A stretch of 64,000 nucleotides of DNA from a virus (taxonomy: Duplodnaviria > Caudoviricetes). Below the pieces are notes generated by a model, which was not told the DNA's origin, made no database searches, and saw only the letters and a list, made by a program, of their open reading frames with translations. The stretch covers positions 63,790-127,789 of the IMG/VR virus record IMGVR_UViG_3300036784_000120. One strand, given 5' to 3'. Both the position numbers and the translations under genes were made by a program. Shown piece by piece: positions 1 to 64,000 of the stretch (positions are counted from its first letter, which is position 1; each line of letters opens with the position of its first letter).

Positions 1-2300
1 CCCTTGGCGAGCTGCTTGCCGTACTTGGACAGCGCGATGTTCATCGCCTCGTCGAACTGCTCGCGGCTGGCATGCTCGTCGATCGAGGTGGTGTCCAGGC
101 CGGTCGGCTTGATGCTCATCGCGTACTTGTCGGCGCCCTGCGGCAGGTCCTGCCCGGACCGCGGGTCGATGGTCGCGCCGCCCCACGACTTCTGCACCTC
201 AGCGTAGGTGCGTGCCTTGATAGCCTCCCAGTTTTTGCGCATCCCCTCGGTGGTCCACGGCTGATGCTGAATGTCGTGGAGCCGGTCGCGGCCTTCCGCC
301 GCCATCTGATGGAACTCGTCTTCGCTGACCGGCCTCGAGTTACCCCGCGCGCCTTCACCGCGGATCGGCTCAGTGACCTTCTCGAGCAGGCCCGCGCCGC
401 CGCGGGTCCACCGGCCGTCACGGTCGCGGGGCTCATCCCGCCACCCTTCCCAGCCGCGCAAGTCGATCAGGCGGGCCTGCCCGCTGACTGTCATGTCCTG
501 CTCAGGTGCCACCTCACGGACAACGCGCACCGGATGCGTGGTGCGGAAATCCTCCCCAGGCCGCCCGTCTGGATCCGCTTCCACTGGCCCGGTGGGTTCT
601 ACCTCATAGACATGCGCAGCCGCGTTCTCGTCCCGGGCCGCGCGCAGCCGGCCGATGCGATTGTGGGCGACGGTCGCGGCACGGTCGGCGTAGCGGGTAG
701 CTACCTTGACGCTACGAGACACATGGTTGTACTGCCCCTGCAGACCGTTCACGTTCTCAAGACGGGGATCACGGGATGTGGCTGGGTGCCCTGTCTCAAC
801 TAGATCCCCGGGCTTCAGTACCGCGCTGGTGCCGTGGAAAAACTGGCCGTGCTCGTCCCGCGGTTCTGTCCGCCAGCCTTCCCAGTCGGATGCCGCCAGC
901 TGCGCGGTCCCGCCGTACCGGGCATGCTGCTTCCCGCCGCCTTCCTCAGCGTCGGCCGTGACCTTATCCAGCCCGGCCAGCCATTTCGCCTCGGCCGGGT
1001 AGTTGTCGGTGAAGTGGACGGCGAGTTTCCCCGCATGCTCCACCGCGCCGGCGAGGTGCTTCTCGCAGTGGTCGGCGTTGAACTCCCATTCGGCGCCGTC
1101 CGGATCGGTGTCGGCTGTCATCGCTTCGGCGTGCCGGGATCCGTGGGTGAGCTCGTGGAGCGTTGTCTCGAGGAGATGCGCGGTGGTGGCGCTCTTGGCG
1201 GCGCTGCTGACTGCCTTCGCCAGCCCGATCACGTTCCAGTCGTCAGCTACTGCCATGTCGGCTGGATAGTCAACGAAACCGGTCACGGGGCGGACACCTG
1301 CCACCATCTTCGCGGGGATGTCCTTCTTCAGCGCATAGGCAGCCCCGCCCATATGATCTTGCGCGGGCCACAGGAACTCGCTGGCCCTCGACTTCGGGAT
1401 GCGGATCTTTACGGTGGCGCGGTCACCTGCGCCGCGGCTGGCGTACGCATCGGCTGTCTGCCGGTTTACGGTAGTGACGGGCCATTTCGCGGGATAGATG
1501 TGCCCTTCTGAGACATGCAGGCCGGTTTTGGCGATGGAGTCGGCATTCTCCCGGCTCGTACCGTGGTAGAGCGTGATCCACTCGCCGTGCCCCCCCCGCG
1601 CCTCGTGTTCCCATGCGGCCAGGTCCAGTGCCGCGGCCTGCTGCCCGGTCAGCCCGACCGCCTGGCGGACCTGCTCGAGTTCCGCCGCCTCAGCGGGGTA
1701 ATGCTCGCGGAGGTTCGCGGTGAGCCAGTGCGCGTCGTCGAGGGCGGAGGCCAGGTGCCGGGCGACATGCGTGCAGTGATACGCGCGCAACGCCCCGGCC
1801 GCGGCCCGGGCGGCGGTCATCCGGCCGGCGGCGTGCGCGAGGTTATGCAGGATCCCGTCGACACGGTGGGCGGTGAACATGGCGATCGCCGCACGATCGC
1901 CGGGGACGGGCAGGCCGGGTGCTGTCATCGCCGCCGGGGCAACCGTCACCGCGGCGGCCAGGTCCAGCGCCTGGGCGGTGATACTGGCGTGCTCCTGGCC
2001 GGGCTGCGGGTCGTTGCGGCGTTCGATCAGCTCGTGGGCGATCTCAAGCCAGTCAACTGCGGCCGGGTCACCGCCGGACGCTGCGAGGTCCTCGAGCACG
2101 GCACGGGGCACCAGGTGCTCGTGCAGCGTGTCCGCGACAGTGTGCGGGTTACCCGGGTATTCGCGGGCCACGTCGAGGGCCTGCCGCAGCACATCCTCGT
2201 TGGTGAAGATCCACTTCACCAGGTGCATGGTTTCCTGGGTGTGCCAGCCTTGCCCGGTGAAACCGGGGACATGGCCGTCAATCTGAGCGGTGATCGTCAT
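1..2300 (-). CDS. Large multidomain head-region protein with two H-type ADP-ribosyltransferase domains; 3' end runs off the window (>766 aa)
   Basis: Absent from the ORF track because there is no stop in the window. Translated by hand from ATG 2300 (ATGA overlap with 2297..2548): MTITAQIDGHVPGF... It contains TLYHGTSRENADSIAKTGL...ADAYA (~1300-1580) and Arr-like FFHGTSAVLKPGDLVETGH...VYEVEPTGPVEADPD...FRTTHPVRVVREV (~505-850). Track ORFs 72..803, 834..1511 and 1515..2615 are its antisense shadows. Confidence 0.85.
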   Translation of the reverse strand, partial: MTITAQIDGHVPGFTGQGWHTQETMHLVKWIFTNEDVLRQALDVAREYPGNPHTVADTLHEHLVPRAVLEDLAASGGDPAAVDWLEIAHELIERRNDPQPGQEHASITAQALDLAAAVTVAPAAMTAPGLPVPGDRAAIAMFTAHRVDGILHNLAHAAGRMTAARAAAGALRAYHCTHVARHLASALDDAHWLTANLREHYPAEAAELEQVRQAVGLTGQQAAALDLAAWEHEARGGHGEWITLYHGTSRENADSIAKTGLHVSEGHIYPAKWPVTTVNRQTADAYASRGAGDRATVKIRIPKSRASEFLWPAQDHMGGAAYALKKDIPAKMVAGVRPVTGFVDYPADMAVADDWNVIGLAKAVSSAAKSATTAHLLETTLHELTHGSRHAEAMTADTDPDGAEWEFNADHCEKHLAGAVEHAGKLAVHFTDNYPAEAKWLAGLDKVTADAEEGGGKQHARYGGTAQLAASDWEGWRTEPRDEHGQFFHGTSAVLKPGDLVETGHPATSRDPRLENVNGLQGQYNHVSRSVKVATRYADRAATVAHNRIGRLRAARDENAAAHVYEVEPTGPVEADPDGRPGEDFRTTHPVRVVREVAPEQDMTVSGQARLIDLRGWEGWRDEPRDRDGRWTRGGAGLLEKVTEPIRGEGARGNSRPVSEDEFHQMAAEGRDRLHDIQHQPWTTEGMRKNWEAIKARTYAEVQKSWGGATIDPRSGQDLPQGADKYAMSIKPTGLDTTSIDEHASREQFDEAMNIALSKYGKQLAK

Positions 2301-2548
2301 CCCGTCGCCGCCCTCGATCGTTTCCCTGTCCCGCTGCAGTGCTCGCAGGGCACGGTGTCATCCACCGTCGCGGCGGCCCGGGCGCGTTCCTGCCGCCGCC
2401 ATTCGAGGTACTCGTTCGACAGGACCCGGATGCTGGTCGGGACGGGGCGCCCGCACCGCCACAGCCGCACATGGGTGGCGCGGGCCTCACGCAGCACAGC
2501 GATACGGTCCTCGTCGATCGTGGTGGTCTCGGCGGGCTGGGTGGTCAC
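2297..2548 (-). CDS. Hypothetical protein with CxxC/GxG zinc-knuckle-like C-terminus
   Basis: 4-nt overlaps with both neighbours; PCEHCSGTGK. Confidence 0.7.
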   Translation of the reverse strand: MTTQPAETTTIDEDRIAVLREARATHVRLWRCGRPVPTSIRVLSNEYLEWRRQERARAAATVDDTVPCEHCSGTGKRSRAATG

Positions 2549-2925
2549 AGCGCCCGCCGTTCCTGCCCGGCGGCGGGCAGTTCCCGGTCTGCGTTCTCCC
2601 AGTTCCGCCAGATAGTCATCAGCTCAGCGAGGCATTCCGCATAGGTCGGCTTGGTGATGATGAGCATCCGCTGCATGACGGTGGTGAGGTGCCAGCCGTC
2701 GAGCGCCTGAACGGCATCGACCGCGGCCTGGAACGCGGATCCTTTCAGGTCTTTGCTCGCGTACAGCCGTTTCCCGGCGGGCACGTCGACACCGACCATG
2801 ACCCATTCGGGGTCCAGTTCACCCGCTGGCCGGGGCGGCTGGTAGCTGCCGCTGCCCCGTTGCCGCCTGGGGGCGTCCGCCGCGGCGGCGGAGCCCGGTC
2901 GGCTGTACCGTTCGACCTCGGTCAT
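2545..2925 (-). CDS. Hypothetical phage protein
   Basis: Operon-coupled ORF with normal composition. Confidence 0.7.
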   Translation of the reverse strand: MTEVERYSRPGSAAAADAPRRQRGSGSYQPPRPAGELDPEWVMVGVDVPAGKRLYASKDLKGSAFQAAVDAVQALDGWHLTTVMQRMLIITKPTYAECLAELMTIWRNWENADRELPAAGQERRAL

Positions 2926-2934
2926 GCCGGCTCG

Positions 2935-5900
2935 CTAAAGTTTCGCGGCCTGCGCGGTGAGCGCGGCCGCCTGGGTCAGCAGGGCGGTGACCTGCTTGGT
3001 CAGCGCGGTGATCTGCGCCTTGATCTGCAGCTGCGACATGCTCTTTTGCAGCGCGGCGGTCTGCGCCGGGGTGACCGCGCTCGCGGCGGCCTTCACTCCG
3101 GCGGTGACCTGGGAGGCGACCGTGGACGCGGCGGTGGCGGTCTTGGCGGCGGTGGTGGTCTTGGCTGCCGTCGTCTTCGCCGCGGTCGTGGCGGTGGTGG
3201 CTTTCTTGGCGGCGGTCGTGGCCCCGGCCTGCTTGGTGGTGGTGCCCTTGAGCGCGGCTTTCAGCAACGCGAGCTGCTTCATCTTGGCCGCAGCCTGCGC
3301 CCGCAGCGCGGCGGCCTGCTTGTTGAGGGCCGCCTTCTGGCTGGCCTTTGAGTTAGCACCGCCGCCGGCCCCGCTAGCTCCACTGCCGCCGCTGCCGAAC
3401 TGGCCGCCGCCGAGCTGCCCGGCCGCGATCCGCGGGTCTTGCGCCGCCCCCGCCGCCGTGCCCGTCAGCTCAACCACCACCGAGGACAGGTCATCCCAGG
3501 TGCGGCCTCTCCTGGCAGTCGCCGGCCGGCTGGCCGTCAACTCAACCACCGATGCCACGTTGTCCCATGTCACGGTCATCATCTTCGCCGCCTGTGCCTG
3601 TGTCTGCCACGCTGATGCGAGCAGGTCGCTGATCTGGGTGTTGAGCAGCGCGACCCGCTGCCCGTCGCCGCCGGTTTTGCGCAGCGCGTCCCGCTGCCTG
3701 ATCAGTGCGGCGGCCTTCGCCTGCCCCTCCTGGGCGGTGACCATCGCCTCCGCCTCCGCCGTGGACACGCCGTTAGCCTGCGCGACGCGGGCGACCTTCT
3801 TCGCGCGGGCGGCCTGCGCCTTGGCCGGCACGGCGGCGGGCTTCGCCGGCGCGGCGGTCTGCGCGGCGGGCTTCACCGGCGCGGCAGCCGCAGCAGCCGG
3901 GTCCGGCGCGGCGGCCTTCACCGGCACGGCAGCCGGGGCCGGAGCGGCAGCCTGGCCGCCTTTGACAGCGCCCTTCGGCGGGTTGAGCACCGCCGCGAAC
4001 TCGAGCGCGGCGGTCTGCGAGCTGAACTGGCCGGGATCATCGAGGCGGTTGCCCGGACCCTTGGCTATGGCCCGCTGGTTGGCGGCCAGGGGGTTGGACG
4101 TAACCGCGCGGATAGCGTTAGCCATGCCAGCAGCCCGGCCACTTCGCTTTTGGAACCCGAAACTGGGATTCGGCCAGCCGGACTTGACCTCGAACTGTTC
4201 CTTCCGGCCGCCGGGGAACTCCATCAGGACGCGCTGCGGACCCTTGGGGCTGACCAGCTTGCCCTGCTTGTTCCTCACGGGCAGCATGTTGCGGCTGCCG
4301 CGCACGACTCCCCGCCCGTACTTCGGGTGGGTGTGTATGGTGCCCGGCTCCGTCTCGGTGATCCCGCCGACCAGGACCCACCCGTGGTGGTACGTGTACC
4401 CGGTCCCCGGAAGGTGGTGCCCCGCGATCGAGGCCAGCTCGATCACCCGGTCGAGGTCACGCCAGGTCCAGCTCAGTTCGTCCATGCCGCCGTTAGGCCC
4501 TCCGCCGTAGCCGCCGCTGTCGACCAGTTCCTGCTGGATCTTGCGACTGGAGAGTGTCGGCGGCCCGTACGAGCTGAGTGCCGCGTTGTCCTTGAACTCC
4601 TGGATCTTCGCTGCCGCCAGGTCAGACGCCTGCATCCACAGCTGATGCGACCGTTGCATGTCACCGGCTGCCGCCGCCGCGCGGGACTGCCTCACCAGCC
4701 GCACGACATCCGGGTGCTTGTTGGCCGCCGCCCTGGCCTTCTCGTCCAGCGAATTCGGGTCGGGGGCACTCGTGTCAGACCAGGCAGCCCCGCCGCCGGA
4801 CCACTCGCCGCGACGGTTACGCCGCTGCGCCGGGTTGAAATGGCTGAGGAAACCCAGTTCGATCGGGTCGAAGCGCCAGGCCAGTTCAACCACTGCCGCG
4901 ACATCATCCCAGGTCGCGGCGTGACCGTGGATGGCCCTGGCTGCCGCGCCTTTCGCTTTCTCCTCCGCCAGCGCTCCCGCCGCCGCAGCACGGACCTCCG
5001 GGTGGGCGTGACCGCCGCCCCGCGACCATTTCCGCAGCGCCCCGTACGCGATCGCCGACGCGCGGCCCTTGTCCATGCCCCGCTTCTCCATCAGGGCCTT
5101 GACGACCTGCTCGAAGTAGTCGGAATGCTTCATGCCCTTGACGCCGTACAGGCCGGGTCCGCCCGGCTTCCCGTACGGCGCCGGGGTGACCGCCAGCCGG
5201 CCTGTCTGGGCACTGAACTCGAACAGCGGTGCGCCGTTCCTGGTGGGACCGTATCCGTACTTTTTCGTGCTCTTGCGGATCGCCTTGGGCAGCGGCTGCC
5301 CTATGATGCGCGCCAGGCTGGCGATGTCCGCCTTGCCCACCTTGGACCGGCTGGAGTTGCGCTCGCGCTCGCGCATGGCCTTCACGCTGTGACTGGTCGC
5401 GCCCTTGGTCAGCCTCTTAACCAGCGCGTTCACCAGATCGTCACTGGACCACTCGCCGTGCTTGCCGCGCTTCTCGCCCGGGTCGTAGTGGTGCCCCAGC
5501 CCGATCACGCGGTCAAGGTCACCCCACCCGTATGCCGCGAACTGCTTAGAACCGTTCGGCTGCCCGCGCTGCGGGTCCGCCACGGCCGGGTCACTGCCGC
5601 CGCTGCTGGTCCGGTCCGGGGCGTTCAGGGCCCGGTCACCGCCCGGCTGCCTCGCGGTTGGCCTGGCGGCGAGCGCTCCCGGACCGTACCCGGCGTTCGG
5701 GTCGCGGCCCGGCGGGGCTGACGCGTCGTCACCGTAGGAGTCCCGCCGGAGCGCCGCCTGGTTCCGCTCCGCCACATCGGCGATGTCTTTGACGAGCAGC
5801 AGGTGCCGGTGGACGCCGTGCATCGTCAGGCGGGCGGCGGTGTGCGCGTCGTCGGTGTGCAGGCCGTGCCGCATCAGCGACTGCGGGGTCAGGGAGAACA

Positions 5901-6291
5901 TGGCGGCCCGCAGATGCCGCTGGGCGGCTTCCTCGTTCCCCGCGCGGAGCGTCCTGGCTGCGTCCCGGACATGCTGGTGGACGATCATGTCGGGATGGTC
6001 GGCGGCGATGTGGTCGGCGAGTTTGCTCATCGACTTCGCGGCCTGCACCCGCATCGGGGTCAGCGGCGTGTGCCTCGAGCGGCGGAACGCCGGCGGCGGG
6101 ACGGCGGCAGGAGGTACGGAATTGGCTCCCCGCGCGCCTACCGTTTTCGCCGGAGTTGAACCGGTCCCTGCTCTTACCTGCGGATTGACCGCCGTCCTCC
6201 GCCCGCCGCGGCTGCGTGAGACAGCGCCAGCCGGCTTACCCAGCGGACGGCCAGGGGGCGCCTTCTTGACTGCTGCCGGGGAAGCGGTCAT
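2935..6291 (-). CDS. Large repeat-punctuated head-region protein (1118 aa)
   Basis: Repeated WxDxxxV(I/V)EL(A/T) and HxxPxxxRxxxGEW motifs, Ala/Lys-rich linkers; lies downstream of MuF and portal. Confidence 0.8.
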   Translation of the reverse strand: MTASPAAVKKAPPGRPLGKPAGAVSRSRGGRRTAVNPQVRAGTGSTPAKTVGARGANSVPPAAVPPPAFRRSRHTPLTPMRVQAAKSMSKLADHIAADHPDMIVHQHVRDAARTLRAGNEEAAQRHLRAAMFSLTPQSLMRHGLHTDDAHTAARLTMHGVHRHLLLVKDIADVAERNQAALRRDSYGDDASAPPGRDPNAGYGPGALAARPTARQPGGDRALNAPDRTSSGGSDPAVADPQRGQPNGSKQFAAYGWGDLDRVIGLGHHYDPGEKRGKHGEWSSDDLVNALVKRLTKGATSHSVKAMRERERNSSRSKVGKADIASLARIIGQPLPKAIRKSTKKYGYGPTRNGAPLFEFSAQTGRLAVTPAPYGKPGGPGLYGVKGMKHSDYFEQVVKALMEKRGMDKGRASAIAYGALRKWSRGGGHAHPEVRAAAAGALAEEKAKGAAARAIHGHAATWDDVAAVVELAWRFDPIELGFLSHFNPAQRRNRRGEWSGGGAAWSDTSAPDPNSLDEKARAAANKHPDVVRLVRQSRAAAAAGDMQRSHQLWMQASDLAAAKIQEFKDNAALSSYGPPTLSSRKIQQELVDSGGYGGGPNGGMDELSWTWRDLDRVIELASIAGHHLPGTGYTYHHGWVLVGGITETEPGTIHTHPKYGRGVVRGSRNMLPVRNKQGKLVSPKGPQRVLMEFPGGRKEQFEVKSGWPNPSFGFQKRSGRAAGMANAIRAVTSNPLAANQRAIAKGPGNRLDDPGQFSSQTAALEFAAVLNPPKGAVKGGQAAAPAPAAVPVKAAAPDPAAAAAAPVKPAAQTAAPAKPAAVPAKAQAARAKKVARVAQANGVSTAEAEAMVTAQEGQAKAAALIRQRDALRKTGGDGQRVALLNTQISDLLASAWQTQAQAAKMMTVTWDNVASVVELTASRPATARRGRTWDDLSSVVVELTGTAAGAAQDPRIAAGQLGGGQFGSGGSGASGAGGGANSKASQKAALNKQAAALRAQAAAKMKQLALLKAALKGTTTKQAGATTAAKKATTATTAAKTTAAKTTTAAKTATAASTVASQVTAGVKAAASAVTPAQTAALQKSMSQLQIKAQITALTKQVTALLTQAAALTAQAAKL

Positions 6292-6839
6292 GTGATCCTC
6301 ACCTTCCCGCGCATGGCGAGCGTCACCAGCGCAGACTCCCAGCCCGTGTCACCCAGCGTCTCAACCCCGATCGGGCGGCCTTCGCCGTCCACGTCAACCA
6401 TCAAGTCATCACCGACGGGAATGGTGCGCGCTACCGGTGTCTTCTCCGGCAGCAGGTACACGTAGCCGAGCCGCAATCCGTTCCCGGTTTCCTCCCGTGC
6501 CTTAGCCAGCGCCGGCCGCAGGTCGAGGATGCCGACCACCCGGCCGTCCGGCAGCGGCACTTTCGCCAGCATCGGATGCCCGTGGTGGAGCCGGTTCGAT
6601 TCGGCCCACACGTCAGCTGCCTCATCGTCCCGGTAGATGGACGCATACACGTCGTCGGCGGTGACAGCCGGGTCGACGGGAACCTGCGTGGTCCTGGCCA
6701 GCGCCAGGGCGTCAGCACCAGCGATGTGCTCTGGCATGCCGTACTGCGCGGCCATCCCGGCACGCCGGGCGCTGCGCTCCACTACCCCGGCGGCCCGCGC
6801 CGGGTCGGCGTAGAACTCGTACGCCTCGTCATCGCTCAT
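6288..6839 (-). CDS. Protein with C-terminal DUF2283-like domain
   Basis: GYVYLLPEKTPVARTIPVGDDLMVDVDGEGRPIGVETL matches the DUF2283 pattern. Confidence 0.7.
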   Translation of the reverse strand: MSDDEAYEFYADPARAAGVVERSARRAGMAAQYGMPEHIAGADALALARTTQVPVDPAVTADDVYASIYRDDEAADVWAESNRLHHGHPMLAKVPLPDGRVVGILDLRPALAKAREETGNGLRLGYVYLLPEKTPVARTIPVGDDLMVDVDGEGRPIGVETLGDTGWESALVTLAMRGKVRIT

Positions 6840-7351
6840 GCGGCCACCGCCAGCGGCCCGCAGATCCCGCAGGCAGCGTCCGTGACGTTGCCGACGGACA
6901 GGTGCGGGCAGGAGAACGTCCGGCCGGCGCCGGACAGCGACGTGCCGAGCGTCTTCGGCTCGCCCATCCGGCCACTGCCCTTGATCAGTCCCGTGGGACG
7001 CGCGGCACCGAGACGCAAGTCAACCTGCCCGTACCTGACGAGGACGGGCAGCAGCGCCGCAGCGACCTGCTCGAGCGCGCCAGCCGGGATCCGCAGCGGC
7101 TCGTCGAAGCCTTCCACGGCCAGTTCGGTGGCGGCCGGCACGTCGAGCTCCCGGCGCACCAGCCGCCTGATCCACGATCCCACAGTGACCCCTTCCCCGG
7201 ACGCGCGTTCCTTCACTGCCTCGATGACCTCGGGCGCGAACCGGACCGCGGTCATGGCGGTGAGCCGCTGCCCCTGGCGTTTGCGGCCCGGCCCGGTGAT
7301 CTGCAGGTGCTCCGGGTTGGCGTAGAACTCGTACGCCTCGTCATCGTTCAT
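6836..7351 (-). CDS. Ribbon-helix-helix (CopG-like) DNA-binding protein with C-terminal zinc ribbon
   Basis: AMTAVRFAPEVIEAVKERASGEGVTVGSWIRRLVRREL; CPH...CGIC; start reassigned to ATG 7351. Confidence 0.7.
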   Translation of the reverse strand: MNDDEAYEFYANPEHLQITGPGRKRQGQRLTAMTAVRFAPEVIEAVKERASGEGVTVGSWIRRLVRRELDVPAATELAVEGFDEPLRIPAGALEQVAAALLPVLVRYGQVDLRLGAARPTGLIKGSGRMGEPKTLGTSLSGAGRTFSCPHLSVGNVTDAACGICGPLAVAA

Positions 7352-7476
7352 GAGGCGCACCATCCGCAGGTCGTGGTGTGGCGGCGGCCCAGCGGACGCC
7401 ACCGGCAGCCGCACCGGCAGTCATGCCGCCGCCAGACAGCGAGCCGGACCAGCCGCCGCTCAAACGTGACGCTCAT
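7348..7476 (-). CDS. Small Cys-rich protein (42 aa)
   Basis: MSVTFERRLVRLAVWRRHDCRCGCRWRPLGRRHTTTCGWCAS; ATGA overlaps at both ends. Confidence 0.55.
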   Translation of the reverse strand: MSVTFERRLVRLAVWRRHDCRCGCRWRPLGRRHTTTCGWCAS

Positions 7477-8957
7477 GCTGCCCTCGCATATCTCGCGCCG
7501 CGGCTCGGCAGCAGCGCCGCACCCGGCCAGGGCGGGCCCGGATAGCAGCGGCAGTTGTGAACTAGAATGCTATTGGCGGTGTACCAGCCGGTCGTGGTCT
7601 GGAGGTTGTAGACGTGCGTCGAGTCCCGGAACCTGCGGACCTGCCTAACCTGGTCGAACGCTACGACAGAGGCCAGAGCGTCAAGGCGCTCGCCGACGAT
7701 CTCGGCATGAGCCGGATGGCGCTGACCAGGTTCCTCCGCGAGAACGGCGTCCAACTCCGCGGCATCACCGACGCTAACCGCCTGCTGGCGGCTAACCGCA
7801 GCCCCGAGGAGCATGCGCGCAACGCCGAGGCGGCTCACGCCGCCGTGCGCGGAAGCCGTCAGACGATCGGGCACCGGACCAAGATCGCCCGCGCCAAGCA
7901 CGGCCAGGCGACCGGGAGCCCCACGGAAATGCTCTATGCCGAGTGGCTGGCCGACCTGCACCCGGTGCATCAGTTCGCGGTCGGCCCGTACAACTGCGAC
8001 CTGATGATCGAGCCCGTCGCCGTGGAAATCAACGGCGGCCACTGGCACGGTTCCGGTCGCCACGCGGCCAGGGCCCGCGCCCGCACCGAGTACATCCTCG
8101 ATCAGGGCTACAACATCGTGTTCGTATGGGTCACCGGCCGCACAGGCGGCGCCCGGATCGAGAGCGCGAACTACATACGATCTGTCGTCGAGTTCGCCAG
8201 CAGCCCGGTACCCCTGCGGGGTAAGTATTGGGTGGTTTGGGGTGACGGTGAGGTCGTACCCATCGGCGGTTACGATCTCGACGAACTCGCCGACGTACCG
8301 ACGCGCGGCCCCAAGCAGCACTGACGGCGACACCACCTTGGTGCCCGCCGGGAAGCAGTGCGGGTGGACAGCACCGGGGAACCCTATGTGCGGCATGGCC
8401 GTGGCGTAGAAGTTTTTCCGGTCCGCGGCCATGCACTCGGCGCTGGTCCGGTCGTCGAGCACCGTGTTCCAGCCGAGCAGCGGCCCGTGCTCCACCGCGG
8501 CCATATCCGTTTTCCCTGCCGCAGTGGCCCGGTTCCACATGGCTGCCTGATGCTGCGCATAGAAACGGCGTTCGGTGGCGAGCTGATCCCGGATCGCGGC
8601 GGTCACCGGGGTGCCTTTCGCCCGCGCGTCCCGCGCCGCCCCCATCACCCGGCGGGTCGCGGCGATCACGTACTGGGCGCGGCGGGCCGCGTTCATCCTT
8701 GAGGTTTGCTCCGATGCCGCCCCGATCACCCCGGTCACCGGCGGCGGGGTCTGCATCACGTCGGTGAGGACCCCGCCGAGCGCCTGCCACGTCGCGGCGG
8801 GCAGGGCGAACCGCCGTTTCAGCAGCGCGACCGCGGAGGCCGCGGATACGGCGGTGACGAGCACCGCGGCGACAGCGACGGCGAGGGCAGCGTCACCCAG
8901 GCCGTCATCACCCGCCGGCGGCGGCGGGGGCTGCTGCTGCGGTGCCGGGGTGGTCAT
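7473..8957 (-). CDS. MuF-like (SPP1 gp7-type) minor head protein containing an intein
   Basis: WNTVLDDRTSAEC...PGAVHPH|intein|CRCYP; the conserved HPxCRC motif is restored on splicing. Confidence 0.88.
   Translation of the reverse strand: MTTPAPQQQPPPPPAGDDGLGDAALAVAVAAVLVTAVSAASAVALLKRRFALPAATWQALGGVLTDVMQTPPPVTGVIGAASEQTSRMNAARRAQYVIAATRRVMGAARDARAKGTPVTAAIRDQLATERRFYAQHQAAMWNRATAAGKTDMAAVEHGPLLGWNTVLDDRTSAECMAADRKNFYATAMPHIGFPGAVHPHCFPAGTKVVSPSVLLGAARRYVGEFVEIVTADGYDLTVTPNHPILTPQGYRAAGELDDRSYVVRALDPGAACAAGDPYEHDVVALIEDVLGAGAGPGRVATGTVPVAAVDFHGDGLDHQVAVVRADRELMHRVQVGQPLGIEHFRGAPGRLAVLGAGDLGPVPDRLTASAHGGVSRLGVARMLLGAAVSRQQAVSVGDAAELDAVLAEEPGQRHPAHAEIVGERLDALASVVAFDQVRQVRRFRDSTHVYNLQTTTGWYTANSILVHNCRCYPGPPWPGAALLPSRGARYARAA
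7563..7605 (+). promoter_or_regulatory. Candidate -10 (TAGAAT 7563-7568) and RBS (GGAGG 7601-7605) for the antisense endonuclease
   Basis: Both lie inside intein blocks F/G; the RBS is 8 nt before GTG 7614; intein codons here (ATT CTA GTT) are unusually AT-rich; no clear -35. Confidence 0.55.
7614..8324 (+). CDS. HTH + DUF559/Vsr-like PD-(D/E)xK endonuclease encoded antisense inside the intein
   Basis: N-terminal HTH (YDRGQSVKALADDLGMSRMALTRFLRENGV); SPTEML...HQFAVGPYNCDLMIEPVAVEINGGHWH...ILDQGYNIVFVW; RBS present. Confidence 0.82.
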   Translation: MRRVPEPADLPNLVERYDRGQSVKALADDLGMSRMALTRFLRENGVQLRGITDANRLLAANRSPEEHARNAEAAHAAVRGSRQTIGHRTKIARAKHGQATGSPTEMLYAEWLADLHPVHQFAVGPYNCDLMIEPVAVEINGGHWHGSGRHAARARARTEYILDQGYNIVFVWVTGRTGGARIESANYIRSVVEFASSPVPLRGKYWVVWGDGEVVPIGGYDLDELADVPTRGPKQH

Positions 8958-9139
8958 GTCGAGGCTGCCCCGGTGTCTTCCGGGCTGGCCGGCGGGCGCC
9001 TGATCACGTCCGGGTCACCGCCGAGCTTCGACACAAGCCACGCCACCATCCGGCCGACGCCCTGCACCTGGTCCTGCAGTTCCCAGATGATGTCGTCGGT
9101 GACGTTAACAGCCACAAGCCCACCAGCTTTCCCTAACAT
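8954..9139 (-). CDS. Small hypothetical protein (start uncertain)
   Basis: ATGA overlap with the MuF start. Confidence 0.5.
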   Translation of the reverse strand: MLGKAGGLVAVNVTDDIIWELQDQVQGVGRMVAWLVSKLGGDPDVIRRPPASPEDTGAAST

Positions 9140-9216
9140 GTCCGGCCGTAAACGCTCCTTATTGTGGCCTCACTGGTCACCCTCGCGCACCTGGTCATGT
9201 CCTTCGGTGTCCCGGT

Positions 9217-9549
9217 TCACGTGCCCACCAGGATGTGCGTGTCGTCGTCGCCGTCCATCCACGTGAACTCGCCCTCGGCACCCACTGGCCTATGGAGCCG
9301 GCAGCCGGCGCAGTAGGTGGAACCGTAGAACGCGGGGTTCCGCGCGTACGTTTCGCACAGCGCGAGCCCCATCGTGGTCACCACACCGCATTCCGGGTCG
9401 TGGTGAATGTAGGCGCGGTACAGCGGCCGGACGAACCCCTTCGCCCGTTCCTCCTCCGAGAGGACGAGGTAGACCTCGTGCTGGTCCCGGGGTTCCCGGT
9501 CGGCGCCGTGGCCGAGCCGCGGATCGTGCGGGTCGGTGGTGAGGCTCAC
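9217..9549 (-). CDS. Cys/His-containing phage hypothetical protein
   Basis: YLVLSEEERAKGFVRP...CGVVTTMG...ETYARNPAFYGSTYCAGC; GTGA overlap at start. Confidence 0.8.
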   Translation of the reverse strand: MSLTTDPHDPRLGHGADREPRDQHEVYLVLSEEERAKGFVRPLYRAYIHHDPECGVVTTMGLALCETYARNPAFYGSTYCAGCRLHRPVGAEGEFTWMDGDDDTHILVGT

Positions 9550-9899
9550 GGCGGGAACCCGAGTTTCGTCATCGTTTCCAGGGCTTCCGGCATCTTCATG
9601 CTCATCCCGTCGGCCACCGACCGCCACCCGGGGTAGGTCTCCTCATAGTCGTGGTCGAGGCGTTTGGCTTCCGCCTCGAGCGCGGCCCCGAACTCCTGCT
9701 CGGTGAAGACGCCTTTGCTGATCAGCAGCCCGGTCAGCGCGGTGACCTCGGCGCGCAGCAGGATCGACAGTTCCCGGTGGTGGACGATCGCACGGAACTC
9801 GCCGTCGCTGGGCAGGCGGGAGCCGAGCTGCCAGCTGGCGAAGAACCTGCGCCACTTGGTCAGTTTCTCCAGCGCGGCCATCATGGTTTTCTCGCTCAT
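9546..9899 (-). CDS. Hypothetical protein
   Basis: MSEKTMMAALEKLTKWR...; ATGA overlap. Confidence 0.75.
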   Translation of the reverse strand: MSEKTMMAALEKLTKWRRFFASWQLGSRLPSDGEFRAIVHHRELSILLRAEVTALTGLLISKGVFTEQEFGAALEAEAKRLDHDYEETYPGWRSVADGMSMKMPEALETMTKLGFPP

Positions 9900-10108
9900 C
9901 CCGCTCCCTCCGCTGCGGCCTGCATCAGCCACTGCGCGGCCGGCATTCCGTCGACCGTCACCTGCGGGCCGCTGCCGTCCGCGGCGGCGAGCTCGGCGGC
10001 CATCGACAGCGGCAGCCGTCCCGCATACCGGCATTCGAGCCGGCCGCCGCGTTCCTCCACCCAGATCGTGCCGGCGTCGATGGCGAGCACCGCGACCGTC
10101 TCAGCCAC
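9896..10108 (-). CDS. Hypothetical protein
   Basis: Operon-coupled ORF. Confidence 0.55.
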   Translation of the reverse strand: MAETVAVLAIDAGTIWVEERGGRLECRYAGRLPLSMAAELAAADGSGPQVTVDGMPAAQWLMQAAAEGAG

Positions 10109-10123
10109 CGGGCATCTCTGGGG

Positions 10124-10675
10124 TCAGGCTGACGGCGGGGCGGCGGGCGGCTGGTCCTCAGCGGTGCCCTCGCTGATCACCAGGCTCGTCGCCGCCGACG
10201 ACACGACGGTGACGCTGCCGGTGCCGGTCAGCGGCGGGTTCACCGTCGAGTCGGTCACCGTGTAGCCGGCGGTGCCGTCGGCCACGCCGACGATCAGCGC
10301 CGAGTACCCGTCCGCTGCCGGGGTGAGCGTCGCAACCGCCGGGTTGTCGATCGTCCAGGCGAGGTTGTCGCCGGTGACCGGCTGGGCCTTGGAGTCCTGC
10401 TCGCCGACAGTTGCGGTGTACTGCTGCGTGTCAGTGATCTGCACGGTGTTTCCTTTCCTGATGGTTGGCGTCCCCGGGCCTTCCGGGGCAGCCTGGTCAA
10501 ACGTTTCCGGGTCCACGGTCAGGAACAGGACCGCCGGGCCGTCAAGCCACCGCCAGAAAACCTGGGCGACGGTAGTGATAGCCGCCGCCTGCTCTGCGGT
10601 CGCGGGAAGGTTCCCGTCCTTGGCCACAGCCTCGATGGCGTACTGCAGCGCGAGGACACGGTTCTCCGCGGTCAC
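10124..10675 (-). CDS. Ig-like (Big-2-like) domain protein; possible internal start at GTG 10444
   Basis: AWTIDNPAVATLTPAADGYSALIVGVADGTAGYTVT; AGGAAAGGA precedes the internal GTG. Confidence 0.75.
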   Translation of the reverse strand: MTAENRVLALQYAIEAVAKDGNLPATAEQAAAITTVAQVFWRWLDGPAVLFLTVDPETFDQAAPEGPGTPTIRKGNTVQITDTQQYTATVGEQDSKAQPVTGDNLAWTIDNPAVATLTPAADGYSALIVGVADGTAGYTVTDSTVNPPLTGTGSVTVVSSAATSLVISEGTAEDQPPAAPPSA

Positions 10676-10839
10676 GGCGAACTCCCTCCGTAGGTGTCCC
10701 GGATGTACGCCAGTCCCCGCCGGATCTGCTCGGCGGGATCCGGTGCGGTGAAACCGTGCGGGCCAGCGTCGAAACGGGCGAAGATCACGGCCGGGTCCTC
10801 GTCATCCTCGCGGAAGCCCGCAGCCTCTTCCGGGGTCAC
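10672..10839 (-). CDS. Small hypothetical protein
   Basis: GTGA overlaps at both ends; QIRRGLAYIRDTYG. Confidence 0.6.
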   Translation of the reverse strand: MTPEEAAGFREDDEDPAVIFARFDAGPHGFTAPDPAEQIRRGLAYIRDTYGGSSP

Positions 10840-11162
10840 TGTGCGGCCCCCGGTGTCCCATGCACCGCTGCCGTCCACGCCGTGATCACGGCCGTCACGA
10901 ACCGGGGATCCTGGCTCATCAGCCCGTCCAGGTCGGCAGGCACCGGATGACCGTCGTCGTCCTCCACGTTCCACGACTCCAGGGCGTAGCCGAGCGTCGC
11001 GGTCATATGGCGGAACGCCGCCAGGTCACCGGAGGCGACCGCAGCAGCAGTGTCGAGCATCACCGACATGGGCACCGGCCGGACCGTGATCTCCAGCCCT
11101 TCATACTCGGTGCCGGTGAAGTCCAGCTTGAACGGGGCGCGTTTCGGCCGGAAACCTGTCAC
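10836..11162 (-). CDS. Tail assembly chaperone-like protein
   Basis: FKLDFTGTEYEGLEITVR...ALESWNVEDDDGHPVPADLDGLMSQD resembles actinophage chaperones. Confidence 0.6.
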   Translation of the reverse strand: MTGFRPKRAPFKLDFTGTEYEGLEITVRPVPMSVMLDTAAAVASGDLAAFRHMTATLGYALESWNVEDDDGHPVPADLDGLMSQDPRFVTAVITAWTAAVHGTPGAAQ

Positions 11163-12768
11163 TGTGCCGCTCCCGGTAGTCCGCCTGCTGCGGGCGGGTT
11201 CTGCGGTGGCCGCGGCGGGCCCGCGGCGGCGGGACGCATCTGCGGTGCCGACGGCGGCCGTGGCCCCTGCTGCCCGCCGCCGGCCCTGGCGGCGGCCTGC
11301 TGCGTGATCGCCGTGCCCGCCTGCGCGAGTCCCTGCAGCTGGCCGAGCCCCGCCGCGGCCTCCGGCGGCATGCCAGGCGGCGGATTGCCAGCTAGCTGTT
11401 CGGCACGTTGCGAAGCGGTAGACACCAGCGCGTCATGCACCTGGTCCACGTCCAGCTGCAGAATCGACGCCATCCGTTCGGTGATCAGGTCAAACACCTG
11501 CAGCGGCACGTGCAGCACCGGCGCCGCCGACATCTGCCCGAACATCGTCAGCAACTGCTGCGCCTGCTCATCCTGAAGCGGACCGAACTTCGCCTGCGGA
11601 TACGATGCGCCGGTACCGAAGTTGAGCATCACCAGCGGCCGGATCACGTCGTAGGAGATGGATTCGGCGATTTCCTTCGCCACACCCTGACGCGACTTCA
11701 GGTAGAAGTCGGACTGGTCCTGCGACAGGCTGTAGGCGCCCTTCCCGCCGGTTGACGCGGACGCGAGGCCGAGGAACCCGGCCAGCACACTGCTGATCGC
11801 CCACGACGACAGGAACGACAGCGCCTGGGAGAAGAACAGGCCCGCATCCGCGGACGACGGGATCGCCTCGAACGCCTTCTGCCCGTCGATCGGGTGCACC
11901 AGCCCGACGACACCGGAGCCGCGGAGCTGGGAAATGTCGTCGGCGCGGGCGGTGGCTTCCGGCTGGTCGTTGCCGTAGACGACAAGCCGCTGCAACGCCA
12001 TGTTCTCCAGGTAGTAGTACCAGAGATACAGCAGCTTCATCTGGGTCGAATGGCACCAGTACGCCACCTCAACCTCGGACACGCCCGTCAGCGGCTCCCG
12101 GTGCTTCCCGTGGGTGTAAATGTAGGAGCGGATCTTCGGGATATCCACATACCCCGGCACCTTCTGCCGCCTGGACAGCATCAGGTTCCCGCCGAACAGC
12201 CACACCTGCTGCCGGAACCCGTTCGCCTCCCCCGACCTGTCGTTATACCGGGCCTGGCACGTGGCAGGCGGGCGGAACGCGATCTTGTCGTAAACGATCT
12301 TCCCGTCCGACTCGCGGACCTTGAACGTCTTCTCGAAAAACGCCCGCCGGTACAGCTGACCCGACGTGATCTGGCCGAGCAGCTCCGTCATCGGCGTCCG
12401 CATGCCGCCCTCAGTGTCCGGCGTCATCAGCACGCTGCGGATGAAGTCGCATTCGCCTTTGTCGCCCTTGCCGGGCTCAATCGAGAAGTCGGCTTCGCGG
12501 ATCGGGAGGGTCAGCACCAGCTCGAGGGCCTGCGCGGTGCCGTTGCGGGAGAACATGGTCTTCAGGTCACGAGACGACCATTCGCCATATTCTTAAATCG
12601 AAGACATCACCCTCGCCGTAGTAGGCGAACAGCCGCTGACCGTAGTCAAACGAGGTCTAAAGTCCCGATCTCAGGACCCATCAGGGTCCGCTTGCCGCCC
12701 GGGCCGCGGGAGCCCTTGGGGGGGAGATCGGGGAAGGCGATCACGTTAGCGTCTTTACCGGATGCCAT
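11159..12768 (-). CDS. Portal protein (DUF935/Mu gp29-like), ~531 aa, with two 7-nt coding gaps near the N-terminus
   Basis: Body ORF 11159..12556 (SVLAGFLGL...GAYSLSQDQSDFY...IRPLVMLNFG). The N-terminus from ATG 12768 joins in frame when 12654-12660 and 12590-12596 are skipped: ...PEIGT/SFDYGQRLFAYYGEGDVFD/YGEWSSRDLKTMFSRNG. Confidence 0.82.
12590..12599 (-). other. Candidate UUA bypass site, portal #2: GAT TTA A GAA
   Basis: In-frame TTA; skipping 7 nt restores the frame; reading through reaches TGA after 9 codons counting the TTA. Confidence 0.7.
12654..12663 (-). other. Candidate UUA bypass site, portal #1: ACT TTA G ACC
   Basis: Synonymous Thr take-off and landing codons; reading through gives TTA GAC CTC GTT TGA. 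Confidence 0.75.
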
Positions 12769-12819
12769 CTTCTTGCATCACCCCCTCTCCGCTGCCAGGG
12801 GCGCACAAGGGCGCCGGTG

Positions 12820-12843
12820 ATGCACGTGCATATGCACGTGCAT
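12820..12843. promoter_or_regulatory. 24-bp perfect palindrome ATGCACGTGCATATGCACGTGCAT (copy 1)
   Basis: Intergenic, upstream of portal; recurs at 25073, 33569 and (degenerate) 30748. Confidence 0.75.
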
Positions 12844-12927
12844 GGGGCCACGATACCGCCTGCCCGCATGCCGGGCATAGCCACGTACCGCTGTACGCCA
12901 TGCCGACATGTGTGGTATGATGTACTT

Positions 12928-13302
12928 GTGGATGAGAAGACGAACGACGGCACGATCACCATGAGGCTGACGCCGTTCCAGGCCACCGAGATCGAGCACG
13001 GCCTGGACATCGACGCCAGCGACGGCAACCCCGACTGGGGTGAGCTGAAGTACGCCGGGCGCCGCACCGGCCCGGCCGTGCTCACCATCCGGGCCGGGCA
13101 GCAGAACCTGGACGCTGCCCTGTACCGGGTCACGTCCAGCCGGGACATCCCCGCCGACAACGCCAGCGACCCGATGGCCAGCCCCGGCGAGCGGATGGGC
13201 TACCTGTCCGCCGCCCGCTCCCTGGACTCGCTGGTGCAGCGGCTCATCGCCGTTGCCGGCGGCCCGGAAGCATTCAGCAAGAACGTCAGGCGATGGATAT
13301 GA
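12928..13302 (+). CDS. Hypothetical protein (probably leaderless)
   Basis: TATGAT 6 nt before the GTG start. Confidence 0.7.
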   Translation: MDEKTNDGTITMRLTPFQATEIEHGLDIDASDGNPDWGELKYAGRRTGPAVLTIRAGQQNLDAALYRVTSSRDIPADNASDPMASPGERMGYLSAARSLDSLVQRLIAVAGGPEAFSKNVRRWI

Positions 13303-13553
13303 CCGCCTCCCCGATCTCGCCGGAGACGATGCGCGAGCACCGTGCCCGCTGGTTCGTCTACGCCGGCAGGGAGAAGATCCGGCACACCGCCACCATGCGC
13401 GGCCAGTGGGGCTACGACGTTGAATGCTCATGCGGGTGGAAGACCCGGACCGGCGGCGGCGTCCGCAGCTACGTAGAGGACGAACTGTTCGCGCACCGTT
13501 TCAGCGCCCAGTGCGACGCTGAGCGGGCCGCGACCGCAGGGGAGACCCGATGA
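13299..13553 (+). CDS. Hypothetical protein
   Basis: GYDVECSCGWKT; ATGA coupling. Confidence 0.75.
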   Translation: MTASPISPETMREHRARWFVYAGREKIRHTATMRGQWGYDVECSCGWKTRTGGGVRSYVEDELFAHRFSAQCDAERAATAGETR

Positions 13554-13843
13554 GCGCCGAGCGAATGCAGGCACCATACCTTCCGTCCGGCGGCACCCGC
13601 GTGCCGCTGCCATGCGGCCACCACAATGCGCGGCTCCGCCCCGGCGAGCGCACAGCGGAGCGGCGCTGCCGGACCTGCCGCAACTACTACCTCATCGAGT
13701 GCTCGGATACTGAGACCGCGCTGGTCTCGGACATCACGTGCCCGGCATGCGGAGCGAGCATGAACAGCGAGGGTGACATGTGGTGGTGCCCGGGTTGCGG
13801 CGACGAATGGGACGACGAGACGGTACGGGGAGTGGTGCGCTGA
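13550..13843 (+). CDS. Zinc-ribbon protein
   Basis: Three CxxC pairs plus a CGH. Confidence 0.7.
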   Translation: MSAERMQAPYLPSGGTRVPLPCGHHNARLRPGERTAERRCRTCRNYYLIECSDTETALVSDITCPACGASMNSEGDMWWCPGCGDEWDDETVRGVVR

Positions 13844-14178
13844 TGGCGACACACGAGTCCGTGGAGATGATCTGCGGGCACAGTGCCCAGCTCACACCTG
13901 ACAATGCTAGGCAGGCGCGCAGGAACGGCTCGCTGTTCTGCCCCACATGCGGGCACAAGCAGCCCCTAACGCCTGACTGGCCGGACCGTTCCTGGGTCAC
14001 GGCCGCCGAGCTCGCCGCGATCGCGCGGCGCAACGAACGCACCATCCACCGCGAAATCGAACGCAGGAACCTGCACGCCGAACGCGCCGGCGGCGCCCCC
14101 TCCCCGTGGATCATCGAACGCGCCGAGGCAGAACGGTGGCTGCGCGAGTACAAACCGGAAAGGACGGCAGAACGATGA
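13843..14178 (+). CDS. Zinc ribbon + excisionase-like HTH DNA-binding protein
   Basis: WVTAAELAAIARRNERTIHREIERRNLHAER...WIIERAEAERWL. Confidence 0.75.
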   Translation: MATHESVEMICGHSAQLTPDNARQARRNGSLFCPTCGHKQPLTPDWPDRSWVTAAELAAIARRNERTIHREIERRNLHAERAGGAPSPWIIERAEAERWLREYKPERTAER

Positions 14179-14399
14179 CGCGACTGCAGCAGGAGATAGC
14201 CGACTACCTGCATAGCCCGGTAACCGCCGCCGAAGTCCAGACCGCCGCATACGTGAGGTTCGCGGCATGGATGGCCGCGCACGATACCGGGCCGCGCAGC
14301 GTCACGGTCGGGCAGATCGGCCGGGAATTCCAGAACCTCAGCTACGAGACTATCTGCCGGTGGATCAGGCACTACCGGGGAGGGGAGCAAGAGCAGTGA
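14175..14399 (+). CDS. Small HTH-like protein
   Basis: TVGQIGREFQNLSYETICRWI. Confidence 0.6.
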   Translation: MTRLQQEIADYLHSPVTAAEVQTAAYVRFAAWMAAHDTGPRSVTVGQIGREFQNLSYETICRWIRHYRGGEQEQ

Positions 14400-14662
14400 G
14401 TGACTACATTCCGCCTGAGCCGTCGTCTCGCGACAAGGTGCTCCACCGGGTGCAAGGCGGCCGGTGGGTGGCCAGCGGGTACGACATGGGACTGGTGCTC
14501 AACGACCAGCCCGAGCACGAAGACGGGGTTCTCGGCGTGGCGGAGTACGAAGGCGGCCCGGTCCTTGAGTTCATCAACGGGCACGCCTACGACACCGGCG
14601 TGACCGTGACGATCATGATCATCACCACCGAGGCATCCATCCGGACGGAGGACAAGCGATGA
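14396..14662 (+). CDS. Hypothetical protein
   Basis: GTGA/ATGA coupling. Confidence 0.65.
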   Translation: MSDYIPPEPSSRDKVLHRVQGGRWVASGYDMGLVLNDQPEHEDGVLGVAEYEGGPVLEFINGHAYDTGVTVTIMIITTEASIRTEDKR

Positions 14663-14955
14663 GGTTCCGTGACACGTACGGCGGGTCATGGCCGGGCCCG
14701 TACCCCGGCACCCGCCGGTGGGCGAGTAGGTCCGTCTCCTACGGGCCGGGCACCGCACTCGCCTACCTGACCGTCAAGACCCTGCTGTGGGTGTTCCTGC
14801 TCGGCCCGCTGTGGATCGTCGCTGAATGCTGGACGGTCCTCATCTCCGCGGCCGCGGTCATGGCCGGCTGGTGGATCACCAAGACGATCCCGCAGTACGA
14901 CGTGCGGTTCATCCCCGGCCGGTTCCGCCTGTGGTACTTCACCGGGAGGCCATGA
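14659..14955 (+). CDS. Membrane protein
   Basis: Hydrophobic segments. Confidence 0.65.
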   Translation: MRFRDTYGGSWPGPYPGTRRWASRSVSYGPGTALAYLTVKTLLWVFLLGPLWIVAECWTVLISAAAVMAGWWITKTIPQYDVRFIPGRFRLWYFTGRP

Positions 14956-15245
14956 TGAGCAAACGGCAGGTATTCCGGTACACCGTCCCCATCGACGAAC
15001 AGCCCCACGTCATCCAACTCACCGGTGACCCGCTGCACGTCGCGAACGGCACCCTGATTGATGAGGTTGAGTTCTGGGCTGAGCACGACATGGACGCGCC
15101 TGAGTACCCGGCGGTGTTCCAGGTAGTCGGCACCGGGGATCCGGTGCCCGACGGCGCGGTGCACGCGGGGACGACACCGAGGGATGCAGTCGGCGGCGTG
15201 TGGCACCTTTACCGGCTTCCGCTAGACGCCGGGAGGCAGTCATGA
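14952..15245 (+). CDS. Phage hypothetical protein
   Basis: VFRYTVPID...FWAE...FQVVGTGDPVP...VWHLY. Confidence 0.75.
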   Translation: MMSKRQVFRYTVPIDEQPHVIQLTGDPLHVANGTLIDEVEFWAEHDMDAPEYPAVFQVVGTGDPVPDGAVHAGTTPRDAVGGVWHLYRLPLDAGRQS

Positions 15246-15475
15246 CGGCCACCCGGTGCCGTGGCCGCGCCCGGCACTGGCGGATCGCGTTCGGCACCGT
15301 CGGGCTCCGCACCCCCGTGTGCGTGTACTGCGGCGACCCGAACCCGAAACCGCTCACCGACCAGGAGTGGGCCGAGCTGATCTACTACAGCACGACCGTC
15401 CGCAACGCCGGCGGCCAGTACGTACGGGCGGCGATTGAGGCGCGCGAGGCGGAGAAAGCCGGGAGGCCGCAGTGA
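15242..15475 (+). CDS. Hypothetical zinc-binding protein
   Basis: CVYCGDPNP; coupling. Confidence 0.65.
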   Translation: MTATRCRGRARHWRIAFGTVGLRTPVCVYCGDPNPKPLTDQEWAELIYYSTTVRNAGGQYVRAAIEAREAEKAGRPQ

Positions 15476-15777
15476 ACGGCCCCGCTAGGGACGGAGAAAC
15501 CGTGATGCAGGACGACGACCCGAGGAAGATTGAGATCAAGCCCGGTGACCGGGTGGCGATCCACTACCCGTCCAGCGGTCCGGGCAGGGCCGCGTCGGAG
15601 TCGGCTGAGACGATCGCGGCCGCCATGGACGTGGTGGAGAAACTGGTGCCCGGCTGCACCTGGCGGCGGTACCCGGCGGAGTTGGCCGAGCCGACCCGCG
15701 CCCAGGCGGTCGTGCTGAACTGCCACAAGCCTGACGGCAGTTACACCGGCTACCAGGTCCACTGGATTCGGCGGTGA
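15472..15777 (+). CDS. Hypothetical protein
   Basis: Operon coupling. Confidence 0.65.
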   Translation: MNGPARDGETVMQDDDPRKIEIKPGDRVAIHYPSSGPGRAASESAETIAAAMDVVEKLVPGCTWRRYPAELAEPTRAQAVVLNCHKPDGSYTGYQVHWIRR

Positions 15778-16001
15778 CCGAGCATGAGGGGCCGGGTCAC
15801 GGGGACGTGACGCTGAGCCTCACCGAGGAAACCAAGGACGGCGGGCGGCTGTTCCAGTCGTGGAAGGTCTGTGAATGCACCGCCGTCGCGCTGCGAGCCC
15901 GGCTAGGGCCCGCGCAGCATGAGAGCATCGCCACCGCTGAGGCTGTCCGCGCGACCGCGGAAGCGGTCCTGAACCAGCCGGGTGCCGTACACCGCCTGTG
16001 A
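15774..16001 (+). CDS. Hypothetical protein
   Basis: Operon coupling. Confidence 0.6.
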   Translation: MTEHEGPGHGDVTLSLTEETKDGGRLFQSWKVCECTAVALRARLGPAQHESIATAEAVRATAEAVLNQPGAVHRL

Positions 16002-16081
16002 TGATGGGGGCCGGGGGCGGGGCGGGAGCCGGCCCCTGTACCGTTCAATTGGGGACTCAAGCGGTACAAGGTTAGACGGGG

Positions 16082-16103
16082 TTAGCCGGCTCCCGCCGGC
16101 TAA
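16082..16103. terminator. Hairpin, possible terminator
   Basis: TTAGCCGGC-TCCC-GCCGGCTAA inverted repeat after the operon end. Confidence 0.5.
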
Positions 16104-16188
16104 AGGCAACCACCCAGCAGCATCACCGCCCTAAGTTACGAGGCGTGTCCGCTTCCAGCATGACACACGCATGGCATACTGCAAGCCC

Positions 16189-16440
16189 ATGAATGAGGAG
16201 AGCGAGGCGCTGGCCCTCGCCCGGGTCCGCGCCCAACTCCGTACCGGGGAAGCACGGGCGATCCGGAAACAGGCCGGCCTGTCCCAGGCAGACGTAGGCC
16301 GTGCGGTGGGCAGTGACGGGCCGCAAGTGTCCCGCTGGGAGACGCAGAAGTCGGTGCCGCGGCGGGAGTCGGCGCTGAAACTCGCCCGGCTGCTCGACGA
16401 TCTCGACGCGATGAACCGCAGCGGCGACGGTGGTGCCTAA
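16189..16440 (+). CDS. XRE-family HTH regulator
   Basis: IRKQAGLSQADVGRAVGSDGPQVSRWETQKSVPR. Confidence 0.85.
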   Translation: MNEESEALALARVRAQLRTGEARAIRKQAGLSQADVGRAVGSDGPQVSRWETQKSVPRRESALKLARLLDDLDAMNRSGDGGA

Positions 16441-16677
16441 CTCCGGCCACCGCCCGGCCTGCTTCAGCAGGTCCAGGTCGTGGGGTGACAGGAACCCGAG
16501 ATCGTTCATCAGCCGCAGCTCGTGATCGCTGAACATGGCGGTCATCGCGCCGACCCAACATGAGGTCGGCCTGCCGTCGGCACCTGTCACGCTCGCGCTC
16601 AAATCGGCCGGCCACGTCGGGGACCTGCCGGGACCTGAACGGGTCAAGGACCGGCCCTACGTTGACGGTGCCGTCGC

Positions 16678-17508
16678 TCACCGGGCACCTGCCCATGCGC
16701 GCTGGTAGGCGCTGACCAGCCACCGGTTAGCCACGTCGTAGTTCGGATGCTCAGGCAGCGGCGACGCCAGCGGCGACGCCAGCAGGTCCCTGATCCGTGC
16801 CTCGAGCTGGTCGGCGAGCATCAGCGCCCGGTCCATCGGGACCAGCCCCGTGCGGATGTCGCGGACGATCTCCCGCTGCCACTCCGGCATGGGAAGCGTG
16901 ATCTGGCCGGTTTCCAGCAGCTCCACGCCCTGGAAGCCGAGCCGGACCATGTGGCCGCCGAACTTGGTGTCCCAGCCGTAGGCCGCGATCAGTTCGGGGC
17001 GGGTGACATCGCGGCCTTTCCCGTCGTGGGACAGCATCGACCGGCGCTGCGCGTGCAGGTACCCGGCGAACCGGTGCCCCGCCTGCCTTGAGACGATCAG
17101 CGGGGTGAGGTCCCGCAGGTCCGCGCCGAGCGGCGTGATCGTGACGATCTCCGCGGGCGGGACGAACAGGGGGATCAGGATCGACGGGTTCCCGGCCAGC
17201 GCGAGACGCAGGTACTTGCGCAGCGAGTAGATCGTGATGTCCAGGTCGCCGGGGCCGGACCGGTTGGCGAGCCCGCCGGGGCGTTCCCACGCGGTGTGAT
17301 GCTCGTACTGGTCGAACTCGCGGAGCCCGATCACGTACTCGGCCGGCTCAGTGCAGATGCCCATCTCGTCGCGGTCGTCGTGGCCGGTGATCGCGGTGCC
17401 GTGGACACCGGAGCCGACCTGGCAGCGCAGGATGGTGGCCGATTCGGCGAGCTCGCGGAACTCCGCGCTGCCGTGCTTGCCGGGACTGCGGTATTCCGTG
17501 TCGCTCAT
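16678..17508 (-). CDS. Pol-beta superfamily nucleotidyltransferase (PF10127 Nuc-transf/RlaP-like)
   Basis: VGSGVHGT...DDRDEMGI...DITIYSLRKYLRLALAGNPS...YGWDTKFGGHMVRL. Confidence 0.85.
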   Translation of the reverse strand: MSDTEYRSPGKHGSAEFRELAESATILRCQVGSGVHGTAITGHDDRDEMGICTEPAEYVIGLREFDQYEHHTAWERPGGLANRSGPGDLDITIYSLRKYLRLALAGNPSILIPLFVPPAEIVTITPLGADLRDLTPLIVSRQAGHRFAGYLHAQRRSMLSHDGKGRDVTRPELIAAYGWDTKFGGHMVRLGFQGVELLETGQITLPMPEWQREIVRDIRTGLVPMDRALMLADQLEARIRDLLASPLASPLPEHPNYDVANRWLVSAYQRAWAGAR

Positions 17509-17558
17509 GCACCCCAGCATACCCGTTCGGCTACATAGGGCATAGTAGACTACTGGTC

Positions 17559-18026
17559 ATGTCGAAGACTCGCATGACGCTCCAGGCGAAGACGGTGCTC
17601 CGCATGCTCGCAGCCGACCCCGGCCGTGAGGTGTACGGCCTGGAAATCATACGCGCGACCGGGCTGATCAGCGGTTCCGTCTACCCCCTCCTGGGCCGCC
17701 TGGAATCGAGCGGCTGGCTGACATCACGGGCCGAGCAGATCACCCCGGCCACCGAGGGGCGGCCGCCGCGCCGCTACTACCGGATCACGCCGGCAGGCAT
17801 CGCGCAGGCACGCGCACTACCACCCGCGCAGGCATCCCCCGCAGAAAAAGCCCTGGCGCGCGGGATGCTCCAGATCGCTGACACTGCGGACATGCCAGAC
17901 TCGTTCTGGCAGGCCGACAGGCGCATCAGGCTAGCCCGTGAGGTCCTCGGCGTGCCCGACGACGGCCGGTACACCCACAGCGCACTATGGGAAGCGGAAA
18001 CCAGAGACGAGGCGGCCAGAGCATGA
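17559..18026 (+). CDS. PadR-family regulator with C-terminal extension
   Basis: YGLEIIRATGLISGSVYPLLGRLESSGWL...RRYYRIT. Confidence 0.9.
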   Translation: MSKTRMTLQAKTVLRMLAADPGREVYGLEIIRATGLISGSVYPLLGRLESSGWLTSRAEQITPATEGRPPRRYYRITPAGIAQARALPPAQASPAEKALARGMLQIADTADMPDSFWQADRRIRLAREVLGVPDDGRYTHSALWEAETRDEAARA

Positions 18027-18178
18027 CCGGCGAACATGAAATGGTCACGGTTCGCCGCGATGACCTGGCGGTGTTCCTGGCCGCAGTGGATACCGACTAC
18101 GTAAGCACCGATGACCTGCCGGACCTTCAGGACCGGATCGAGCGGCTCTATGCGGCCATCGGCGAGGAGACCGGATGA
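18023..18178 (+). CDS. Small hypothetical protein
   Basis: ATGA coupling. Confidence 0.6.
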   Translation: MTGEHEMVTVRRDDLAVFLAAVDTDYVSTDDLPDLQDRIERLYAAIGEETG

Positions 18179-18621
18179 CTGACGACAATGTGACGCCGTT
18201 CCGGCGGCCCGGCCAGGCTCCGCCGCCGGCCGGTGAGCTGAGCCGTGCCCGCGCGCTCGCCGCCGAGCAGAACGCCGGCCCCCGGGAACGCTACGGGGCT
18301 GCGATCAGCCGGCAGCGCGCCGAACGGCTCATCGCGACCGGGAAAGTTGTCCCGGCCCGCATCACCATGGCGCTCGACATCCGTGACCTCGAGGGCCCCG
18401 AAGTTGACATCGCATGCGGCGCCGCCGAGCCGGACGTGGACATGTGGGAGCTGGGCCTGGCCGTCCCGTCGCCGGAACAGGTGACGCTGCTCGCCGAGCT
18501 GACCGGATTCCAGCCCGCGTTCTTCTACAATCCGATCGAGCCCGGTCCGCTCGCCGCGTCGGCGATATTCATGTGCAGCGGCCCGCACCTGCACGGTCAC
18601 CGCGCCGGACGTGGTGGATGA
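18175..18621 (+). CDS. XRE-like HTH protein; probable frameshift near 18590 (alternative end 18724)
   Basis: VDMWELGLAVPSPEQVTLLAELTGFQPAFFY; the +1 frame continues CTVTAPDVVDENG...QGALF*. Confidence 0.65.
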   Translation: MTDDNVTPFRRPGQAPPPAGELSRARALAAEQNAGPRERYGAAISRQRAERLIATGKVVPARITMALDIRDLEGPEVDIACGAAEPDVDMWELGLAVPSPEQVTLLAELTGFQPAFFYNPIEPGPLAASAIFMCSGPHLHGHRAGRGG

Positions 18622-18887
18622 GAACGGGGTGCTGCTGTACGAAGGGAAGCCCCGCAATCTGCCCGCCGCCGTGCTCCGCAAGATGCGCAAACAGCCGCCC
18701 GCCGGGCAGGGAGCACTGTTCTGATGACGAGACCCGTCCCGGAAGAGACACCGGAGGACTGGCTGCTTTCCGCTCGGCAGCATTCCCTACCTGGATAGCA
18801 GCGGCGAGATCCTGATCAGGACGCCGTACGGTGACACGATCGGCAAGAACGGACTAGCGACAGCAGGGGGACGGCCCTGGGGGGTTC

Positions 18888-19007
18888 ATCCGGCTAGGGG
18901 AAGAGTCGAACTTCTCCCCCCGAAGGGGGCCTGGCATCCCGTATCCACCGGGCCACTCCTGTCCTGGTGGTTAGCCAAGTCACAAGTCCCGGACACCGCA
19001 GCCGAAT
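18888..19007 (-). ncRNA. Candidate 120-nt structured RNA with a T-loop
   Basis: TATGCT 7 nt upstream; terminal stem ATTCGGCTG/TAGCCGGAT; GAAG-TTCGACT-CTTC arm; C(UUCG)G hairpin. Confidence 0.45.
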
Positions 19008-19027
19008 GCTCGCCAGCATAACCCGGG

Positions 19028-19237
19028 TCATGCCCGCCGGGCCACCGCGTGCAGCGCATACACGAACGCGAGGTGATACCCGTCTTCGGCGAGCAGCTTG
19101 TCCAGCCGGTCGGTGTAGCCGTCGTCGCGGCCGACGGCGAGGCGGAACATTGCGGTCTGGGCCAGCACCCGCGCCGCGCGCTGCGGCGTCATGATCTGCT
19201 CCATCCGCGCCACCGTCATGTACTCCTCGGGTTTCAC
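19028..19237 (-). CDS. Hypothetical protein
   Basis: AAAGGTGG RBS before the GTG start. Confidence 0.65.
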   Translation of the reverse strand: MKPEEYMTVARMEQIMTPQRAARVLAQTAMFRLAVGRDDGYTDRLDKLLAEDGYHLAFVYALHAVARRA

Positions 19238-19257
19238 CCGGCCACCTTTCAGTTCAC

Positions 19258-19284
19258 CGCCATGATTTGACGTTGCCCCGGCCG
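19258..19284. repeat. Duplicate of the terminase 3' end (25/27 identical to 19810-19836)
   Basis: Both copies encode GRGNVKSWR followed by a stop; they flank the HNH gene. Confidence 0.8.
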
Positions 19285-19376
19285 GAAGTTCACGCCCCAG
19301 GGGTGCTGACCGGGCATCCTACCGCCACGATCGGACATTCCCCCCGTATCACCGGGTACAGGTTAAACTAGATCCC

Positions 19377-19802
19377 ATGCCGTATGCCGATCCAGAGAAG
19401 CACAGAAAATGGCAGCGTGAGTGGATGGCTCGGCGGCGTGCCGAGTGGATAGCTGCGCACGGCCCTTGCGTGGACTGCCGCACTTGGGACGATCTACAGG
19501 TAGACCATGTTGACGCCTCGACAAAGGTCACTCACCGGGTCTGGTCCTGGGCCAAAGAGAGGCGCGAGGAGGAGCTGGCTAAGTGCACCGTCCGGTGTGC
19601 CCCGTGTCACGAAGCGAAGACGACAGCCAGCCGCGAGGATCCCCGCGGCGAGCAGCACTGGGCCGCGAAGCTGAAAGACGACCAGATACCGGACATCCGC
19701 GCCTCACAGCTTTCGATTTCACACCTGGCTAGGGTTTACGGCGTCAGCCGGAAGGCTATCCGCAATGTGCGCCAGGGAAAGACCTGGCTTCACGTCGCTT
19801 AG
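19377..19802 (+). CDS. HNH endonuclease with C-terminal HTH
   Basis: CVDC...LQVDHVD...CAPCH; RGEQHWAAKL...YGVSRKAIRNVRQGKTW; TAAACT 7 nt before ATG. Confidence 0.88.
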   Translation: MPYADPEKHRKWQREWMARRRAEWIAAHGPCVDCRTWDDLQVDHVDASTKVTHRVWSWAKERREEELAKCTVRCAPCHEAKTTASREDPRGEQHWAAKLKDDQIPDIRASQLSISHLARVYGVSRKAIRNVRQGKTWLHVA

Positions 19803-19805
19803 TCC

Positions 19806-21498
19806 CTATCGCCACGACTTGACGTTGCCCCGGCCGCGGTCCGGTTGCGCCTGGTCATCGTCGTCTGGCGAAAAGCCGTCCAGGTCCCACGGGGCCGCAT
19901 CCATGTTCTGCTGCGCCTTCTCCATGATTTCCCGCATCCTGCGATGCCCGCGTGCTTCCTCCCCGATGCCCATGTCCGCGAGGTTCTGCGCGCCTGCCCA
20001 CTTCCGTACGGCACCCGGCCCGTACTCGCCGAGGTGCGGCACGAACGCCTGCACCACGGCGTCGCCGTCGTCGGTGGACCGGCCGAGCCGCTCCCGGATG
20101 TCGTCTTTGCCTTCCACCTGGATCCGGCCGCTTGACGTGACATCCCACTGCGGTGTCGACAGGTCACCGAGCAGCATCTCGTCGTCCGGCAGGCAGATGT
20201 CCGGGCGGGCCGACGGGTCCAGGGCCTGCCGCAGCGTCCACCACGCTTCACTCCTGCGGTTGGCGAACCCGAACTCGCGGGTGGAGTCTTTCGCCTTCGA
20301 CCCGCGGGACGCGTTGAACGCCAGCACCCTGGCGTGCTGCTCGCGGAGCCGGTCGACGACACCCGCGCCGATACCGATCACGTCAACCACGGCGGTGCGG
20401 GAATCGTCAGCGGACAGGATCGCGTTCACCCGCCCCGTGGTTTTCATCGTGTCTTCCCGCACGAACCGGCGCAGCTCCGTGATCACGGGCCCGTTACGGA
20501 TCGCGAGGACAGTGCGGTCCTCACCGGTCCTGGCCACGTCCACCCCGACGGTGCGGGGCCTGCCCAGGTCCGGCTTGCCCGCAGCCTCCCACTCATGCCA
20601 GCGGGCCACCGCCGCCTCAGCCCACGCCAGCGGGATAACCGAATCCTCGTCGCCGGCGTGGAACTCGCCGAGCACCCGGTTCACGTAGATCGCTGACGTT
20701 TCACCCCACTGGCGGAGCCGCTGCGCCGCCCAGTCCCTGGTGACCCGCCCCGCCGTGATCGCGTCGTCGAGGGTGACATGGACCGGATACCAGTCCTCGT
20801 ACCCCTGCCGGCGTGACTGAATGTCGTAGAACCGGCCCTGCGGTGCCCCCGGCGTCGACAGTGCCAGCGCGAACGCTTCCCTCGTGCCGTCCCCGGCGCC
20901 GGAGAACGCGCCTTCGCACGCGTCGAACGTGCCCGCCGGGATCGCCTTGCTCTCGTCGTAGACGAACAGCAGCGAATCGGCGTGCGCGCCTTCGATCAGC
21001 GCCGCGTTAGCTGACGCGCCGGCGAACGCATGCCCGTAACTGAGCCGCAAGTTCAGGTTCTGCAGCTCCGCCCGGGTGAACGGGTGGCCGTCACGGACCC
21101 TCCCCCATTTGATCCGGCCGGCCCACTTGTGGATTTCCGGCCACAGGTACTGGGTCAGCTGATGCCATGACCCGGCGGTCGTCGCGACCTTCCAGTCCAC
21201 GCCGGCGGCGTCCCGGGTCAACGCAAACCACAGCACCGTCACCGCCGCGATGGTGCTTTTGCCCAGTCCTTAATCCATGGGGGCCGCGGACCGCTTCGCG
21301 TTTCCGCTGCGGCAGGCCCCCAATGATTTCCTCCTGGTATCCGGTCAGCCCCTCGCCGCGCCAGTCGATGCAGTCCGCGGCGAAGCCGAGCGGGTCATCG
21401 TAGTAGCGGGCGACGCCCTGCTTGATTTTCGCTGCGCGCCGCTGCAGTTCCAGCAGGTAGCGCAGCCGGTCAGCCGGCGCCTGTATCTGCGGGGTCAT
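19806..21498 (-). CDS. terL: Terminase large subunit (~561 aa) with a 7-nt coding gap in Walker A
   Basis: Two track ORFs join to VRGPHG/LGKSTIAA when 21267-21273 is skipped; Walker B FVYDES, LSTP, nuclease VGVDVARTGEDRTV, RSTDDGDA. Confidence 0.92.
21267..21276 (-). other. Candidate UUA bypass site, terminase: GGA TTA A GGA
   Basis: Identical take-off and landing codons around an in-frame TTA; skipping 7 nt restores GxxGxGKS. Confidence 0.82.
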
Positions 21499-22066
21499 TA
21501 TCGGCCAGCTGCGATTCCAGTTCGGTGATCCGCGACTCGATCATGTCGGCGGTGATCACCTCGACACGGGACTTGGCGGGCGCGTCGTACCCGAAGATCC
21601 TCGCCCGCCGCTCGAGCAGGCTGCGGATCGTCGCTATCGCGGCCAGCTTCGGGCCGTCGTCGAACACGTCCTCGAACACGGGGATCGTCTTGCCGGTCAG
21701 CGGGTCGAGACGCTCAATACCGTCAGCGTCGCGTTCCACGCCGACGAAACGGCGGACGACCCGGCCGTTGGCGTGCGCCAGGTGCGGTGTGAGCATCACC
21801 TGCCACGCCTGCTCGATCAGCCGGTCGAGGCGCTCAAGGTCAGCCTGCCGCGCCGCCCCGGCCTTCTCGGTCGCCATGTCGGCGTAGGCGCGCGTGACGG
21901 CATTGCATGCGGCGCCCTTCGACGCGAAGCCGAGCTCGTCAGCGATCCGCTGATAGGACCAGCCCTGCCCGTGCAGCTCGGCGGCGTGGTAGTCGCGTCT
22001 GCGGGTGCTGTCGGTGCGGGTGTAGCGGCCGCCGCCGCCGCGTCCCGGCGGGGTTTTCGCGGTCAT
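21470..22066 (-). CDS. Terminase small subunit (HTH-type)
   Basis: GWSYQRIADELGF...LERLDRL...LERRARIFGYDAPAK; directly upstream of terL. Confidence 0.8.
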   Translation of the reverse strand: MTAKTPPGRGGGGRYTRTDSTRRRDYHAAELHGQGWSYQRIADELGFASKGAACNAVTRAYADMATEKAGAARQADLERLDRLIEQAWQVMLTPHLAHANGRVVRRFVGVERDADGIERLDPLTGKTIPVFEDVFDDGPKLAAIATIRSLLERRARIFGYDAPAKSRVEVITADMIESRITELESQLADNDPADTGAG

Positions 22067-22172
22067 GGGTTTTCGCGGTCCTCACCGCCGGGCAGGTCGA
22101 CGATGTTGCTGCCGTCGCGGGCAGCGTGCAATGTCATGGCGGCTGGCTCCCTTAGCGCTGGTTGGGTCATGA

Positions 22173-22478
22173 TCACTCCCGTCCCTGGTTCCGCTGGGTG
22201 CGCCAGATCATGACCGCCCGCCAGGCCACTACCGCGCCCGCCCCGAAGACGGCCGCCACCTGGAACCAGGCCAGGAACGACCCGTACGGCACGCCGAACA
22301 TGGCATGCAGCGGGGCAGGCAGCAGTGACACGCAGATACAGGCGTCGAACAGGACAATGTTGAGGCCCCAGTCGCTCCGCCACCACGGCCAGAACAGTGA
22401 CGTGACCAGCGGGAAGGCGAAGCTGATCCAGAACGTGAATATCGAGCCAGCTTCCAGCAGTACCGGGACGGGCTGCAC
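22173..22478 (-). CDS. Membrane protein (paralog of 22480..22839)
   Basis: FWPWWRSDWGLNIVL. Confidence 0.7.
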   Translation of the reverse strand: MQPVPVLLEAGSIFTFWISFAFPLVTSLFWPWWRSDWGLNIVLFDACICVSLLPAPLHAMFGVPYGSFLAWFQVAAVFGAGAVVAWRAVMIWRTQRNQGRE

Positions 22479-22479
22479 A

Positions 22480-22839
22480 TCAACCGTCCCCTCGCCGCTC
22501 TCGCTCGCGCAGCTCCACGGCAGCCCGCTCGCTGGCCCCGGCCTGCTGCGCCCGGTAGATGAGCCAGGTCCGCCAGGTCAGCACGATAGGGATCAGCGTG
22601 ACCGCCGCCACCGCGACCCACTCCAGCGCGAGGCCAGGCTGGATGCCGAACTCGTAGTGCAGGGTGGTGGCCAGCAGGGCGGCGGCGATCAGCTCGGTCT
22701 TGAGGACCATGTTCCAGCCCCACTCGTCCCGGTACCAGGGCCAGAACGTGCGGACCACCAGCGGCCAGGACAGGCACACCCAGAAGGCGATGCCCGATGC
22801 CCAGACCACCCAGTCATGAAGGAACTGCATCTGCGTCAT
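22480..22839 (-). CDS. Membrane protein, possible holin
   Basis: FWPWYRDEWGWNMVL; three hydrophobic segments. Confidence 0.7.
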   Translation of the reverse strand: MTQMQFLHDWVVWASGIAFWVCLSWPLVVRTFWPWYRDEWGWNMVLKTELIAAALLATTLHYEFGIQPGLALEWVAVAAVTLIPIVLTWRTWLIYRAQQAGASERAAVELRERERRGDG

Positions 22840-23051
22840 GTCCCCGCCGACCCCCCGATTTCCCTTGCCTTGCGCTGGATCAGCCGGTTCAGCCGCGGGG
22901 CGACATGGTTCTCCTGGCGCAGCTCGGCCAGGGGGATGATCACGTGCTCGCGGGCGTGCTCTAGCCGCTGCTCGGCTGCTTCCAGCTCGCGCGCCGTGTC
23001 AGCGCGTTCTGCTCTCATGTCCGTCCTGCGCCTCCAGCGGAAAACCCTCAT
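22836..23051 (-). CDS. Hypothetical protein
   Basis: ELRQENHVAPRL; coupling. Confidence 0.65.
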   Translation of the reverse strand: MRVFRWRRRTDMRAERADTARELEAAEQRLEHAREHVIIPLAELRQENHVAPRLNRLIQRKAREIGGSAGT

Positions 23052-23291
23052 TCACTCCAGCTCCTTACGGAGACCGAGCATCACGTCCCTCACGATGGCT
23101 CCCGTCGCCACCCCGGCCTCGGCTCTGGCTCTTTCCAGCTCGGCGATCCGTTTCCAGTCGTCACGGTCGGCGCGCATCTCGTCGTAGGCGTTCTTGGAGA
23201 AGATCTGCCCCGTGACGAACAGGACGCAGAACACGATCGCGGTGCCCCCGCTGGCACCCCCGAACAGCGTGAGCAGGTCCCCAGCTGACAT
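23052..23291 (-). CDS. Single-TM membrane protein
   Basis: AIVFCVLFVTGQI...DEMRADRDDWK. Confidence 0.7.
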   Translation of the reverse strand: MSAGDLLTLFGGASGGTAIVFCVLFVTGQIFSKNAYDEMRADRDDWKRIAELERARAEAGVATGAIVRDVMLGLRKELE

Positions 23292-23310
23292 CCCCGGCCT
23301 CCTGTCAGGT

Positions 23311-23667
23311 TCATGGCCTGCTCGTCCCCGTCTGCCCGAGGTGGTGCCGCAGCCGGTCCTCAACATGCCGCTTGATCCTGGCCTCGGCCGCAGCCACATG
23401 AGCACCGGCGAGACCGCCCGTGAACAGGCTGAACGTGGCCGCGAACAGCGGCACGACAAGCACGTACTCCGCCACGTTGATCCAGTGGCCCGCCGCGGTC
23501 GCCGGAGTGGTGCAGGCACCTTCGGTCACCGCGTTGCCGACCGCGCAGTACAGGCCGTGCGCCGCCCCGGTGTGCTCGGCGGCGGCGTAGAGCAGCCCGC
23601 ATGCCACGTCGGCCGCGACGGCGACCACGATGGTGATAAGGGCGGTCCGGTGGTGGCTCATGCTCAT
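23311..23667 (-). CDS. 2-TM ion-channel-like protein (KcsA/Ion_trans_2-like) with altered filter
   Basis: LYAAAEH...GLYCAVGNAVTEGACTTPATAAGHWI aligns by eye with KcsA [25 protein letters not shown]. Confidence 0.65.
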   Translation of the reverse strand: MSMSHHRTALITIVVAVAADVACGLLYAAAEHTGAAHGLYCAVGNAVTEGACTTPATAAGHWINVAEYVLVVPLFAATFSLFTGGLAGAHVAAAEARIKRHVEDRLRHHLGQTGTSRP

Positions 23668-23685
23668 GCCCGCCGCCCGCGCAGA

Positions 23686-24228
23686 TCAGGCTTGCTGTTG
23701 CCTCCGGGGCTTCTTCCACTGCGCGTAGTAATGACGGTCGCACAGCCCCCGGCATACAGCATGCTCGCCGCAGTCCGGCTCAGAGCATGTGCCGCCGTTG
23801 ATGAGTACCCGTTCCCGCTGATTTTCCCGCTGCTGCGCAGGTGTCGCCCACCGGCAGTTGCCCGGCTCGTAGTTCCCGTCGTTGTCGATGCGGTCAAGCG
23901 ACGTGCCGGGCGGGCGTTCCCCCATGTCGGCCGCGAAGTTGTCGAACGAGTTCCACCGCTCACAGACGGTGATGCCCCGGCCGCCGTACAGTTCCCATCC
24001 GATGAAGTTCGGGTTCGTGCACCGCGTCCGCATCGAGCACCAGCTCTGGTACTCAGGCGAGGCGCGGTCACCGCTCCTGCGCCCCGGCCCCCACGATTCG
24101 AGCGGATCGCCGTGCCTGCGGTAGTTCGACAAGTGCTCCATGCACCAGCGCCCGTACCGGCTCTGCGAGAACTCGCCGCACCCGTCGATGATGCAGATCG
24201 TCCAGTCACCATCGCGTTCAACTGCCAC
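23686..24228 (-). CDS. HNH homing endonuclease
   Basis: EYQSWCSMRTRC...YGGRGITVCERW...SLDRIDNDGNYEPGNCRWAT. Confidence 0.92.
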   Translation of the reverse strand: MAVERDGDWTICIIDGCGEFSQSRYGRWCMEHLSNYRRHGDPLESWGPGRRSGDRASPEYQSWCSMRTRCTNPNFIGWELYGGRGITVCERWNSFDNFAADMGERPPGTSLDRIDNDGNYEPGNCRWATPAQQRENQRERVLINGGTCSEPDCGEHAVCRGLCDRHYYAQWKKPRRQQQA

Positions 24229-24231
24229 GTG

Positions 24232-24597
24232 TCAATTGTAGTAGTCATGATGCCTCCGGTGAAGCGCTTCCTCGGAGAGGCCATCACGTACATGAGAGTC
24301 GGGGTGGTGCTTCCTGCACACGCTGAACTGGCCGCCGGCCACCGGATACCGCGCCAAGCGCGGGCAGTTGTCGACATGGCAGGTGTGCCGCCAGTAGAGC
24401 GAGAACACTCCGCCGAACAGGGACAAGACAGTCAGCGCGGGGATAAACCCCGACCACAATTGATACGACCATGGTGTTCCGGGCGGGACGGGCCAGATGC
24501 CGATGGCGAACCGGGCGGCGTACGGGTGGACGGCCATGTACGTCCCGGCCCAGGCCAGCAGCGCCGCGGCGGGGAACAGCAGCCAGCGGCGGTTCAC
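24232..24597 (-). CDS. Membrane protein with Cys/His C-terminus
   Basis: YQLWSGF...HTCHVDNCPR...VCRKHHP. Confidence 0.7.
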   Translation of the reverse strand: MNRRWLLFPAAALLAWAGTYMAVHPYAARFAIGIWPVPPGTPWSYQLWSGFIPALTVLSLFGGVFSLYWRHTCHVDNCPRLARYPVAGGQFSVCRKHHPDSHVRDGLSEEALHRRHHDYYN

Positions 24598-25055
24598 CCG
24601 GTGCCGCCGGGCAGCAGCCGCGCGCATGCGAACGCGACGGCGACAGCGGCGAGCATCAGCCCCGCCGTCTCGGCGAGGGCCAGGCCGAGGCCGCGGTCTT
24701 CGCGCAGCGCCGCGACGACCACCACGACCGCGACGCAGATGACGACGCATTCAGCGACAGCGAGGGGGCCGTGACCGAACGCGAACGGGATCGCTGGCAT
24801 CAGGGCGCCGGTGAACGTGGCGGCGGCCATCACGGCGGACGCTGCCCAGCCGCAGTCACTGTCGCAGAGGAACTCGCCGCCGCCCATCGACACGGCCGCG
24901 GTGAGGGCACCGGACAGGGCGGCGGGGAACACGAGCGCGGGGTGGGTGGCCAGCAGGTAGATGACGACGCCGATCAGTGACGCGCAGCCGTCGAAGCCGC
25001 CGAGGATCGCCGGCGGCATGAGGCTGGCGCGGGCGGCGGGGCGGGCGGTGGCCAT
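24594..25055 (-). CDS. VIT1/CCC1-like membrane protein
   Basis: ILGGFDG...AAVSMGGGEFL...GALMPAIPF. Confidence 0.7.
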   Translation of the reverse strand: MATARPAARASLMPPAILGGFDGCASLIGVVIYLLATHPALVFPAALSGALTAAVSMGGGEFLCDSDCGWAASAVMAAATFTGALMPAIPFAFGHGPLAVAECVVICVAVVVVVAALREDRGLGLALAETAGLMLAAVAVAFACARLLPGGTG

Positions 25056-25072
25056 ACCCGAAGCGTAACGGC

Positions 25073-25094
25073 TGCACGTGCATATGCACGTGCA
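25073..25094. promoter_or_regulatory. Palindrome TGCACGTGCATATGCACGTGCA (copy 2)
   Basis: On the minus strand it is followed by TACGCT and then ATG 25055, the head of the operon leading to terminase. Confidence 0.75.
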
Positions 25095-25153
25095 TCAGGT
25101 GTTCAGTCGGGCCATTTCCGCTTCGTAGATATCCAAGCCCCGCTCCCGGTGGG

Positions 25154-25231
25154 CTAGATCGCCCCCACCAGCGCCAGGATCACCAGGACCAGGACAATCA
25201 CCACCAGGACGCCCACCAGGTCGTAGCGCAT
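25154..25231 (-). CDS. 25-aa single-TM peptide
   Basis: GGAGGTG RBS; MRYDLVGVLVVIVLVLVILALVGAI. Confidence 0.6.
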   Translation of the reverse strand: MRYDLVGVLVVIVLVLVILALVGAI

Positions 25232-25424
25232 CAGTGCTCACCTCCGCTGACCCCACTGCCCGGATCACCGCCTTATATCCTCCGTTTTCCCCTGACCGCG
25301 GCGAGACCCTTCCAGTCGACGCGGGGCGGTGGCCTGTCGGCGTCGGCGTGTGCCTTCTCGGCTCATCCCGGACGATCACCTCCCAGTAATCCCCCCTCGC
25401 CTGCCCAGGGGTGCTCTATCCGGG

Positions 25425-25856
25425 TCACTGTGCCTTCTCCAGTTCGGTCCATGGTCGCAGCCCGGTGATCAGCGGCCGGGTGGTACCGAGGACATGCTGC
25501 AAGACAACCGGGAACACCAGCGGGCCACCGGAAACGCGGTAGACCTCAATGAGGCGCGGCGCGGCCGCGAGGCCCGGTACCGACCGGATCGCGTCGTCCC
25601 CCTCCGGGGTCGCGGCTATCACGGCGTCCAGGCCGTCCGTGACCTCGAGGTCGCGGACCTCACCGCGGCACCTGCATGGGTCGCTGGTGTGCTCTCCGCT
25701 GTCATCCTCCGCCAGCTGGAAGGGCACCACGCCGAACACGCCTGCGTTGAACGCCCCCACGATGCCGCCCAGGTACTCGGGAGTGAAGTCCAGGTCGATG
25801 CGGTCCCGGTACCTGAACGGCCCGGACGGCAGCACCTGCACACGCCACAGGCTCAC
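25425..25856 (-). CDS. Stand-alone prohead-protease-like domain, possibly inactive
   Basis: QVLPSG...FTPEYL...VPFQLA...HTSDP..RGEV..LE..DGL...QHVLGTTRPLITGLRPW. Confidence 0.6.
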   Translation of the reverse strand: MSLWRVQVLPSGPFRYRDRIDLDFTPEYLGGIVGAFNAGVFGVVPFQLAEDDSGEHTSDPCRCRGEVRDLEVTDGLDAVIAATPEGDDAIRSVPGLAAAPRLIEVYRVSGGPLVFPVVLQHVLGTTRPLITGLRPWTELEKAQ

Positions 25857-26287
25857 GGGACCTGCACCCACTCCCCGGCCGCAGCCCGCCAAGCGAACGC
25901 CCGCTTCTCCCCGCCGGTCTCCCGGAGGATCGTGCCGTCTTCCCGCCCCGGCACGGCCTTGGCCGCCTTGAGGGCCCCGGGGGTGACGTACTCCACCGGC
26001 ACCTCACGGAGCCCGTCGAGCTCGGCGCGGAGCCGGGCGATCTCCGCGTCCTTCTCGCTCAGCTGGCCGCGCAGGAACGCCAGGGCACCGCCGGCCGCCC
26101 GCCGCATCCACGGCCGGGCGGTGACCTCAGTCCCGGCCACCGCCGTGTCGGCTGCCTCCTGGCCGTCGAACGGGACGATGATCTCGCTGATATTGCTCAG
26201 GTACCCGCCGGCCACGTAGATGTCGAAGGGGCGGCCGAAGCGGATGACTAGCTCGTGTGAGCCGTCGGGAATGGAGTCAGTCACCAT
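25853..26287 (-). CDS. Hypothetical protein
   Basis: Operon coupling. Confidence 0.6.
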   Translation of the reverse strand: MVTDSIPDGSHELVIRFGRPFDIYVAGGYLSNISEIIVPFDGQEAADTAVAGTEVTARPWMRRAAGGALAFLRGQLSEKDAEIARLRAELDGLREVPVEYVTPGALKAAKAVPGREDGTILRETGGEKRAFAWRAAAGEWVQVP

Positions 26288-26507
26288 CGCCTCCGCGTCG
26301 CCAGACAGGATCTGCGAAGTTGCGCCCGATCGGCACCCGGCACCACGTGCATGTGCTTTCCCGGTTCCCGCGGTTCCAGTCTTCCAGCTGCGGCCGGTGC
26401 CATCCGGTAGGTCCGGGGCACTGCTCGGCCGGAACGTCACTCGGCGGCGGGTAAGGGGGACGCTCCTGCGCTAGCCGGTCGGCCTGCTCAACGGTAAGCC
26501 TCGCCAT
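26277..26507 (-). CDS. Hypothetical protein
   Basis: TAATG coupling; CTWC. Confidence 0.55.
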   Translation of the reverse strand: MARLTVEQADRLAQERPPYPPPSDVPAEQCPGPTGWHRPQLEDWNRGNRESTCTWCRVPIGRNFADPVWRRGGDGD

Positions 26508-26890
26508 TAGTGATCGCGTACCCCTCTCATCGCGTTGCAGCGGCGCATGGTGTGCTTCCGCCATGGTCCCGGCTCCCAGATCGCGGGTTTCGGATGATCC
26601 CGCAGCCTGGTCGTCTCGGGGACCATGGTGACGAGTGTCCCGCAGCATTCGCAGGGAATCGGGTCGGTTGCCTCACCGGAATACGTGAAGTAGTCCTGCG
26701 ACTCGGCCAGCGACCGGAACTCCTCGACGAGCTTCGGGTCACCGTTGAGGAAACGCTGCCGCAGCGCCTCCTCCGTCGCGCTGGGGAGCAGCGTCCGGAG
26801 ACGCTGGTCCCCAGACCGCAGCTCAACCGTGCCGGGCGGCATGTCCGGGTCAAAGTTGAGGAGGCCCGCGAGCGGGTTTTCGTCAGCCAT
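26507..26890 (-). CDS. Hypothetical protein
   Basis: GGAGG RBS; CECCG. Confidence 0.65.
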   Translation of the reverse strand: MADENPLAGLLNFDPDMPPGTVELRSGDQRLRTLLPSATEEALRQRFLNGDPKLVEEFRSLAESQDYFTYSGEATDPIPCECCGTLVTMVPETTRLRDHPKPAIWEPGPWRKHTMRRCNAMRGVRDH

Positions 26891-27308
26891 CGCGTACGAC
26901 TCCCTCCGCGATCTGGCCGTCATCACCGATGATCCGCCACCACCCGTGGGGCAGGTTCGCCAGGACCATAACCGGGATCTGCGGTTTCAGCAGGTCCTCA
27001 CCGGTGTTGAGGCTCGCGGTGAACTCGGCGAGGCCCGGCACGTACAGCTGCTGCAGCGCGGACGGCACCGCCGGGTGGCATTCCAGCCGGACACCGGCCG
27101 GCAGCCGCATCGGCCACACAGCATCACGGCACATCTTGTCCAGGCGGGCAGCCAGCCAGGTCGCGTCGGCTTCCTGCTGGGTCCAGCCGGGACACCGGAC
27201 AGCCTCGCCCTGGCGGTGGGGGAAAAACTCGTGGTCGCCATGCGGGTGCCCGGACTTGTCCGTCCCGTACACGGCGTTCCGGCAGGCAGGCTGACGCAGC
27301 TCACCCAC
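26883..27308 (-). CDS. Hypothetical protein
   Basis: Overlap coupling. Confidence 0.55.
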   Translation of the reverse strand: MGELRQPACRNAVYGTDKSGHPHGDHEFFPHRQGEAVRCPGWTQQEADATWLAARLDKMCRDAVWPMRLPAGVRLECHPAVPSALQQLYVPGLAEFTASLNTGEDLLKPQIPVMVLANLPHGWWRIIGDDGQIAEGVVRDG

Positions 27309-27606
27309 CAGTGCCTCCCGGCCGGCAGCGGGGGCAGAAATCCCCGTCAGGCAGTTCACGCCACCCGTCCGGGTAGCGCGGCGCGTCGAAGTCGAGTTCC
27401 GCTCGAGCACCGCAGCCGTTGCAGATGAGGACCGCGAGCCGCGTCGCTGCCTCGCCGATGTCCGGCAGCGACGCCTTCAGCTCGGCGGCCCGCTGCGCGA
27501 ATCCCGCGGCGGGCAGCAGCTCCTCACGGAACTCGGCGGCGCCGGTCACGCGGTTGACTGTGAGGCGCTGCCGCACCCTCATCCCGTCACGCTCCTCACC
27601 CGTCAT
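27301..27606 (-). CDS. Zinc-ribbon protein
   Basis: ICNGCG...GW...DFCPRC. Confidence 0.65.
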   Translation of the reverse strand: MTGEERDGMRVRQRLTVNRVTGAAEFREELLPAAGFAQRAAELKASLPDIGEAATRLAVLICNGCGARAELDFDAPRYPDGWRELPDGDFCPRCRPGGTGG

Positions 27607-28034
27607 TCGTCGCCGTCCTCTGCTCGCAGTCTCGCAAGTTCGGCGCGGGCGGCGTCACTCATCAGTCCTTGGTTGCGTTCGGTGTATTCCAGCAGTTCAC
27701 GGCGGCGGCGGCGGGAACGCTCTACAGTCAGCCACTCAGGCGTCGGCGGGGTAACGGCCTGATCCTCCGGCACGTCCATGGTGCGCTTGATGACCCGCAC
27801 ACGGTCGCCCTCAATGCTGTAGACCAGGCAGAGTACCCAGCCGTCCGCGCGCATAGCCGGGGTGAGTTCCTGCTCACCGGGCACGTGCTCCACCTGATCC
27901 GGGGTCACGCCCTCGGGAAGGGACATGTCTCCCGCCTGCCCGCGGGCGGCCTCGATCGCGGCTTCCTCAGTGCTGAACGGCAGCGCGTCCACATCATCAT
28001 GCCGGTCCTCAATGAGGACTATCCAGGTGTCCAT
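27603..28034 (-). CDS. Hypothetical protein
   Basis: MDTWIVLIEDRH... Confidence 0.65.
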   Translation of the reverse strand: MDTWIVLIEDRHDDVDALPFSTEEAAIEAARGQAGDMSLPEGVTPDQVEHVPGEQELTPAMRADGWVLCLVYSIEGDRVRVIKRTMDVPEDQAVTPPTPEWLTVERSRRRRRELLEYTERNQGLMSDAARAELARLRAEDGDE

Positions 28035-28168
28035 TGGGCTCACGGCACCTGCTCCCATCCGTGGATCTCAGCGAGGCGCGGCAGTTCGGCGGCCTTCAGC
28101 CCGTGGCAGGGTGCTTATCAGGTGCCGGGCACCGCAGCAGCAGCCGTCAACCTCAGACAGCATGCCCA

Positions 28169-28555
28169 TCAGATCAGGTCCTCCCCCTGCCCAGCTGCGG
28201 CGCGGATCCGCTGCTGCCAGTGCTCGCTCATCTCCACCGGCCACAGCCATTCGCGTGTGTCCGGGTCCTGACCGTACTCGGTCAGGGCGACATGACCGCG
28301 CCACGGCTGACTGATCCGGCCCTGGGACAAGGCGGTGATGATCCGCTGCGCGGCCAGGTTCGCGGCGAACCGTTCCGGCATGGCAAGCGCGATGTCGGAG
28401 GCCAGCAGCCGCAGCGGCGCAGCGACCTGGGCGCCGGCCAGCGCGCCCGCGAACCCGCCCACGATCGTCTCCACCTCGCGTGTCGCCGTCAGCGGATACC
28501 AGGACAGGTCACCGGACGGGGCGATGACTGCCCACCCCGGCGCGGCCCCGGTCAC
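28169..28555 (-). CDS. Hypothetical protein
   Basis: GTGA coupling. Confidence 0.65.
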   Translation of the reverse strand: MTGAAPGWAVIAPSGDLSWYPLTATREVETIVGGFAGALAGAQVAAPLRLLASDIALAMPERFAANLAAQRIITALSQGRISQPWRGHVALTEYGQDPDTREWLWPVEMSEHWQQRIRAAAGQGEDLI

Positions 28556-28887
28556 TGCGCCACTTCCCCGGCGAGGTCGTAGAACCGCTGCCACTCCTCG
28601 TCGTCGGCGTCGTACAGGAAGTCGTGCCCGGAACTGTAGGCGAGGTGGCGGCCCGGCTCAACCGTCTCGTACTCAATCCGCGACGGGTGATCATCGTAGG
28701 ACCGCTTGTACCGGACCACCAGCACCGGACCGGACGGGAACGTTACCTCGGCCAGTTCGGCGCGGGAGTCGGCCATGCGGGCGACGGCCGTAAGGTCGTT
28801 GAGTGGCTGGCCCGGCTCGTACCGTGCCGCGAACGAATCTTCCCTGCTGACCGGATCAGGCTTACGCCGGTAACGCCGCACGCTCAT
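28552..28887 (-). CDS. Hypothetical phage protein
   Basis: RRYRRKP...FYD. Confidence 0.7.
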   Translation of the reverse strand: MSVRRYRRKPDPVSREDSFAARYEPGQPLNDLTAVARMADSRAELAEVTFPSGPVLVVRYKRSYDDHPSRIEYETVEPGRHLAYSSGHDFLYDADDEEWQRFYDLAGEVAQ

Positions 28888-29348
28888 CGCTGCTCGCCTT
28901 CCTCGCCGGCCAGGTGGGTGATGATCAGCGCGTACCCGTCCCGCCCGCCTGGGCGGCCGCCCTTGCCGACCTCTACCTCAACCTCGTCGGGCAGGTCGGC
29001 GGCGTCGAGGGAGTTGACCCGGATCTCGCCGGGCTCACCGTTCGACACCACGTACCCGTTGGGGTTGATCTTGCGGCCGAGGTGCGCGCGGGTGAACACC
29101 GCATCCCCTTGCCCGATCCAGCCGTGCCCGGCGCCCGCGCCCTGAAGCACGATGTCGACGCGGACGGCACGAGGCGGCTTGACCCACGTGCCGCTGCTGT
29201 CGAAATACTGGATGTCAGGCCCAAGCGCGGCCGCGACGAATGCGCGGACAGCGTTTTCTGCACCCGGCTTCAGGCCGGCCGGGACACGCACCTGAAGCAG
29301 CGTGTTCCGGTTCCGGGCCGCCTGCGTTTCCCTGTCACGGTCAGGCAT
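28884..29348 (-). CDS. Hypothetical protein
   Basis: Coupling. Confidence 0.65.
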   Translation of the reverse strand: MPDRDRETQAARNRNTLLQVRVPAGLKPGAENAVRAFVAAALGPDIQYFDSSGTWVKPPRAVRVDIVLQGAGAGHGWIGQGDAVFTRAHLGRKINPNGYVVSNGEPGEIRVNSLDAADLPDEVEVEVGKGGRPGGRDGYALIITHLAGEEGEQR

Positions 29349-29640
29349 TTGCTGCGCTCCTCATCCAGCCGCCGTCCTTCCAGACGTGGCCGCGTACCTG
29401 AACGAATCCGCCGGTGCTCAGCGGGGTGCCGCCCGCATCGGCTTCGGTGACCGCGCCGTCCGGCCATTCGTACTCAACCGGCTGCAGCTTCTGGTTGCGG
29501 CGGTGCGACCCGTGCCACACGTGCTGCATGCTCATCCGCGCTGCCCGCTTTTTCGGCCGGTCGCCGCACTGGCAGCCGATCACGATCCCGAGACCGGGAA
29601 CCTTCACCCACACCGGCCAGTGGCCGTCTGCCGTGGTCAT
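29341..29640 (-). CDS. Hypothetical protein
   Basis: Coupling. Confidence 0.6.
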   Translation of the reverse strand: MTTADGHWPVWVKVPGLGIVIGCQCGDRPKKRAARMSMQHVWHGSHRRNQKLQPVEYEWPDGAVTEADAGGTPLSTGGFVQVRGHVWKDGGWMRSAANA

Positions 29641-29888
29641 GGCGTCACCGGGTATTCGGTCAGCGTGCCGTCACGGCTGATGACCGCGACACCCAGCAGG
29701 GTGTCGTCGCCGTCCAGTGCCGGGTCGCCGACTGCGGCGGAGCGTGCCGTCTCGTGCGCGCCTTCCTCGCTGCTCACGCAGTAGGACAGGCCTTCGGCGG
29801 CGTAGATCATCACCAGGGCGGCTTCGCGCGGCCCGCACAGGGCGGCGACAGCGCCGGTGAACTGCGGCGCGGTCATGGCGGCGGTCAT
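29637..29888 (-). CDS. Hypothetical protein
   Basis: Coupling. Confidence 0.6.
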   Translation of the reverse strand: MTAAMTAPQFTGAVAALCGPREAALVMIYAAEGLSYCVSSEEGAHETARSAAVGDPALDGDDTLLGVAVISRDGTLTEYPVTP

Positions 29889-29899
29889 CGCGCTCTCCC

Positions 29900-30247
29900 T
29901 CAGAAGTTATGGTCATAGAATTCGTGGCGTCCGGGGGTGACCCGCTGCCCGTTGCTCATCCAGCCGTGCTTGGTGAACCGCACCGTGCGGGTAACACCGT
30001 CGGGGTCCCGCTCGAACGTCCACCGCTGGTCGCGGTCGTTGGAGGTGTGACCGAGGAAACCGCCGGGGTGAAAGTCTGGCTTCCACGCTGGGTCGATGGT
30101 GGCCTTGTCCCGCTGGATGGTGACGGTCTTCCCGCTCGCCGAGACGGCGGTCACGGTGTAGGCGTGCGCGTCCGTCATGTAGTGCAGCGTGGCGCCGCCG
30201 CCGACCTCGAATGTGACTGGCGTCTGCTTGGTAGCGGTAGTGCTCAT
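29900..30247 (-). CDS. Phage hypothetical protein
   Basis: VGGGAT...TDAHAYTVTAVSASGKTVTIQRD...GRHEFYDHNF; AGCAGGA RBS. Confidence 0.8.
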   Translation of the reverse strand: MSTTATKQTPVTFEVGGGATLHYMTDAHAYTVTAVSASGKTVTIQRDKATIDPAWKPDFHPGGFLGHTSNDRDQRWTFERDPDGVTRTVRFTKHGWMSNGQRVTPGRHEFYDHNF

Positions 30248-30333
30248 GGTTCCTGCTTTCCTCGGCGGTATACCCACACCATAGCCGGGCGGTATACCGC
30301 TGTCAAGCGGGGCACGCTGATACGCTGAACCGC

Positions 30334-30738
30334 ATGGGATTCCCGGTCGGTCCGTACGTCCCCGTGCTCATGGTGAGCTTGAGCTCAGAGCCGCTCTACC
30401 AGGCCGCTTGGTCGGGCCGTCTCCCGAATGTCGCAATCGGTGAGGCGTTCTGGGCGTCATCCCGCGACGTTCCCGGCCTCCTCGCCGCCGGGCTCGCTGA
30501 ACTGGCGCCGGAAGGCACCCCGGCCCCGCCGGCCGAACCCGCGTGGACTGCGCACGGCCAGCCGGGGTTCGCGGCGGGCACGTCGAACTCGTCGCACCAG
30601 TGGGTGCCTTCCGCCGGGGGGACGGCGGACGGCGGCGGCCCCGCCCCGGCCGGGCAGCAGGACTATGGCGGGGTGATCGACGGGGGTCCGCCTGACGGGG
30701 GCACCCCGGCGGGGACGCTGGACGGCGGCAGCCCCTAA
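30334..30738 (+). CDS. Hypothetical protein with DGG repeats (virion-associated?)
   Basis: TACGCT 7 nt before ATG; precedes the tail fibre gene. Confidence 0.6.
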   Translation: MGFPVGPYVPVLMVSLSSEPLYQAAWSGRLPNVAIGEAFWASSRDVPGLLAAGLAELAPEGTPAPPAEPAWTAHGQPGFAAGTSNSSHQWVPSAGGTADGGGPAPAGQQDYGGVIDGGPPDGGTPAGTLDGGSP

Positions 30739-30747
30739 ATTCACCTG

Positions 30748-30769
30748 ATGCACGTGCATCGGCACGTGC
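30748..30769. promoter_or_regulatory. Degenerate palindrome ATGCACGTGCATCGGCACGTGC (copy 3)
   Basis: 12 nt upstream of the tail fibre ATG. Confidence 0.6.
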
Positions 30770-30781
30770 GAAAATCAGGTC

Positions 30782-33208
30782 ATGATCGAGACCATCCGGC
30801 TGCGCCGGGGCACCGCCGCGACCTGGACAGCAGACAACCCGGTCCTGAGCAGCGGCGAACCCGGGTATGAGACTGACACCGGGAAGGCAAAGGTCGGCGA
30901 CGGGGCCACAGCATGGAACTCGCTGGGCTACTGGTCACCCGGTGGTGCCGGCTCCGGCGGCGGCTCCGGCACGGTCACCAGCGTGTCGGTCGCCACCGCG
31001 AACGGCTTCACAGGCACCGTCGCTAACCCCACCACCATCCCGGCGGTCTCGGTTGGCACCAGCGTCACGGGGCTGCTGAAGGGCAACGGGACCGTCGTGT
31101 CCGCTGCGACGGCAGGCACCGACTACCTTGCGCCGAACGGCTCAGGCGCGGCGCTGACCGGCATCACGGCCGCGCAGGCGGGGGCGGACGCGGCCGGGGC
31201 AGCTGCCGCCGCGCAGGCGGCGGCGGTCGCCGCGTCAGCTCGGCTGCTCACCCCCACCGCCGTCAAGACATCCGGCTACACCGCCGCAGCCGGCGATTTC
31301 GTGCCGTGCGACACCACTGGCGGATCGTTCACTGTCACCCTGCCCACGGCCCCGGCGGACCTGACTGCCGTCGGGATCAAGCAGGTCACCCAGGGCGGCA
31401 CGAACACCGTCACGGTCGCCTGCGGCGGGTCCGACGTATTCAACAAGGCGGGCGGCTCCGCATCGGGCACGCTGGCACTGCTCGCCCAGGGGATGCTGCT
31501 GCAGTACAAGGCGTCGCTGGGCGTCTGGTACGTCATGTCCGACGACCTGCCGCTGCCGCAGCTGGACGGCCGGTACCCCCAGCGGTCGAACAACCTGTCC
31601 GACCTGGCCAGCCTGACCACGGCCAACACCAACCTCGGCGCCCCCGTCAACGTGATCGCCTACGGTGCCAAGGGCGACGGCACCACCGATGACACGACCG
31701 CCATCCAGAACGCTCTCAACGCAACCCGGACCGGGGGACGCTGCGTCTTCCCGCAGCCCGCCAGCTTCTACCTCATCAGCGCCGCACTCCAGGTCCCCAA
31801 TGGCGTCTCAGTCCTCGGCCCCGCCGTCTCCCGCCCCGGCAAGAGCCGCACCGCGTCCACTGCCACTCCTGCCGTCATCAAAGTCGCCAACGGCGCGAAC
31901 CTGAACGCGGTCATCACTGACAAGGTGTACCTCGCCGGCGGCACCGCGCCCGTCGCGCCCTCGGCGTCCATCCTCATCCGCGGCCTCGTCATCGACGGCA
32001 ACAGCAGCAACCAGGCCGGCGGCAACGGGCACGGCATCATCCTCGTCACCGAAGGCTCCTCGGTCGAGGAATGCGGGGTGCAGAACGTCCGCGGATCCGG
32101 CATCGTCATCGCCGACCAGAACGCCGCCGGGAACAACACCAGCAGCAGCCTCAACCAGCCCGAGAACGGCGTCTACCGCTGCAACGTCTATCAGCCCGGG
32201 GTGTCCGGCATCGTCGTGCAGAACAACTCCGGCGGCCTGACCGACGGCTACATCATGGAAAACATCGTCGACCTGAACGGTGCCGGGACCGGCGTCGGCA
32301 TCGACGTGCAAACCGGCGGCGGCTGGCGGGTCGCCTACAACCACTGCTATGCCACCCCCGGCGACTCTTTTCACCTCAAGACCCTTTCCTGCGCGTGGAT
32401 CTACGGGAACTATGCCGACAACTACGGGCAGGCCGGCACCTCGGCCACGACTTATTACGGGTTCCTCGTCACCCTCTCGCCGTTCGGCGGCACCGAGTTC
32501 ACCGACAATGTTTCGGCGCCCGCTGAGGCGGTCGGGTCCGGGGCGGCGAACTTCACCCACTTCTCGTTCGCCTGCAATGCCAGCGGGCAGAACAACATCC
32601 TGACCGAGCACGGCTCCCACGCCCGCCAGCGCAACACCGGCTCGGGCACCTCGACCGCGTGGGCGTACAGCGCGGTCGGCGGCGGCGGCACGCTGGCCGT
32701 GTTCGGGAAGACGAGCATGGGCAGCACGGTCGGGTCGACCATCATCCAGCAGCCGTCGATCACCGGGACGGTCACGTTCCCCGACTTCCGCGGCGCCCCG
32801 CAGGCCAGCCAGCCGTCCAACCCTTCCGGCACCCTTTCGGCGACGCTGGTCATGGCCGGGTTCGCCATCGCCTTCACCCCGCAGGCCACCGGGAAGGTGA
32901 AGATCACCGTCTCCGGCGGGGCCGGCGTGCAGACCGCTGTGCAGAACGTGACCGTCGGCGCCCGGTACGGCACCGGCACCGCGCCTGCCAACGGGGCCGC
33001 GGTGACGGGCACCAGGATCGGCGTGGACCAGACGGCGCGCGGGCCGGCCACCACCGTCGCATTCAACGCGAACTGGGCGATCACCGGTGAGGCGACCGGG
33101 CTGACGCCCGGCACCGCTTACTGGTTCGACCTGGCCTTCGACACCGGGAACGCCGCCGATCAGGCGCAGATCGGGAACGTCTCCCTCATACTGGAAGAGG
33201 TGCCCTAG
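30782..33208 (+). CDS. Tail fibre/tailspike: Mtd_N-like N-terminus + pectate-lyase-like beta-helix
   Basis: IRLRRGTAATWTADNPVLSSGEPGYETDTGKAKVGDGATAWNSL; VNVIAYGAKGDGTTDDTTAIQNAL. Confidence 0.88.
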   Translation: MIETIRLRRGTAATWTADNPVLSSGEPGYETDTGKAKVGDGATAWNSLGYWSPGGAGSGGGSGTVTSVSVATANGFTGTVANPTTIPAVSVGTSVTGLLKGNGTVVSAATAGTDYLAPNGSGAALTGITAAQAGADAAGAAAAAQAAAVAASARLLTPTAVKTSGYTAAAGDFVPCDTTGGSFTVTLPTAPADLTAVGIKQVTQGGTNTVTVACGGSDVFNKAGGSASGTLALLAQGMLLQYKASLGVWYVMSDDLPLPQLDGRYPQRSNNLSDLASLTTANTNLGAPVNVIAYGAKGDGTTDDTTAIQNALNATRTGGRCVFPQPASFYLISAALQVPNGVSVLGPAVSRPGKSRTASTATPAVIKVANGANLNAVITDKVYLAGGTAPVAPSASILIRGLVIDGNSSNQAGGNGHGIILVTEGSSVEECGVQNVRGSGIVIADQNAAGNNTSSSLNQPENGVYRCNVYQPGVSGIVVQNNSGGLTDGYIMENIVDLNGAGTGVGIDVQTGGGWRVAYNHCYATPGDSFHLKTLSCAWIYGNYADNYGQAGTSATTYYGFLVTLSPFGGTEFTDNVSAPAEAVGSGAANFTHFSFACNASGQNNILTEHGSHARQRNTGSGTSTAWAYSAVGGGGTLAVFGKTSMGSTVGSTIIQQPSITGTVTFPDFRGAPQASQPSNPSGTLSATLVMAGFAIAFTPQATGKVKITVSGGAGVQTAVQNVTVGARYGTGTAPANGAAVTGTRIGVDQTARGPATTVAFNANWAITGEATGLTPGTAYWFDLAFDTGNAADQAQIGNVSLILEEVP

Positions 33209-33291
33209 AACAGGGTGATCCTCCGAGATAGGTCGGGCGTGCCGTTGACATCCTGCCCGCATTCAGGGCCAAGGCGGGCGTTCCGGCCAAT

Positions 33292-33522
33292 TTACGGGCC
33301 GGCCGTGCCGCCGCCGGCCGGGGCCGCCGCGATGCCCGCGAGGGTGCCGTCATAGCGTTCCGCTCGTTCCCGTTCCATGACGTACTGCGGGTCGCTCATC
33401 TGCGGCTGGCCGAGGACCTGGCGCATCTCCACGATCGGGGGGACGGGGACTAGCCGCCAGCCTTGCTGGCCGAGGCCGGGGACCTCATCCCAGGTGGCGC
33501 GTCGGTACTCGTAAGCGGGCAC
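33292..33522 (-). CDS. Small hypothetical protein
   Basis: YEYRR...LGQQGWRLV; TAAGAT before the GTG start. Confidence 0.55.
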   Translation of the reverse strand: MPAYEYRRATWDEVPGLGQQGWRLVPVPPIVEMRQVLGQPQMSDPQYVMERERAERYDGTLAGIAAAPAGGGTAGP

Positions 33523-33568
33523 GACCGGAATCTTACCGGCCCCGGCGCGGCCATGAGCGGCATGCTGC

Positions 33569-33590
33569 TGCACGTGCATATGCACGTGCA
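33569..33590. promoter_or_regulatory. Palindrome TGCACGTGCATATGCACGTGCA (copy 4)
   Basis: Followed 6 nt later by TAGGGT; upstream of the lysin. Confidence 0.75.
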
Positions 33591-33638
33591 TACGGCTAGG
33601 GTGTGCCTTGACGAGACGCGACACCGGGAGGAGTCCAA

Positions 33639-34520
33639 GTGCCCCTGTTCCACCGCGCGCAGCCGCCGGCCGCCGCTGCCCCTCCCCCCGTCCCGTTCCG
33701 GGCCGGGCACCCGGCCGGCCTCGCACCGGAGACCGCGGCCCCCCAGCCCAAGTTCACCGGCACCTACACCCTGCTCGCCGACGTGTCCGAGTTCCAGCCG
33801 TCGATCGCCGACGCCGCGTACCTCAAATGGTCGAAAGCGATCGTCATCCGCGCCGCGTACGGCGACGCCCACGACGACACCGCCTGGTACGGCGGCGCCC
33901 GCCGCGCCGCCCTGCACGCCGGCGGCGCCCAGTTCATCGGCATCTACCAGTATCTCGTCGCCGGGCAGGACGGCGCCGCGCAGGCGAACGCGCTGCACGC
34001 CCTCGTCGGCCCGCTGCAAAAGGGCGAGGTGCTGATCGCCGACTTCGAGCAGGGCGAGAAGGCCATGCTCACCGCCTGGTACAACCGGATGCTCGCGCTC
34101 GGGTACCCGGACAAGTTCGTCTGGACGTACACGGGGGCGAACTTCGGGCAGGCCCAGGATGCGCTGCCGGTGCAGTGGCTCGCCGACTACACCGCCGTAG
34201 AGCCGGCCAGCGCCCACACCCTGTGGCAGTTCACCGACAACTACGCAGTGCCCGGCGTCGGACATGTCGACTGCTCCGTCTACCACGGCAGCATCACCCG
34301 GCTCGGCGCCCTGGCCTACCCCGGCACCGTGACCCCGGCACCGCAGCCCGCACCCGCACCCAAGCCCGCGTCCGCGGAGCCGGTCATCGGCACGCAGGGC
34401 GGCTGGCGGTGGTGCGAGAAATGCGAACTTCTCGCCCACGGCCCCGGTGCATGCCCCAAGGGCGGCCAGCACAAGCTCGGCACCTGGGAATACTTTCTGC
34501 CCTACAGCCACCCCGCGTAA
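33639..34520 (+). CDS. GH25-like muramidase endolysin
   Basis: DVSEFQ, IIRAAYG-like VIRAAYG, GIYQYL, ADFE, WLADY, LWQFTD, VDCS. Confidence 0.85.
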   Translation: MPLFHRAQPPAAAAPPPVPFRAGHPAGLAPETAAPQPKFTGTYTLLADVSEFQPSIADAAYLKWSKAIVIRAAYGDAHDDTAWYGGARRAALHAGGAQFIGIYQYLVAGQDGAAQANALHALVGPLQKGEVLIADFEQGEKAMLTAWYNRMLALGYPDKFVWTYTGANFGQAQDALPVQWLADYTAVEPASAHTLWQFTDNYAVPGVGHVDCSVYHGSITRLGALAYPGTVTPAPQPAPAPKPASAEPVIGTQGGWRWCEKCELLAHGPGACPKGGQHKLGTWEYFLPYSHPA

Positions 34521-34531
34521 AAGGAGCCACC

Positions 34532-34876
34532 ATGGCCGACATCAATCCGCAGTCTGACGGCGGCGCCCAGATCACCGTCACCCAGGGCGAGACCGCGGGC
34601 CTGAAGGCGCTCGCCGCAGTGCACCTGCCGTTCATCCGCAAGGCGATCGCGTGGTTCGGCACCGACGTGGCCCCCGAGCTCGGCGAAGCCGAATCCTTCC
34701 TGAAGTCGCTGGCATCCAACCCGGCTGAGGGGTCGACGCTGACGGTCAGCGCACCGCAGGCGACAGCGCTGCGGGGGCTGCTCGCCGCGCACATCCCCGA
34801 CTTCCAGCAGGTCCTCGCTGTCGTCGAGTCGCCGGTCGTGCGGGAACTGCTGGACTTCGCGAAGGCCCTGCTCTGA
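34532..34876 (+). CDS. Hypothetical protein with internal duplication
   Basis: AAGGAG RBS; GLKALAAVHLP / ALRGLLAAHIP. Confidence 0.7.
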   Translation: MADINPQSDGGAQITVTQGETAGLKALAAVHLPFIRKAIAWFGTDVAPELGEAESFLKSLASNPAEGSTLTVSAPQATALRGLLAAHIPDFQQVLAVVESPVVRELLDFAKALL

Positions 34877-35109
34877 TGATGCCGCGGCTGCGGCGTCCCG
34901 CCCCCCGTGACGAGTCGCGGGAGACGATAGACCGGGCGGTGGTGATGCTGCGCCGGTTCCAGCGCGCCGGGGAACGTGAACTGCCGATCACGGAGATGCT
35001 CACCCTGCTCGGTGCCGCCCCCGAGGCTGAAACCGGCCCGGGGCCGGCCCCGGGCCGGGACCCGCTGGCTGACCCGCTGACCGGCTGCCGGCCCGTCACC
35101 CCCGGCTAG
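34876..35109 (+). CDS. Hypothetical protein
   Basis: TGATG coupling. Confidence 0.55.
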   Translation: MMPRLRRPAPRDESRETIDRAVVMLRRFQRAGERELPITEMLTLLGAAPEAETGPGPAPGRDPLADPLTGCRPVTPG

Positions 35110-35282
35110 GCCGCGAGCCGCTCCGCGGCCTCCGCGTCGTGCTGCGGCGGCTGTTCCTGTTCCCGTTCGTCCTGTTCGCGCTGCCGGTCCGCCCGCCACC
35201 GGGTGATGAGGATGACCGCGGAGATGATGACATCAGCGGCGAAGATGCCGGTCACGACGAGAGCGTGCGCGTGCGCGTGCAT
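35106..35282 (-). CDS. Small membrane protein
   Basis: AAGG RBS; single TM. Confidence 0.55.
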   Translation of the reverse strand: MHAHAHALVVTGIFAADVIISAVILITRWRADRQREQDEREQEQPPQHDAEAAERLAA

Positions 35283-35462
35283 GACTGGCCTTCCAGGCAA
35301 AAGGCGGCGGGGAAAACCGCCAGTAAAGCCTATCGGAACGGACATATTGCGTGCCGGGCGGCGGCGGCGGATGCTGGAAGCGGGCACGGCTCACTAGCGC
35401 CGGGTTCCGGTGGTTCGGGCACGCCGGGCCGGTTGGGTAGATGTGCAAACCCGGCCCGGCTG

Positions 35463-35681
35463 TCAGCCGCTGTCCCCCTGCCGTTCGCCGAGGCGCCGCT
35501 GCAGGTCAGCCAGCGCCGCTTCCGCGTTCGCGCCGTTCCCGCATTCGATCAGGCGGCCAGAGCTGTCGCGCACCTCGGCGTACAGGTGGCCGGGCCATGC
35601 CGGGTCCGGCGGGTAGGTCAGCTTGCAGCCCCCGGCGAGCAGGGGGCCGAGGACCGGGCCGAACAAGTCTGCGGGGTCCAT
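35463..35681 (-). CDS. Hypothetical protein
   Basis: GGAGGA RBS. Confidence 0.6.
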   Translation of the reverse strand: MDPADLFGPVLGPLLAGGCKLTYPPDPAWPGHLYAEVRDSSGRLIECGNGANAEAALADLQRRLGERQGDSG

Positions 35682-35700
35682 GGTCAGTCGTCCTCCCCCA

Positions 35701-35823
35701 TCAGCCGCCCGTCGCCATCAGCACGACGAGCGCGACCAGCATGCAGAGGCTGAACGCGGCGACGAAGAGCGTGAAGCCGGGGTCGTTTATGAGCCGGGCG
35801 TGCGGAGGTACTTTCCGTGGCAT
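35701..35823 (-). CDS. Small membrane protein
   Basis: TGATG coupling; TM. Confidence 0.55.
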   Translation of the reverse strand: MPRKVPPHARLINDPGFTLFVAAFSLCMLVALVVLMATGG

Positions 35824-36845
35824 CAGCCCGCCTCCTCCTGCGGGACCAGTCGCAGTCCGCGCGACCGGGCCCGCTTGATCGTCTCGTTGACGCGTCGCAC
35901 CTCGGTTGCGACGCCGCGGGCAGCGAGCCACGCCACCACGTCGGCCGCTGCGACCGTCGCATCGTCGCGGCCGTCGCTCAGTGCTGCGACGGCGGCGCGG
36001 ATCGCGTCGGCGGGTCGCATCTGCGTCACGTCGCCGTGCGGTTCTGCGACCGGCTGCGGCGTCGCGGCGGCGGCTTGCGGCGGCGACGGTGCGACGGCCT
36101 GCGACTGGGATAGCTGCGCGACACGCGGCCGGGGCTGCGACCGTTCTGCGGCCCGCCGCATCCGTTCTGCGACCGCGACGCGCAGCGCCTTGAACGTCGC
36201 CACCGGGTACAGCATCCATTCCAGTACCCCGAACGGGGGCAGCGGCTCAGTGCGGGGCTTCTGCGACTTGCCGTGCTGCGCGAGGCGCACGTCGCGGCGC
36301 CGGGCCCCCATCGCCGCATGCGCCATCCAGTACACCATCACGGACATGAACGGGAACACCCACTCTTCGCCCACGTTCCCGGTCGGCAGCGCGCCGCGCC
36401 AGTTGATGAACGCGGAGGTGGCGACCAGGCAGGCGGCGATCAGCCGGAACTGGACTGCGTTCTCGCCTTTCCCGATCCGGTCGTAGGCGTATGCGGTGAC
36501 GGCGATCGCCGCGCCGTCCAGGGCATACGGCAAGATCAGCGCGTGCAGGGGCGCCCAGCCCATCTCCCCGGTCGCGAAATGCAGCAGGCCCGACAGCGAC
36601 ATCGCCGCGACCGCGGCGATCACCGTGGCCATCGTCAGGTTTCCTATGCGACGCGGCGTGAACCAGGCTGCGGTCGCACGGCGTCGCGGCGTCGCGTCGG
36701 GTGCGACCGGCTCTGCGACATCCCCTGCGACCGTGGCCGCGACCGTGCCTGTCGCGCCGCTGTCGCGTCGCTCCGTCCGCTCCCTGCGACGACGAGAGAG
36801 TGAGTGGTTTCCCATGCCGAACATCGTGTCCCCTATCGCTGTCAA
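35823..36845 (-). CDS. DUF2637-like membrane protein (AICE spread-type)
   Basis: AMSLSGLLHFA...LPYALDGAAI...ATSAFINW...PLPPFGVLEWMLYPVATFKALR. Confidence 0.75.
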   Translation of the reverse strand: MTAIGDTMFGMGNHSLSRRRRERTERRDSGATGTVAATVAGDVAEPVAPDATPRRRATAAWFTPRRIGNLTMATVIAAVAAMSLSGLLHFATGEMGWAPLHALILPYALDGAAIAVTAYAYDRIGKGENAVQFRLIAACLVATSAFINWRGALPTGNVGEEWVFPFMSVMVYWMAHAAMGARRRDVRLAQHGKSQKPRTEPLPPFGVLEWMLYPVATFKALRVAVAERMRRAAERSQPRPRVAQLSQSQAVAPSPPQAAAATPQPVAEPHGDVTQMRPADAIRAAVAALSDGRDDATVAAADVVAWLAARGVATEVRRVNETIKRARSRGLRLVPQEEAG

Positions 36846-36872
36846 GTTCCCGTCAATTCACAGGCGTGTCGG

Positions 36873-37577
36873 TCATCTCGCTGCCGTTCCGCTGGTGATC
36901 CAGCGGCCGGGCCGCGGCATCTCCCCGCCGCGGCGCACGAACTCGTAAAGCAGCTCGAAAGCCTCACCGAGATCCGGGGCGACGCGCCGTACCCGGTCCA
37001 GTGCCCGCTCCAGCGTGTCGGCGAGGGGATCAAGCAGGTCGGTGGCGGCTTCGCAGTCCGTGATGCATTCCCGCGCGGCCGCAATCCCCGCCTCCGCGTC
37101 CGATATGTCCGTTTCGGCTGCGGTGATGGCGGCGGTTTTCGCGCCGTGGCAGCCGTTACACGGCTCCTCGGTGGTCATCGCCAGCGCCATCGTCAGGGCG
37201 TGACGGGCGGCAGCCAGGTCCTGCCGCGCCGCGTCAAGGTCCTCCCACGCATCCTCAGCATCCTCCCGGACGTGTTTTTGCAGGTCAGCGGCTAGCGTTA
37301 GGTGCTGGGCGAGGTCATCTTCAAGGTCGGAGAGCGCCTCGAGGAACTCCCCGTCGTTGCCGAACCCGGTGTTGCGCCGCTGCTCATCGCTGCCCCCGAT
37401 GTCGTAACCGGGCGGGGGAGAGGTCGGGTCGAGGATCGCCAGCGCCGCGAACAGCCCTTCAACGGCCTGCCGCATCACCCCGGAACCTTCCGTGCCGGCG
37501 ATCACGTCAGTCACCGCCTCGGTCAGGTGGTCAACATCCTCGAGCATCTCGGCGCGGGCCAGCATGTCTGCGGTCAT
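36873..37577 (-). CDS. Helical hypothetical protein
   Basis: GAGGTG RBS; ends GRWIT, like 39989 gene (GHWIT). Confidence 0.7.
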   Translation of the reverse strand: MTADMLARAEMLEDVDHLTEAVTDVIAGTEGSGVMRQAVEGLFAALAILDPTSPPPGYDIGGSDEQRRNTGFGNDGEFLEALSDLEDDLAQHLTLAADLQKHVREDAEDAWEDLDAARQDLAAARHALTMALAMTTEEPCNGCHGAKTAAITAAETDISDAEAGIAAARECITDCEAATDLLDPLADTLERALDRVRRVAPDLGEAFELLYEFVRRGGEMPRPGRWITSGTAAR

Positions 37578-37649
37578 CAGCGGATCACCTCTTCGTCACG
37601 GAATGTTAGAGGGGACGGGTGTGCGTGTGGCCGGGCGGAAAAACGTCGC

Positions 37650-37727
37650 CCGACGTTCCTCGCAACTCGCCAGCCAGGGGGGAGGGGCCGATCCGACCTT
37701 CCGCCCGACCTTTCTGGCCGACATTCC
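37650..37727. repeat. Four direct repeats CCGACNTTYC, clt-like
   Basis: At 37650, 37693, 37705 and 37718, immediately downstream of the TraB-like gene. Confidence 0.6.
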
Positions 37728-37733
37728 CGGCGG

Positions 37734-39977
37734 TCACGGTGCGTCACCGCTTTCGGTGCCTGGGGCGAGTTTCACGGCCTGGCGGCGCAGCGCGTCGTGG
37801 ACCCGCTCGAAGACCGCCTTCTGCTCGTCGTCCGCGTCGGTCAGCCCCGCCGCGACCGCCTCGGTCAGGTCCTGCAAGCTCATGTACGGGCGGGGTTCGG
37901 GTGCGGCGGGAACGAACCGGGAGCCGCGGCCTTCGCCGGTCCTCCTGGCGATGCCGTGCTTGCACAGGGCGGTCAGGTACTCGTGGGCGGTTGACCGGTG
38001 CTTGCCGAGCACCTGGGCGGCCTGCCCGGACGTGGTGCCATCCGGGGCGAACAGCAGCCCCGTCAGCACCTTGAGGTCTTCTGCGGGGACTCCGGGGATT
38101 CCCGGCGCGGCGGGGCCGGGCTGCTGCACGGGTTCCTGCGGGGGAGCCGCCTGGGCCGGGTCAGGGCGGTGCCGGGCCCGGCGGGGGCCGCTGATGCTGA
38201 TGACGGCCGCCAGCCGGTCCCGCAGTCCCTGCCCGCCGGGCGACACCGCCTGCTCATCGCCGGCAGCATCATCCGGGGTGCTGGCGGTCCCGTAGCCGGG
38301 CAGCTGCCCCGGCAGCGCCGGGCGGCTGGCCGGGTCGCGGCGGGAGATGACATGCTGCTGCTGCTCGCCGATCGTGCCGAAGTCGAAGCCGCGGCCCCGG
38401 GCGGTGACCTTCTTCATGATGGGGTCCCAGACCTGGAAGAATCCGGGCTGCTTGCTGCTGTACTGGCCGATGTCGGGGATGTCTTCCCCGCCGGTAGCGT
38501 GGCGTGTCTCCGAGCCCCGCGTCATCCAGCCGACAAGGATCTGGTCCAGGTTGGCGCGGACCGCGCCGCCGCCGGTCCACTGATTGATGGCACGCTGGGT
38601 CCCCAGCAGCAGGGTGATGGCCGCCTTGGCGGCCTTGCTCGCCAGGAACTCGATCTTCCGCTTGGCGTCGGGGATCTGCGTCACGATCTCGTCGACCTCA
38701 TCAAGGAACGCGACGATCGCCGGTTCCTCTTCGGTCGGCTGGAACACTGAGTCGCCGGTGACGGAACCGGTCGCGGACCGGTCGGTGACCAGCCCCACCA
38801 GGTAGTCCAGGACCGCGCTGATCGCGGCGGCGGCGTCAGGGTCGAACCGGGCTGAGCCGGCGGCGGTCGCCGCGGCGAGCGGCTCCCACGCCAGCTCGTC
38901 TCCGGCGGCGGCGCCGTTCGCCTGGACGATCACCGCGTCGCCCATCGCGGTGACCCGTTCGCGGATCACGTCGAGCAGCGTGGTTTTCCCGGCTCTTTTA
39001 GCCCCGTACACGCCGATGACCTTGCCGCCGAGCTGGTCCCACAGCACCAGGTGCACCACCTCGCCGGTCTCCGGGGTGATCAGCGCCGGCACCGGGTCAC
39101 GGACGCTGGCCACCGCCGGGAACAGGTCCGCGAACGGGGAAGCCGGGTCGAGCGCGGGATGGCGGACCGGGCCGTTCACTGACGGGTCGATGCGGCGGAT
39201 GTTCACCACCAGCCGGCCGGGGAACGGGGAAGCGAAGTCGATGCTGCCGTACGGCAGGCCCTCAACCTGAAGCCACCGGTCGATGACCGCGCGGGGATTC
39301 GCGGCGACCGCCGCGGCGGACACCCCGTACGGTGAACCGGTCAGGGTCAGTTCCTCACCGAGATGCGTTTCCGCTATGGCGAGGAGGTCGAAGCCGGCGA
39401 GGCCGATGCCCGGCGCGAGCTGGTGCCACCACGTTTTCCGTGCGGTCCACGCGGCTGCCTCGTCGCGGCGGGCGCGGGCTGCGCGGACCGCGCGGTGGCG
39501 GCGCAGCCACGCATACCCGCCGCCGGTCACGGCGAGGTAGGCGAGGGTCAGCCACGGCGGCTGCCCGGCGAGCGGCCCCCACGTGACCGCCGCGGCGGTC
39601 CAGCCGCCGACAGCAGCGGGGATCAGCGCCGCCTCAGTGGGTCGCAGCCGGGGATGCGGCCGTTCCCGGTTGTCACGTTCCGCTTTCCGTTCCGCTGCGT
39701 CGTGCCGCATCCACGCCAGCCACGTGCCGGCGGTGACCGCAGCCGCCGCGATGGTGACATCACCGCCGGGGACGTGCGCGGCGTGCATCAGCCACGCGGA
39801 CGGCCATGTTCCCAGCGCGACAGGCAGCGGAAGACGCTCAGCGGGGGCGTGCCGGTGCCATGCCAGAGTCCGTGACCACGCCGAGTCGGACACCACCTGC
39901 ACTGCTCCCGGGTCACCGTCGTCTTGCGGGTGACCTGGGAGCGGGCAAGGACGCTCGTATCCGTCCCGGCGCGGCAT
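37734..39977 (-). CDS. FtsK/SpoIIIE-family DNA translocase (actinomycete TraB-like)
   Basis: N-terminal TMs, Walker A GAKRAGKT, Walker B FLDEVDE, LLLGTQRA, C-terminal wHTH (TSGQAAQVLGKHRSTAHEYLTAL). Confidence 0.85.
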   Translation of the reverse strand: MPRRDGYERPCPLPGHPQDDGDPGAVQVVSDSAWSRTLAWHRHAPAERLPLPVALGTWPSAWLMHAAHVPGGDVTIAAAAVTAGTWLAWMRHDAAERKAERDNRERPHPRLRPTEAALIPAAVGGWTAAAVTWGPLAGQPPWLTLAYLAVTGGGYAWLRRHRAVRAARARRDEAAAWTARKTWWHQLAPGIGLAGFDLLAIAETHLGEELTLTGSPYGVSAAAVAANPRAVIDRWLQVEGLPYGSIDFASPFPGRLVVNIRRIDPSVNGPVRHPALDPASPFADLFPAVASVRDPVPALITPETGEVVHLVLWDQLGGKVIGVYGAKRAGKTTLLDVIRERVTAMGDAVIVQANGAAAGDELAWEPLAAATAAGSARFDPDAAAAISAVLDYLVGLVTDRSATGSVTGDSVFQPTEEEPAIVAFLDEVDEIVTQIPDAKRKIEFLASKAAKAAITLLLGTQRAINQWTGGGAVRANLDQILVGWMTRGSETRHATGGEDIPDIGQYSSKQPGFFQVWDPIMKKVTARGRGFDFGTIGEQQQHVISRRDPASRPALPGQLPGYGTASTPDDAAGDEQAVSPGGQGLRDRLAAVISISGPRRARHRPDPAQAAPPQEPVQQPGPAAPGIPGVPAEDLKVLTGLLFAPDGTTSGQAAQVLGKHRSTAHEYLTALCKHGIARRTGEGRGSRFVPAAPEPRPYMSLQDLTEAVAAGLTDADDEQKAVFERVHDALRRQAVKLAPGTESGDAP

Positions 39978-39988
39978 GGCATGCTCCT

Positions 39989-40945
39989 TTACTGTGTGGC
40001 GGTGATCCAGTGGCCGTCGTGAGTCATCTGACGGCCTTGGTCGACGTGCTCCTGCGGCAGCTCGAAGTAGTCGGTGAACTCCGTGACCGCGGTGCCTACC
40101 GTCTCCGCGTTCGCCACGAACCCGTCCGCGACATCGTGGACGGCGGTGATCGCGGCGGCATCCACGCCGATGCCGGTGGTGAGCGTCTCGTGCAGTTCGA
40201 CGACCGCCTCACCGCACGCCGCGACTCCCGCGAGGAGGCCGAGCATCCAGTCGAGGAACTCCTGGTTGTCACCGGGCTGGAAGTCGATGATTGCCGCGAC
40301 GACCGCCTGCCATTCGGGCGGGACGGGGATCGGCTTGCCGTCCCTTGTCGCTAGCCGGCGGGCGCGGACCGCAGGCTGCTGCCTGGTGCCGTTGCCGTTG
40401 GGTGCTGCGGGTGCTGCCATGGACGTGCCTCCATTTGTGCGGGCAGGCGCCGGCGGTGGTGCCGGTGCTGCGGTAGTTGCCGGGACTGCGGGGGCCGGCG
40501 CGGCGGCGGGTGATCCGCGGTGCTCGGCGACAGCGCGTTCCAGGTGCCTGCGCGCCATCCGCAGGTGATCGGCCAGGTGCAGGGGGCCGCGGCGCAGCTG
40601 GCCGGCCAGGATGCCCGCGATGACCCGCCGGGCGTCGGCTTGCTGCAGGTGGTCGCGGGTGACGCCGCGCAACTGCAGCACGCGCCAGGCCGCAGCCAAC
40701 CCGACGGCGAGCAGCGCGACGGCGAGCAGGCCTCCGATGAGCGGGGCAAGGACACCCAGGGCAGTGAAGACGGCGACGGCGGCGCAGCCCCACAGCAGCA
40801 TGTTCATCCAGCCGGCCGTCGCATGGGCGGACAGCCAGCCGTCAGTCCTCCGGCGGCGGGCGATCCGGATCGCGGCGGAGACGGTGACGGCGGCGAGGTA
40901 CAGGGCGGCCAGCCAGCTGGCGACGGTAAAGACGGTTCCCGCCAT
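39989..40945 (-). CDS. Membrane protein with C-terminal helical domain; possible internal start at 40420
   Basis: TMs; GGAGG before MAAPAAPNG. Confidence 0.7.
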   Translation of the reverse strand: MAGTVFTVASWLAALYLAAVTVSAAIRIARRRRTDGWLSAHATAGWMNMLLWGCAAVAVFTALGVLAPLIGGLLAVALLAVGLAAAWRVLQLRGVTRDHLQQADARRVIAGILAGQLRRGPLHLADHLRMARRHLERAVAEHRGSPAAAPAPAVPATTAAPAPPPAPARTNGGTSMAAPAAPNGNGTRQQPAVRARRLATRDGKPIPVPPEWQAVVAAIIDFQPGDNQEFLDWMLGLLAGVAACGEAVVELHETLTTGIGVDAAAITAVHDVADGFVANAETVGTAVTEFTDYFELPQEHVDQGRQMTHDGHWITATQ

Positions 40946-40947
40946 GG

Positions 40948-41106
40948 TCACCACCGGGCCCAGCGAGCCAGGGGGCCGCTGCATCGCCGGCAGGCGGCGG
41001 AGACCGCGCCCGACCGGTGCAGGGTGACCCTCGCGCGGCCGCCGCACCTGCAGCGGTCCTTCCCGGTCCTGCGCAGCCGCGCCCGGACACGCATCTTCCT
41101 CAGCAT
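40948..41106 (-). CDS. Small basic Cys-containing protein
   Basis: AAAGGGAG RBS. Confidence 0.5.
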   Translation of the reverse strand: MLRKMRVRARLRRTGKDRCRCGGRARVTLHRSGAVSAACRRCSGPLARWARW

Positions 41107-41120
41107 GATCGTTCTCCCTT

Positions 41121-41585
41121 TCAGCATTTGCCGTTCTCGAGGCCGTTGTCGTAGGTGACCCACGGCCACCAGTTGGTTCCGTTGCCGCTGATGATCACGG
41201 CGGCGCGGGCGTTGCCGTACGGGTCGTAGGTGGCGAGGGACCCGTGGCTGGTGTTTATCTGCCAATAGCCCATGTCGGCGGTGCCGTTGCTGTCAGCGAG
41301 GTAGGCGTACTGCTGGCCGGACGATTCAGCGGTCGCGACCTCCGCGGCGAGGAACGCGGACGACGGGTTGCCGCCGGCGGCGTCCCACAGCTGCTCGAGC
41401 TGGTGGCAGTCCAGGGTGCCGCCGTGCGGGGCGGTGACGGACAGCAAGTGGCCGTGGCCGCCGTGCACTGCGGAGACCGCCTTCGGGCCGGCGCCGGCTA
41501 CCAGGAACGCGCCGAGCGCAAGCCCGATGATCTGCTCGGGCCTGATGCGGCTACGGCGACGGTAACGGCGGTAGCGGTAGGTCAT
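41121..41585 (-). CDS. Lytic transglycosylase-like protein
   Basis: AESSG...DMGYWQIN...YDPYGNARAA...NWWPWVTY. Confidence 0.85.
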   Translation of the reverse strand: MTYRYRRYRRRSRIRPEQIIGLALGAFLVAGAGPKAVSAVHGGHGHLLSVTAPHGGTLDCHQLEQLWDAAGGNPSSAFLAAEVATAESSGQQYAYLADSNGTADMGYWQINTSHGSLATYDPYGNARAAVIISGNGTNWWPWVTYDNGLENGKC

Positions 41586-41905
41586 CGCCTGGACCGCCCC
41601 TCTGAAATCAGCCGCTCATCTGCGAAGTCCGGGGTCTCGCGGGAAGCCTCGCGTAGCGCCCTCGCGCGGGCCCGCAGCCCCGCAACGAGGAAACACAGCG
41701 TGTAGATCACGGCGACCATCGCGTACAGCGCGATGCCGTTCCCGGTCGCCGCGCCAGCGAGCTCGAAGTAATCGGCGAGCCAGTTCCGGGTCAGGTCCAG
41801 CGGTCCGGGCGGCCCGACAGCCAGGTTCGCGGAATAGGACCAGGCGGTGACCGCTGCCAGTGACAGGACGGTGCCCGAGATCAGGGCGGCGCGGATTCCA
41901 GTCAT
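41582..41905 (-). CDS. Membrane protein
   Basis: 2 TM; coupling. Confidence 0.65.
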   Translation of the reverse strand: MTGIRAALISGTVLSLAAVTAWSYSANLAVGPPGPLDLTRNWLADYFELAGAATGNGIALYAMVAVIYTLCFLVAGLRARARALREASRETPDFADERLISEGRSRR

Positions 41906-42141
41906 TCGCCGTCCCCGCGCGTGATCCGCAAGGCCCAGCAGACGACAGCCACGACAATCGCGCCGGCCGCGACCGCAGCGTACTTCCCGGCGGCCAGCCC
42001 TAGAGCCACGTCAGCGAAGCCGATCATGCAGCACACGCGGCCAGCGGCACGGCCGCCGCGCAGCAGCCCGGTCAAGCCGATCAGGACTATCAGCCCCGCG
42101 GTGATCACTACAGCGGCATGCCAGTCCACATGTGCGGTCAT
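41902..42141 (-). CDS. Membrane protein
   Basis: Hydrophobic; coupling. Confidence 0.6.
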   Translation of the reverse strand: MTAHVDWHAAVVITAGLIVLIGLTGLLRGGRAAGRVCCMIGFADVALGLAAGKYAAVAAGAIVVAVVCWALRITRGDGE

Positions 42142-42707
42142 GATGAGCCTCCCGGGTTGGTGAACCCGACCACGACGGTCAGGCCAGGTGCCGATGACAG
42201 CAGCCCGTAGGTGTCGTAACGGACCTTGGTGCCGGGCACGTAGGCGTCGACCATCAGGTGTTCCGCCGGGTTGACGACGATCCCCACATGCCCCGGTGCT
42301 GAGGTGGTGCCGTCGCCGCCGGCGAAGAACACCAGGTCGCCGGGCTGCGGGCTGGTCACGTGCGGTTCGGATGCCCACTGGTCTTCCGAGGTCCGCTTGA
42401 TCGTGACCCCCGCCGAGCCCCAGGCGTTCATCGTCAGGCCCGAGCAGTCGATGCCGGCGTCGGTGGTGCCGCCGTACACGTACGGCACCACGTCGACGCG
42501 GGCGCGGGCGTAAGCTACTGCCTGTGCGGCTACTGCATGTGCGGCGGCCCTGCTCGTTACAGCGCTGCGGGCGGGGCCGCCCACGTGCCCGCCGGTCACG
42601 ACATGCCCCCGCGACCCGGCGGCGAACAGCACGACGCCGGCGCAGGCTGCCACCGCAGCCGGGTGCATACGGCGGTGCCTCCACCGGCGGTAGCGATAGC
42701 GGGTCAT
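42138..42707 (-). CDS. NlpC/P60 peptidoglycan peptidase
   Basis: PYVYGG...DCSGL...PGDLVFF...GHVGI. Confidence 0.92.
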   Translation of the reverse strand: MTRYRYRRWRHRRMHPAAVAACAGVVLFAAGSRGHVVTGGHVGGPARSAVTSRAAAHAVAAQAVAYARARVDVVPYVYGGTTDAGIDCSGLTMNAWGSAGVTIKRTSEDQWASEPHVTSPQPGDLVFFAGGDGTTSAPGHVGIVVNPAEHLMVDAYVPGTKVRYDTYGLLSSAPGLTVVVGFTNPGGSS

Positions 42708-42714
42708 TGCAGGG

Positions 42715-42807
42715 TTACCTCCGTCTGCGGCGCATGAGCCACAGAACCGTTGCGGCGACGACCGCGAGGATCACCGCCGCGATCAGCGGGGAATACCTCG
42801 CGAGCAT
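42715..42807 (-). CDS. Small TM peptide
   Basis: MLARYSPLIAAVILAVVAATVLWLMRRRRR. Confidence 0.5.
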   Translation of the reverse strand: MLARYSPLIAAVILAVVAATVLWLMRRRRR

Positions 42808-42812
42808 TGGGG

Positions 42813-43055
42813 TCAGCGGCCACCCGGCCACGACGAGTAGCCGCCCCGCGACGACGCGGCGGGCCTGTTCTTCTTCCGGCCGCTGGCCACCAAGGCGATG
42901 AGCACGAGCGCGCTGAAGCCGATGATGACGCCGTACCTCACAGGCGACGGGGCCGGGCCCTGGGCATGCGCGGCGGCGGTGCGGGCCATCAGCCACGCCT
43001 TTATCAAGAGGGCATTGAAGCCGATGATGACGAGGCCGAAAATTGCTTTCCCCAT
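42813..43055 (-). CDS. Membrane protein
   Basis: GAAGGAA RBS; 2 TM. Confidence 0.65.
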   Translation of the reverse strand: MGKAIFGLVIIGFNALLIKAWLMARTAAAHAQGPAPSPVRYGVIIGFSALVLIALVASGRKKNRPAASSRGGYSSWPGGR

Positions 43056-43070
43056 GGGGGTTCCTTCCGG

Positions 43071-43610
43071 TTACGAGGCCCTGGTCAGGGCCGTTCTTGT
43101 CCCGCTGCGCGGGCTTGCTGCCGGGCCGGCCAGGCGCCGGGCGGCGCGCTGGCTCCCCCGGCACGGACGGCACCTGCCGTCCGAGTACGTGTTCTCCGGG
43201 GTCACCCGGTGCAGGCGGGCCAGGCAATACTCCGGGCCCTCATCGTCGGCGTCGTCGTCGGCCAGGTCGTCGACCGGCTCGTCGCCGACCTGGCGCTTGA
43301 CCCGGCGGCGTTCCCGCTCGGACAATCCGCCCCAGATCCCGAACCGCTCATCGTTCTCAAGCGCGTACTCCAGGCACTCGGCGCGGACCTCACAAGACCG
43401 GCAGACCCGCTTCGGGTCGCGGGTGGAGCCGCCCTTCTCCGGGAAGAAAATCTCCGGGTCGACCTGGGCGCACAGCGCCTTGTCCTGCCACACCAGGTCC
43501 CCGAAATCGGCCGGGCGGACGACGACGTGCGCTAGCGGGACGATGACCTCTCGGCCGAGCAGCGGCCCGGCCGCGCCGAGACTGAACTCGATAGCCGTCC
43601 GGGCGGTCAT
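43071..43610 (-). CDS. whiB: WhiB-family transcription factor
   Basis: WQDKALCAQVDPEIFFPEKGGSTRDPKRVCRSCEVRAECLEYALENDERFGIWGGLSERERR. Confidence 0.95.
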   Translation of the reverse strand: MTARTAIEFSLGAAGPLLGREVIVPLAHVVVRPADFGDLVWQDKALCAQVDPEIFFPEKGGSTRDPKRVCRSCEVRAECLEYALENDERFGIWGGLSERERRRVKRQVGDEPVDDLADDDADDEGPEYCLARLHRVTPENTYSDGRCRPCRGSQRAARRLAGPAASPRSGTRTALTRAS

Positions 43611-43879
43611 GATGCGAGCACCTGACCTGGGTGGCGGCGGAGCGCGGCGGGTACCGGGGCACCGCACGTGCGGCACACCGTCCCGTCGCCGCGTCCGTCG
43701 CAGCCGGGACACCACGACGGGGCCTCAGCGACAAGCCCGGCCAGCCGGGCACCGATCAGCTCAAGGACCGTCCGGGGGTCCTGGCACTCGTCAGCGAGCG
43801 CCCGTTCGGTGAAGGTGCGGAGCCCGTCGAGGCGGGCGTACAGGTCAGCGGTTGCGGGCGCGGCGAGGGTGGCGGTCAT
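43607..43879 (-). CDS. Hypothetical zinc-ribbon protein
   Basis: CPGC...CRTC; coupling. Confidence 0.6.
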   Translation of the reverse strand: MTATLAAPATADLYARLDGLRTFTERALADECQDPRTVLELIGARLAGLVAEAPSWCPGCDGRGDGTVCRTCGAPVPAALRRHPGQVLAS

Positions 43880-44076
43880 GACGGCACCCCGGTCCCGGCT
43901 GCCTTGAGGAGAACGCCGAGCGCGTATGACTCCCGGCTGCCGATGGGAAACGCGAGAAGCGCGGCGGCAGACGCACCCATCCGGGCGATCTCCGCTGCTG
44001 CCGTCTCACCCGCCTCGGCGTGCGCGACGGACTGGGACAGGCAGTCCAGGAACTGGCGCAAGGCTTCGGGGTTCAC
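43876..44076 (-). CDS. Hypothetical protein
   Basis: Coupling. Confidence 0.6.
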   Translation of the reverse strand: MNPEALRQFLDCLSQSVAHAEAGETAAAEIARMGASAAALLAFPIGSRESYALGVLLKAAGTGVPS

Positions 44077-44462
44077 GCCGCCACCTCTTCCCGTGACATG
44101 TCCCAGATGGCGGCCAGGACCGTGGCGAAGGCGTCCCGCTGGGGGACCTTCCCGGTGAAGTCGGAGGCTTCGCCGAGCGCGAGCGCCGTGAGGTCGGTGT
44201 CGCCGTTCCGGGCGATCAGGCAGGCGAGGGCGGACGCGTCCAGGGCACGCTGCAGCGCCGCGCTGGGGGACTGCGACGGGCCGGACGCGGCGATGATCTC
44301 GCCGAGCGCCCCGCAGACCGGGCCGTCGGTGATCGCGGCGGCGGCGTCACGTGCAGCCGTCCACGCGGCGATCGCCTTCGCGGGACGCCCCGCCAGGTTC
44401 TCGGCGACTGCGGTGGCGCAGCAGTTGAGCGCGTCGTACACGCGGAAATCGGCGGGGATCAT
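44073..44462 (-). CDS. Hypothetical protein
   Basis: Start reassigned to MIPADF. Confidence 0.6.
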   Translation of the reverse strand: MIPADFRVYDALNCCATAVAENLAGRPAKAIAAWTAARDAAAAITDGPVCGALGEIIAASGPSQSPSAALQRALDASALACLIARNGDTDLTALALGEASDFTGKVPQRDAFATVLAAIWDMSREEVAA

Positions 44463-44740
44463 CGCAGGGCCGCCCTTGCGCGGGTGACTGCGCGGGCCAG
44501 CTGCCGGATAACCGGCTCGCGGGAGTGCCCGAGCAGGTCCCGTCCCGTGAGGGCGGGGCAGTCCTGAAGGAACAGCCTCGCCACCACGGCGAGAGACGAG
44601 GGTGTGTCCTGCGGGCGCGGGACAGATGCGAGTGCTACGTTGGATGTCATCAGGTGAGTCCTTTACTCGACAGTTCGGGCACGCCTTCAAGGCGCTGCGG
44701 AGCGACATCTCCGCAGCGCCTTTCACGTTCACGGGGTTCA

Positions 44741-44971
44741 TCAGGCCGCCGCCTCGTCCGGGTCCTCGTGCTGCGGACCCCGGATTTCAGCCACGCCGCG
44801 CCGCCGCCCGCCCCCGAGGAGGGCGGCGAGCTCGTCGGCGGGCGGCAGAACCTGCGCTAGCAGCCCGTCGAGCACGTGGTTAAGCGGCTTGCTGCTGGCG
44901 AGCGCCAGCATGCGCAGCCGCCGGTCTACCGCAGGGGTGATCGTCGTCGCGAGCCGGGCGGTGTACGCCAT
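44741..44971 (-). CDS. Ribbon-helix-helix-like protein
   Basis: GAAGGA RBS; RLATTITPAVDRRLRMLA. Confidence 0.6.
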   Translation of the reverse strand: MAYTARLATTITPAVDRRLRMLALASSKPLNHVLDGLLAQVLPPADELAALLGGGRRRGVAEIRGPQHEDPDEAAA

Positions 44972-45058
44972 GTAGCGGGTCCTTCCGGGCCGTGCAGCAA
45001 TCTGCATTGCTGCATTACTGTCATCCACGGTAGACGCCACGTGCGCACGGCACAAGAC

Positions 45059-45072
45059 AAGTTGCGCAACTT
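45059..45072. promoter_or_regulatory. 14-bp palindrome AAGTTGCGCAACTT, possible operator
   Basis: Located between divergent operons. Confidence 0.45.
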
Positions 45073-45207
45073 TTCCTATACTTGCGGGTGCCGGGTAATC
45101 GCCCCGGGTGATCGCAGGATCATCCGGGGCACCTTGCCGCACTGTGCTTGTCATGGGACGATCAGGTTGACATCGCAGTACCACCCGGCAAAGGAAGGAC
45201 CCCCGCG

Positions 45208-45405
45208 ATGAAGATCAGGTTCATGTGGAAGACGAGCGGCTCGGCGACCGGCAACTGCCCGGCGCTATACGCGGCTCCCGGCGGCTACGTGGTGCAAGGC
45301 AAGGTGCTCGACGCGGAGACGCGGGCGAAGCTCCGCCAGCTCGGCAGCGACGAGGACGGCGTGTTCGTCCCCGCCGACGTGATCGAGCGGATCAAGGGCC
45401 TGTAG
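45208..45405 (+). CDS. Small actinomycete protein
   Basis: GNCPALY...GYVVQG...VFVP. Confidence 0.8.
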   Translation: MKIRFMWKTSGSATGNCPALYAAPGGYVVQGKVLDAETRAKLRQLGSDEDGVFVPADVIERIKGL

Positions 45406-45407
45406 CC

Positions 45408-45941
45408 ATGACCCGGCCCGTCACCGACGAAGAGTTCGGCACCCTGCTCCGGTCGTTCGGGCACAGCGCGTTCCGGCTGGAAACGCGGCCGTTCTACGCC
45501 ATGAGCTACGAACGGGCCGGGTTCGAGGGGTTCCTCGCAGGGAATCCCGTGCCCCCGCCTGAACTGGACTGGTGGCGCGTGTGGCTTGATCAGGTCGCCT
45601 GCCTCACTGCCGAGGGGAAAACCGTCGGGAGGGTGCGGGTGACCGAGGAGCCGCCGAGCGACTACCAGCGCTGGCTGCTGTGGGCAACCCCGTGGTATGC
45701 GGCGGCCGGCGAGGACATCCGGTGCATCCCGCGCGGCAGGGCGGAGCAGATCGGCCTGCCGCTGGACCGCGACTGGTGGCTGCTCGACGGTGAGCGGCTG
45801 ATCCTGATGGAGTTCACCGCGGACGGGGAACTCGCCGGCAAGTCGCTCATCACCGACCCGGGAACCATCAGCACCTACCGCGCGTGGCGGGACCTGGCTG
45901 TCCGCCACGCAACGGCGGCAGCGCGGACCGCTGCCGCCTGA
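45408..45941 (+). CDS. DUF6879-like protein
   Basis: SAFRLETRPFY...GRVRVTEEPPSDYQRW...GEDIR...DWWLLD. Confidence 0.8.
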   Translation: MTRPVTDEEFGTLLRSFGHSAFRLETRPFYAMSYERAGFEGFLAGNPVPPPELDWWRVWLDQVACLTAEGKTVGRVRVTEEPPSDYQRWLLWATPWYAAAGEDIRCIPRGRAEQIGLPLDRDWWLLDGERLILMEFTADGELAGKSLITDPGTISTYRAWRDLAVRHATAAARTAAA

Positions 45942-45961
45942 CCCTCCCAGGAAGGAAACGA

Positions 45962-46810
45962 GTGCATCCAGCCGACAGGAGGGCAACCCAGCCCGGCGGC
46001 CTCGCTGAGCGCATGTTCCGCATGCGGCGGGCCGCCGGGCTGACCGGTGAGCAGCTAGCTGACGCACTCGGCTGGCCGGAACGCACGGGACGGCCGAAGG
46101 TCTCCAAGATCGAGAACGGGCGCCAGTTGCCGTCCCCTGACGACATCCGGGCATGGGCGCAGGCCACCGGTCACCCCGATGAGGCTGGCGACCTGCTGGA
46201 CCTGCTGGCCGACGTGCAGACCGTCCACACCCGCTGGCGGCGGGAACTCCGCCGCGGCCACGCAGCCGCGCAAGAAGACCTGGACCGGCAGACCCGCGCG
46301 GCGACGCGGATCCGCAACGCGGAGATAGCACTGATCCCCGGCCTCCTCCAGACCGCCGGCTACGCGCGTGCCATCCTCGCGCAGACCGCCGCCATCCACG
46401 GGACCAGCGACGTAGACGCTACCGTGGAGGCCCGCATGCGGCGGCAGGAAGTCCTCTACGACCAGAGCAAGACGTTCGAGTTCGTCACCACCGAGGCCGC
46501 ACTGCGTCTGCTGCCGTGCCCGCCGCAGGTGATGGCCGGCCAGCTCGACCGGCTGATGAGCATGGACCTGCCCAACGTGACCCTCGGGATCATCCCGATG
46601 GGCACGGAACTGCAGCTGATGCCCTACGACAGCTTTCAGATGCTGGATGACGTGGCGACCGTGGACACCCTCGGCGGGGAAGACAAGAGCATCGGCGGGG
46701 AAGACTCCGCGATGTATCAGCGTGTCTTCGGTGACCTGATGGCCGAGGCGGCTACCGGCGAGCATGCCCGCCGGCTGATTGCCGCTGCGGCGGCCGGCCT
46801 GCCCCGGTAA
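45962..46810 (+). CDS. XRE-HTH + DUF5753 regulator
   Basis: GLTGEQLADALGW...KVSKIENG; IPGLLQTAGYARA...RMRRQEVL...EAAL. Confidence 0.88.
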   Translation: MHPADRRATQPGGLAERMFRMRRAAGLTGEQLADALGWPERTGRPKVSKIENGRQLPSPDDIRAWAQATGHPDEAGDLLDLLADVQTVHTRWRRELRRGHAAAQEDLDRQTRAATRIRNAEIALIPGLLQTAGYARAILAQTAAIHGTSDVDATVEARMRRQEVLYDQSKTFEFVTTEAALRLLPCPPQVMAGQLDRLMSMDLPNVTLGIIPMGTELQLMPYDSFQMLDDVATVDTLGGEDKSIGGEDSAMYQRVFGDLMAEAATGEHARRLIAAAAAGLPR

Positions 46811-46975
46811 ACTCGGCTCCGTGTAAGTGGCAACTGGCTGCCGCGCCGGCCTTCCGCCCCATCCCGGCGGACAAGAGGAACTCATCCCTCGCGCGGATTT
46901 TGCGGGCCCGGTGCCGCCGCAGGTGCCGGGCCCGCGCCTATGGACGCTCTGTCATTCCGGATCTACCGTCAGTGC

Positions 46976-47323
46976 ATGCGGAAGGGAACGTTCACCGTCG
47001 CCGCCGGGATCGTGCTGCTGGCCGCCTGGGGCGGCTGGCACCTGCTGGGCGTCATCCTCGCTGCGCTTGCCCTGTTCTTCGCGTACTGGGTTTCGCTGAT
47101 CGTCCACCCGCGTACCCGGCACACCGGGATCGGGGGCTGCGGCGGGACCGGTGAGCACCGCGGCGGGATTTTCGGGTGGGGGCACCGCCGCTGCCCCGGG
47201 TGTGACGGCGGCCGGATGATCCGGCTGGGTGCGGGGACGTTCGGCACGGAACCGGTCCGGGACGAGTACCGCCGGCGCCGCCAGGCACGGCGGGCGGCCC
47301 GCGACCGGCATGCCTGGCGGTGA
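46976..47323 (+). CDS. Membrane protein with DnaJ-like CxxCxG motifs
   Basis: TM then CGGTG...CPGCDGGR. Confidence 0.65.
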   Translation: MRKGTFTVAAGIVLLAAWGGWHLLGVILAALALFFAYWVSLIVHPRTRHTGIGGCGGTGEHRGGIFGWGHRRCPGCDGGRMIRLGAGTFGTEPVRDEYRRRRQARRAARDRHAWR

Positions 47324-47379
47324 TCCGGCAATTCCTGTTGGCTTCCCGGGCCGGTGTTCCGGTATGGTCTGCGGTTAGC

Positions 47380-47451
47380 ACCTCTCCCGAAGTGCAGGCG
47401 CCGGTTACTTCTTGAAAAGGCGACCCGTCGCCGATCCGTTGTCGGGAGGGT
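47380..47451 (+). ncRNA. Candidate Y RNA 1 (Ro60-associated)
   Basis: CTCCCGA...TCGGGAG stem; shares CCCGAAGTGCAGG and CCCGTCGCCGA with RNA 2; TATGGT upstream. Confidence 0.65.
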
Positions 47452-47466
47452 CTACAACTTCATGGC

Positions 47467-47585
47467 GGGCGCTGCCCGAAGTGCAGGTGACGGTTCCTTC
47501 GTTTCTGGAACGAGTGAGCGGGCCCTGGCCTGGCCGGGGCAGCGCGCTTTGTGTCCCGTCGCCGACTCGTTATCGGGCGGCGCCC
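47467..47585 (+). ncRNA. Candidate Y RNA 2 (Ro60-associated)
   Basis: GGGCGCTGCCCGA...TCGGGCGGCGCCC 13-bp terminal stem; directly upstream of the TROVE gene. Confidence 0.7.
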
Positions 47586-47633
47586 GGCCATGAAGCTGAA
47601 TACCCTCCCTCCCGCTCGAGGAGGTTGAGGAAG

Positions 47634-49304
47634 ATGGCCAAGTTCAACCGGGATGTCCGGCCCGCTGTCACCAGCCCGGTCACCAGCGTCCCGTCCGGCA
47701 GGACCGCGCTCGGCGCAGCCGGGTACGCGCGTGACGCCAAGTCTGAGCTGCACCTGCTCGCGGTCGCTTACATGGGCGGCGGGGACACCCATCACGAGAC
47801 CGGTGCGGCCCGCGACACCCGGCTGCAGGCCCTGGTCCGGCAGGTCGCCGCCGAGGATCCCGGCTGGGCGGCCCGGTTCATTCCCTGGCTGCGGGACGGC
47901 GCGAACATGCGTACCGCGCCGGTGATCGCCGCTGCGGAAGCGGTGAAGGGGATGGCTGACGCTGAGGTGCCGGGCGGGCGGCAGATCGTCGCCGGGGCGC
48001 TGAAGCGGGCGGATGAGCCGGGTGAGCTGATCGCCTACTGGTGGTCCCGGTACGGGCGCCGGCTGCCGATCGCGCTGAAGCGGGGTGTCGCCGACGCCGT
48101 GTATGACCTTTACACCGAGTTCTCGTTGCTGAAGTGGGATTCGCGGGAGGCGGCGGTGCGGTTCGGTGACGTGATCGAGCTGGTCAACCCGCGGTACCGC
48201 AAGGCGGAGTACGGCACGTGGCGGGACGCGCTGTGGCGGCATGCGATCGAGCGGCGCCACGGCCGCGGCAACGACATCCCGGCTGTGCTGGGCATGATCC
48301 GGGCGAACGCGGCGCTGCGGGCGGCGGCGGTGGCGGACCTGCGTGTCCTGCTCGACCCGGGGGCGCTGTGGGCGGCCGGGATCACCTGGCAGGATGCCCT
48401 GTCGCTGGCCGGGTCGCGGCTGCCGAAGCGTGACCTGTGGTCGGCGCTGATCCCGGTGATGGGATATGAGGCGCTGCTGAAGAACCTGCGGGGGTTCGAC
48501 GACGCGGGCGTGCCCGACGAGCTCGCCGCGGAGGTCGTCGCGAAGCTGATCGACCCGGAGGAGGTCGCGAAGTCGCGGCAGTTCCCGTTCCGGTTCCTGT
48601 CCGCCTACCGGGCGGCGGGGCTGCGGTGGTCGTATCCGCTCGAGCAGGCACTCACCGCGTCGCTCGCAGGCGTGCCGCAGCTGCCGGGCCGGACGCTGGT
48701 CCTCGTCGACCGGTCCCCGTCGATGTGGGAGCAGAAGTTCAGTGAGCACTCGGACATGCCGTGGGCGGACGCGGCGGCGGTGTTCGGGGCGGCGCTCGCG
48801 CTGCGCGCCGCGGACGCGGACCTCGCCGAGTTCTGGGCCGCGTCCCGGCCGGTGCCGTTCCGCAAGGGCGAGTCGGTGCTGAGGCTCACCGAGCGGTTCA
48901 GTTTCCAGCCCGCCCCGGGCGGCACCGACATTCCGTCGGCGGTCCGCGCGCACCTAGCCGGGCATGACCGGGTGGTTATCGTCACCGACGAGCAGACCGC
49001 CCCCGGCTGGCTGCCGTCGAACAGGTACGGGTACGGGGGCCTGCCCCCGACCCTGATAGATGACCTGATCCCGGCCAGCGTGCCGCTGTACATGTGGAAC
49101 TTCGGCGGCTACCAGCGGGGTGCCGCGCCGTCCGGGTCGGGGAACCGGGTTACCCTCGGGGGGCTGACCGACTCGGCGTTCCGCCTCATCCCGATACTCG
49201 AGGCGGGCCGCGATGCCCGCTGGGATGACCTGTTCGGCCCGGCTCCGGCCCCCCGGCAGGAGCCGGTTTCCGGCGGAACCCGGACAGCACGGCGAGCACC
49301 GTGA
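47634..49304 (+). CDS. TROVE-domain Ro60/Rsr RNA-binding protein with vWA domain
   Basis: MAKFN...DAKSEL...NMRTA...RADEPGE...ALLKNLR...SRQFPFRFLSAY; vWA LVDRSPSM, GGTD, IVTDEQ. Confidence 0.93.
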   Translation: MAKFNRDVRPAVTSPVTSVPSGRTALGAAGYARDAKSELHLLAVAYMGGGDTHHETGAARDTRLQALVRQVAAEDPGWAARFIPWLRDGANMRTAPVIAAAEAVKGMADAEVPGGRQIVAGALKRADEPGELIAYWWSRYGRRLPIALKRGVADAVYDLYTEFSLLKWDSREAAVRFGDVIELVNPRYRKAEYGTWRDALWRHAIERRHGRGNDIPAVLGMIRANAALRAAAVADLRVLLDPGALWAAGITWQDALSLAGSRLPKRDLWSALIPVMGYEALLKNLRGFDDAGVPDELAAEVVAKLIDPEEVAKSRQFPFRFLSAYRAAGLRWSYPLEQALTASLAGVPQLPGRTLVLVDRSPSMWEQKFSEHSDMPWADAAAVFGAALALRAADADLAEFWAASRPVPFRKGESVLRLTERFSFQPAPGGTDIPSAVRAHLAGHDRVVIVTDEQTAPGWLPSNRYGYGGLPPTLIDDLIPASVPLYMWNFGGYQRGAAPSGSGNRVTLGGLTDSAFRLIPILEAGRDARWDDLFGPAPAPRQEPVSGGTRTARRAP

Positions 49305-49477
49305 ACGCGGGCAGTGAGCAGGCCGATGCCCGCCGCGTCCTCGCCTCGGCGCGGGGTGCGCTCTGGAAGGCTCACGCTCGCCGCGGTGTCCGCTCCGCGG
49401 TGATCACGGCGGGAGTCTTCGCGTTCCTCGCCGTGATCGCCGGGCTGCTGATGCTCGCAGGCGTGAACCCCGGCTAG
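49301..49477 (+). CDS. Small membrane protein
   Basis: GTGA coupling; C-terminal TM. Confidence 0.55.
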   Translation: MNAGSEQADARRVLASARGALWKAHARRGVRSAVITAGVFAFLAVIAGLLMLAGVNPG

Positions 49478-49613
49478 CGCCTGCACGGTCTCTTGCAAAT
49501 TCGTTAACGCTGAGGCATCATGTGGCTGCGGTACGTGCGCGGCTCGGCTGGCTTGGGGAAGCGGCCACCCCTCACCGGCCGGGCCCGCGCCCGCCATGAA
49601 GGGAGACCCCAGG

Positions 49614-49877
49614 ATGACGGCCCCGCGACGAAAGCCGACCGGACCACAGTGGGTGAAGTCCTCGTTCAGCTTCTCCAACGGCAACTGCATTGAGGTAGCG
49701 AACCTCGGCGACGGCACGATCGGCGTCCGCGACTCCAAAGACCCCGACGGCCCGGTGCTCGTGTTCCCCGCGTCGGCGCTGCGGGCGTTCACCCGCGGGC
49801 AGCAGCAAGAGTTACAGCCATCCGGCCAGCGGGGACAACGGGGATCATGCCGGGTGAACGCGAAACCAGGATCCTAG
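49614..49877 (+). CDS. DUF397 protein
   Basis: WVKSSFSFSNGNCIEVA...VRDSKDPDGPVLVF. Confidence 0.92.
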   Translation: MTAPRRKPTGPQWVKSSFSFSNGNCIEVANLGDGTIGVRDSKDPDGPVLVFPASALRAFTRGQQQELQPSGQRGQRGSCRVNAKPGS

Positions 49878-50020
49878 CCCGCGTCCTGGCGTTCCTCTGG
49901 CCCGCCAGCTGGACCGAGACACGGCGCGGCCTCCTCCTGTGCATCGTGGCGACCTTCAGCCTGGCCGGGGCGATCATCGGCCTCCTAGTCGGCGTCGGCG
50001 TCACCCTGGCCATGCACTGA
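49847..50020 (+). CDS. Small membrane protein
   Basis: Hand-translated, 57 aa with a TM. Confidence 0.5.
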   Translation: MPGERETRILARVLAFLWPASWTETRRGLLLCIVATFSLAGAIIGLLVGVGVTLAMH

Positions 50021-50041
50021 GCCCGTGGCAGACTAGCGGCC

Positions 50042-50191
50042 ATGGCCGACCCGGAGAACGAGCCGCACGAGTATTGCGTGGCGCACGACCGGCCGATCGA
50101 CTGGTGCCGGGACCCGGACAGGTGCCGCGAGATCATGAAGTCGTGGGGCCTCTACCCGGAGGACACGCCGAATGTCGGCCCCCCCGCGTAG
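50042..50191 (+). CDS. Small Cys/His protein
   Basis: MADPENEPHEYCVAHDRPIDWC. Confidence 0.5.
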   Translation: MADPENEPHEYCVAHDRPIDWCRDPDRCREIMKSWGLYPEDTPNVGPPA

Positions 50192-50200
50192 CCTGCCCTC

Positions 50201-50497
50201 ATGGACGCCCCAGCGGTCACAGCTGTGGGCAGCCCGTTCCCGGTAGACCCCGCCGACATCGACGATGAGGTCTGGCGGCCAGTGTGGCGGACGATGACGA
50301 TCCGCCAGGGCTACCCGGCGGACGAGGACGACGCCAGGCTGATCGCGGCGATGGTGATCGCGGCGCTCGCCATTGAGCCCCGTAAGCCTGTCTTTCCGCC
50401 TTCGATGACGGTGAGCGGGCAGGCCCGGGCGGCGAGGCAGGCGGCGTACCCTTCGGCGTACCCGACGGTGCGTCCGGCCATCCAGCCGTCACCGTAG
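50201..50497 (+). CDS. Hypothetical protein
   Basis: Convergent overlap with 50311..50589. Confidence 0.45.
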   Translation: MDAPAVTAVGSPFPVDPADIDDEVWRPVWRTMTIRQGYPADEDDARLIAAMVIAALAIEPRKPVFPPSMTVSGQARAARQAAYPSAYPTVRPAIQPSP

Positions 50498-50589
50498 AGG
50501 GCCCGCACCGCCTCGGCGGTGAGCCCGGCGTCAGGTGCCCCCGCGGGCGGTTCGGCACGTTCGGTCACATGCTGATGCGAGGCCGGCAT
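50311..50589 (-). CDS. Hypothetical protein
   Basis: GAGGAG RBS; GYAEGY, LTVIEGG. Confidence 0.5.
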   Translation of the reverse strand: MPASHQHVTERAEPPAGAPDAGLTAEAVRALYGDGWMAGRTVGYAEGYAACLAARACPLTVIEGGKTGLRGSMASAAITIAAISLASSSSAG

Positions 50590-50782
50590 GATCCGGTACT
50601 CCTCCCCGTTCCCGCGCAGCACGGGAACGTCAGTGGTCCCTTTTGTGCTCGGGCCTCGCGGGAAGCCCCTCCCGTCTAGTGACGGACACAAGGCAGCGTA
50701 ACGCGCAGTTAACCGGCTTGTCAGCCCGTATCGGTGTCCTGGTCACCCGGCTCCCTCACAGGAGGGAATCACGGGGGGAGGG

Positions 50783-51286
50783 TCAGCCTGCCGCCGCAGT
50801 GCCCGGGTTTGGGTTGCCGTCGCCGAACACGTCGCGCACCGAGTCGAGGACACCGAGGACCGTCCTGATGTCCTCGTCGCTGCGCCCCTCTGCCCGCATG
50901 GCCCGGAACACGCGGCGTTTCGTCGGGTCGGCGGGGAACAGCGTCCAGGCGAGGTCATCGGCGGGTTCGGGGCCGAACAGGAGGTCTCCCGGCCCGTACC
51001 CGGCCGGGCCGGCGCGGCGTTCCACCGGCTGCCCGCCGCGCAGGATCGCCTCGAACGAGCCTGGCTCCCACCCGTATAGGGCTTCCAGGTAGGTGACCGT
51101 GGCGGGCGGGTAGGAGGTCCGCTCGCCGCGTTCAAGGCGTTCGATCGTCTTGATGCTCGGGTGCTTGATGCCGCCGCGGTCGGCGAGGAACCTGCGGCGC
51201 TGCCGGTAGCCGTAGCCGAGCTGGCCGCGGCGCTCCTCGAGGGTGCGGCCGAGGCGGCGCCACGCGTCGGGCGGGTACGTTTCCAT
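50783..51286 (-). CDS. Immunity repressor-like HTH protein
   Basis: WRRLGRTLEERRGQLGY...SIKTIERLERG...LEALYGWEPGS; divergent from the Cro-like gene. Confidence 0.75.
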   Translation of the reverse strand: METYPPDAWRRLGRTLEERRGQLGYGYRQRRRFLADRGGIKHPSIKTIERLERGERTSYPPATVTYLEALYGWEPGSFEAILRGGQPVERRAGPAGYGPGDLLFGPEPADDLAWTLFPADPTKRRVFRAMRAEGRSDEDIRTVLGVLDSVRDVFGDGNPNPGTAAAG

Positions 51287-51432
51287 TTCGATTGTCCCGT
51301 CTCCAGCCGCTCTAGTCCTGATCGTGAAGGACAGAGCGGGCCCCCGTCAATTCTCCCGCCACCCACGGGCACGGTACCACTTCCGGCGCGTTCCGCTTGC
51401 CTATAAATGCGGATAAAGCTATGGTGTCGTCC

Positions 51433-51735
51433 ATGAGCGAGACACTGAAGGACACGCCCCGCCGGGTGCGGCCCCGGGCCACTCCGGTCCGGCAGAACGG
51501 CCCGGCGATCGCGGCGATCCGGGAACTGTCCGGCTGGTCGCAGAACAGGTTCGCGAAGTTCGCGGGCTTCTCGCAGCCGTTCCTCTCAGGCGTTGAGAGC
51601 GAGCAGGAAAACACGTCAGCCGCCACGCTCAGCCTCATCGCCAGCAAACTCGGTGTCCCCGTCGTGGCGATCAGCAGCCGGGCCGCAGTCCCCTGCGCCG
51701 TCTGCGCCGCACGTGAGGCAGCAGAAGCAGCCTAG
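51433..51735 (+). CDS. Cro-like XRE HTH protein
   Basis: IRELSGWSQNRFAKFAGFSQPFLSGVES; TATGGT 7 nt before ATG. Confidence 0.85.
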   Translation: MSETLKDTPRRVRPRATPVRQNGPAIAAIRELSGWSQNRFAKFAGFSQPFLSGVESEQENTSAATLSLIASKLGVPVVAISSRAAVPCAVCAAREAAEAA

Positions 51736-51819
51736 AAAAAAACACCCCGCCCGGTGGCTCGGGCGGGGGACGCGGGGACGCGACGGATTCAACAGTAACT
51801 CAATCGCGAAGGGACGCCA

Positions 51820-52173
51820 ATGACACTCACTACCGTGTCGGACACGGAGACGGCCGTGACGGACGCCGCTGACTGGATTTCCGGCCTGGCCTGGCTGCAG
51901 ACGTACATCGCGCTGCACCCCCGGATCCGGCTCCCGAAACGCGGCACGCTCCGCATCGAGGTCCGGGGAGAGACACGCGCCGAGCGTGAGCAGGACCTGC
52001 GGGAGATCGCCCGCCAGTGGGACGCCGGCGACCCCGGCGACCGGGCCGGGTCGCTGGTGATGGAACGCTGGTTCGGTCCCGCCGTGTGCGTCAAGGCGCA
52101 GGTGACCGTCCATCACGCCACCCACCAGGAGACGCTGGACGCATTGAGGTCCGCGCAGGAGCCGGCGGCATGA
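51820..52173 (+). CDS. Hypothetical protein
   Basis: AAGGGA RBS. Confidence 0.7.
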   Translation: MTLTTVSDTETAVTDAADWISGLAWLQTYIALHPRIRLPKRGTLRIEVRGETRAEREQDLREIARQWDAGDPGDRAGSLVMERWFGPAVCVKAQVTVHHATHQETLDALRSAQEPAA

Positions 52174-52949
52174 GGCCCATCACCGGCCGCCGCCGCCCCC
52201 GCGAGCGTTCCAAGGCGTTCATGCGCCGCGTCCTGGACATGACCCCCGAGCAGCAGGCCAGGGCAGAGCGCGGCGACCCGTTCCCCGACCAGCCGGGCTG
52301 GGACGACGAGACCCTCGCGGACCTGCACGACAACGACAGGCGCACCTACGACCGGCGGACGCAGGCGTACCCGGTCCGGCGGCCGACGTTCACCCCCGCC
52401 GGCCCGCAGCAGCTTCCCGCGCCCGGCAGCTACCCGTACCAGCCTCCCCGCAACACGCAGCCGCTGCGCCGCGAGTCCGGCCCGCAGCCGGCGATAACCC
52501 GGCCCTACGCCAACCGGTTGCAGCCGCCGCCCGTCAACCTGCTGCCGGACGTTCCGCGCCACCGGCCGCTGCCCCCGCGGGCCCTGCTGCCCGTCCGGGA
52601 CCGCCGCGCAGCCGTGGCACAGGCGTGGCTGGACCGGCTCAACCCCCCGCGCTACGACGGATACGGGCACGCTGAGCATTACGCCGCGTACATGCGGAGC
52701 GTGGGCCTGATCACCCGCACCCACACCCCGTTGGAGCACGCCGGGGCGTGGCCGCAGCCGACCACGAACGCCGGCGCCCCCGTGCCCGTGTCGCGCGGGC
52801 TGGCCATCACGGCAGGGGAGCATCTGCCCCGGCACGCCGCCGCCGCGATCCCGGTCAGGCGCCAGCCCGGCCGCGCCGGGCCGCTGCCGCCCGCCGACCT
52901 TGACCTGCTGGCCCGCGTCGCCGCCAGCCTGGAAACGCGGTCCGCGTGA
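52170..52949 (+). CDS. Pro-rich hypothetical protein
   Basis: Coupling. Confidence 0.6.
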   Translation: MRPITGRRRPRERSKAFMRRVLDMTPEQQARAERGDPFPDQPGWDDETLADLHDNDRRTYDRRTQAYPVRRPTFTPAGPQQLPAPGSYPYQPPRNTQPLRRESGPQPAITRPYANRLQPPPVNLLPDVPRHRPLPPRALLPVRDRRAAVAQAWLDRLNPPRYDGYGHAEHYAAYMRSVGLITRTHTPLEHAGAWPQPTTNAGAPVPVSRGLAITAGEHLPRHAAAAIPVRRQPGRAGPLPPADLDLLARVAASLETRSA

Positions 52950-53260
52950 GCACCGCTCCCGCCGTCACCCGCGACCCGGTGAAGGAACGGCTGGCCGCTG
53001 TCCTCGACGCGCTCAGTTACGGCCTCAACCCGCCCGACTGGCAGGACTGCCCGGCGTGCCGGGCGGCGTTCGCCAGCCGGTGCGAGCCGTGCGGGCAGGC
53101 ACTCGCCGACATCACCCTCATCGACCGGGTGGCTGCGCAGATCGGCCGGCCCGGGATGACCGAGGCTGAGGCGCTCGCCCTCTACGCGAAAACGTTCATC
53201 ATGCTCACCGGGCTGAAGCCGGGGGAGTTCAGCGGGGCACTGTCCGGGGGCGGGCGATGA
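52946..53260 (+). CDS. Hypothetical protein
   Basis: CPAC...CEPC. Confidence 0.65.
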   Translation: MSTAPAVTRDPVKERLAAVLDALSYGLNPPDWQDCPACRAAFASRCEPCGQALADITLIDRVAAQIGRPGMTEAEALALYAKTFIMLTGLKPGEFSGALSGGGR

Positions 53261-54234
53261 GCGGCCGGCGGGTCACCCCGTCCGGCATCCTCGTTGCGCC
53301 CGCCAGCGCGCCTCGCGCGGAGTGGCTGAGGCTGCGGCGGGAGGGGATCGGCGGCAGCGATGCCCTGGCGGTGCTCGGCCTGGATCCGTGGAAGACGCGC
53401 ATGGAGGTGTGGCTCGACAAGACCGGCGACCCGCGGGCTGACCGTGAGCAGACCGACCGGATGGCGTGGGGCAACGTCGTTGAGGCACCGATCGCCGAGT
53501 GGTTCACCCTCCGGACCGGCATCAGGACACACCGCTGCGGCCTGCTCCGGAACATTGACCGGCCGTGGCAGCGCGTGTCGGTTGACCGGCTGACCGCCGA
53601 CGGCGGCGTCCTGGAGATCAAGAACACGAACTACCATCGCCGCGGCGAATGGGACGACGACGACGGGGAGATCGTCGCGGACGGCGCCGAGGCGCAGGGC
53701 CAGCACGCCCTGGCCGTGACCGGCTACCCGCACGTGTGGGTGGCAGCGCAGGTCGGCGGGGAGCCGCCGGTGATCCGCAGGATCGAACGGGACGAGGCGT
53801 TCATCGCGGACCTGACCGCGATCGAGGAGGAGTTCTGGGGGCTGGTCGAAGCCCGGACACCGCCCGCGCTCGAGGGCCGCGCGTCGGCTGCCCTGATCGC
53901 CCGCCTGTATCCCGATGTCACGCCCGGCAAGACGGTGGAGCTAGACGACGCTCACGCCGGGCTGCTCCGCGAGTACCTGAAGGAAGGCGCCGCCAGGAAG
54001 GACGCCGAAGACCGGCAGGAAGAGATCAAGGCCCAGATTGAGGCGGTAATGGGGGACGCCGAGCTCGCCACGTGGAACGGTGTCCCGGCTGCCCGGTGGG
54101 CGGCCCGGGCACGGACCGGCGTGCCGAAGGAAAACATCACCATCCTCCGCGAACGTCACCCTGACGTTGCCGCGGAAGTCATCACTGTCAAGGGTTACCG
54201 CCAGTTCGGCGTGACCTTGAAGGGGGCAGCGTAA
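53257..54234 (+). CDS. YqaJ/RecE-like recombination exonuclease
   Basis: WLRLRREGIGGSD...WGNVVE...SVDRL...LEIKNT. Confidence 0.93.
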   Translation: MSGRRVTPSGILVAPASAPRAEWLRLRREGIGGSDALAVLGLDPWKTRMEVWLDKTGDPRADREQTDRMAWGNVVEAPIAEWFTLRTGIRTHRCGLLRNIDRPWQRVSVDRLTADGGVLEIKNTNYHRRGEWDDDDGEIVADGAEAQGQHALAVTGYPHVWVAAQVGGEPPVIRRIERDEAFIADLTAIEEEFWGLVEARTPPALEGRASAALIARLYPDVTPGKTVELDDAHAGLLREYLKEGAARKDAEDRQEEIKAQIEAVMGDAELATWNGVPAARWAARARTGVPKENITILRERHPDVAAEVITVKGYRQFGVTLKGAA

Positions 54235-54237
54235 ATC

Positions 54238-55164
54238 ATGGGACGGGATCTAGCGCAGCGCGCAGCGCAGCAAAACGGGGGCGGCGGGAACGGCGGTGCC
54301 GCGCCAGCCGAGCAGGTCAAGACACTCGCGCAGCAGCTTGAGCGGATGGTGCCCGAATTTCAGGCGGCCATGCCCAGGGGCCGTGAGGCAACCCAGCTTG
54401 TCCGGGACGCGATGACGTGCCTGCGGACCATCAAGAACCTGGACAAGTGCGATGCGCCGAGTTTCCTCGGCGCGCTGATGACGTGCGCGCAGCTTGACCT
54501 GCGGCCCGGTGTCGCCAGCCTGGGGCACGCGTGGCCGCTGCCGTACTGGGACGGCGCCCAGAAGCGGCACCGCGCGCAGCTGATCGTCGGTTACAAGGGC
54601 TACATCGAACTGGGTTACCGGTCAGGGAAGCTCGCCGGGATCGCGTCCCGGGTCGTCTACGAGGGCGAAGAGTTCGACATCGAGTGGCATGAGGACGGCG
54701 ACAGGCTCATCCACAAGCCCTCCTACCGGGGGCTGCACGGAGCCCCGGTGTGCTTCTACTCGGTCGCGCGGGTCATCGGCGGCGGCTACTCCCTGACCGA
54801 CCCCTGGTCGGTTGAGGAAATGGAGCAGCACCGGGACCAGTACGCGCCCAGGAACGCCAAGGGGCAGATCGTCGGCCCGTGGACCGACCACTTCCTGCCC
54901 ATGGGGAAGAAGACGATGATCCTGCGGAACTTCGCGATGCTGCCGAAGTCCGCCGCGATGGTCGCTGCGATGCAGGCTGACAACGGTATCCGGGTGGACC
55001 TGACCCCCGATGCCCCCGCCGGGGAAGTGACCGAGCACCACACGGTGCCAGGTGCCGTCGAGCCCGATGAGGCAGGCGAACCGGGGACAGACGGCGGCGA
55101 CACGGGCTTCCCGAACGACCCAGGCGACTGGGCGGCGGGCGGGGGTGACCCTGGTGGCGAGTGA
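54238..55164 (+). CDS. recT: RecT recombinase
   Basis: SFLGALMTCAQLDLRPG...AQLIVGYKGYIELGYRSG...GPWTDHFLPMGKKT. Confidence 0.93.
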   Translation: MGRDLAQRAAQQNGGGGNGGAAPAEQVKTLAQQLERMVPEFQAAMPRGREATQLVRDAMTCLRTIKNLDKCDAPSFLGALMTCAQLDLRPGVASLGHAWPLPYWDGAQKRHRAQLIVGYKGYIELGYRSGKLAGIASRVVYEGEEFDIEWHEDGDRLIHKPSYRGLHGAPVCFYSVARVIGGGYSLTDPWSVEEMEQHRDQYAPRNAKGQIVGPWTDHFLPMGKKTMILRNFAMLPKSAAMVAAMQADNGIRVDLTPDAPAGEVTEHHTVPGAVEPDEAGEPGTDGGDTGFPNDPGDWAAGGGDPGGE

Positions 55165-55384
55165 CCCGGCCGCGCTGCGTCCGCTGCCCCGCCAGGAGGC
55201 GCGGGACAACCTGGCCCGCGCCGGCCTGGTCTACGCCCTGGCCATGCAGGACCTGGCCAGGCCCTCGCAGCCCCCGTTCACGCTGCCGGAGGCAGCCGAG
55301 GCGCTTGAGCTGGCGGCACGTGACATGACGGCTGCTGTGGACGCGGAGCCGCCGCTCCGGAAGCCGAGGGGGTGGGACCGGTGA
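55154..55384 (+). CDS. Hypothetical protein
   Basis: Coupling. Confidence 0.55.
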   Translation: MASDPAALRPLPRQEARDNLARAGLVYALAMQDLARPSQPPFTLPEAAEALELAARDMTAAVDAEPPLRKPRGWDR

Positions 55385-55860
55385 CCGGCGAGGAGCGCCG
55401 TGCCCCGACCGAGGAGGAGACCCGTGTCCTGAACCTGGCTAACCAGGCGGTGCGGGCCGCGATGCGCGAAGACTGGGACCTGGCCAGCAGCGCGATGCAG
55501 TTGATCAGCGACGAGACCGGCGGTCACGGCACTCTGCTGGCGCTGGTCGCCTGGTGCGACTGGCTGATCATCTCCCAGAACCGGTCCCGCGGCCAGCCGG
55601 ATGACGCTACGGCGGAACTCGCCCGCCCGGTGTGGCTGAACCCGCAGACAGGCCGGATCGTCATGGACGCCGGCGGGGTGCCGCCCGCGGTCGCGTGGGC
55701 CGGGCAGCTGGTCGCCGCCCGCGCAGCGATGGATCAGGACGCGTTCAATGCGCTGCTGTCCGCGATGCCCGCCGACGGCGCAACCCGCGGCAAGTACGCG
55801 GGGGCGCTTCTGGAGGCGTGCGCTATTGGGATGCGCGCGATGCAGGGAGGCATGTCGTGA
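55381..55860 (+). CDS. Hypothetical protein
   Basis: Coupling. Confidence 0.7.
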   Translation: MTGEERRAPTEEETRVLNLANQAVRAAMREDWDLASSAMQLISDETGGHGTLLALVAWCDWLIISQNRSRGQPDDATAELARPVWLNPQTGRIVMDAGGVPPAVAWAGQLVAARAAMDQDAFNALLSAMPADGATRGKYAGALLEACAIGMRAMQGGMS

Positions 55861-56504
55861 CCGTCGTGTTCCTCGACACGGAGACAACCTCCCTCCGCCC
55901 CGACCGGCGGGCGTGGGACATCGGCCTCATCACCCGCAGCGCAGACGGCACCGTCGACGAGGAACATCAGTGGTTCGTCCAAGCTGAGGACCTGGACCTC
56001 GGCGGCGCGGACCCGATGGCGCTGAAAGTCGGCCGGTTCTACGAACGGCACCCCGAGATGACCGGCACCGTCACCGGCAGCCTCGTCACCGAGCAGTATG
56101 CGCTCCGCCGGGTGGAACGGCTGACCCGCGGCGCGCATCTCGTCGGCGCCGTCCCCAGCTTCGACGCTGACGTGCTCGGGGCCCGGATGCGGGCGCACGG
56201 CATCCTGCCCTCGTGGCATTACCACTTGGTCGACACGGAAGCCCTGACGGTCGGCTGGCTCAACGGGCGGCGGGCCCGGCAGAACGAGATCGTCGACGGC
56301 TACCCGCTCGAGAACAACGGGGAGCCCGCGCCGGGCCTGGTCCGCTGGAACGATCCGGTGCTTCTCGCCGGGCTGCCGTGGAACTCCGGTGACCTGTCCG
56401 CCGCCCTAGGTGTCACGGTCAGCGAACAGGACCGGCACACCGCGCTCGGTGACGCGAAGTGGTGCCGTGCGGTCTATGACGCGGTGACGGGCGGTGCCAG
56501 GTGA
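55857..56504 (+). CDS. DEDDh (DnaQ-like) 3'-5' exonuclease
   Basis: FLDTETT, PSFD, HTALGDA. Confidence 0.9.
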   Translation: MTVVFLDTETTSLRPDRRAWDIGLITRSADGTVDEEHQWFVQAEDLDLGGADPMALKVGRFYERHPEMTGTVTGSLVTEQYALRRVERLTRGAHLVGAVPSFDADVLGARMRAHGILPSWHYHLVDTEALTVGWLNGRRARQNEIVDGYPLENNGEPAPGLVRWNDPVLLAGLPWNSGDLSAALGVTVSEQDRHTALGDAKWCRAVYDAVTGGAR

Positions 56505-57025
56505 ATCACAGGAAGGGCTACGCCTCCGCTGAGGCCGCGATGCGGTCGAAAGCGTACCTGACGAACCCGGCCGCGGTCCTCGAACTGGACTGCCGGTGCG
56601 GGAAGGTGCATGTCCTGCTGCCGAAGCCGGGCGCGGGAGTGGTGAGGCTGAGGCCCGCGCCGCGCTGCACCATCCCGCCCAGGGTGCGCCGGCAGGTTGA
56701 CCGGCGCGACAGCACCGGCGGTGCCCGGCTGTGCATCCACTGCGGCTCACGCCGGGACCTGCACCGGCATCACCGCAGGATCAAGGGCATCGGCGGAGAT
56801 TCCAGGGTCCACACGGACTGTGCCTGCAACATTGTGACGCTCTGCGCCGAGTCCCATCACTGGGCGCATGTCCTCAACCGTCCCCAGGCTGTAACGGAGG
56901 GGCTGATCATTCCCGCGTCGGCGGCTGAACCGTGGCTGTGGCCGGTCATGGTCCGCGGCGGAGGGATGGCGTGGCCGGCCTGCACCGGGCGGTACATCTA
57001 CGAGGCACCCGCGAGGGCATCATGA
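56501..57025 (+). CDS. HNH endonuclease-like protein
   Basis: CIHCG...HRHHRRIKGIGG...NIVTLC...HHWAH. Confidence 0.75.
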   Translation: MNHRKGYASAEAAMRSKAYLTNPAAVLELDCRCGKVHVLLPKPGAGVVRLRPAPRCTIPPRVRRQVDRRDSTGGARLCIHCGSRRDLHRHHRRIKGIGGDSRVHTDCACNIVTLCAESHHWAHVLNRPQAVTEGLIIPASAAEPWLWPVMVRGGGMAWPACTGRYIYEAPARAS

Positions 57026-57258
57026 GCAGTTTCCTGGCCGCCGGCCGGTGCGGCGTGAGGCGGCTCGCGGCCCGCTGGCTGCCGACCCGGCTGCTGGAAG
57101 CCCTGTTCCGTCGCCGCGCCCCGCGCTGGACGCCGATGCCGCGTGACGACGAACTCGCCTGGTACGACGTGATGTGCGGCTGGTATGACAAGACCGGCAC
57201 CGCGCAACTCGCCCGGATTGATGCAGCGACGGCGAAGCTGGCGAGGCGACTGCTGTGA
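57022..57258 (+). CDS. Hypothetical protein
   Basis: Coupling. Confidence 0.55.
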   Translation: MSSFLAAGRCGVRRLAARWLPTRLLEALFRRRAPRWTPMPRDDELAWYDVMCGWYDKTGTAQLARIDAATAKLARRLL

Positions 57259-57494
57259 GCATCAAGGCGACCCACGTCCCCCGGAGCAACGCGCGCAGCG
57301 GCGGCGGGATACCGGCCACCGTCCGGTACGGCACCGAGAACATGTGGCCCGGCATTTTCACCGGCTTCAACGCGCTCTGCACCTGCACGTGGGCACCGTA
57401 CCAAGGCAAGTACCAGGTTAAGCGCCGCGACGGGGCCTGCCTCGTCAGGGAGCATCACCAGGCGGGGACACCGAACGGACGGGGCGCGCAATGA
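57255..57494 (+). CDS. Hypothetical protein
   Basis: Coupling. Confidence 0.6.
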   Translation: MSIKATHVPRSNARSGGGIPATVRYGTENMWPGIFTGFNALCTCTWAPYQGKYQVKRRDGACLVREHHQAGTPNGRGAQ

Positions 57495-58372
57495 CCGGCA
57501 TTCAGTGGACGGACGAAACCTGGAATCCGACGACCGGCTGCGACAAAGTGTCGCCCGGCTGCGGCCTGCCGAGGTTCGACGGTGACGACACGGGCGGCTG
57601 CTACGCGATGGCGATGGCCAAGCGGCTGAAGCGCATGGGGCAGGCTAAGTACCAGGCTGACGGCGATCCCCGCACCTCGGGACCTGGCTTCGGCGTCACC
57701 CTGCATCCTGACGTGCTGGACCGGCCGCTGCACTGGCGGGAGCCGCGCCGGATCTTCGTCAACAGCATGAGCGACCTGTTCCACGAGTCCGTGCCGGACG
57801 CTTTCATCGCGGAGGTGTTCGCGGTGATGGCGCGGGCGCACTGGCACACGTTCCAGGTCCTGACCAAGCGGCATGGCCGGATGCGGTCGCTGCTGTCGCG
57901 GCCATCGTTCCGCGACAACCTCGCGCACCTCGCACCGTGGCCGCTGCCTAACGTGTGGCTAGGCGTCAGCGCCGAAGACCAGAAATGGTGGGACATCCGC
58001 TGGGCCGCCCTCCGGGAGACACCCGCCGCAGTTAGGTTCGTGTCGGCTGAGCCGATGCTCGGCCCGATCGACCCTGAGCTTGACCACGAGTGCGGTGACC
58101 CGCCGCACTGGACGTGCCCGGTGATGCCAGACTGGCTGATCATCGGCGGGGAGAGCGGGCCCGGCGCGCGGCCGATGCGGCTGGAATGGGTCCGCCAGTT
58201 GTTGGCTCAGTGCCGCGAACCCGAGGTTTACACGGTGCCGTTCGTTAAGCAGCTCGGCGCGGTCCTCGGCCGCGAGCTCGGCGCGGGGGCGAAAGGCGGC
58301 GACATCGACGCCTTCCCCGAAGACCTCCGCGTCAGGGAGTTCCCGCGTGCCGTTGAGGCGGTGACCCTGTGA
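57491..58372 (+). CDS. DUF5131 (phage Gp37/Gp68) protein
   Basis: IQWTDETWNPTTGCDKVSPGC...CYA...FVNSMSDLFH...LTKR...IIGGESG...FVKQLG. Confidence 0.93.
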   Translation: MTGIQWTDETWNPTTGCDKVSPGCGLPRFDGDDTGGCYAMAMAKRLKRMGQAKYQADGDPRTSGPGFGVTLHPDVLDRPLHWREPRRIFVNSMSDLFHESVPDAFIAEVFAVMARAHWHTFQVLTKRHGRMRSLLSRPSFRDNLAHLAPWPLPNVWLGVSAEDQKWWDIRWAALRETPAAVRFVSAEPMLGPIDPELDHECGDPPHWTCPVMPDWLIIGGESGPGARPMRLEWVRQLLAQCREPEVYTVPFVKQLGAVLGRELGAGAKGGDIDAFPEDLRVREFPRAVEAVTL

Positions 58373-58677
58373 GCCTTGCCGTGATCACCCGGCCGAGCGG
58401 GAAGCCGTACCGGCCGCGCAAGTTCACCGCCTGTGCGGTTACCGATGATGACGAGCTAAGCGGCGTTGTCGTCCTCGGAACGCACGACCCCGGCGTCGCT
58501 CAGCCTCTCGCCGATCAGTACATAACCTGGCAGCTCGGCAGCAGCTACTGCGCGGCCGGCCCTGTCACCGTCTGGTGGCGCGACGGCTTCGAGTGCGGCG
58601 AGCGCAGATGGGTCTCCGACGAGATCAGGGGACGCGCGGGCGTGTGGTTCCGCGAGATCGTCGAGGGCGGGCCGTGA
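58369..58677 (+). CDS. Hypothetical protein
   Basis: RPSGKPYRPRK...VLGTHD. Confidence 0.7.
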   Translation: MSLAVITRPSGKPYRPRKFTACAVTDDDELSGVVVLGTHDPGVAQPLADQYITWQLGSSYCAAGPVTVWWRDGFECGERRWVSDEIRGRAGVWFREIVEGGP

Positions 58678-59156
58678 CCGCCGAATCTGAAGACGCCCAC
58701 CGGGTCGCCCCTCGGCCTGGTGGGAGCGGGATGGAACCGGGACCCCCGCCCGGTGACCCCCGCGCCCCGGGCGCGCAGCCGGCTGCCGCCCGGGGCACCC
58801 AATCGTCCGCGCCGCAGCAGCCACTGACCCGCGGGAGTGGCGGCGTGAGCGCGGACAGCGGTCCCGGTGGCAGCAGCGTGCGGCAGCTGCCCGCCGGGGC
58901 CGCCGGCGGTCCCGGCGGGCCGGACTGTACACCTCCTTCCGCCGGGACCGCCCCCCAGGATCCGGGAGGGGCTGCGCGACCGCACGCTGCTACCCCTCCC
59001 GGGCAGGATTTCCGCGACGCATGGAAGGCCGCGCTGAGCCGCCGCGCCGCCGGGCAGCGGAACGCCAGGGCCCGCCCCCGCCGAGGCGGCACCGGGGGCG
59101 GGTACAAGCCGGGGATGGCGCAGCGGCCGCCGCCTCCGCCGCAGGACGCAGCGTGA
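58674..59156 (+). CDS. Low-complexity Pro/Gly-rich protein
   Basis: GTGA coupling at both ends. Confidence 0.45.
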
Positions 59157-60331
59157 CCGGCCTCGTGGTCGACGTGTTCGCTGGCCCGGGCGGATGGGCT
59201 GAGGCTGCCCGGGAACTCGGCATTCCCGAAGTGGGGATAGAGCTCGACGCGGCGGCATGCGCGACGAGGGCGGCGGCAGGGCACCAGACGATCCGCGCTG
59301 ACGTGGCCGAGTTTCCCGTCTCGCAACTCGCCGGGATGTGGGGTTTCGCGGGCAGTCCGCCGTGCGGCACGTTCTCGGCCGCGGGTGACCAGGCGGGGAC
59401 GATGGTGCTCGCCCTGCTCGCCGAACTCATCCGGGACATGTTCGCGGGACGGGACACGCGCAGCGCGCACCGTCAGGCGATGGAGGCTGAGCTCGCGAAC
59501 TCGGAATGGCCGGGTAACGGCATGTCCGGCGAGAAGCGGACGGCGAAGATCAGGCAGGCGGTCACGTCGGCTGCGCTGGTCGCCGAGCCTGCCCGGTTCA
59601 TCGCCGCGTGCACGCCGGAGTGGGTGGCGCTTGAGCAGGTGCCCGCGGTCCTGCCGCTGTGGCGGGTGTACGCCGCCGGGTTGCGGAAGACGGGCTACAG
59701 CGCCTGGTGCGGGAAACTCAACACCGCGGACTACGGCGTGCCGCAGACCCGTGAGCGTGCCATCCTCATCGCTTCCCGGGTACGGCAGGTGCGGCGCCCG
59801 GAGCCGACGCACTACGACGCCCGCAAGGGTGCCCAGCTGTGGGGCGAGCCGTGGGTCAGCATGGCTGAGGCTCTCGGCTGGGGGGCGACCGCGCGCCCCT
59901 CGGTGGCCGTGACTGCCGGCGGGACAGCGGCGGGCGGCGCCGAGCCGTTCGGGCACCGCGGCCGCGACGCGATCGAGGCTGAGCGTGACGCGGGCCGGTG
60001 GGTGCTGCGCACGTCGTTCGGGAAACCGGATACCGGGCGTAAGAGAACGGGCAGCGGCAGCCACGGCACGCACGAGATGAACCCGGCCACGCGCCCGGCT
60101 CACGCCGTGACCACAAAGGCCAAGGACTGGGTGCTCACTCGCCAGTCCGACTCGGTGCGGATCACCGTGCAGGAGGCCGCGATCCTTCAGTCGTTCCGCG
60201 CCGATTACCCGTGGCAGGGCACGAAAACGGCTCAGTTCACCCAGGTTGGGAACGCCGTTCCTCCCCTGCTTGCCGAGTATGTCCTCGCCATGGCGGCCGG
60301 TATCGCCCGCGAGCGACGGGAGGCCGCATGA
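59153..60331 (+). CDS. C5 DNA cytosine methyltransferase
   Basis: [31 protein letters not shown]. Confidence 0.93.
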
Positions 60332-60350
60332 GGCTCGAGGAAGGGGAGAC

Positions 60351-60548
60351 GTGAACGATTACGCGATATCGGCTGCTGTCCTCGTCGTGCTGGCCGCGAT
60401 GGGCTTGCTGGGGGTGGCGCGGGGATGGATCACCGGCTCGTTTTCGGTGTCGGTGCGGATCATCCCGCCGGCGAAACGGGTGCCTGCCCCGGAGGCTGCT
60501 GAGACCGTTACCGCGCCGATGTCACTGACCGAGCGGACCGCGGCATGA
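60351..60548 (+). CDS. Small membrane protein
   Basis: GGGGAG RBS; TM. Confidence 0.55.
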   Translation: MNDYAISAAVLVVLAAMGLLGVARGWITGSFSVSVRIIPPAKRVPAPEAAETVTAPMSLTERTAA

Positions 60549-60550
60549 GG

Positions 60551-61033
60551 TCAGGAAGCGACCGCGGCGCCGTCGTCGTCCGTGATCATGCGCCCGTGGC
60601 GGTGCGCCCAGTTAACGATGTCAGCCCGCCTCCACACCTTGCCCGCCGCGAGTATGTCGAAGGGGTCGGGGAAATCCGGCTTGGCCGTGAGCTGCCCGGC
60701 TCGCTGTCTGCTGACGTTCAACTCGTTGGCGATCTCTGCTGTGCCCATGTAGCGCTGCGGGCGATGTCGGCCGGGGTTGCGGTCGCGCCGGTAGTTCCGG
60801 TTGGTCGTCGCAACGTTGTGCACCGGGTGCTCGTGATCAATCGCGTCCTGCTCGGCCTGCACGGCGGCCGCCTCGTCGTCGTAGAAGAAGACAGTCATGC
60901 GAGTCACCTGCGGCCACCACGACCGAAGCTCGGCCTGCCGCTGCCACCTCAGCCCGAAGTTCTTGGTCACGCCAACGTAGAGCAACGTATCGGCGAAGTC
61001 GTACGGACGGTAGACCGCCATGCGGTCACTCAT
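60551..61033 (-). CDS. GIY-YIG-like nuclease fused to an AlpA-like HTH
   Basis: VYRPY...LLYVGVT...R...AEQDAI...PVHN; MGTAEIANELNVSRQR...DFPDP...VW. Confidence 0.8.
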   Translation of the reverse strand: MSDRMAVYRPYDFADTLLYVGVTKNFGLRWQRQAELRSWWPQVTRMTVFFYDDEAAAVQAEQDAIDHEHPVHNVATTNRNYRRDRNPGRHRPQRYMGTAEIANELNVSRQRAGQLTAKPDFPDPFDILAAGKVWRRADIVNWAHRHGRMITDDDGAAVAS

Positions 61034-61283
61034 CCGGGTCGGTCTCTCCGCCAAGCGGCTCGTCCGGGTGCTCCCGCACCCAGTCCCGGTATGCCTGCTC
61101 ATAGGCGCGGACCTGCTGCGGCCCGACGTTCATCTTCCGCGCGATCGACGCCTGCGACTCCTCACCGCGCTCACGAGCCCGGATCATGGCGAGCCCGAGC
61201 AGGGCACGCCGCCGGTCAACCATGGCCTTCGCCTCGCCGCGGGCCTCATCAAAGGCCCGCCGCGCCTCAAGTACCCCTGTCAT
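61026..61283 (-). CDS. Small HTH protein
   Basis: ESQASIARKMNVGPQQVR; GGAGGTG RBS. Confidence 0.65.
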   Translation of the reverse strand: MTGVLEARRAFDEARGEAKAMVDRRRALLGLAMIRARERGEESQASIARKMNVGPQQVRAYEQAYRDWVREHPDEPLGGETDPDE

Positions 61284-61584
61284 GGCGCCGCTCTCACCTC
61301 CACTACCCGGACGACGCCCAACGCGCTAGCCACCATCATACATGGTCACAAGCCGGTTTCCCACGTTACTGTATACCTGCTATGGTCACTACCATAGGAC
61401 CGCCAACACCCAGGAAGGCGGCACCACCGTTGCCCCTCAAGCCCATCGTCGTCGCGGCACCGACTCTCGGAGCCTGGCTTGTCATGTCCGCCGCGGCAGC
61501 GCTCGAGGGAATGACCCCGCTTGAACACGGAGCCGGCGAGGCGACCGCATCGGACACCGGACCCCCATCGGAGGCGATCGGGTT

Positions 61585-62532
61585 ATGGAATGGGGACGCC
61601 TCTACGCGAACCTGACCGACGACCCGCGCGTCCAGGCGGCCGAGGCCGACGGCGCCGCAGGCTTCCTGCTCTTTGAGAGCATCGGCTACTGCACCAGAGC
61701 CGAGACCGGCGGCTTCATCCCGCACACGCAGATCGAGCGGTTCGGCGGCGGGAAAACGAAGCGGGTGAAGATCGCCGCGCTCATCCGCGAGCGGATCTGG
61801 CTGAAGGTTGAGGGCGGCTACACCCTCAACCCCGACCTGTGGACCGAGGAACGCAACCTCTCCGATCAGGCCGAGAAGAAGAAGGAAAAGGACCGGAACC
61901 GGATCAACGCGAAACGCGCCGCCCAGCGAGCGGAGCGCGAGCGGGAGGCACAGGACCGGGACCGAGCGCCCCTAAACGGTCATGAGTCGCGCGACAGTCG
62001 CGCGACATGTCGCGCGACACTTGATGCGACTTGTAGCGCGACAGACCCCGCGACATGTCGCTGCGACAGTCGCAGCGTAGAGAAGAGAAGAGAAGAGATA
62101 GATAAATCTGTCGTCGATCATCTGCAGGTAGGTGACGGGCCGGTGTCGCGCGACACCGATGACGATGACTTGGTTTCGGCGGTGGTCGGGGCCGTCGTCG
62201 AGCGGACCGGTCTGGTGCTGCCCGACGCGGATGCTCGTGCTGTCGCTGCGAGGGTCCTGGCGAGAGCCGCCCGCGGCGGCGTGACCGTGCAGCGTCCGCC
62301 CCGGTACGTCGCGGCGGCGATCGCGGAGGAACCCGACCTGTACGCCGAACTGCTCGCCATCCCGGCACCTGGCGGGGCGGCGTCCGGGCGGGCATCGCCG
62401 CTGGCGGTCCCGCCGTGCGGCGGGTGTGATCCGCGGACCCGGATGCGTGAAGACGCTGACGGGCGCCCGTTCCACTGCCCGGAATGCCATCCGGCGGCGC
62501 TGTCGGCGCTGCCTGCGGAGCGGGGTGCCTGA
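61585..62532 (+). CDS. Phage replication initiator-like protein
   Basis: MEWGRLYANLTDDPRV...YC...TGGFIP; internal repeats; C-terminal CGGC...CPECHP. Confidence 0.72.
   Translation: MEWGRLYANLTDDPRVQAAEADGAAGFLLFESIGYCTRAETGGFIPHTQIERFGGGKTKRVKIAALIRERIWLKVEGGYTLNPDLWTEERNLSDQAEKKKEKDRNRINAKRAAQRAEREREAQDRDRAPLNGHESRDSRATCRATLDATCSATDPATCRCDSRSVEKRREEIDKSVVDHLQVGDGPVSRDTDDDDLVSAVVGAVVERTGLVLPDADARAVAARVLARAARGGVTVQRPPRYVAAAIAEEPDLYAELLAIPAPGGAASGRASPLAVPPCGGCDPRTRMREDADGRPFHCPECHPAALSALPAERGA
61985..62076. repeat. GCGACA/TGTCGC iteron cluster, candidate origin
   Basis: GTCGCGCGACA x3 plus variants, followed by an A-rich purine tract. Confidence 0.65.
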
Positions 62533-62984
62533 TGCCCCGGTGGATGCCGTTGCGTGAGCGGGTGCTGGCCGGCCTGGTCATCGACCCGTCGGGGTGCCTG
62601 CTGTGGCGGGGCGGCGTGGACAGCAACGGGTACGGGCGTCTGCGGCACCGCGGGCGGTGGGTTCGGGTGCACCGGGTGATGTTCGAGATGTTCGACGGGC
62701 CGATCCCGGCGGGGCTGGAACCGGACCACACATGCGAGGTTCACCGGTGCGGGGCGCCTGCGCATCTTGAGCTGGTGACGCACCGGGTGAACATGCTGCG
62801 GAGCCGGAGCATGGTGGCGCGGAACGCGGTGAAGACGCATTGCGGTACGTGCGGGCGGCGGTACGACCGGGCGAACACGTACGTGACGCCGAAGGGGAAG
62901 CGGGACTGCCGGTTTTGCCGGCGGGGGCGGGTGAAGCGTTACAAGGCGCGGAAGAGGGCGAAGGCGAGGGCGGGGGCGTCGTGA
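62532..62984 (+). CDS. HNH endonuclease
   Basis: GCLLWRG...GYG...HRV...DHTC...C..PAHLELVT...N. Confidence 0.9.
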   Translation: MPRWMPLRERVLAGLVIDPSGCLLWRGGVDSNGYGRLRHRGRWVRVHRVMFEMFDGPIPAGLEPDHTCEVHRCGAPAHLELVTHRVNMLRSRSMVARNAVKTHCGTCGRRYDRANTYVTPKGKRDCRFCRRGRVKRYKARKRAKARAGAS

Positions 62985-63313
62985 GTGACCGGAAGTTGCC
63001 GGAGATCGGGGAGGCGTGGCCCGAGCTGCACGCGGCCGCGATCGCGATGCGGGGCGACTGGAAACCGGATGACCTCCGGGACGCGATGCTCGCCGCCAGG
63101 CAGGCGGGGATGAGCTACCCGGAGGTGGCGCGGGAAGTGTGGCGGCTGGTGTGGGACGTGGACGGGGACCCGGGGGAGTTGCGGGGCACGGCACGACGGT
63201 ACGGGCTGGCGGCGAAGGCGCGGCCGGAGCGCGGTGATTATGAGCGGGGCGGGGCGCTGTGGCGGGAAGCGCTCGAGCGGCGCCAGGGCGACGACGGGGG
63301 GACCGCGGCATGA
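62981..63313 (+). CDS. Hypothetical protein
   Basis: Coupling. Confidence 0.6.
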   Translation: MSDRKLPEIGEAWPELHAAAIAMRGDWKPDDLRDAMLAARQAGMSYPEVAREVWRLVWDVDGDPGELRGTARRYGLAAKARPERGDYERGGALWREALERRQGDDGGTAA

Positions 63314-63690
63314 GCGGCGGGCGTAGCCGTAGTGAGCGGCTCGCGGACTTCCAGCACGGGCGGGCCCCGGACCTGGCGGCGCTGGCCGGCGGGCAGGCGG
63401 CGGAGGCGCGGGGCGTGATGCTTGAGCGGAAGCGGCGGGAGGCGTTGGAGCGGGCCGCTGCGCTTGAGGCGGAGGCTGTCGCGGCTCATGAGCGGGTGCT
63501 CATCGCGGAAGGGGTCGCGGTGCTTACGGAGGCGCTCGGGGGAACGAAGCGGCTGGTTTGCCCGGGGTGCAAGCGGACCCTGAACAGCGGGTGCCGGACG
63601 TGTAACCACTGCGGGACGCGGGCCGGGCGGCTCGTTCCGCTTGCCGGCCGGGCAGTCGTCCGGCTATTCGATGACCGGGAGGCTTCCTGA
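63310..63690 (+). CDS. Hypothetical zinc-ribbon protein
   Basis: CPGC...CNHC. Confidence 0.6.
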   Translation: MSGGRSRSERLADFQHGRAPDLAALAGGQAAEARGVMLERKRREALERAAALEAEAVAAHERVLIAEGVAVLTEALGGTKRLVCPGCKRTLNSGCRTCNHCGTRAGRLVPLAGRAVVRLFDDREAS

Positions 63691-63691
63691 A

Positions 63692-64000
63692 ATGTCTAAT
63701 CGAACGATCCCCTCACCGGAGGGAAACAACTGGCGCAAGTCCCGCCGCAGCATGGGGAACGGGAACTGCGTGGAGGCCGCGAGCAGCGGCGGCGTGGTCC
63801 TGGTCCGCGACACCGCTGACCGGGACGGTGCCGTGGTCGCGGTTCCGGCGGGGGCGTGGCGGGAGTTCACGGCGCGGCGGCCGCGGGGCGTTTGCGAAGG
63901 GTCGGTGAGCGGTGAGTTCGCCGCCGGGTTCGCTGCGGATCCGTGCGGTGAACCGGCGGTGTGGGCGTGGCAGCCGCAAGGAGCCAACACGCCCGTCAGG
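63692..64000 (+). CDS. DUF397 protein (runs off the window)
   Basis: WRKSRRSMGNGNCVEAA...VRDT...AWREF; GGAGG RBS. Confidence 0.8.
   Translation, partial: MSNRTIPSPEGNNWRKSRRSMGNGNCVEAASSGGVVLVRDTADRDGAVVAVPAGAWREFTARRPRGVCEGSVSGEFAAGFAADPCGEPAVWAWQPQGANTPVR

Follow-up and report, generated by a model that had tools for sequence, protein, structure and literature searches.

The stretch of DNA analysed here (the window) comprises 64,000 nucleotides of the IMG/VR virus record IMGVR_UViG_3300036784_000120. It belongs to an uncultivated, 128-kb virus of high GC content (70%) that lies outside PhagesDB. The minus strand of the window contains a gene for a MuF-like minor capsid or head morphogenesis protein that is interrupted by an intein, while the plus strand bears, opposite the intein, an open reading frame (ORF) for a putative homing endonuclease (Table 1). 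The MuF-like precursor matched phrog_15127 ('head protein') with an E value of 2e-24. Its similarity to the Pfam family Phage_Mu_F was weak (15.2 bits, the cut-off being 29.6), covered residues 122–201 and stopped at the insertion site; related host proteins passed this cut-off (35.3, 48.9 and 35.7 bits for loci L028, L035 and L099, respectively), the domain again stopping at the intein. The N-extein was ∼41% identical to gp8 of Streptomyces phage Crosby (annotated as a capsid morphogenesis protein), an intein-less homologue that is uninterrupted at the insertion site (...GYPGSVHLH/CRC). The junction predicted to arise upon splicing, HPH/CRCYPGPPWPG, matched the sequence HLH/CRCVPGPPHPG of Crosby gp8; the intein boundaries are supported because the joined exteins reproduce the uninterrupted homologue. 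No close intein-less allele of the window phage was found, the nearest empty site being present in phages ∼41% identical in the extein. Gene callers annotate either MuF or the nuclease at such loci, never both, with the consequence that, whichever they choose, the other gene is missed and lost from the annotation.

Table 1. Features of the MuF-like locus and of the antisense nuclease gene (positions refer to the window)
Feature	Positions	Strand	Basis or remarks
MuF-like minor capsid/head morphogenesis gene	7473..8957	-	494-aa precursor including the intein; ORF list
N-extein, 200 aa, ending in ...GFPGAVHPH	8358..8957	-	Aligns to its last residue with Crosby gp8
C-extein, CRCYPGPPWPGAALL..., plus stop codon	7473..7553	-	Translation; counterpart in Crosby gp8 is CRCVPGPPHPGA
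Class-1 intein, 268 aa	7554..8357	-	Cys1, block B TPNH, penultimate His, terminal Asn, +1 Cys
Intein centre (intein residues ∼73–217), predicted unstructured filler mirroring the endonuclease gene	7707..8141	-	AF2
Block F (T-H-V-Y-N-L-Q)	7599..7619	-	Reverse complement gives Shine-Dalgarno GGAGG (7601-7605) and GTG start (7614-7616)
Block G (N-S-I-L-V-H-N)	7554..7574	-	Reverse complement holds the -10-like TAGAAT (7563-7568), offset +9
Antisense homing endonuclease gene, 236 aa, GTG start, TGA stop	7614..8324	+	ORF list; codon-for-codon antisense register with the intein
N-terminal helix-turn-helix DNA-binding domain, residues ∼10–56	7641..7781	+	Pfam HTH_58, structure matches
Vsr-like (EDxHD-type) nuclease domain, residues ∼100–220	7911..8273	+	Conserved E105, N127, D129, E138, H144
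Doubly constrained overlap	8150..8324	both	Endonuclease residues ∼180–236 (C-terminal helix and strand) opposite the N-terminal HINT lobe

The minus-strand ORF reads ...GAVHPH/CFPAGTKV...SILVHN/CRCYPG, where slashes mark the splice junctions. Cys1 (positions 8355–8357) follows ...AVHPH, and block B TPNH occupies intein residues 39–42; both are invariant in an alignment of five intein sequences. Block G ends in ...ILVHN/CRC, which includes the penultimate His, the terminal Asn and the +1 Cys, the latter being present in all 74 relatives in which a junction was detected. The Pfam family Intein_splicing matched the intein frame with an E value of 1.7e-6 and 28.4 bits, below its gathering score of 35.8, over residues 218–468, a range that spans the filler. 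Judging from the sequence, the insertion site of the intein is a conserved H-x-x-C/R-C, and both HINT lobes (blocks A–B and F–G) are intact. The ∼145 residues separating these lobes are predicted to be unstructured filler: the AF2 pLDDT over intein residues 73–217 was 23–45 (with an input alignment of five sequences only), and Pfam detected neither LAGLIDADG nor HNH in the intein frame at E ≤ 1. A first-pass annotation of this DNA had placed a 268-aa intein at HPH/CRC of MuF and found its centre to be devoid of these two endonuclease domains. Both points held; the motifs are where they had been located, and the predicted spliced junction is that of uninterrupted Crosby gp8. The conserved minus-strand motif DFHGDG was considered as an in-frame active site and rejected; it is the exact mirror of the P-V-A-V-E-I strand of the nuclease.

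The plus-strand ORF lies entirely within the intein, and its product is confidently predicted to fold as a helix-turn-helix (HTH) domain followed by a nuclease of the Vsr/EDxHD type (mean AF2 pLDDT of 87.5). The Pfam family HTH_58 scored 29.3 bits against this protein (gathering score 23.8), and residues 1–50 were structurally similar to the HTH domains of Hin recombinase, Mos1 and Fis (Z scores of 5–6). Longer relatives have two or three HTH copies, the window nuclease being a short form with a single one. In a VIA comparison, the AF2 model matched Vsr (1cw0) with a Z score of 10.7 (rmsd 2.3, 111 residues aligned), I-Bth0305I (3r3p) with 9.3 and the DUF559 protein NGO0050 (3hrl) with 8.7; unrelated structures in the same comparison gave Z ≤ 6. 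A Foldseek search of the PDB with the model rendered no match at E ≤ 0.001, the best being 3r3p (2.2e-3), and a phmmer search of the PDB with the single nuclease sequence gave noise only; the profile of the nuclease family matched 3r3p by sequence with an E value of 7.6e-6. REase_MTES_1575 (Pfam) matched the window nuclease weakly (E = 4e-4) and was detected in 27 of 34 family members, DUF559 being detected in 4 of them. The plus-strand profile and structure matches (HTH_58, REase_MTES_1575, Vsr and, among relatives, DUF559) bear out the earlier claim that an HTH and DUF559/Vsr-type nuclease is encoded opposite the intein. The conserved nuclease residues listed in Table 1 were read from the invariant and near-invariant columns of the family alignment. 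E105, D129, N140 and H144 align with E170, D196, N208 and H213 of I-Bth0305I, E138 occupying the extra acidic position; the HMM alignment, uncertain in this part, places Ala154 of the window nuclease opposite D222 of I-Bth0305I, the acidic residue with which the EDxHD motif ends.

Homologues of the nuclease were numerous: 40 were obtained by sequence search, and 1,937 clusters at 50% identity were recorded at E ≤ 1e-30. When IMG/VR was scanned with the single nuclease protein no relative was found, while a scan with the alignment yielded at least 510. The two closest protein relatives are 69% and 61% identical to the window nuclease, and the closest IMG/VR loci (L020 and L021) are 63–64% identical. 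A tblastn search with the window nuclease gave 33–36% identity to Gordonia phages, the matches lying antisense in MuF of Vivi2, Malisha, Angelicage, Affeca and Fosterous. The family members sampled extend beyond actinophages and include phages of E. coli, Salmonella, Pseudomonas and Klebsiella. Ninety-eight related loci (nine of a first set, nine further ones from cultured phages, and the best 80 of the at least 510 IMG/VR loci), with GC contents of 0.38–0.73, were compared. The intein frame was open across the nuclease, in the same codon-for-codon antisense register, in all 98 cases, so that the homologues are not stop-ridden in this frame; the other two antisense frames contained 11.4 and 7.7 stops on average. 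Of the antisense frames, this register alone can stay open easily, since only the codons TTA, CTA and TCA need to be avoided. The nuclease ORF was retained even in phages with a GC content of 0.38–0.51, and the element was located at one and the same position of MuF in phages whose hosts are unrelated, over the whole 0.38–0.73 range.

An open antisense frame is in itself unremarkable in the window phage, with its 70% GC: given its codon usage, a frame of 236–268 codons would be open by chance with a probability of ∼0.3 (in E. coli phage Snoke, the chance probability of such openness is ∼0.005). The case for the nuclease therefore rests on its fold, on codon-position composition and on comparative data. 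The distribution of GC among codon positions changed from that of the minus frame in the exteins to that of the plus frame in the overlap, within 7614–8150, the third position of the plus-frame codons having the highest GC (0.84–0.90). Selection was analysed in two sets of close relatives, namely seven copies from enterobacterial phages (gap-free, 816 nt) and four Gordonia phages. In the nuclease core of the seven copies, 54 synonymous and 22 non-synonymous substitutions were counted in the plus frame, versus 13 and 63, respectively, in the intein frame. In blocks F/G the pattern of the two frames was inverted, and in the N-terminal HINT lobe non-synonymous substitutions exceeded synonymous ones in both frames (21 versus 8 in the plus frame, 16 versus 13 in the minus frame). 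The substitution pattern of the four Gordonia phages agreed with that of the enterobacterial-phage copies. Over the intein centre, the plus frame was better conserved than the minus frame in 36 out of 36 pairs, the distant ones being near saturation. To judge from these substitutions, the selected reading of the central region is the plus-strand nuclease, and the purifying selection for which the first-pass annotation had proposed to test is seen among related inteins.

The C-terminal ∼55 residues of the nuclease overlap a folded HINT lobe and not the filler, block B TPNHPILT (8220–8243) being mirrored by KYWVVWG in the nuclease. In this overlap, the pLDDT of the plus-frame model was still 76–97, up to residue ∼220. 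The minus frame was the better conserved in 36 out of 36 pairs (the distant pairs being near saturation), and the close relatives showed 9 synonymous and 26 non-synonymous substitutions in the plus frame versus 26 and 9 in the minus frame. Since the C-terminus of the nuclease faces a folded lobe, the overlap would be partly constrained in both frames. Thus, the idea of a doubly coding element stands in so far as a real, selected nuclease gene lies opposite an intein with a filler centre, but has to be amended for the end of the nuclease, which is not opposite filler.

The putative expression signals of the nuclease lie opposite blocks F and G. On the opposite strand, the block F codons for N-L-Q give GGAGG, and the His codon CAC of this block faces the GTG start codon; TAGAAT arises likewise from the block G codons ATT-CTA (Ile-Leu), which account for 5.8% of Ile and 1.5% of Leu codons, respectively, in the window phage. 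These origins of GGAGG and TAGAAT, the latter from rare codons, had already been pointed out and were confirmed. The GTG and TAGAAT of the window differ from the ATG and TATAAT typical of the family. At offset +60, counted from the C-terminal end of the intein, a start codon was found in all nine first-set loci; among 74 IMG/VR loci, ATG, GTG or TTG was opposite the corresponding block F residue in 51, and an SD-like sequence was present in 58. The remaining 23, with no start codon opposite block F, must presumably initiate elsewhere, for instance at an ATG opposite the penultimate His. A TANNNT sequence beginning at offset +7 to +13 was found in 44 out of 72 distinct cassettes, versus 2.9 expected; TATAAT occurred exactly at +9 in 19 cassettes, and TGnTANNNT in 23. 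Block G is rich in A/T-ending codons: at loci with GC ≥ 0.58, 84% of its Ile codons end in A or T, versus 32% elsewhere in the same ORF, and the bias was also observed at low-GC loci, although such codons are not rare there. Moreover, Ile-Ile pairs in block G were encoded by ATT-ATA (the reverse complement of which is TATAAT) in 18 of 26 cases. A scan of positions 7300–8700 for two-hexamer sigma-70 promoters and for terminators detected neither, and the candidate promoter consists of a -10 box only.

The recurrence of these signals at fixed offsets inside blocks F and G is indirect evidence that the nuclease may be expressed independently of MuF; that it might be expressed early we purely infer. 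In our judgement, the evidence is evenly balanced as to whether the splicing blocks double as an expression cassette in a family that would rank among the most widespread and long-lived cases of antisense double coding. The choice of Ile, Val and Leu codons in block G would then serve to form a -10 box, frequently TGnTATAAT, and the His-Val-Tyr-Asn-Leu-Gln codons of block F would spell a start codon and a Shine-Dalgarno sequence on the other strand. If so, promoter, ribosome-binding site, nuclease gene and splicing domain would all be carried in ∼800 nt of mobile DNA. No description of double-duty splicing blocks, or of the wide spread of the family, was found in the literature reached.

Sequence comparisons and structural models together make it highly probable that the MuF-like gene harbours a selfish two-part element, composed of a class-1 intein and an antisense HTH/Vsr-like homing nuclease, the filler being spliced out. 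The nuclease would be made from signals inside the mobile DNA, namely the -10-like box opposite block G and the Shine-Dalgarno sequence and start codon opposite block F. It would cleave, at the insertion site or close to it, those MuF alleles of co-infecting phages that lack the intein, and recombinational repair would copy intein and nuclease gene jointly into the cut allele. Protein splicing would then strip the filler from MuF, leaving the host gene functional.

One objection, that the plus-strand ORF is a shadow ORF of a high-GC genome and the intein centre an unrecognised in-frame domain, is effectively refuted. A frame of this length could be open by chance in the window phage, as indicated above, and the single-sequence search of the PDB was empty. 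However, the plus-strand translation is matched to HTH and Vsr-type nucleases by Pfam, profile and structure comparisons, GC3 periodicity fits the plus frame, the centre of the minus frame is predicted to be disordered, most substitutions are synonymous when read in the plus frame but non-synonymous when read in the minus frame, and the ORF is maintained in phages with a GC content of 0.38–0.51. It is also unlikely, though far less so, that a genuine nuclease gene under selection does not drive homing of this intein, or no longer does so. Its product might be a domesticated or generally acting nuclease (serving, for instance, to degrade competitor genomes), or the element might be fixed in this lineage and inherited vertically, its nuclease being on the way to decay. 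Several VSR-like intein groups appear to be vertically inherited (Gosselin et al. 2025, bioRxiv 10.1101/2025.01.02.630785), the nearest empty site lies in phages only ∼41% identical in the extein, and one position of the EDxHD motif is not conserved in the window nuclease. Against this, the ORF is intact, the HTH is conserved, as are the catalytic residues Asp and His, the plus frame is under purifying selection in two independent groups of close relatives, and the same MuF site is occupied in phages of unrelated hosts with GC contents of 0.38–0.73; horizontal movement is favoured because this spread would otherwise be hard to explain. A homing element is thus the preferred reading.

A further alternative concerns the promoter only, and we consider it improbable, although less so than the loss of homing. 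The A/T-rich codons of block G might slow translation, aiding folding or splicing, or might reflect a foreign origin, the nuclease then being transcribed from elsewhere (a C-extein promoter, or read-through). Clusters of rare codons near domain ends are a known folding aid, the two-hexamer promoter scan was empty, and in some relatives translation seems to begin at offset +3, ahead of the point where transcription would putatively start. This explanation is difficult to reconcile with the enrichment of one hexamer at a fixed offset (TATAAT at +9 in 19/72 cassettes; TANNNT in 44/72 versus 2.9 expected), with the 23 cassettes containing TGnTANNNT, with the preference for ATT-ATA among Ile-Ile codon pairs and with the persistence of the bias at low-GC loci, where these codons are not rare. 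A -10 box written into block G is therefore the more probable of the two.

Inteins are thought to become mobile when free-standing homing endonuclease genes invade splicing domains; an element whose nuclease is still a separate gene, on the other strand, would be a living intermediate of such an invasion. The comparative work indicates that the antisense design is stable, common and found in phages of E. coli, Salmonella and Gordonia that are easy to handle. Should promoter, ribosome-binding site and start codon truly be encoded opposite blocks F and G, the family would be a compact natural case of antisense double coding, in which two proteins and their regulatory signals constrain the same bases and synonymous recoding could part both functions.

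The design of an intein with an antisense endonuclease has already been published (Gorbalenya 1998, for DnaX; Gosselin et al. 2025, for MuF-like genes), and the window is a new example of it. Gosselin, Arsenault and Gogarten (bioRxiv 10.1101/2025.01.02.630785) listed MuF-like minor capsid genes of Gordonia phages that contain 'VSR -1 ORF' inteins, and their supplement includes Vivi2 gp14, Malisha gp5, Angelicage, Affeca and Fosterous under this label; their model matched Vsr 1CW0 with a Z score of 10.6, compared with 10.7 for the window nuclease. These inteins are homologous to that of the window, sharing the host gene family, the insertion beside C-R-C and the antisense Vsr-like nuclease. Their survey covered actinophages only, whereas the window comes from an uncultivated 128-kb, 70% GC virus and encodes a short nuclease with a single HTH. 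The text of that work contains no mention, for these elements, of a promoter, a ribosome-binding site, a start codon or frame-specific selection. The formation of the nuclease start and Shine-Dalgarno sequence by the reverse complement of block F, that of a -10-like box by the reverse complement of block G, and the abundance of the family well beyond actinophages are possibly new.

The DnaX intein of Synechocystis and other cyanobacteria contains a LAGLIDADG endonuclease in a different reading frame (Gorbalenya 1998; Gogarten 2002; Phillips et al., bioRxiv 10.64898/2026.09.14.751524), with selection on the endonuclease frame and relaxed selection on the intein frame of the overlap. The frame is given as +2 on the same strand (bioRxiv 10.64898/2026.09.14.751524), versus anti-sense as cited in bioRxiv 10.1101/2025.01.02.630785. 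Both this intein and that of the window are full inteins with a homing endonuclease out of frame with the splicing domain and with selection on the endonuclease frame; they differ in that the DnaX nuclease is of the LAGLIDADG type, and its host gene is dnaX, in a cellular host and not a phage. I-Bth0305I, of the EDxHD family, combines an N-terminal DNA-binding region with a Vsr-like catalytic domain at its C-terminus (Taylor et al. 2011, PMC3239194; Dassa et al. 2009, PMC2677866), the same domain order as the window nuclease, and the catalytic Asp, His and Glu of the two align. Unlike the window nuclease, it is specified by a group I intron located in recA, and it has the last Asp of the EDxHD motif, which is not evident in the window nuclease. 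The members described by Dassa et al. (PMC2677866) lie between split-intein halves or are free-standing, none overlapping a coding frame. The DNA-binding part of these EDxHD nucleases is of the NUMOD type instead of HTH_58. Finally, canonical large inteins with in-frame LAGLIDADG or HNH domains, such as PI-SceI, resemble the window element in having endonuclease-coding DNA between blocks B and F and in their presumed lifestyle, namely homing to conserved sites in genes that are essential or important. In the window, however, the endonuclease would be a separate polypeptide, encoded on the other strand with start signals of its own, and the in-frame insert is predicted to be filler.

The MuF-like precursor is similar to phage head-morphogenesis (MuF-like) proteins over residues 1–200 and 469–494, and matches phrog_15127 ('head protein', E 2e-24); Pfam adds a weak match to Phage_Mu_F that stops precisely at residue 201. 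The class-1 insert, located by sequence motifs, bears the hallmarks of an intein: Cys1, block B TPNH, block F THVYNLQ, block G with a His-Asn end, and Cys at position +1 of the C-extein. The gp8 protein of Streptomyces phage Crosby, which is ∼41% identical to the N-extein over the aligned part (residues 86–200), has no insert; it reads ...GSVHLH/CRCVPGPPHPG, and the window exteins, once joined, would read ...GAVHPH/CRCYPGPPWPG. The boundaries that the first-pass annotation had drawn for an intein at HPH/CRC are therefore correct. The intein occupies a conserved position, the C-terminal edge of the MuF domain. The source IMG/VR record (127,789 bp, rated 100% complete; the window being bases 63790–127789) holds a single copy of the nuclease family described below. 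Directly downstream of MuF, two neighbouring ORFs have an N-terminal motif in common (DDEAYEFYA-x-P) and resemble tandem paralogues.

Features of the MuF-intein locus in the window
Feature	Coordinates	Strand	Length	Source or remark
MuF-like precursor	7473..8957	minus	494 aa	ORF list
Class-1 intein insert	7554-8357	minus	268 aa	sequence motifs
Nuclease ORF	7614..8324	plus	236 aa	ORF list; GTG start; wholly inside intein
TAGAAT (offset +9)	7563-7568			candidate promoter element
Shared codons	~8150-8324		~55 codons	folded part of each protein on common DNA
Two neighbouring ORFs	6288-7414	minus	192 and 183 aa	directly downstream of MuF

A Pfam search of the intein frame found no LAGLIDADG or HNH domain, in agreement with the first-pass annotation, and residues 73–217 of that frame are predicted to be disordered (pLDDT 23–45, compared with 63–86 for the HINT flanks, in a model built from five sequences only). 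The nuclease and intein frames pair codon for codon as reverse complements, codon position 2 of one facing position 2 of the other. The plus strand had been read as encoding HTH and DUF559/Vsr-type nuclease motifs. The HTH part was recovered by domain search (HTH_58, above the gathering score), while the nuclease part gave a weak REase_MTES_1575 match; in an alignment of 34 family members, MTES_1575 was matched by 27 and DUF559 by four. In an AlphaFold2 model made with the family alignment as input (mean pLDDT 87.5), residues 100–220 superposed on the Vsr endonuclease 1cw0 (Z 10.7, rmsd 2.3, 111 residues), the catalytic domain of the homing endonuclease I-Bth0305I (3r3p; Z 9.3) and the DUF559 protein 3hrl (Z 8.7), and residues 1–50 resembled HTH DNA-binding domains (Z 5–6). 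The family profile also found I-Bth0305I by sequence (E 7.6e-6). When the active-site positions of the latter (Taylor et al. 2011, PMC3239194) were mapped by profile alignment, E105, D129, N140 and H144 of the nuclease corresponded to E170, D196, N208 and H213, and E138 to an extra conserved acidic position; the alignment is uncertain at A154, which falls opposite D222, and this last Asp has no clear counterpart in the window nuclease. Across the family N127 and D129 are invariant, and E105 and E138 nearly so.

Which frame is under selection was assessed in several ways. In the exteins, GC is maximal at minus-frame codon position 3 (0.87); between 7614 and 8150 the maximum is at plus-frame position 3 (0.84–0.90). 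Among nine diverse loci, conservation over the HTH and nuclease core was higher in the plus frame than in the minus frame in 36/36 pairs, whereas over the last ∼57 nuclease codons, which face the N-terminal HINT lobe (blocks A–B), the minus frame was more conserved in all 36. A cleaner test is the counting of distinct codon differences between close relatives, scored as synonymous/non-synonymous in each frame. In seven enterobacterial phages (Snoke and six others; 816 nt, gap-free) the nuclease core gave 54/22 in the plus frame against 13/63 in the intein frame, and blocks F/G gave 0/7 against 5/2. In four Gordonia phages the corresponding values were 61/74 and 29/106 for the core, and 9/26 and 26/9 for the N-terminal HINT lobe. 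The element thus falls into three zones: splicing blocks under intein-frame selection, a centre under nuclease-frame selection, and the shared codons, in which, for example, TPNHPIL of block B lies opposite the nuclease strand KYWVVWG.

In nine loci, the window's among them, a start codon lies exactly 60 nt from the C-terminal end of the intein (the origin of all offsets used here) and pairs with the block F His codon as its reverse complement (CAT giving ATG; in the window, CAC giving GTG). Upstream of it, all nine carry GGAGG or CGAGG, the reverse complement of Asn-Leu-Gln/Glu codons, in keeping with the block F origin proposed for GGAGG. Among 74 IMG/VR junctions, ATG, GTG or TTG occupied the block F position in 51 and an SD-like sequence was present in 58; in the remaining loci the nuclease probably starts elsewhere, e.g. 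at an ATG facing the penultimate His. TANNNT began at offsets +7 to +13 in 44 of 72 distinct 60-nt cassettes, the same ORFs giving an expectation of 2.9; 19 had TATAAT exactly at +9, and 23 had TGnTANNNT. The window's TAGAAT is built, as had been noted, from rare block G codons (ATT, 5.8% of Ile codons; CTA, 1.5% of Leu codons). In loci of GC ≥0.58, A/T-ending codons were far more frequent in block G than in the rest of the same ORF for Ile (84% vs 32%), Leu (91% vs 30%), Thr (64% vs 19%) and Val (62% vs 31%), and 18 of 26 block G Ile-Ile pairs were coded ATT-ATA. A two-hexamer scan of window positions 7300–8700 found no promoter. The start codons, SD-like sequences, TANNNT boxes and block G codon bias nevertheless argue for a putative promoter in the reverse complement of block G and a putative translation start in that of block F, both wholly within the mobile DNA. 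TANNNT also recurs at offset +28 (23/72 cassettes, nine of them TATAAT), where it lies opposite S/T-L-Y, in the stretch from block F to block G; members of lower GC account for most cases.

An open antisense frame could be due to chance in the window, where at 70% GC its probability is ∼0.3; in Snoke (GC 0.51) it is ∼0.005. Among the best 80 of at least 510 IMG/VR loci of the nuclease family (GC 0.38–0.73), the codon-register antisense frame was free of stops over the nuclease match in 80/80, the other two antisense frames averaging 11.4 and 7.7 stops. The block F/G junction was seen in 74 of these, with +1 Cys in all 74 and C-R-C in 48. Ten sampled host proteins matched Phage_Mu_F and/or Intein_splicing, the MuF domain stopping at the intein. 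Tblastn against cultured phages returned 93 records, including Salmonella (52), Pseudomonas (14), Gordonia (12), Klebsiella (8), Escherichia (2) and Vibrio (1) phages, and the match was antisense within a MuF/head-morphogenesis gene in 13/13 records examined. When 1.84 billion representative proteins were searched with a profile, 1,937 clusters were returned at E ≤1e-30. Free-standing cousins exist, since a distant relative (locus L100, 2001–2696, plus strand; MTES_1575 match, no C-terminal tail) has four stops in the codon-register antisense frame and appears free-standing between minus-strand genes. In two related loci (L050/L051, 1887–4673, minus strand, GC 0.40) a single 929-aa open stretch runs from Phage_portal (E 1e-54) through Phage_Mu_F to the intein, apparently a fusion of portal and MuF that carries the same element. 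In Snoke (L002) the nuclease TAA stop (3218–3220) is the reverse complement of the second intein codon (Leu TTA); the whole intein frame contains no other TTA, CTA or TCA codon. The nuclease reading frame accordingly stops 3 nt within the intein.

Annotations systematically miss one of the two overlapping genes. For loci from IMG/VR and metagenomes (L005, L007 and L008 among them), automatic calling keeps the nuclease and loses or shortens the MuF-intein gene, as in four metagenomic contigs where the MuF frame was truncated or omitted; cultured-phage records make the opposite choice.

The first-pass observation is thus correct and its reading essentially right, although this kind of element has already been described. 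Gosselin, Arsenault and Gogarten (bioRxiv 10.1101/2025.01.02.630785) reported actinophage inteins with anti-sense-strand VSR-like endonucleases, described minor-capsid inteins as having only non-canonical endonucleases, and listed Malisha gp5, Vivi2 gp14, Angelicage, Affeca and Fosterous in their supplement as 'minor capsid, MuF-like ... VSR -1 ORF'. They cite earlier anti-sense LAGLIDADG genes in DnaX inteins (Gorbalenya 1998; Gogarten 2002) and VSR-like nucleases with split inteins (Dassa 2009); the DnaX case has been examined for frame-specific selection (2026 preprint, bioRxiv 10.64898/2026.09.14.751524). A Jersey-like Salmonella phage paper noted that the capsid morphogenesis gene carries the intein, and did not mention an antisense nuclease. 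For the VSR-like group, the text of the 2025 preprint is silent on promoter, ribosome-binding site, start codon and selection tests. By tblastn, the five listed elements are homologues of that in the window, whose nuclease is 33–36% identical to the published ones; the window thus provides a new, somewhat divergent example. The candidate expression cassette within the splicing blocks, the partition of selection into three zones, and the scale and host breadth of the nuclease family may each go beyond the literature consulted.

Follow-up and report, generated by a model that had tools for sequence, protein, structure and literature searches.

The genes for the large terminase subunit (TerL) and the portal protein of a 128-kb soil actinophage, referred to in the following as the source phage, are interrupted by 7-nt blocks, which are most likely untranslated coding gaps that the ribosome would cross in a short-range hop (translational bypassing). 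We infer this hop, its efficiency and its purpose from comparison of sequences. So far, this mode of decoding appears to have been put forward for no more than a few terminase genes of Streptomyces phages, and no description of bypassing in a portal gene was found in the literature searched.

Three breaks in the terminase and portal genes

The window, that is, the whole 64,000-nt stretch of DNA that was analyzed, carries both genes on its minus strand. TerL was assigned by matches to PHROG 2 (terminase large subunit) and PDB entry 8dkr. Its first segment (21274..21498) runs from the ATG at 21498 to a GGA codon (21276–21274), encodes MTPQ...AVRGPHG, which ends with the first half of the Walker A motif, and aligned with insert-free TerL homologues starting at residue 1. 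The break that follows reads GGA[TTAAGGA]CTG, with a gap (21267..21273) made up of TTA (21273–21271), A (21270) and GGA (21269–21267). UUA would occupy the A site, and the presumptive landing codon GGA is the same as the take-off codon. The second segment (19806..21266) resumes at CTG (21266–21264) and continues from LGKSTIAAV... through the nuclease domain to the stop codon.

The portal gene is broken twice. Segment 1 (12661..12768) extends from the ATG at 12768 to ACT (12663–12661) and encodes MASGKDANVIAFPDLPPKGSRGPGGKRTLMGPEIGT. The first break, ACT[TTAGACC]TCG, has a gap (12654..12660) consisting of TTA (12660–12658), G (12657) and ACC (12656–12654), a landing codon synonymous with the take-off ACT. 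Segment 2 (12597..12653) is only 19 codons long (SFDYGQRLFAYYGEGDVFD) and ends with the take-off codon GAT (12599–12597) of the second break, GAT[TTAAGAA]TAT. The gap at this site (12590..12596) comprises TTA (12596–12594), A (12593) and GAA (12592–12590), which matches the take-off codon at two of three positions. Segment 3 (11159..12589), from TAT (12589–12587) to the stop codon, encodes the body of a Mu-type portal protein (PF06074). The pairs of take-off and landing codons in the window are accordingly GGA/GGA, ACT/ACC and GAT/GAA.

Direct reading of the minus strand reproduced every base of these breaks as given in a preliminary description of this DNA, and at each site TTA was in frame with the upstream segment, as stated there. 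Decoding of UUA would end the zero frame after ≈60 codons in TerL (ORF 21091..21498); at portal sites 1 and 2, it would do so after 4 and 9 codons, respectively. The earlier claim that skipping 7 nt restores the frame was borne out by frameshift-aware protein-to-DNA alignment, which yielded two such skips in the portal gene and one in TerL; alignment with homologues showed that exactly 7 nt are extra at each of the three sites, not 1 or 4. The 40 insert-free TerL homologues, none of which has the 7-nt gap, read VRGPH--GLGKS, with GPHGLGKS as the Walker A motif, and each of the 59 full-length portal homologues has EIG--T[QS]FDYGQRLFAYYGEGDVFD--YGEW. The extra nucleotides lie within these conserved motifs (GPHG/LGKS, EIGT/SFDY and VFD/YGEW, with the slash marking the insert).

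An artefact of sequencing or assembly, with the 7-mers absent from the phage DNA, has a negligible probability, because dozens of independent assemblies, made from different samples by different pipelines (JGI, ENA, Logan, IMG/VR), have the same or related gaps with diverged flanks. One identical break, GGATTAAGGA, was present in four independent metagenome assemblies in which the flanks had diverged, which rules out an error of assembly. The TerL gap was identical across four lineages that differ at 30–45% of synonymous sites.

The genes might instead be broken, either in a defective phage or with translation starting downstream (portal ATG at 12556, TerL GTG at 21242), the inserts being scars of transposition or repair. 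In keeping with this, gene callers annotated the downstream ORFs only (478 and 465 aa), and many relatives were likewise called as truncated proteins of ≈465 or 475 aa. However, a TerL protein started at 21242 would be without the P-loop, and neither gene has further frame breaks or stops. The portal segments upstream of and between the gaps (reference residues 34–69 in 21 gap-bearing loci) had a pN/pS of 0.16 with a pS of 0.79, suggesting that the short portal segment 2 is translated. The ratio was 0.21–0.35 for TerL segment 2 and 0.16–0.41 for portal segment 3; judged by these values, the coding segments that flank the gaps are under purifying selection. Only one in-frame stop was found among the 61,750 aligned TerL and portal codons of the relatives, and none among the 27,688 TerL codons. 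The breaks are also conserved in complete genomes with terminal repeats: four relatives (G001–G004) were rated 100% complete, two of them with direct terminal repeats. These four genomes and the purifying selection speak against the decayed prophage with transposon footprints that the preliminary description had raised as an objection to its own proposal. Moreover, an in-frame TTA or stop codon at the head of every insert is not what random scars would produce, and we regard the broken-gene explanation as extremely improbable.

TTA is indeed very rare in these phages. In the confident long ORFs of the phage genome, it was found once among 16,064 codons, and in the aligned TerL and portal genes of relatives it served as a true sense codon once in ≈61,700 codons, compared with 130 occurrences of CTA and 403 of TTG. 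The previous observation that no other core gene has an in-frame TTA was roughly right, with the qualification that a few candidate sense TTAs are present in accessory ORFs, such as that at window position 16440 on the minus strand. A check on the rule used to place the gaps gave a clear separation: in conserved stretches of the relatives' portal genes, all 79 frame-changing skips started at an in-frame TTA or TGA, while none of 73 skips attributed to alignment noise elsewhere did so. Given this difference and the rarity of the codon, TTA-led breaks occur far beyond chance. Across five complete genomes, breaks were seen in TerL and the portal gene only and in none of the other genes.

Gap variants in related phages

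A scan of related uncultured phages by frameshift-aware alignment (65 portal and 51 TerL loci) yielded 54 different gap variants. They fall at 12 codon positions: 11 in the portal gene and one, within the Walker A motif, in TerL. The variants are 4–19 nt long, and division of the length by 3 leaves a remainder of 1 for 26 of them, of 2 for 22 and of 0 for 6. TTA leads 49 variants, TGA four and TAG one, and the TGA- and TAG-led gaps share a site with TTA-led gaps in relatives. The identical 7-nt geometry that had been put forward as a rule did not hold up: gaps at the same codon positions in relatives are 4, 5, 6, 8, 9, 10, 11, 13, 14, 15 or 19 nt long, and the uniform length is restricted to the source genome.

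The TerL gap recurs as the same 7 nt in several relatives (L002/L055/L079, L060/L076 and L081), and its variants include an 11-nt form, TTAAAAAAGGA (L082), TTAGCGA (L043/L086) and an in-frame TTAGGA (L001). At portal site 1, relatives have TTAGACC, TTACC, TTAGGACC, TTAAGGAACC or TTATAAACC, and at portal site 2, TTAAAGAA (L004) or TTAATTGAA (L041). Some of the in-frame gaps contain stop codons, namely TTC[TTAGAACGCTAATTC]GAT, ACC[TTATAAACC]TCA and TTC[TTAACGTAGCTATTT]GAC, and so cannot be crossed by a frameshift or by plain reading.

The last triplet of the gap resembles the take-off codon throughout the set. On average, 2.15 of the three positions were identical over the 54 variants, compared with 0.39–1.06 for control triplets shifted by 1–3 nt, and none of 20,000 permutations reached the observed total. 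Landing codons may be near-cognate, as with GAU to GAA in the window and with many in relatives, where UUC is paired with GUC, CUC or AUC. Part of this similarity could stem from target-site duplication when the gaps originated, rather than from function.

Proposed decoding of the gaps

In the proposed mechanism, the ribosome would hold the take-off codon (GGA, ACU or GAU) in the P site and the very rare UUA in the A site, where decoding would stall if Leu-tRNA(UAA) is scarce or slow. The peptidyl-tRNA would then unpair, the mRNA would slide by 7 nt, and the same tRNA would re-pair with the last triplet of the gap (GGA, ACC or GAA), to which it is cognate or near-cognate, so that translation resumes at the codon that follows. 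The predicted TerL product has the Walker A motif in its canonical form (GPHGLGKST), and the predicted portal protein reads ...EIGT-SFDYGQRLFAYYGEGDVFD-YGEW.... Alternatively, where UUA is decoded, the ribosome would run into a stop codon and release a short, dead-end peptide. No significant RNA structure was found in 80-nt folds at the three sites (z-scores of –0.48, –1.37 and –0.69), and inspection by eye found no consistent Shine–Dalgarno-like stimulator near them; the efficiency of the hop could therefore be low.

The gaps in the window are all 7 nt long and without stops in the +1 frame, so that decoding of UUA as leucine followed by a one-base skip, or by a UUAN quadruplet, would also give full-length proteins, each with two extra residues per site (GPHG-LG-LGKST, EIGT-LT-SFDY and VFD-LE-YGEW). 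Reading TTAN as leucine does open TerL and the portal gene over their full length in the window. At two of the three sites, the codons that enter the A site after UUA are AGG and AGA, like those at Ty1-type +1 sites, and L001 and two other TerL clusters have an in-frame GGA TTA GGA, called as GLGLGK. Nevertheless, the same codon positions in relatives hold gaps of 5, 8, 11 and 14 nt, which call for a +2 shift (22 of the 54 variants are of this type), as well as in-frame gaps with stop codons. The extra residues would enter the P-loop and an invariant portal motif that are uninterrupted in all homologues. Nor would the P-site tRNA re-pair in the +1 frame, as it does in shifts of the prfB or Ty1 type, since GGA would be exchanged for GAU, ACU for CUU and GAU for AUU. 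The phage encodes no tRNA genes, and an extended-anticodon tRNA is likewise absent. Taken together, a +1 shift seems unlikely.

Excision of the blocks from RNA or DNA before translation, leaving a continuous translated mRNA, is very improbable. The inserts of 4–19 nt have no structure or sequence in common past the leading TTA or stop codon, and the sites have no significant fold. A leading triplet set in the upstream frame and a last triplet that copies the preceding codon follow the logic of a ribosome-level event rather than that of splicing.

Hungry-codon bypassing is favored over +1 frameshifting, gene decay and artefact by the leading triplets and lengths of the variants, the landing match, the selection on the flanking segments and the complete relatives. 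The bypass interpretation in the preliminary description stands insofar as the inserts are real and the comparative evidence favors a hop that leaves the codon preceding TTA and lands on a cognate or near-cognate codon, the last of the insert. Its 7-nt geometry is not general, and its reading of the gaps as a sensor of Leu-tRNA(UAA) is weakened by the stop-led variants. At the level of sequence, these variants show that any slow A-site codon can presumably serve and that UUA is not required as the trigger. The proposed three-site bldA AND gate is likewise weakened by gaps led by TGA or TAG at a site that is TTA-led in other phages.

Known bypass systems and possible roles of the gaps

The closest precedent, correctly named in the preliminary description, is the terminase of Streptomyces phage phiHau3, for which UUA-mediated bypassing of two 10-nt blocks was proposed (Smith 2013; Antonov et al. 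2023, PMC10732093). Bypass blocks of 7 nt were also proposed in the terminases of two prophages, those of Streptomyces sp. C.1 and S. catenulae; only 3 among 100 terminases were found to be interrupted, and the phiHau3 junction peptide was reported by mass spectrometry in E. coli (PMC10732093). The phiHau3 product was retained with a +1 stop placed in the gap. We read the phiHau3 sequence (NC_018836) directly and found GGC[TTACTCCGGT] and TCT[TTAACGGTCC], the same architecture as in the source phage. Both phages have a short non-coding block, absent in homologues, in a packaging gene of a high-GC actinophage; an in-frame UUA stands directly after the last homologous codon, as at all three window sites, and zero-frame decoding leads to premature termination. 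In phiHau3, the block closes with a synonym of the take-off codon, and the landings in the source phage are cognate or near-cognate. The source phage differs in belonging to a ≈128-kb lineage with a Mu-type portal and a TerL without a Pfam match, in having the TerL site within the Walker A motif, and in having its portal gene interrupted as well, twice. Its clade has 12 sites and 54 variants of 4–19 nt, including stop-led forms and forms with near-cognate landings. The 5' stem-loop or internal Shine–Dalgarno signal proposed for phiHau3 is not evident in the source phage.

[quoted passage not shown] Common to both systems are matched take-off and landing codons, TerL of the source phage having even the same GGA to GGA pair, and an insert placed where an essential gene is highly conserved. 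A gene 60-type cassette, with a gap of ≈50 nt after a stop codon and a stem-loop, was considered and rejected, as the gaps in the source phage are 7 nt long, are led by a rare sense codon and have no detectable structure or significant fold. In E. coli, unprogrammed hops across hungry codons or stop codons (Weiss 1987; Gallant and Lindsley; both as given in PMC10732093) are described as low-level laboratory events in synthetic sequences. They resemble the proposed mechanism in being short, in leading from the P-site codon to a cognate codon close by when the A-site codon is slow, and in needing no elaborate signal. In the source phage, by contrast, two essential virion genes would depend on the hops, which would be maintained by selection. 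The mitochondrial bypass elements ("byps") of the yeast Magnusiomyces capitatus (Lang 2014; Nosek 2015) are reportedly 27–55 nt long with hairpin potential. Like the gaps, they occur many times per gene and genome, have matched take-off and landing codons and an unassigned or slow first codon, and are polymorphic between relatives and apparently mobile; they differ in belonging to yeast mitochondrial translation, in their greater length and in their unrelated sequence.

As to purpose, the gaps may throttle two proteins that are needed in low copy number, or they may sense the state of the host tRNA pool; the search for a host link returned only MAG-binned phage contigs. The hop may also do no more than make tolerable an insert of other origin, such as one that protects the target site of a homing endonuclease. 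No homing endonuclease gene was recognized beside TerL or the portal gene in the window. Nine loci of relatives have an HNH-NUMOD3 or GIY-YIG gene, or what remains of one, 80–350 nt upstream of the portal gene; all nine bear gaps, and such genes were found at none of the 17 gap-free loci. A portal intein and a gap at residues 248–251 co-occur in five of five cases, versus none of 60. This co-occurrence of gaps with inteins and homing-endonuclease genes, a link also seen between T4 gene 60 and MobA, suggests that the gaps confer a putative target-site immunity in these phages.

Gaps in the terminase and portal genes of the window

The virus record has 127,789 bp at 69.6% G+C, and the window is its second half. 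The large terminase (TerL) is encoded on the minus strand by ORFs 21498..21091 and 21242..19806 (PHROG 2; PDB 8dkr nuclease domain), and the Mu-type portal by ORFs from 12768 to 11159, also on the minus strand (PF06074, PHROG 113). The preliminary description had reported three TTA-led breaks in these genes, and direct reading of the bases confirmed them: CAT GGA TTA A GGA CTG GGC AAA in TerL (gap 21267..21273), GGG ACT TTA G ACC TCG TTT at the first portal site (12654..12660) and TTC GAT TTA A GAA TAT GGC at the second (12590..12596), all with TTA in the upstream frame. Two essential genes of a single phage are interrupted in the same way.

Since the frame is restored by any skip of 3n+1 bases, the gap length had to be obtained from homologues. 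The Walker A motif (GxxxxGKS) runs uninterrupted as VRGPH--GLGKS in 40 close TerL homologues, and 59 of 59 full-length portal homologues read EIG--T[QS]FDYGQRLFAYYGEGDVFD--YGEW; because these motifs are uninterrupted, the excess in the window is exactly 7 nt per site, within invariant motifs. Skips placed by a purpose-written protein-to-DNA alignment that allows DNA skips agreed with this excess. From the window alone, the three gaps could be read through in the +1 frame, as all are 7 nt long and free of +1-frame stops. This is very improbable, as it would insert two residues into both the P-loop and the invariant portal motif; with a one-base skip, the window TerL would read GPHGLGLGKS.

Local RNA folds at the three window sites were not significant (z −0.5 to −1.4), and no tRNA genes were found in the window or in the whole phage genome. 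Scanned for GC3 and codon score over all 127,789 bp, the genome revealed no TTA-N frame breaks apart from these three. In an all-against-all ORF tblastn of five complete genomes, where a gap common to all five would go undetected, true frame breaks occurred only in TerL and portal; the other candidate junctions, out of 40, were gene boundaries or antisense ORFs. Upstream of TerL and overlapping its start, a 198-aa ORF (21470-22066, minus strand) matched PHROG 645 ('Rnase E', E 1e-24); it occupies the position expected for the small terminase.

TTA is otherwise rare. It occurs once in 16,064 codons in long ORFs of the window's phage genome, and the relatives' TerL and portal genes hold a single sense TTA (TerL aa 112, locus L078) in about 61,700 codons, compared to 130 CTA and 403 TTG. 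An apparent sense TTA in TerL of six loci (L089-L094) was rejected, since it is not in the TerL frame and lies within a different zinc-ribbon C-terminus. Candidate sense TTAs in genome G000 lie mostly within unconserved or antisense-looking ORFs. Two candidates may be genuine, at window position 16440 (minus strand, in ORF 16136-16723) and at G000 33156 (plus strand), in accessory ORFs with no counterpart in the relatives; if real, they would imply some Leu-tRNA(UAA) decoding during infection.

Gap variants in related phages

An insert-free reference protein was aligned to each of 64 portal loci and 80 TerL loci sampled from IMG/VR. Three sets of skips were left out as alignment noise: those at portal aa 339-343, those at the two termini, and those near the intein in TerL of L012/L087. 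Outside the variable termini and low-complexity segments, 79 of 79 frame-changing portal skips begin at an in-frame TTA or TGA, as do 10 of 12 in TerL, the two exceptions being intein-region noise. Noise skips could be placed at TTA or TGA in 0 of 73 cases for portal and 4 of 55 for TerL. At least one gap was present in 47 of 65 portal loci, with a maximum of four per locus.

The catalogue comprises 54 distinct variants at 12 codon positions, among them portal reference aa 41, 42, 53, 59, 60, 62, 68, 145, 249 and 251, and TerL aa 75. The lead triplet is TTA in 49, TGA in four and TAG in one. The identical 7-nt geometry noted in the preliminary description holds at the three window sites, but in the relatives the lengths range from 4 to 19 nt (modulo 3: 1 in 26 variants, 2 in 22 and 0 in 6). 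Examples are CAA[TTACCCAA]TTT, GGC[TTACCCACCTCGGC]GAA and TTC[TTAACGGGTC]GAC, the shortest being TAT[TTAC]GGC and TAT[TGAC]GGA, and the in-frame gaps TTC[TTAGAACGCTAATTC]GAT and ACC[TTATAAACC]TCA hold stops. Loci L002/L055, on a 131-kb JGI contig with 81% identical TerL, carry the same GGA TTA A GGA, and in TerL of L001, a Logan contig, the corresponding GGA TTA GGA keeps the frame. In relatives, the gaps that follow TTC at portal aa 59 and aa 145 are alike, TTC[TTA-N3-4-GGTC]GA, and also resemble the second site of Streptomyces phage phiHau3, TCT[TTAACGGTCC]; this likeness could reflect constraints that they have in common, or a small element could have been copied.

The interrupted genes bear the marks of selection. 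Only one in-frame stop was found in 61,750 aligned codons (portal aa 54 of L061), and pN/pS was 0.16-0.41 downstream of the gaps and 0.16 (pS 0.79) for portal aa 34-69, a short stretch upstream of and between gaps. Purifying selection on every segment argues that all segments are translated and joined. Among the relatives, four genomes (125-131 kb) have a completeness rating of 100%, two of them with direct terminal repeats. As judged from these comparisons, TerL and portal are functional despite their gaps. The L061 stop reads TAT TAC TGA TCC GGG, with the TGA where a conserved Gly codon stands elsewhere and at the exact site of TGA-led gaps in other phages; it could be a 3-nt hop, readthrough or a defect.

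The end of each gap follows a rule. Across the 54 variants, the last gap triplet and the codon preceding the gap agreed on average at 2.15 of 3 positions (14 exact, 34 at two positions and 6 at one), compared to only 0.39-1.06 for triplets shifted by 1-3 nt, and none of 20,000 shuffles reached the observed total. Codon position 2 was best conserved between take-off and landing (48 of 54), while first-position mismatches were common, e.g., TTC to GTC, CTC or ATC. Re-pairing of the P-site peptidyl-tRNA predicts this pattern, to which duplication of the target codon at the gap's origin could also contribute.

Decoding of the gaps

The variable and mostly non-3n lengths, the stops within gaps, the in-frame trigger and the landing rule point to short translational bypassing, in which a slow A-site codon would start a short bypass across the gap. 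We consider this reading, which is well supported by the comparison of sequences, probable. Taken together, the same four features rule out general +1 or quadruplet decoding as well as gene decay and assembly error; the decayed prophage that the preliminary description had allowed for does not fit the complete relatives and the purifying selection.

To our knowledge, few departures from standard decoding are as rare as translational bypassing, for which T4 gene 60 and the mitochondria of one yeast are the established cases. In a survey of 100 terminase genes, bypass has also been proposed for three of Streptomyces phage or prophage origin (Antonov et al. 2023, PMC10732093). These hold UUA-led blocks, two of 10 nt in the phiHau3 terminase and 7-nt ones in two prophage terminases; the same study, which follows Smith et al. 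2013, reports a junction peptide from E. coli. The phiHau3 case named in the preliminary description is thus a published proposal, and the gaps GGC[TTACTCCGGT]AAG and TCT[TTAACGGTCC]ACG can be read directly in the phiHau3 record. They have the same architecture as those in the window, and the phiHau3 landing codons are synonymous. The kind of recoding is thus already known, and the window adds further members of a very rare kind. Portal as a target, clade-wide polymorphism, stop-led forms and a 4-nt minimum were not found in the searchable literature.

Possible roles: host sensing or immunity to selfish nucleases

A published idea, shared by the preliminary description, is that the gaps sense the state of the host bldA tRNA; a bldA-dependent AND gate over packaging is speculative. 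TGA- and TAG-led gaps occur at the same site as TTA-led ones, which argues that any slow codon suffices.

A tentative alternative, which we regard as possible but somewhat doubtful, is that the gaps are immunity scars from an arms race with selfish nucleases and not primarily a host-state sensor. Small insertions would destroy homing-endonuclease or intein targets where the packaging genes are most conserved, and only those with a hungry codon at the start and a copy of the preceding codon at the end would survive, because host ribosomes would hop over them. By analogy with T4, where a preprint describes the 50-nt gene 60 gap as protecting DNA from the MobA endonuclease (bioRxiv 10.1101/2022.08.31.505936), the gaps may be insertions that destroy a target site and can be tolerated thanks to hopping. 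Both products are low-copy virion proteins and the gaps come soon after the gene starts, an arrangement in which failed attempts would cost little.

In TerL, the gap is three codons 5' of the site, after GLGK, at which relatives have an intein. Such P-loop inteins were seen in L010-L013 and P0020, and portal inteins of about 1.08-1.1 kb at reference aa 238 (YW|...HN|C) in L001, L060, L061, L063 and L064. All five loci with the portal intein have a gap at aa 248-251, against none of 60 without it; this partner gap is TTA-led and lies 10-12 codons downstream of the intein. In nine loci, the portal start is preceded at a distance of 80-350 nt by HNH-NUMOD3 or GIY-YIG homing-endonuclease genes or remnants, many truncated. 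Free-standing genes are found at L011:8953-9906 (+), which is of the HNH-NUMOD3 type, at L043:8956-9819 (+) and at L004:8957-9457 (−), which is of the GIY-YIG type, and remnants in L053, L056-L059, L064 and G004. All nine endonuclease-linked loci have N-terminal gaps and none of the 17 gap-free loci has such a gene, an association that is only suggestive (Fisher p = 0.044, without phylogenetic correction). An IS605 OrfB/TnpB-like gene was also seen a few kb upstream of TerL, at L001:600-1781 (−).

No nuclease gene was recognized beside TerL or portal in the window. The two genes are separated there by a 7-kb island (12769-19805) that is missing from the four complete relatives; the TerL-portal spacer ranges from 314 to 7043 nt among loci. 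Pfam and PHROG searches of the island recognized no nuclease gene, but identified an RlaP-family nucleotidyltransferase (16678-17520, minus strand) and a PadR-like regulator (17559-18026, plus strand). Several further island ORFs are without a family, including one of 217 aa (12778-13431, minus strand) whose end lies 10 nt ahead of the portal ATG and which also has no Atlas neighbor. Scanning genome contigs gave no host assignment, as the only hits were four small MAG-binned phage contigs.

Gene callers systematically shorten these proteins, so that the true ones are missed by annotation pipelines. Of the closest clusters in the databases, between about a quarter and a third are annotated as truncated, at about 475 aa for TerL or 465 aa for the portal, which is the mark left by the same breaks. 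The population-level picture of the gaps is valuable to the recoding field. The natural variants map viable take-off and landing pairs and gap lengths, and the link to inteins and homing endonucleases offers a testable origin for the gaps. Given the spread of gaps among the relatives, the phiHau3 case would no longer be a curiosity but an instance of a feature common in a clade of large soil actinophages. If the gaps are indeed immunity scars, the natural library of at least 54 variants would define the rules of take-off and landing, and hopping would be a general, widespread way for high-GC phages to tolerate insertions in essential genes that would otherwise kill them.

Follow-up and report, generated by a model that had tools for sequence, protein, structure and literature searches.

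The portal gene of an uncultured, high-GC soil phage is broken near its 5′ end by two 7-nt inserts, each headed by TTA, and comparison with its relatives indicates that a peptidyl-tRNA stalled at UUA probably hops over both of them, yielding a portal protein of 531 aa. The locus lies on the minus strand (12768-11159) of a 64,000-nt stretch of DNA (hereafter the window, meaning the whole stretch analysed), which is of ~70% GC and corresponds to positions 63790-127789 of the 127,789-nt contig G000.

Anatomy of the interrupted portal gene

The portal reading frame is divided by the two inserts into three coding segments, as follows.

12661..12768, minus strand: portal segment 1, consisting of ATG 12768 plus 35 codons, the last being the take-off codon ACT (Thr, 12663-12661)
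12654..12660, minus strand: coding gap 1 (7 nt), consisting of TTA (12660-12658), G (12657) and the landing codon ACC (12656-12654)
12597..12653, minus strand: portal segment 2, of 19 codons, from TCG (12653) to the take-off codon GAT (Asp, 12599-12597)
12590..12596, minus strand: coding gap 2 (7 nt), consisting of TTA (12596-12594), A (12593) and the near-cognate landing codon GAA (12592-12590)
11159..12589, minus strand: portal segment 3, from TAT (12589) onward, of 476 codons, with the stop codon TGA at 11161-11159 and holding the Portal_Mu domain

The long portal ORF on this strand spans 12592-11159, within which gene callers place the start at ATG 12556 (a 465-aa call, P0001). Each of the two gaps shifts the frame by +1. 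When TTA is decoded, the zero frame stays open for four codons at site 1, for a product of 40 aa, and for nine at site 2. The triplet that follows the take-off codon in the +1 frame is itself a stop (TAG at site 1 and TAA at site 2); the open +1 frame at the take-off codon that typifies +1 frameshifting of the prfB/Ty type is thus lacking at both sites. The motif TTTAR occurs merely seven times on the minus strand of the 64-kb window, and in-frame TTA is found at no more than 0.58 per 1000 codons in the long ORFs of the contig; the arrangement of the gaps therefore exceeds what is expected by chance.

Uninterrupted homologues define the junctions

The gene was identified as a portal by its match to PF06074 (Portal_Mu), which has an E value of 1.6e-24 and a score of 87.3 bits (the cut-off being 23.9) and covers positions 7-321 of the 336 in the profile; a second portal profile, phrog_113, was also matched. 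At the protein level, the best identity found to the portals of cultured phages was 36% (Streptomyces phages), and a DNA search of the portal region against cultured phages returned no match; thus there is no close cultured relative.

The homologues retrieved by the protein search fall into two length classes. Proteins of 520-547 aa have strongly conserved N-termini that run uninterrupted across segment 1, segment 2 and the start of segment 3, with no residue added at either junction. In the alignment of 58 such full-length proteins, the residues on either side of both junctions are invariant, as are many residues of segment 2, and the N-terminus encoded by segment 1 agrees with that of full-length homologues such as P0005. 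(An AlphaFold2 model of P0005, built with the 58-sequence alignment, was poor, with a mean pLDDT of 59 and values below 50 in the N-terminal segment.) The closest relatives of the window, on the other hand, belong to the second class (462-468 aa) and were called from an internal Met equivalent to ATG 12556, which raised the suspicion that their genes are interrupted as well. Altogether, ~45 of the best 120 database hits are without the N-terminal segment, most of them called from this Met or one nearby.

These alignments bear on the first-pass annotation of the same DNA, which had proposed two consecutive hops 19 codons apart. Its reading of ATG 12768, of the 36- and 19-codon segments and of the ACT-to-ACC and GAT-to-GAA pairs agrees with the sequence throughout. 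As checks it had named the presence of the upstream segment in portal homologues and of Asp at the second hop: full-length homologues do have the segment, continuous and highly conserved, and the Asp is invariant among them with no extra residue at the junction. The opposite outcome that it had named, homologues devoid of the upstream segment, was not what the alignments returned.

Gaps are frequent in the portal family

A total of 85 related loci were retrieved, 5 from Actinomycetota genome bins and 80 from metagenomes. The DNA upstream of a conserved anchor was aligned, and each locus was compared with a profile of the uninterrupted N-termini using a frameshift-aware dynamic program that permits nucleotide skips. 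Scoring was possible for 81 loci, counting the window, of which 49 bear one to three gaps each and 32 are continuous. The 83 gaps represent 44 distinct types of 4 to 15 nt and fall at six or more recurrent sites, at least, within ~30 codons.

All of the 44 gap types can be placed such that TTA (37 types), TGA (5) or TAG (2) directly follows the last conserved codon. Elsewhere TTA is scarce: 5 were counted in 33,526 codons of the portal body and none among the decoded N-terminal codons. At the other end of the skipped block, the last 3 nt match the take-off codon at two or more positions in 37 of the 44 types, as compared with an expectation of 16% (P value=2e-23, binomial test; this is overstated, since the 44 types are not phylogenetically independent). 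In 16 of these 37 types the landing codon is identical or synonymous to the take-off codon, and in the remaining 7 of the 44 the match is at a single position. Near-cognate landings, matched at two of three positions, are the commonest class across the family.

The gaps occur in every phase: +1 (4, 7, 10 and 13 nt), −1 (5, 8 and 11 nt) and in frame (9 and 15 nt). Three of the in-frame types, found in 11 loci, harbour stop codons; two are 15-nt gaps at a Phe site, one of them flanked by identical Phe codons in nine loci, and the third is a 9-nt gap at a Thr site with identical Thr codons on both flanks. Because they contain stops, no single frameshift rescues them. The gap cores are of 29% GC, as opposed to ~67% for the loci.

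Both gaps of the window recur in independent metagenome assemblies. The site-1 gap is also present in L041 and L043 and, with ACC as the take-off codon, in L031-33 and L054, and an exact copy of the site-2 gap is present in L053. Furthermore, on a tree of the portal body, gap patterns differ between very close relatives and the same gap is found in distant clades, which indicates frequent gain and loss of gaps, or their exchange between lineages. The site-2 gap (12590-12599) illustrates this pattern: L053, in which it is identical and embedded in near-identical flanks of ~36 nt, sits in a remote part of the tree, and closer relatives have other gap patterns. Such sharing suggests that gaps are exchanged, or arise repeatedly, at hot spots.

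Two other kinds of irregularity were observed in the family. In L012, at the two-Tyr ('YY') gap site, an in-frame TGA replaces a Gly codon that is invariant in all relatives, at the position where gaps led by TGA are found in other loci; candidate explanations are readthrough, a hop of 3 nt and a sequencing error. In addition, frame-keeping insertions led by TTA, of either 3 nt (TTA alone) or 6 nt (TTA GGC), are found after the first conserved Phe in L083 and after Arg-Asp in L015, L041, L043 and L062. These could be decoded or hopped over, and may represent intermediates in the evolution of frame-breaking gaps.

A proposed hop at a stalled UUA codon

In the mechanism that we propose, the ribosome would pause once UUA, a very rare Leu codon, has reached the A site and the P site holds ACU-Thr (site 1) or GAU-Asp (site 2). 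With no tRNA yet in the A site, the peptidyl-tRNA would unpair and the mRNA would slide forward by 7 nt, so that the tRNA could re-pair at the cognate landing triplet ACC (site 1) or the near-cognate GAA (site 2), after which decoding would restart at UCG and UAU, respectively. The product would be the portal of 531 aa, whose N-terminus is predicted to be colinear with those of the uninterrupted homologues. If UUA were decoded instead, the zero frame would end within four or nine codons, giving short peptides only. ACT and ACC can both be read by one tRNA-Thr(GGU), and GAA is mismatched to tRNA-Asp at the wobble position (GAT versus GAA, two of three positions). An imperfect landing of this kind had been claimed for the second hop in the first-pass annotation, and the family survey now places it in the most common class; the underlying idea that the tRNA re-pairs across the gap likewise finds strong comparative support and is likely to be right.

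Bypassing would cover all of the gap phases, the rule that TTA or a stop leads each gap and the landing matches, and is thus the simplest single mechanism. At one site, relatives have a stop (TGA or TAG) instead of TTA; this suggests that any slow codon in the A site suffices and that it is the pause as such that matters, rather than tRNA-Leu(UAA) in particular. Two hops in tandem might, as the first-pass annotation proposed, sharpen the response to the level of the UUA-reading tRNA. Local mRNA structure in 71-nt windows around the two portal sites and one terminase site (described below) was not beyond that of shuffled sequences (z of −1.3, −1.5 and +0.9), and when the three sites were read by eye no consistently placed Shine-Dalgarno-like element was seen. 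The stimulators proposed for phiHau3 are therefore not evident at the portal and terminase sites.

Ordinary programmed frameshifting, in which UUA is read as Leu and followed by a +1 shift (UUA G ACC and UUA A GAA), would add two residues at each site. No stop is met along this path at the two sites of the window, and the 4-, 7-, 10- and 13-nt gaps of the family are all +1 in phase. We nevertheless consider it unlikely. No homologue tolerates an insertion at the junctions, where the flanking residues do not vary; were UUA decoded, there would be no pause to drive the shift; and in the +1 frame a stop directly follows each take-off codon. Moreover, the family also contains −1-phase gaps and in-frame gaps with stops, which no one frameshift rule covers, and the excess of matches between take-off and landing codons would be left unexplained.

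Purifying selection on the interrupted segments

The ratio pN/pS was determined for the 37 N-terminal codons of the gap-bearing loci, read in the frames implied by skipping of the gaps. With a pN of 0.136 and a pS of 0.775, the ratio is 0.175, as compared with 0.30 for the uninterrupted loci; between the window and individual relatives it ranges from 0.09 to 0.19. Thus, the segments between the gaps are under purifying selection, at a constraint equal to or greater than that in the uninterrupted loci. These low values rule out the readings in which the segments are relics or the gene a pseudogene, and they also count against a simple start at ATG 12556.

According to the latter reading, the functional portal would begin at the internal ATG 12556 (465 aa) and the upstream sequence would consist of decaying remnants or separate small ORFs. 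The database proteins that lack the N-terminal segment speak for it, as does the Pfam Portal_Mu model, which starts near ATG 12556. Upstream of that codon, however, the frames, the start codon and the amino-acid sequence are kept in the 49 gap-bearing loci, and this despite heavy synonymous divergence (pN/pS of 0.175 at a pS of 0.78). The internal Met is as conserved in the uninterrupted homologues and is therefore uninformative for gap-bearing genes, and decay would not be expected to leave TTA or a stop at the start of every gap. Initiation at ATG 12556 alone is for these reasons very unlikely.

Removal of the 7-nt blocks before translation, by RNA editing or excision, or their absence from part of the DNA population, would be expected to give the same protein as the proposed hops, and nothing speaks directly in its favour. 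There are no homopolymer runs at the gaps to support transcriptional slippage, and the gaps are fixed in many independent assemblies, as judged from contig-level data. We know of no mechanism that excises blocks of 4-15 nt from bacterial mRNA, and removal of this kind is hardly to be expected.

Finally, the gaps might be errors of sequencing or assembly, or the element might be defective and its portal gene an inactivated pseudogene, considering that the phage is represented by a single metagenome contig found only in its presumed source run. Yet the gaps of the window recur identically in contigs of other projects (L041, L043 and L053), which excludes a sequencing or assembly error for practical purposes. 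A 1-nt correction would leave the frame broken at either site, as a full 7 nt must go; the contig ends overlap as they do for a complete phage genome; and the selection on the interrupted segments speaks against a pseudogene. The probability left to an artefact or a dead gene is accordingly minute. Quadruplet decoding, with TTAG or TTAA as one 4-base codon, was rejected because it would add residues at the invariant junctions and cannot explain gaps of 5-15 nt.

A third gap in the terminase gene and its genomic context

A gap of the same geometry as those in the portal gene was found in the large terminase gene (phrog_2).

21267..21276, minus strand: terminase gap, GGA-TTA-A-GGA, located inside the Walker A motif

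Here the take-off and landing codons are identical (GGA to GGA), and L029, a relative of 74% identity, is uninterrupted at this point. All three gaps, two in the portal gene and one in the terminase gene, are located within the first 75 codons of their genes. Few copies of the portal and of the terminase are needed per virion. The 5′ placement may be explained by early abortion being cheap and by a tolerance of low yield.

The contig ends in ~126 nt that also occur near its beginning, starting 20 nt in, a tRNA scan of the contig returned no tRNA genes, and the scanned ORFs of the window hit mostly phage-type families. On these grounds, the contig is probably the complete, circularly assembled genome of a large high-GC actinophage and not a prophage. 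Contig-wide screens for TTA-led frame breaks recovered mostly ordinary gene junctions and, being so coarse that the portal sites themselves were missed, provide no evidence for the absence of other gaps.

Several further features of the genome were recorded. At 49812 of the window (plus strand), a rare in-frame TTA is located near the expected C-terminal end of a small, possibly DUF397-like ORF; the 20-codon tail that follows is of lower third-position GC, and the TTA might act as an effective end signal. At contig positions 27729 and 41123, both outside the window, strongly coding ORFs end with an in-frame TTA directly before the stop codon (TTA TAG and TTA TGA). The window also encodes a TROVE (Ro60-like) domain protein (47379-49301, plus strand), a nucleotidyltransferase of the RlaP family, which Pfam calls an RNA-repair-pathway family (16681-17556, minus strand), and an 819-aa protein with an N-terminal Mtd_N (major tropism determinant) domain and a pectate-lyase-like domain (30749-33205, plus strand) that is probably a tail fibre or depolymerase.

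Implications

Programmed translational bypassing is among the rarest known departures from standard decoding, and its UUA-triggered form previously rested on three terminase genes and one experimental paper. With the portal family, a second essential gene is added, along with a large natural set of 44 gap variants at no fewer than six sites, in which TTA and stop codons are interchangeable and landings are cognate or near-cognate. This set would reveal the sequence rules that evolution tolerates and supplies ready-made test constructs. The many portals called from an internal Met, and hence stripped of the N-terminal segment, imply in turn that annotation pipelines systematically misread such phages.

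If the bypass responds to tRNA-Leu(UAA), the phage would read the developmental state of its actinomycete host via three gates in its packaging genes. A broader and more tentative reading, which we regard as conceivable although rather doubtful, is that TTA-headed micro-gaps form a genome-wide, evolutionarily dynamic layer of control in a clade of large soil actinophages, in which gaps may time and again be gained, lost, resized and exchanged at 5′ hot spots of low-copy virion and packaging genes, the portal and terminase among them. If true, packaging would be gated by the amount of tRNA-Leu(UAA) that the host provides, which would act as a bldA-like developmental signal, and tandem gaps would multiply the response. 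Alternatively, the gaps could be selfish micro-inserts that persist because bypassing renders them harmless.

Comparison with known bypass systems

The portal sites, as interpreted here, share with T4 gene 60 a sense take-off codon that precedes a slow or stop codon, a matching landing site and the production of one polypeptide from two ORFs. They differ in that the gap is 7 nt here and 50 nt there, the sequences are unrelated, neither a take-off stem-loop nor an evident nascent-peptide signal accompanies the portal sites, and the landings are imperfect. The combination that characterizes the T4 type, namely a gap of ~50 nt, a take-off stem-loop and identical codons, is accordingly not found at the portal gaps.

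Low-level hops over 'hungry' codons in E. coli were reportedly described by Weiss et al. in 1987 and by Gallant and Lindsley in 1998. There, as proposed here, the peptidyl-tRNA slides a few nucleotides, over a similar length, to a matching codon when a starved or rare codon leaves the A site empty; those hops, in contrast, took place at low efficiency in laboratory constructs, whereas the portal gaps are evolutionarily fixed in an essential gene. The mitochondrial 'byp' elements of Magnusiomyces capitatus, reportedly described by Lang et al. in 2014, likewise interrupt essential genes in large numbers as short untranslated inserts. Their take-off and landing codons match, slow or unassigned codons come after the inserts, and their occurrence among relatives is patchy and suggestive of mobility. 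Unlike the portal gaps, byps are 27-55 nt long, structured and mitochondrial, not of phage.

The likeness to the phiHau3 terminase extends furthest into detail. UUA-triggered bypassing was proposed for this gene by Smith et al. (2013, J Bacteriol 195:4924, as related in PMC10732093) and was supported by Antonov et al. in 2023 (PMC10732093), who found that, among 100 terminases, three have UUA-led gaps (7 or 10 nt), those of phiHau3 and of the StrepC.1 and S. catenulae prophages. The full-length product of a gapped terminase was detected in Streptomyces, mass spectrometry identified a junction peptide in E. coli when UUA had been replaced by UAA, and a +1-frame stop inside the gap increased bypass efficiency (PMC10732093). 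Portal genes are absent from that study, and a full-text literature search returned no report of bypassing in a portal gene.

In both systems, an essential gene of a high-GC actinophage with a function in DNA packaging is interrupted, a conserved codon is directly followed by an in-frame UUA that opens a short non-coding block (7 or 10 nt), homologues without the block keep the protein junction strictly conserved, two gaps per gene are possible, and a slow A-site codon is the proposed trigger. That a stop codon can stand in for UUA was demonstrated by experiment in the phiHau3 system, and in the portal family natural relatives carry such stops. The two systems differ in the gene interrupted, a portal here and a terminase there (the terminase of the present phage being gapped as well), and in frequency, with gaps in 3 of 100 terminases in the phiHau3 study as against 49 of 81 portal relatives, the latter with 44 versions at six sites or more. 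Landings in the portal family are mostly near-cognate, unlike those of phiHau3, and neither the stem-loop nor the Shine-Dalgarno stimulator invoked for phiHau3 is evident at the portal sites. Bypassing of the phiHau3 type has protein-level support; for the portal it is proposed from sequence comparison. The portal gaps display the hallmarks of that type, that is, a short non-triplet block, a leading UUA, a continuous junction and a pairable landing codon, and the portal is most likely an added gene for the known UUA-led bypass of phiHau3.
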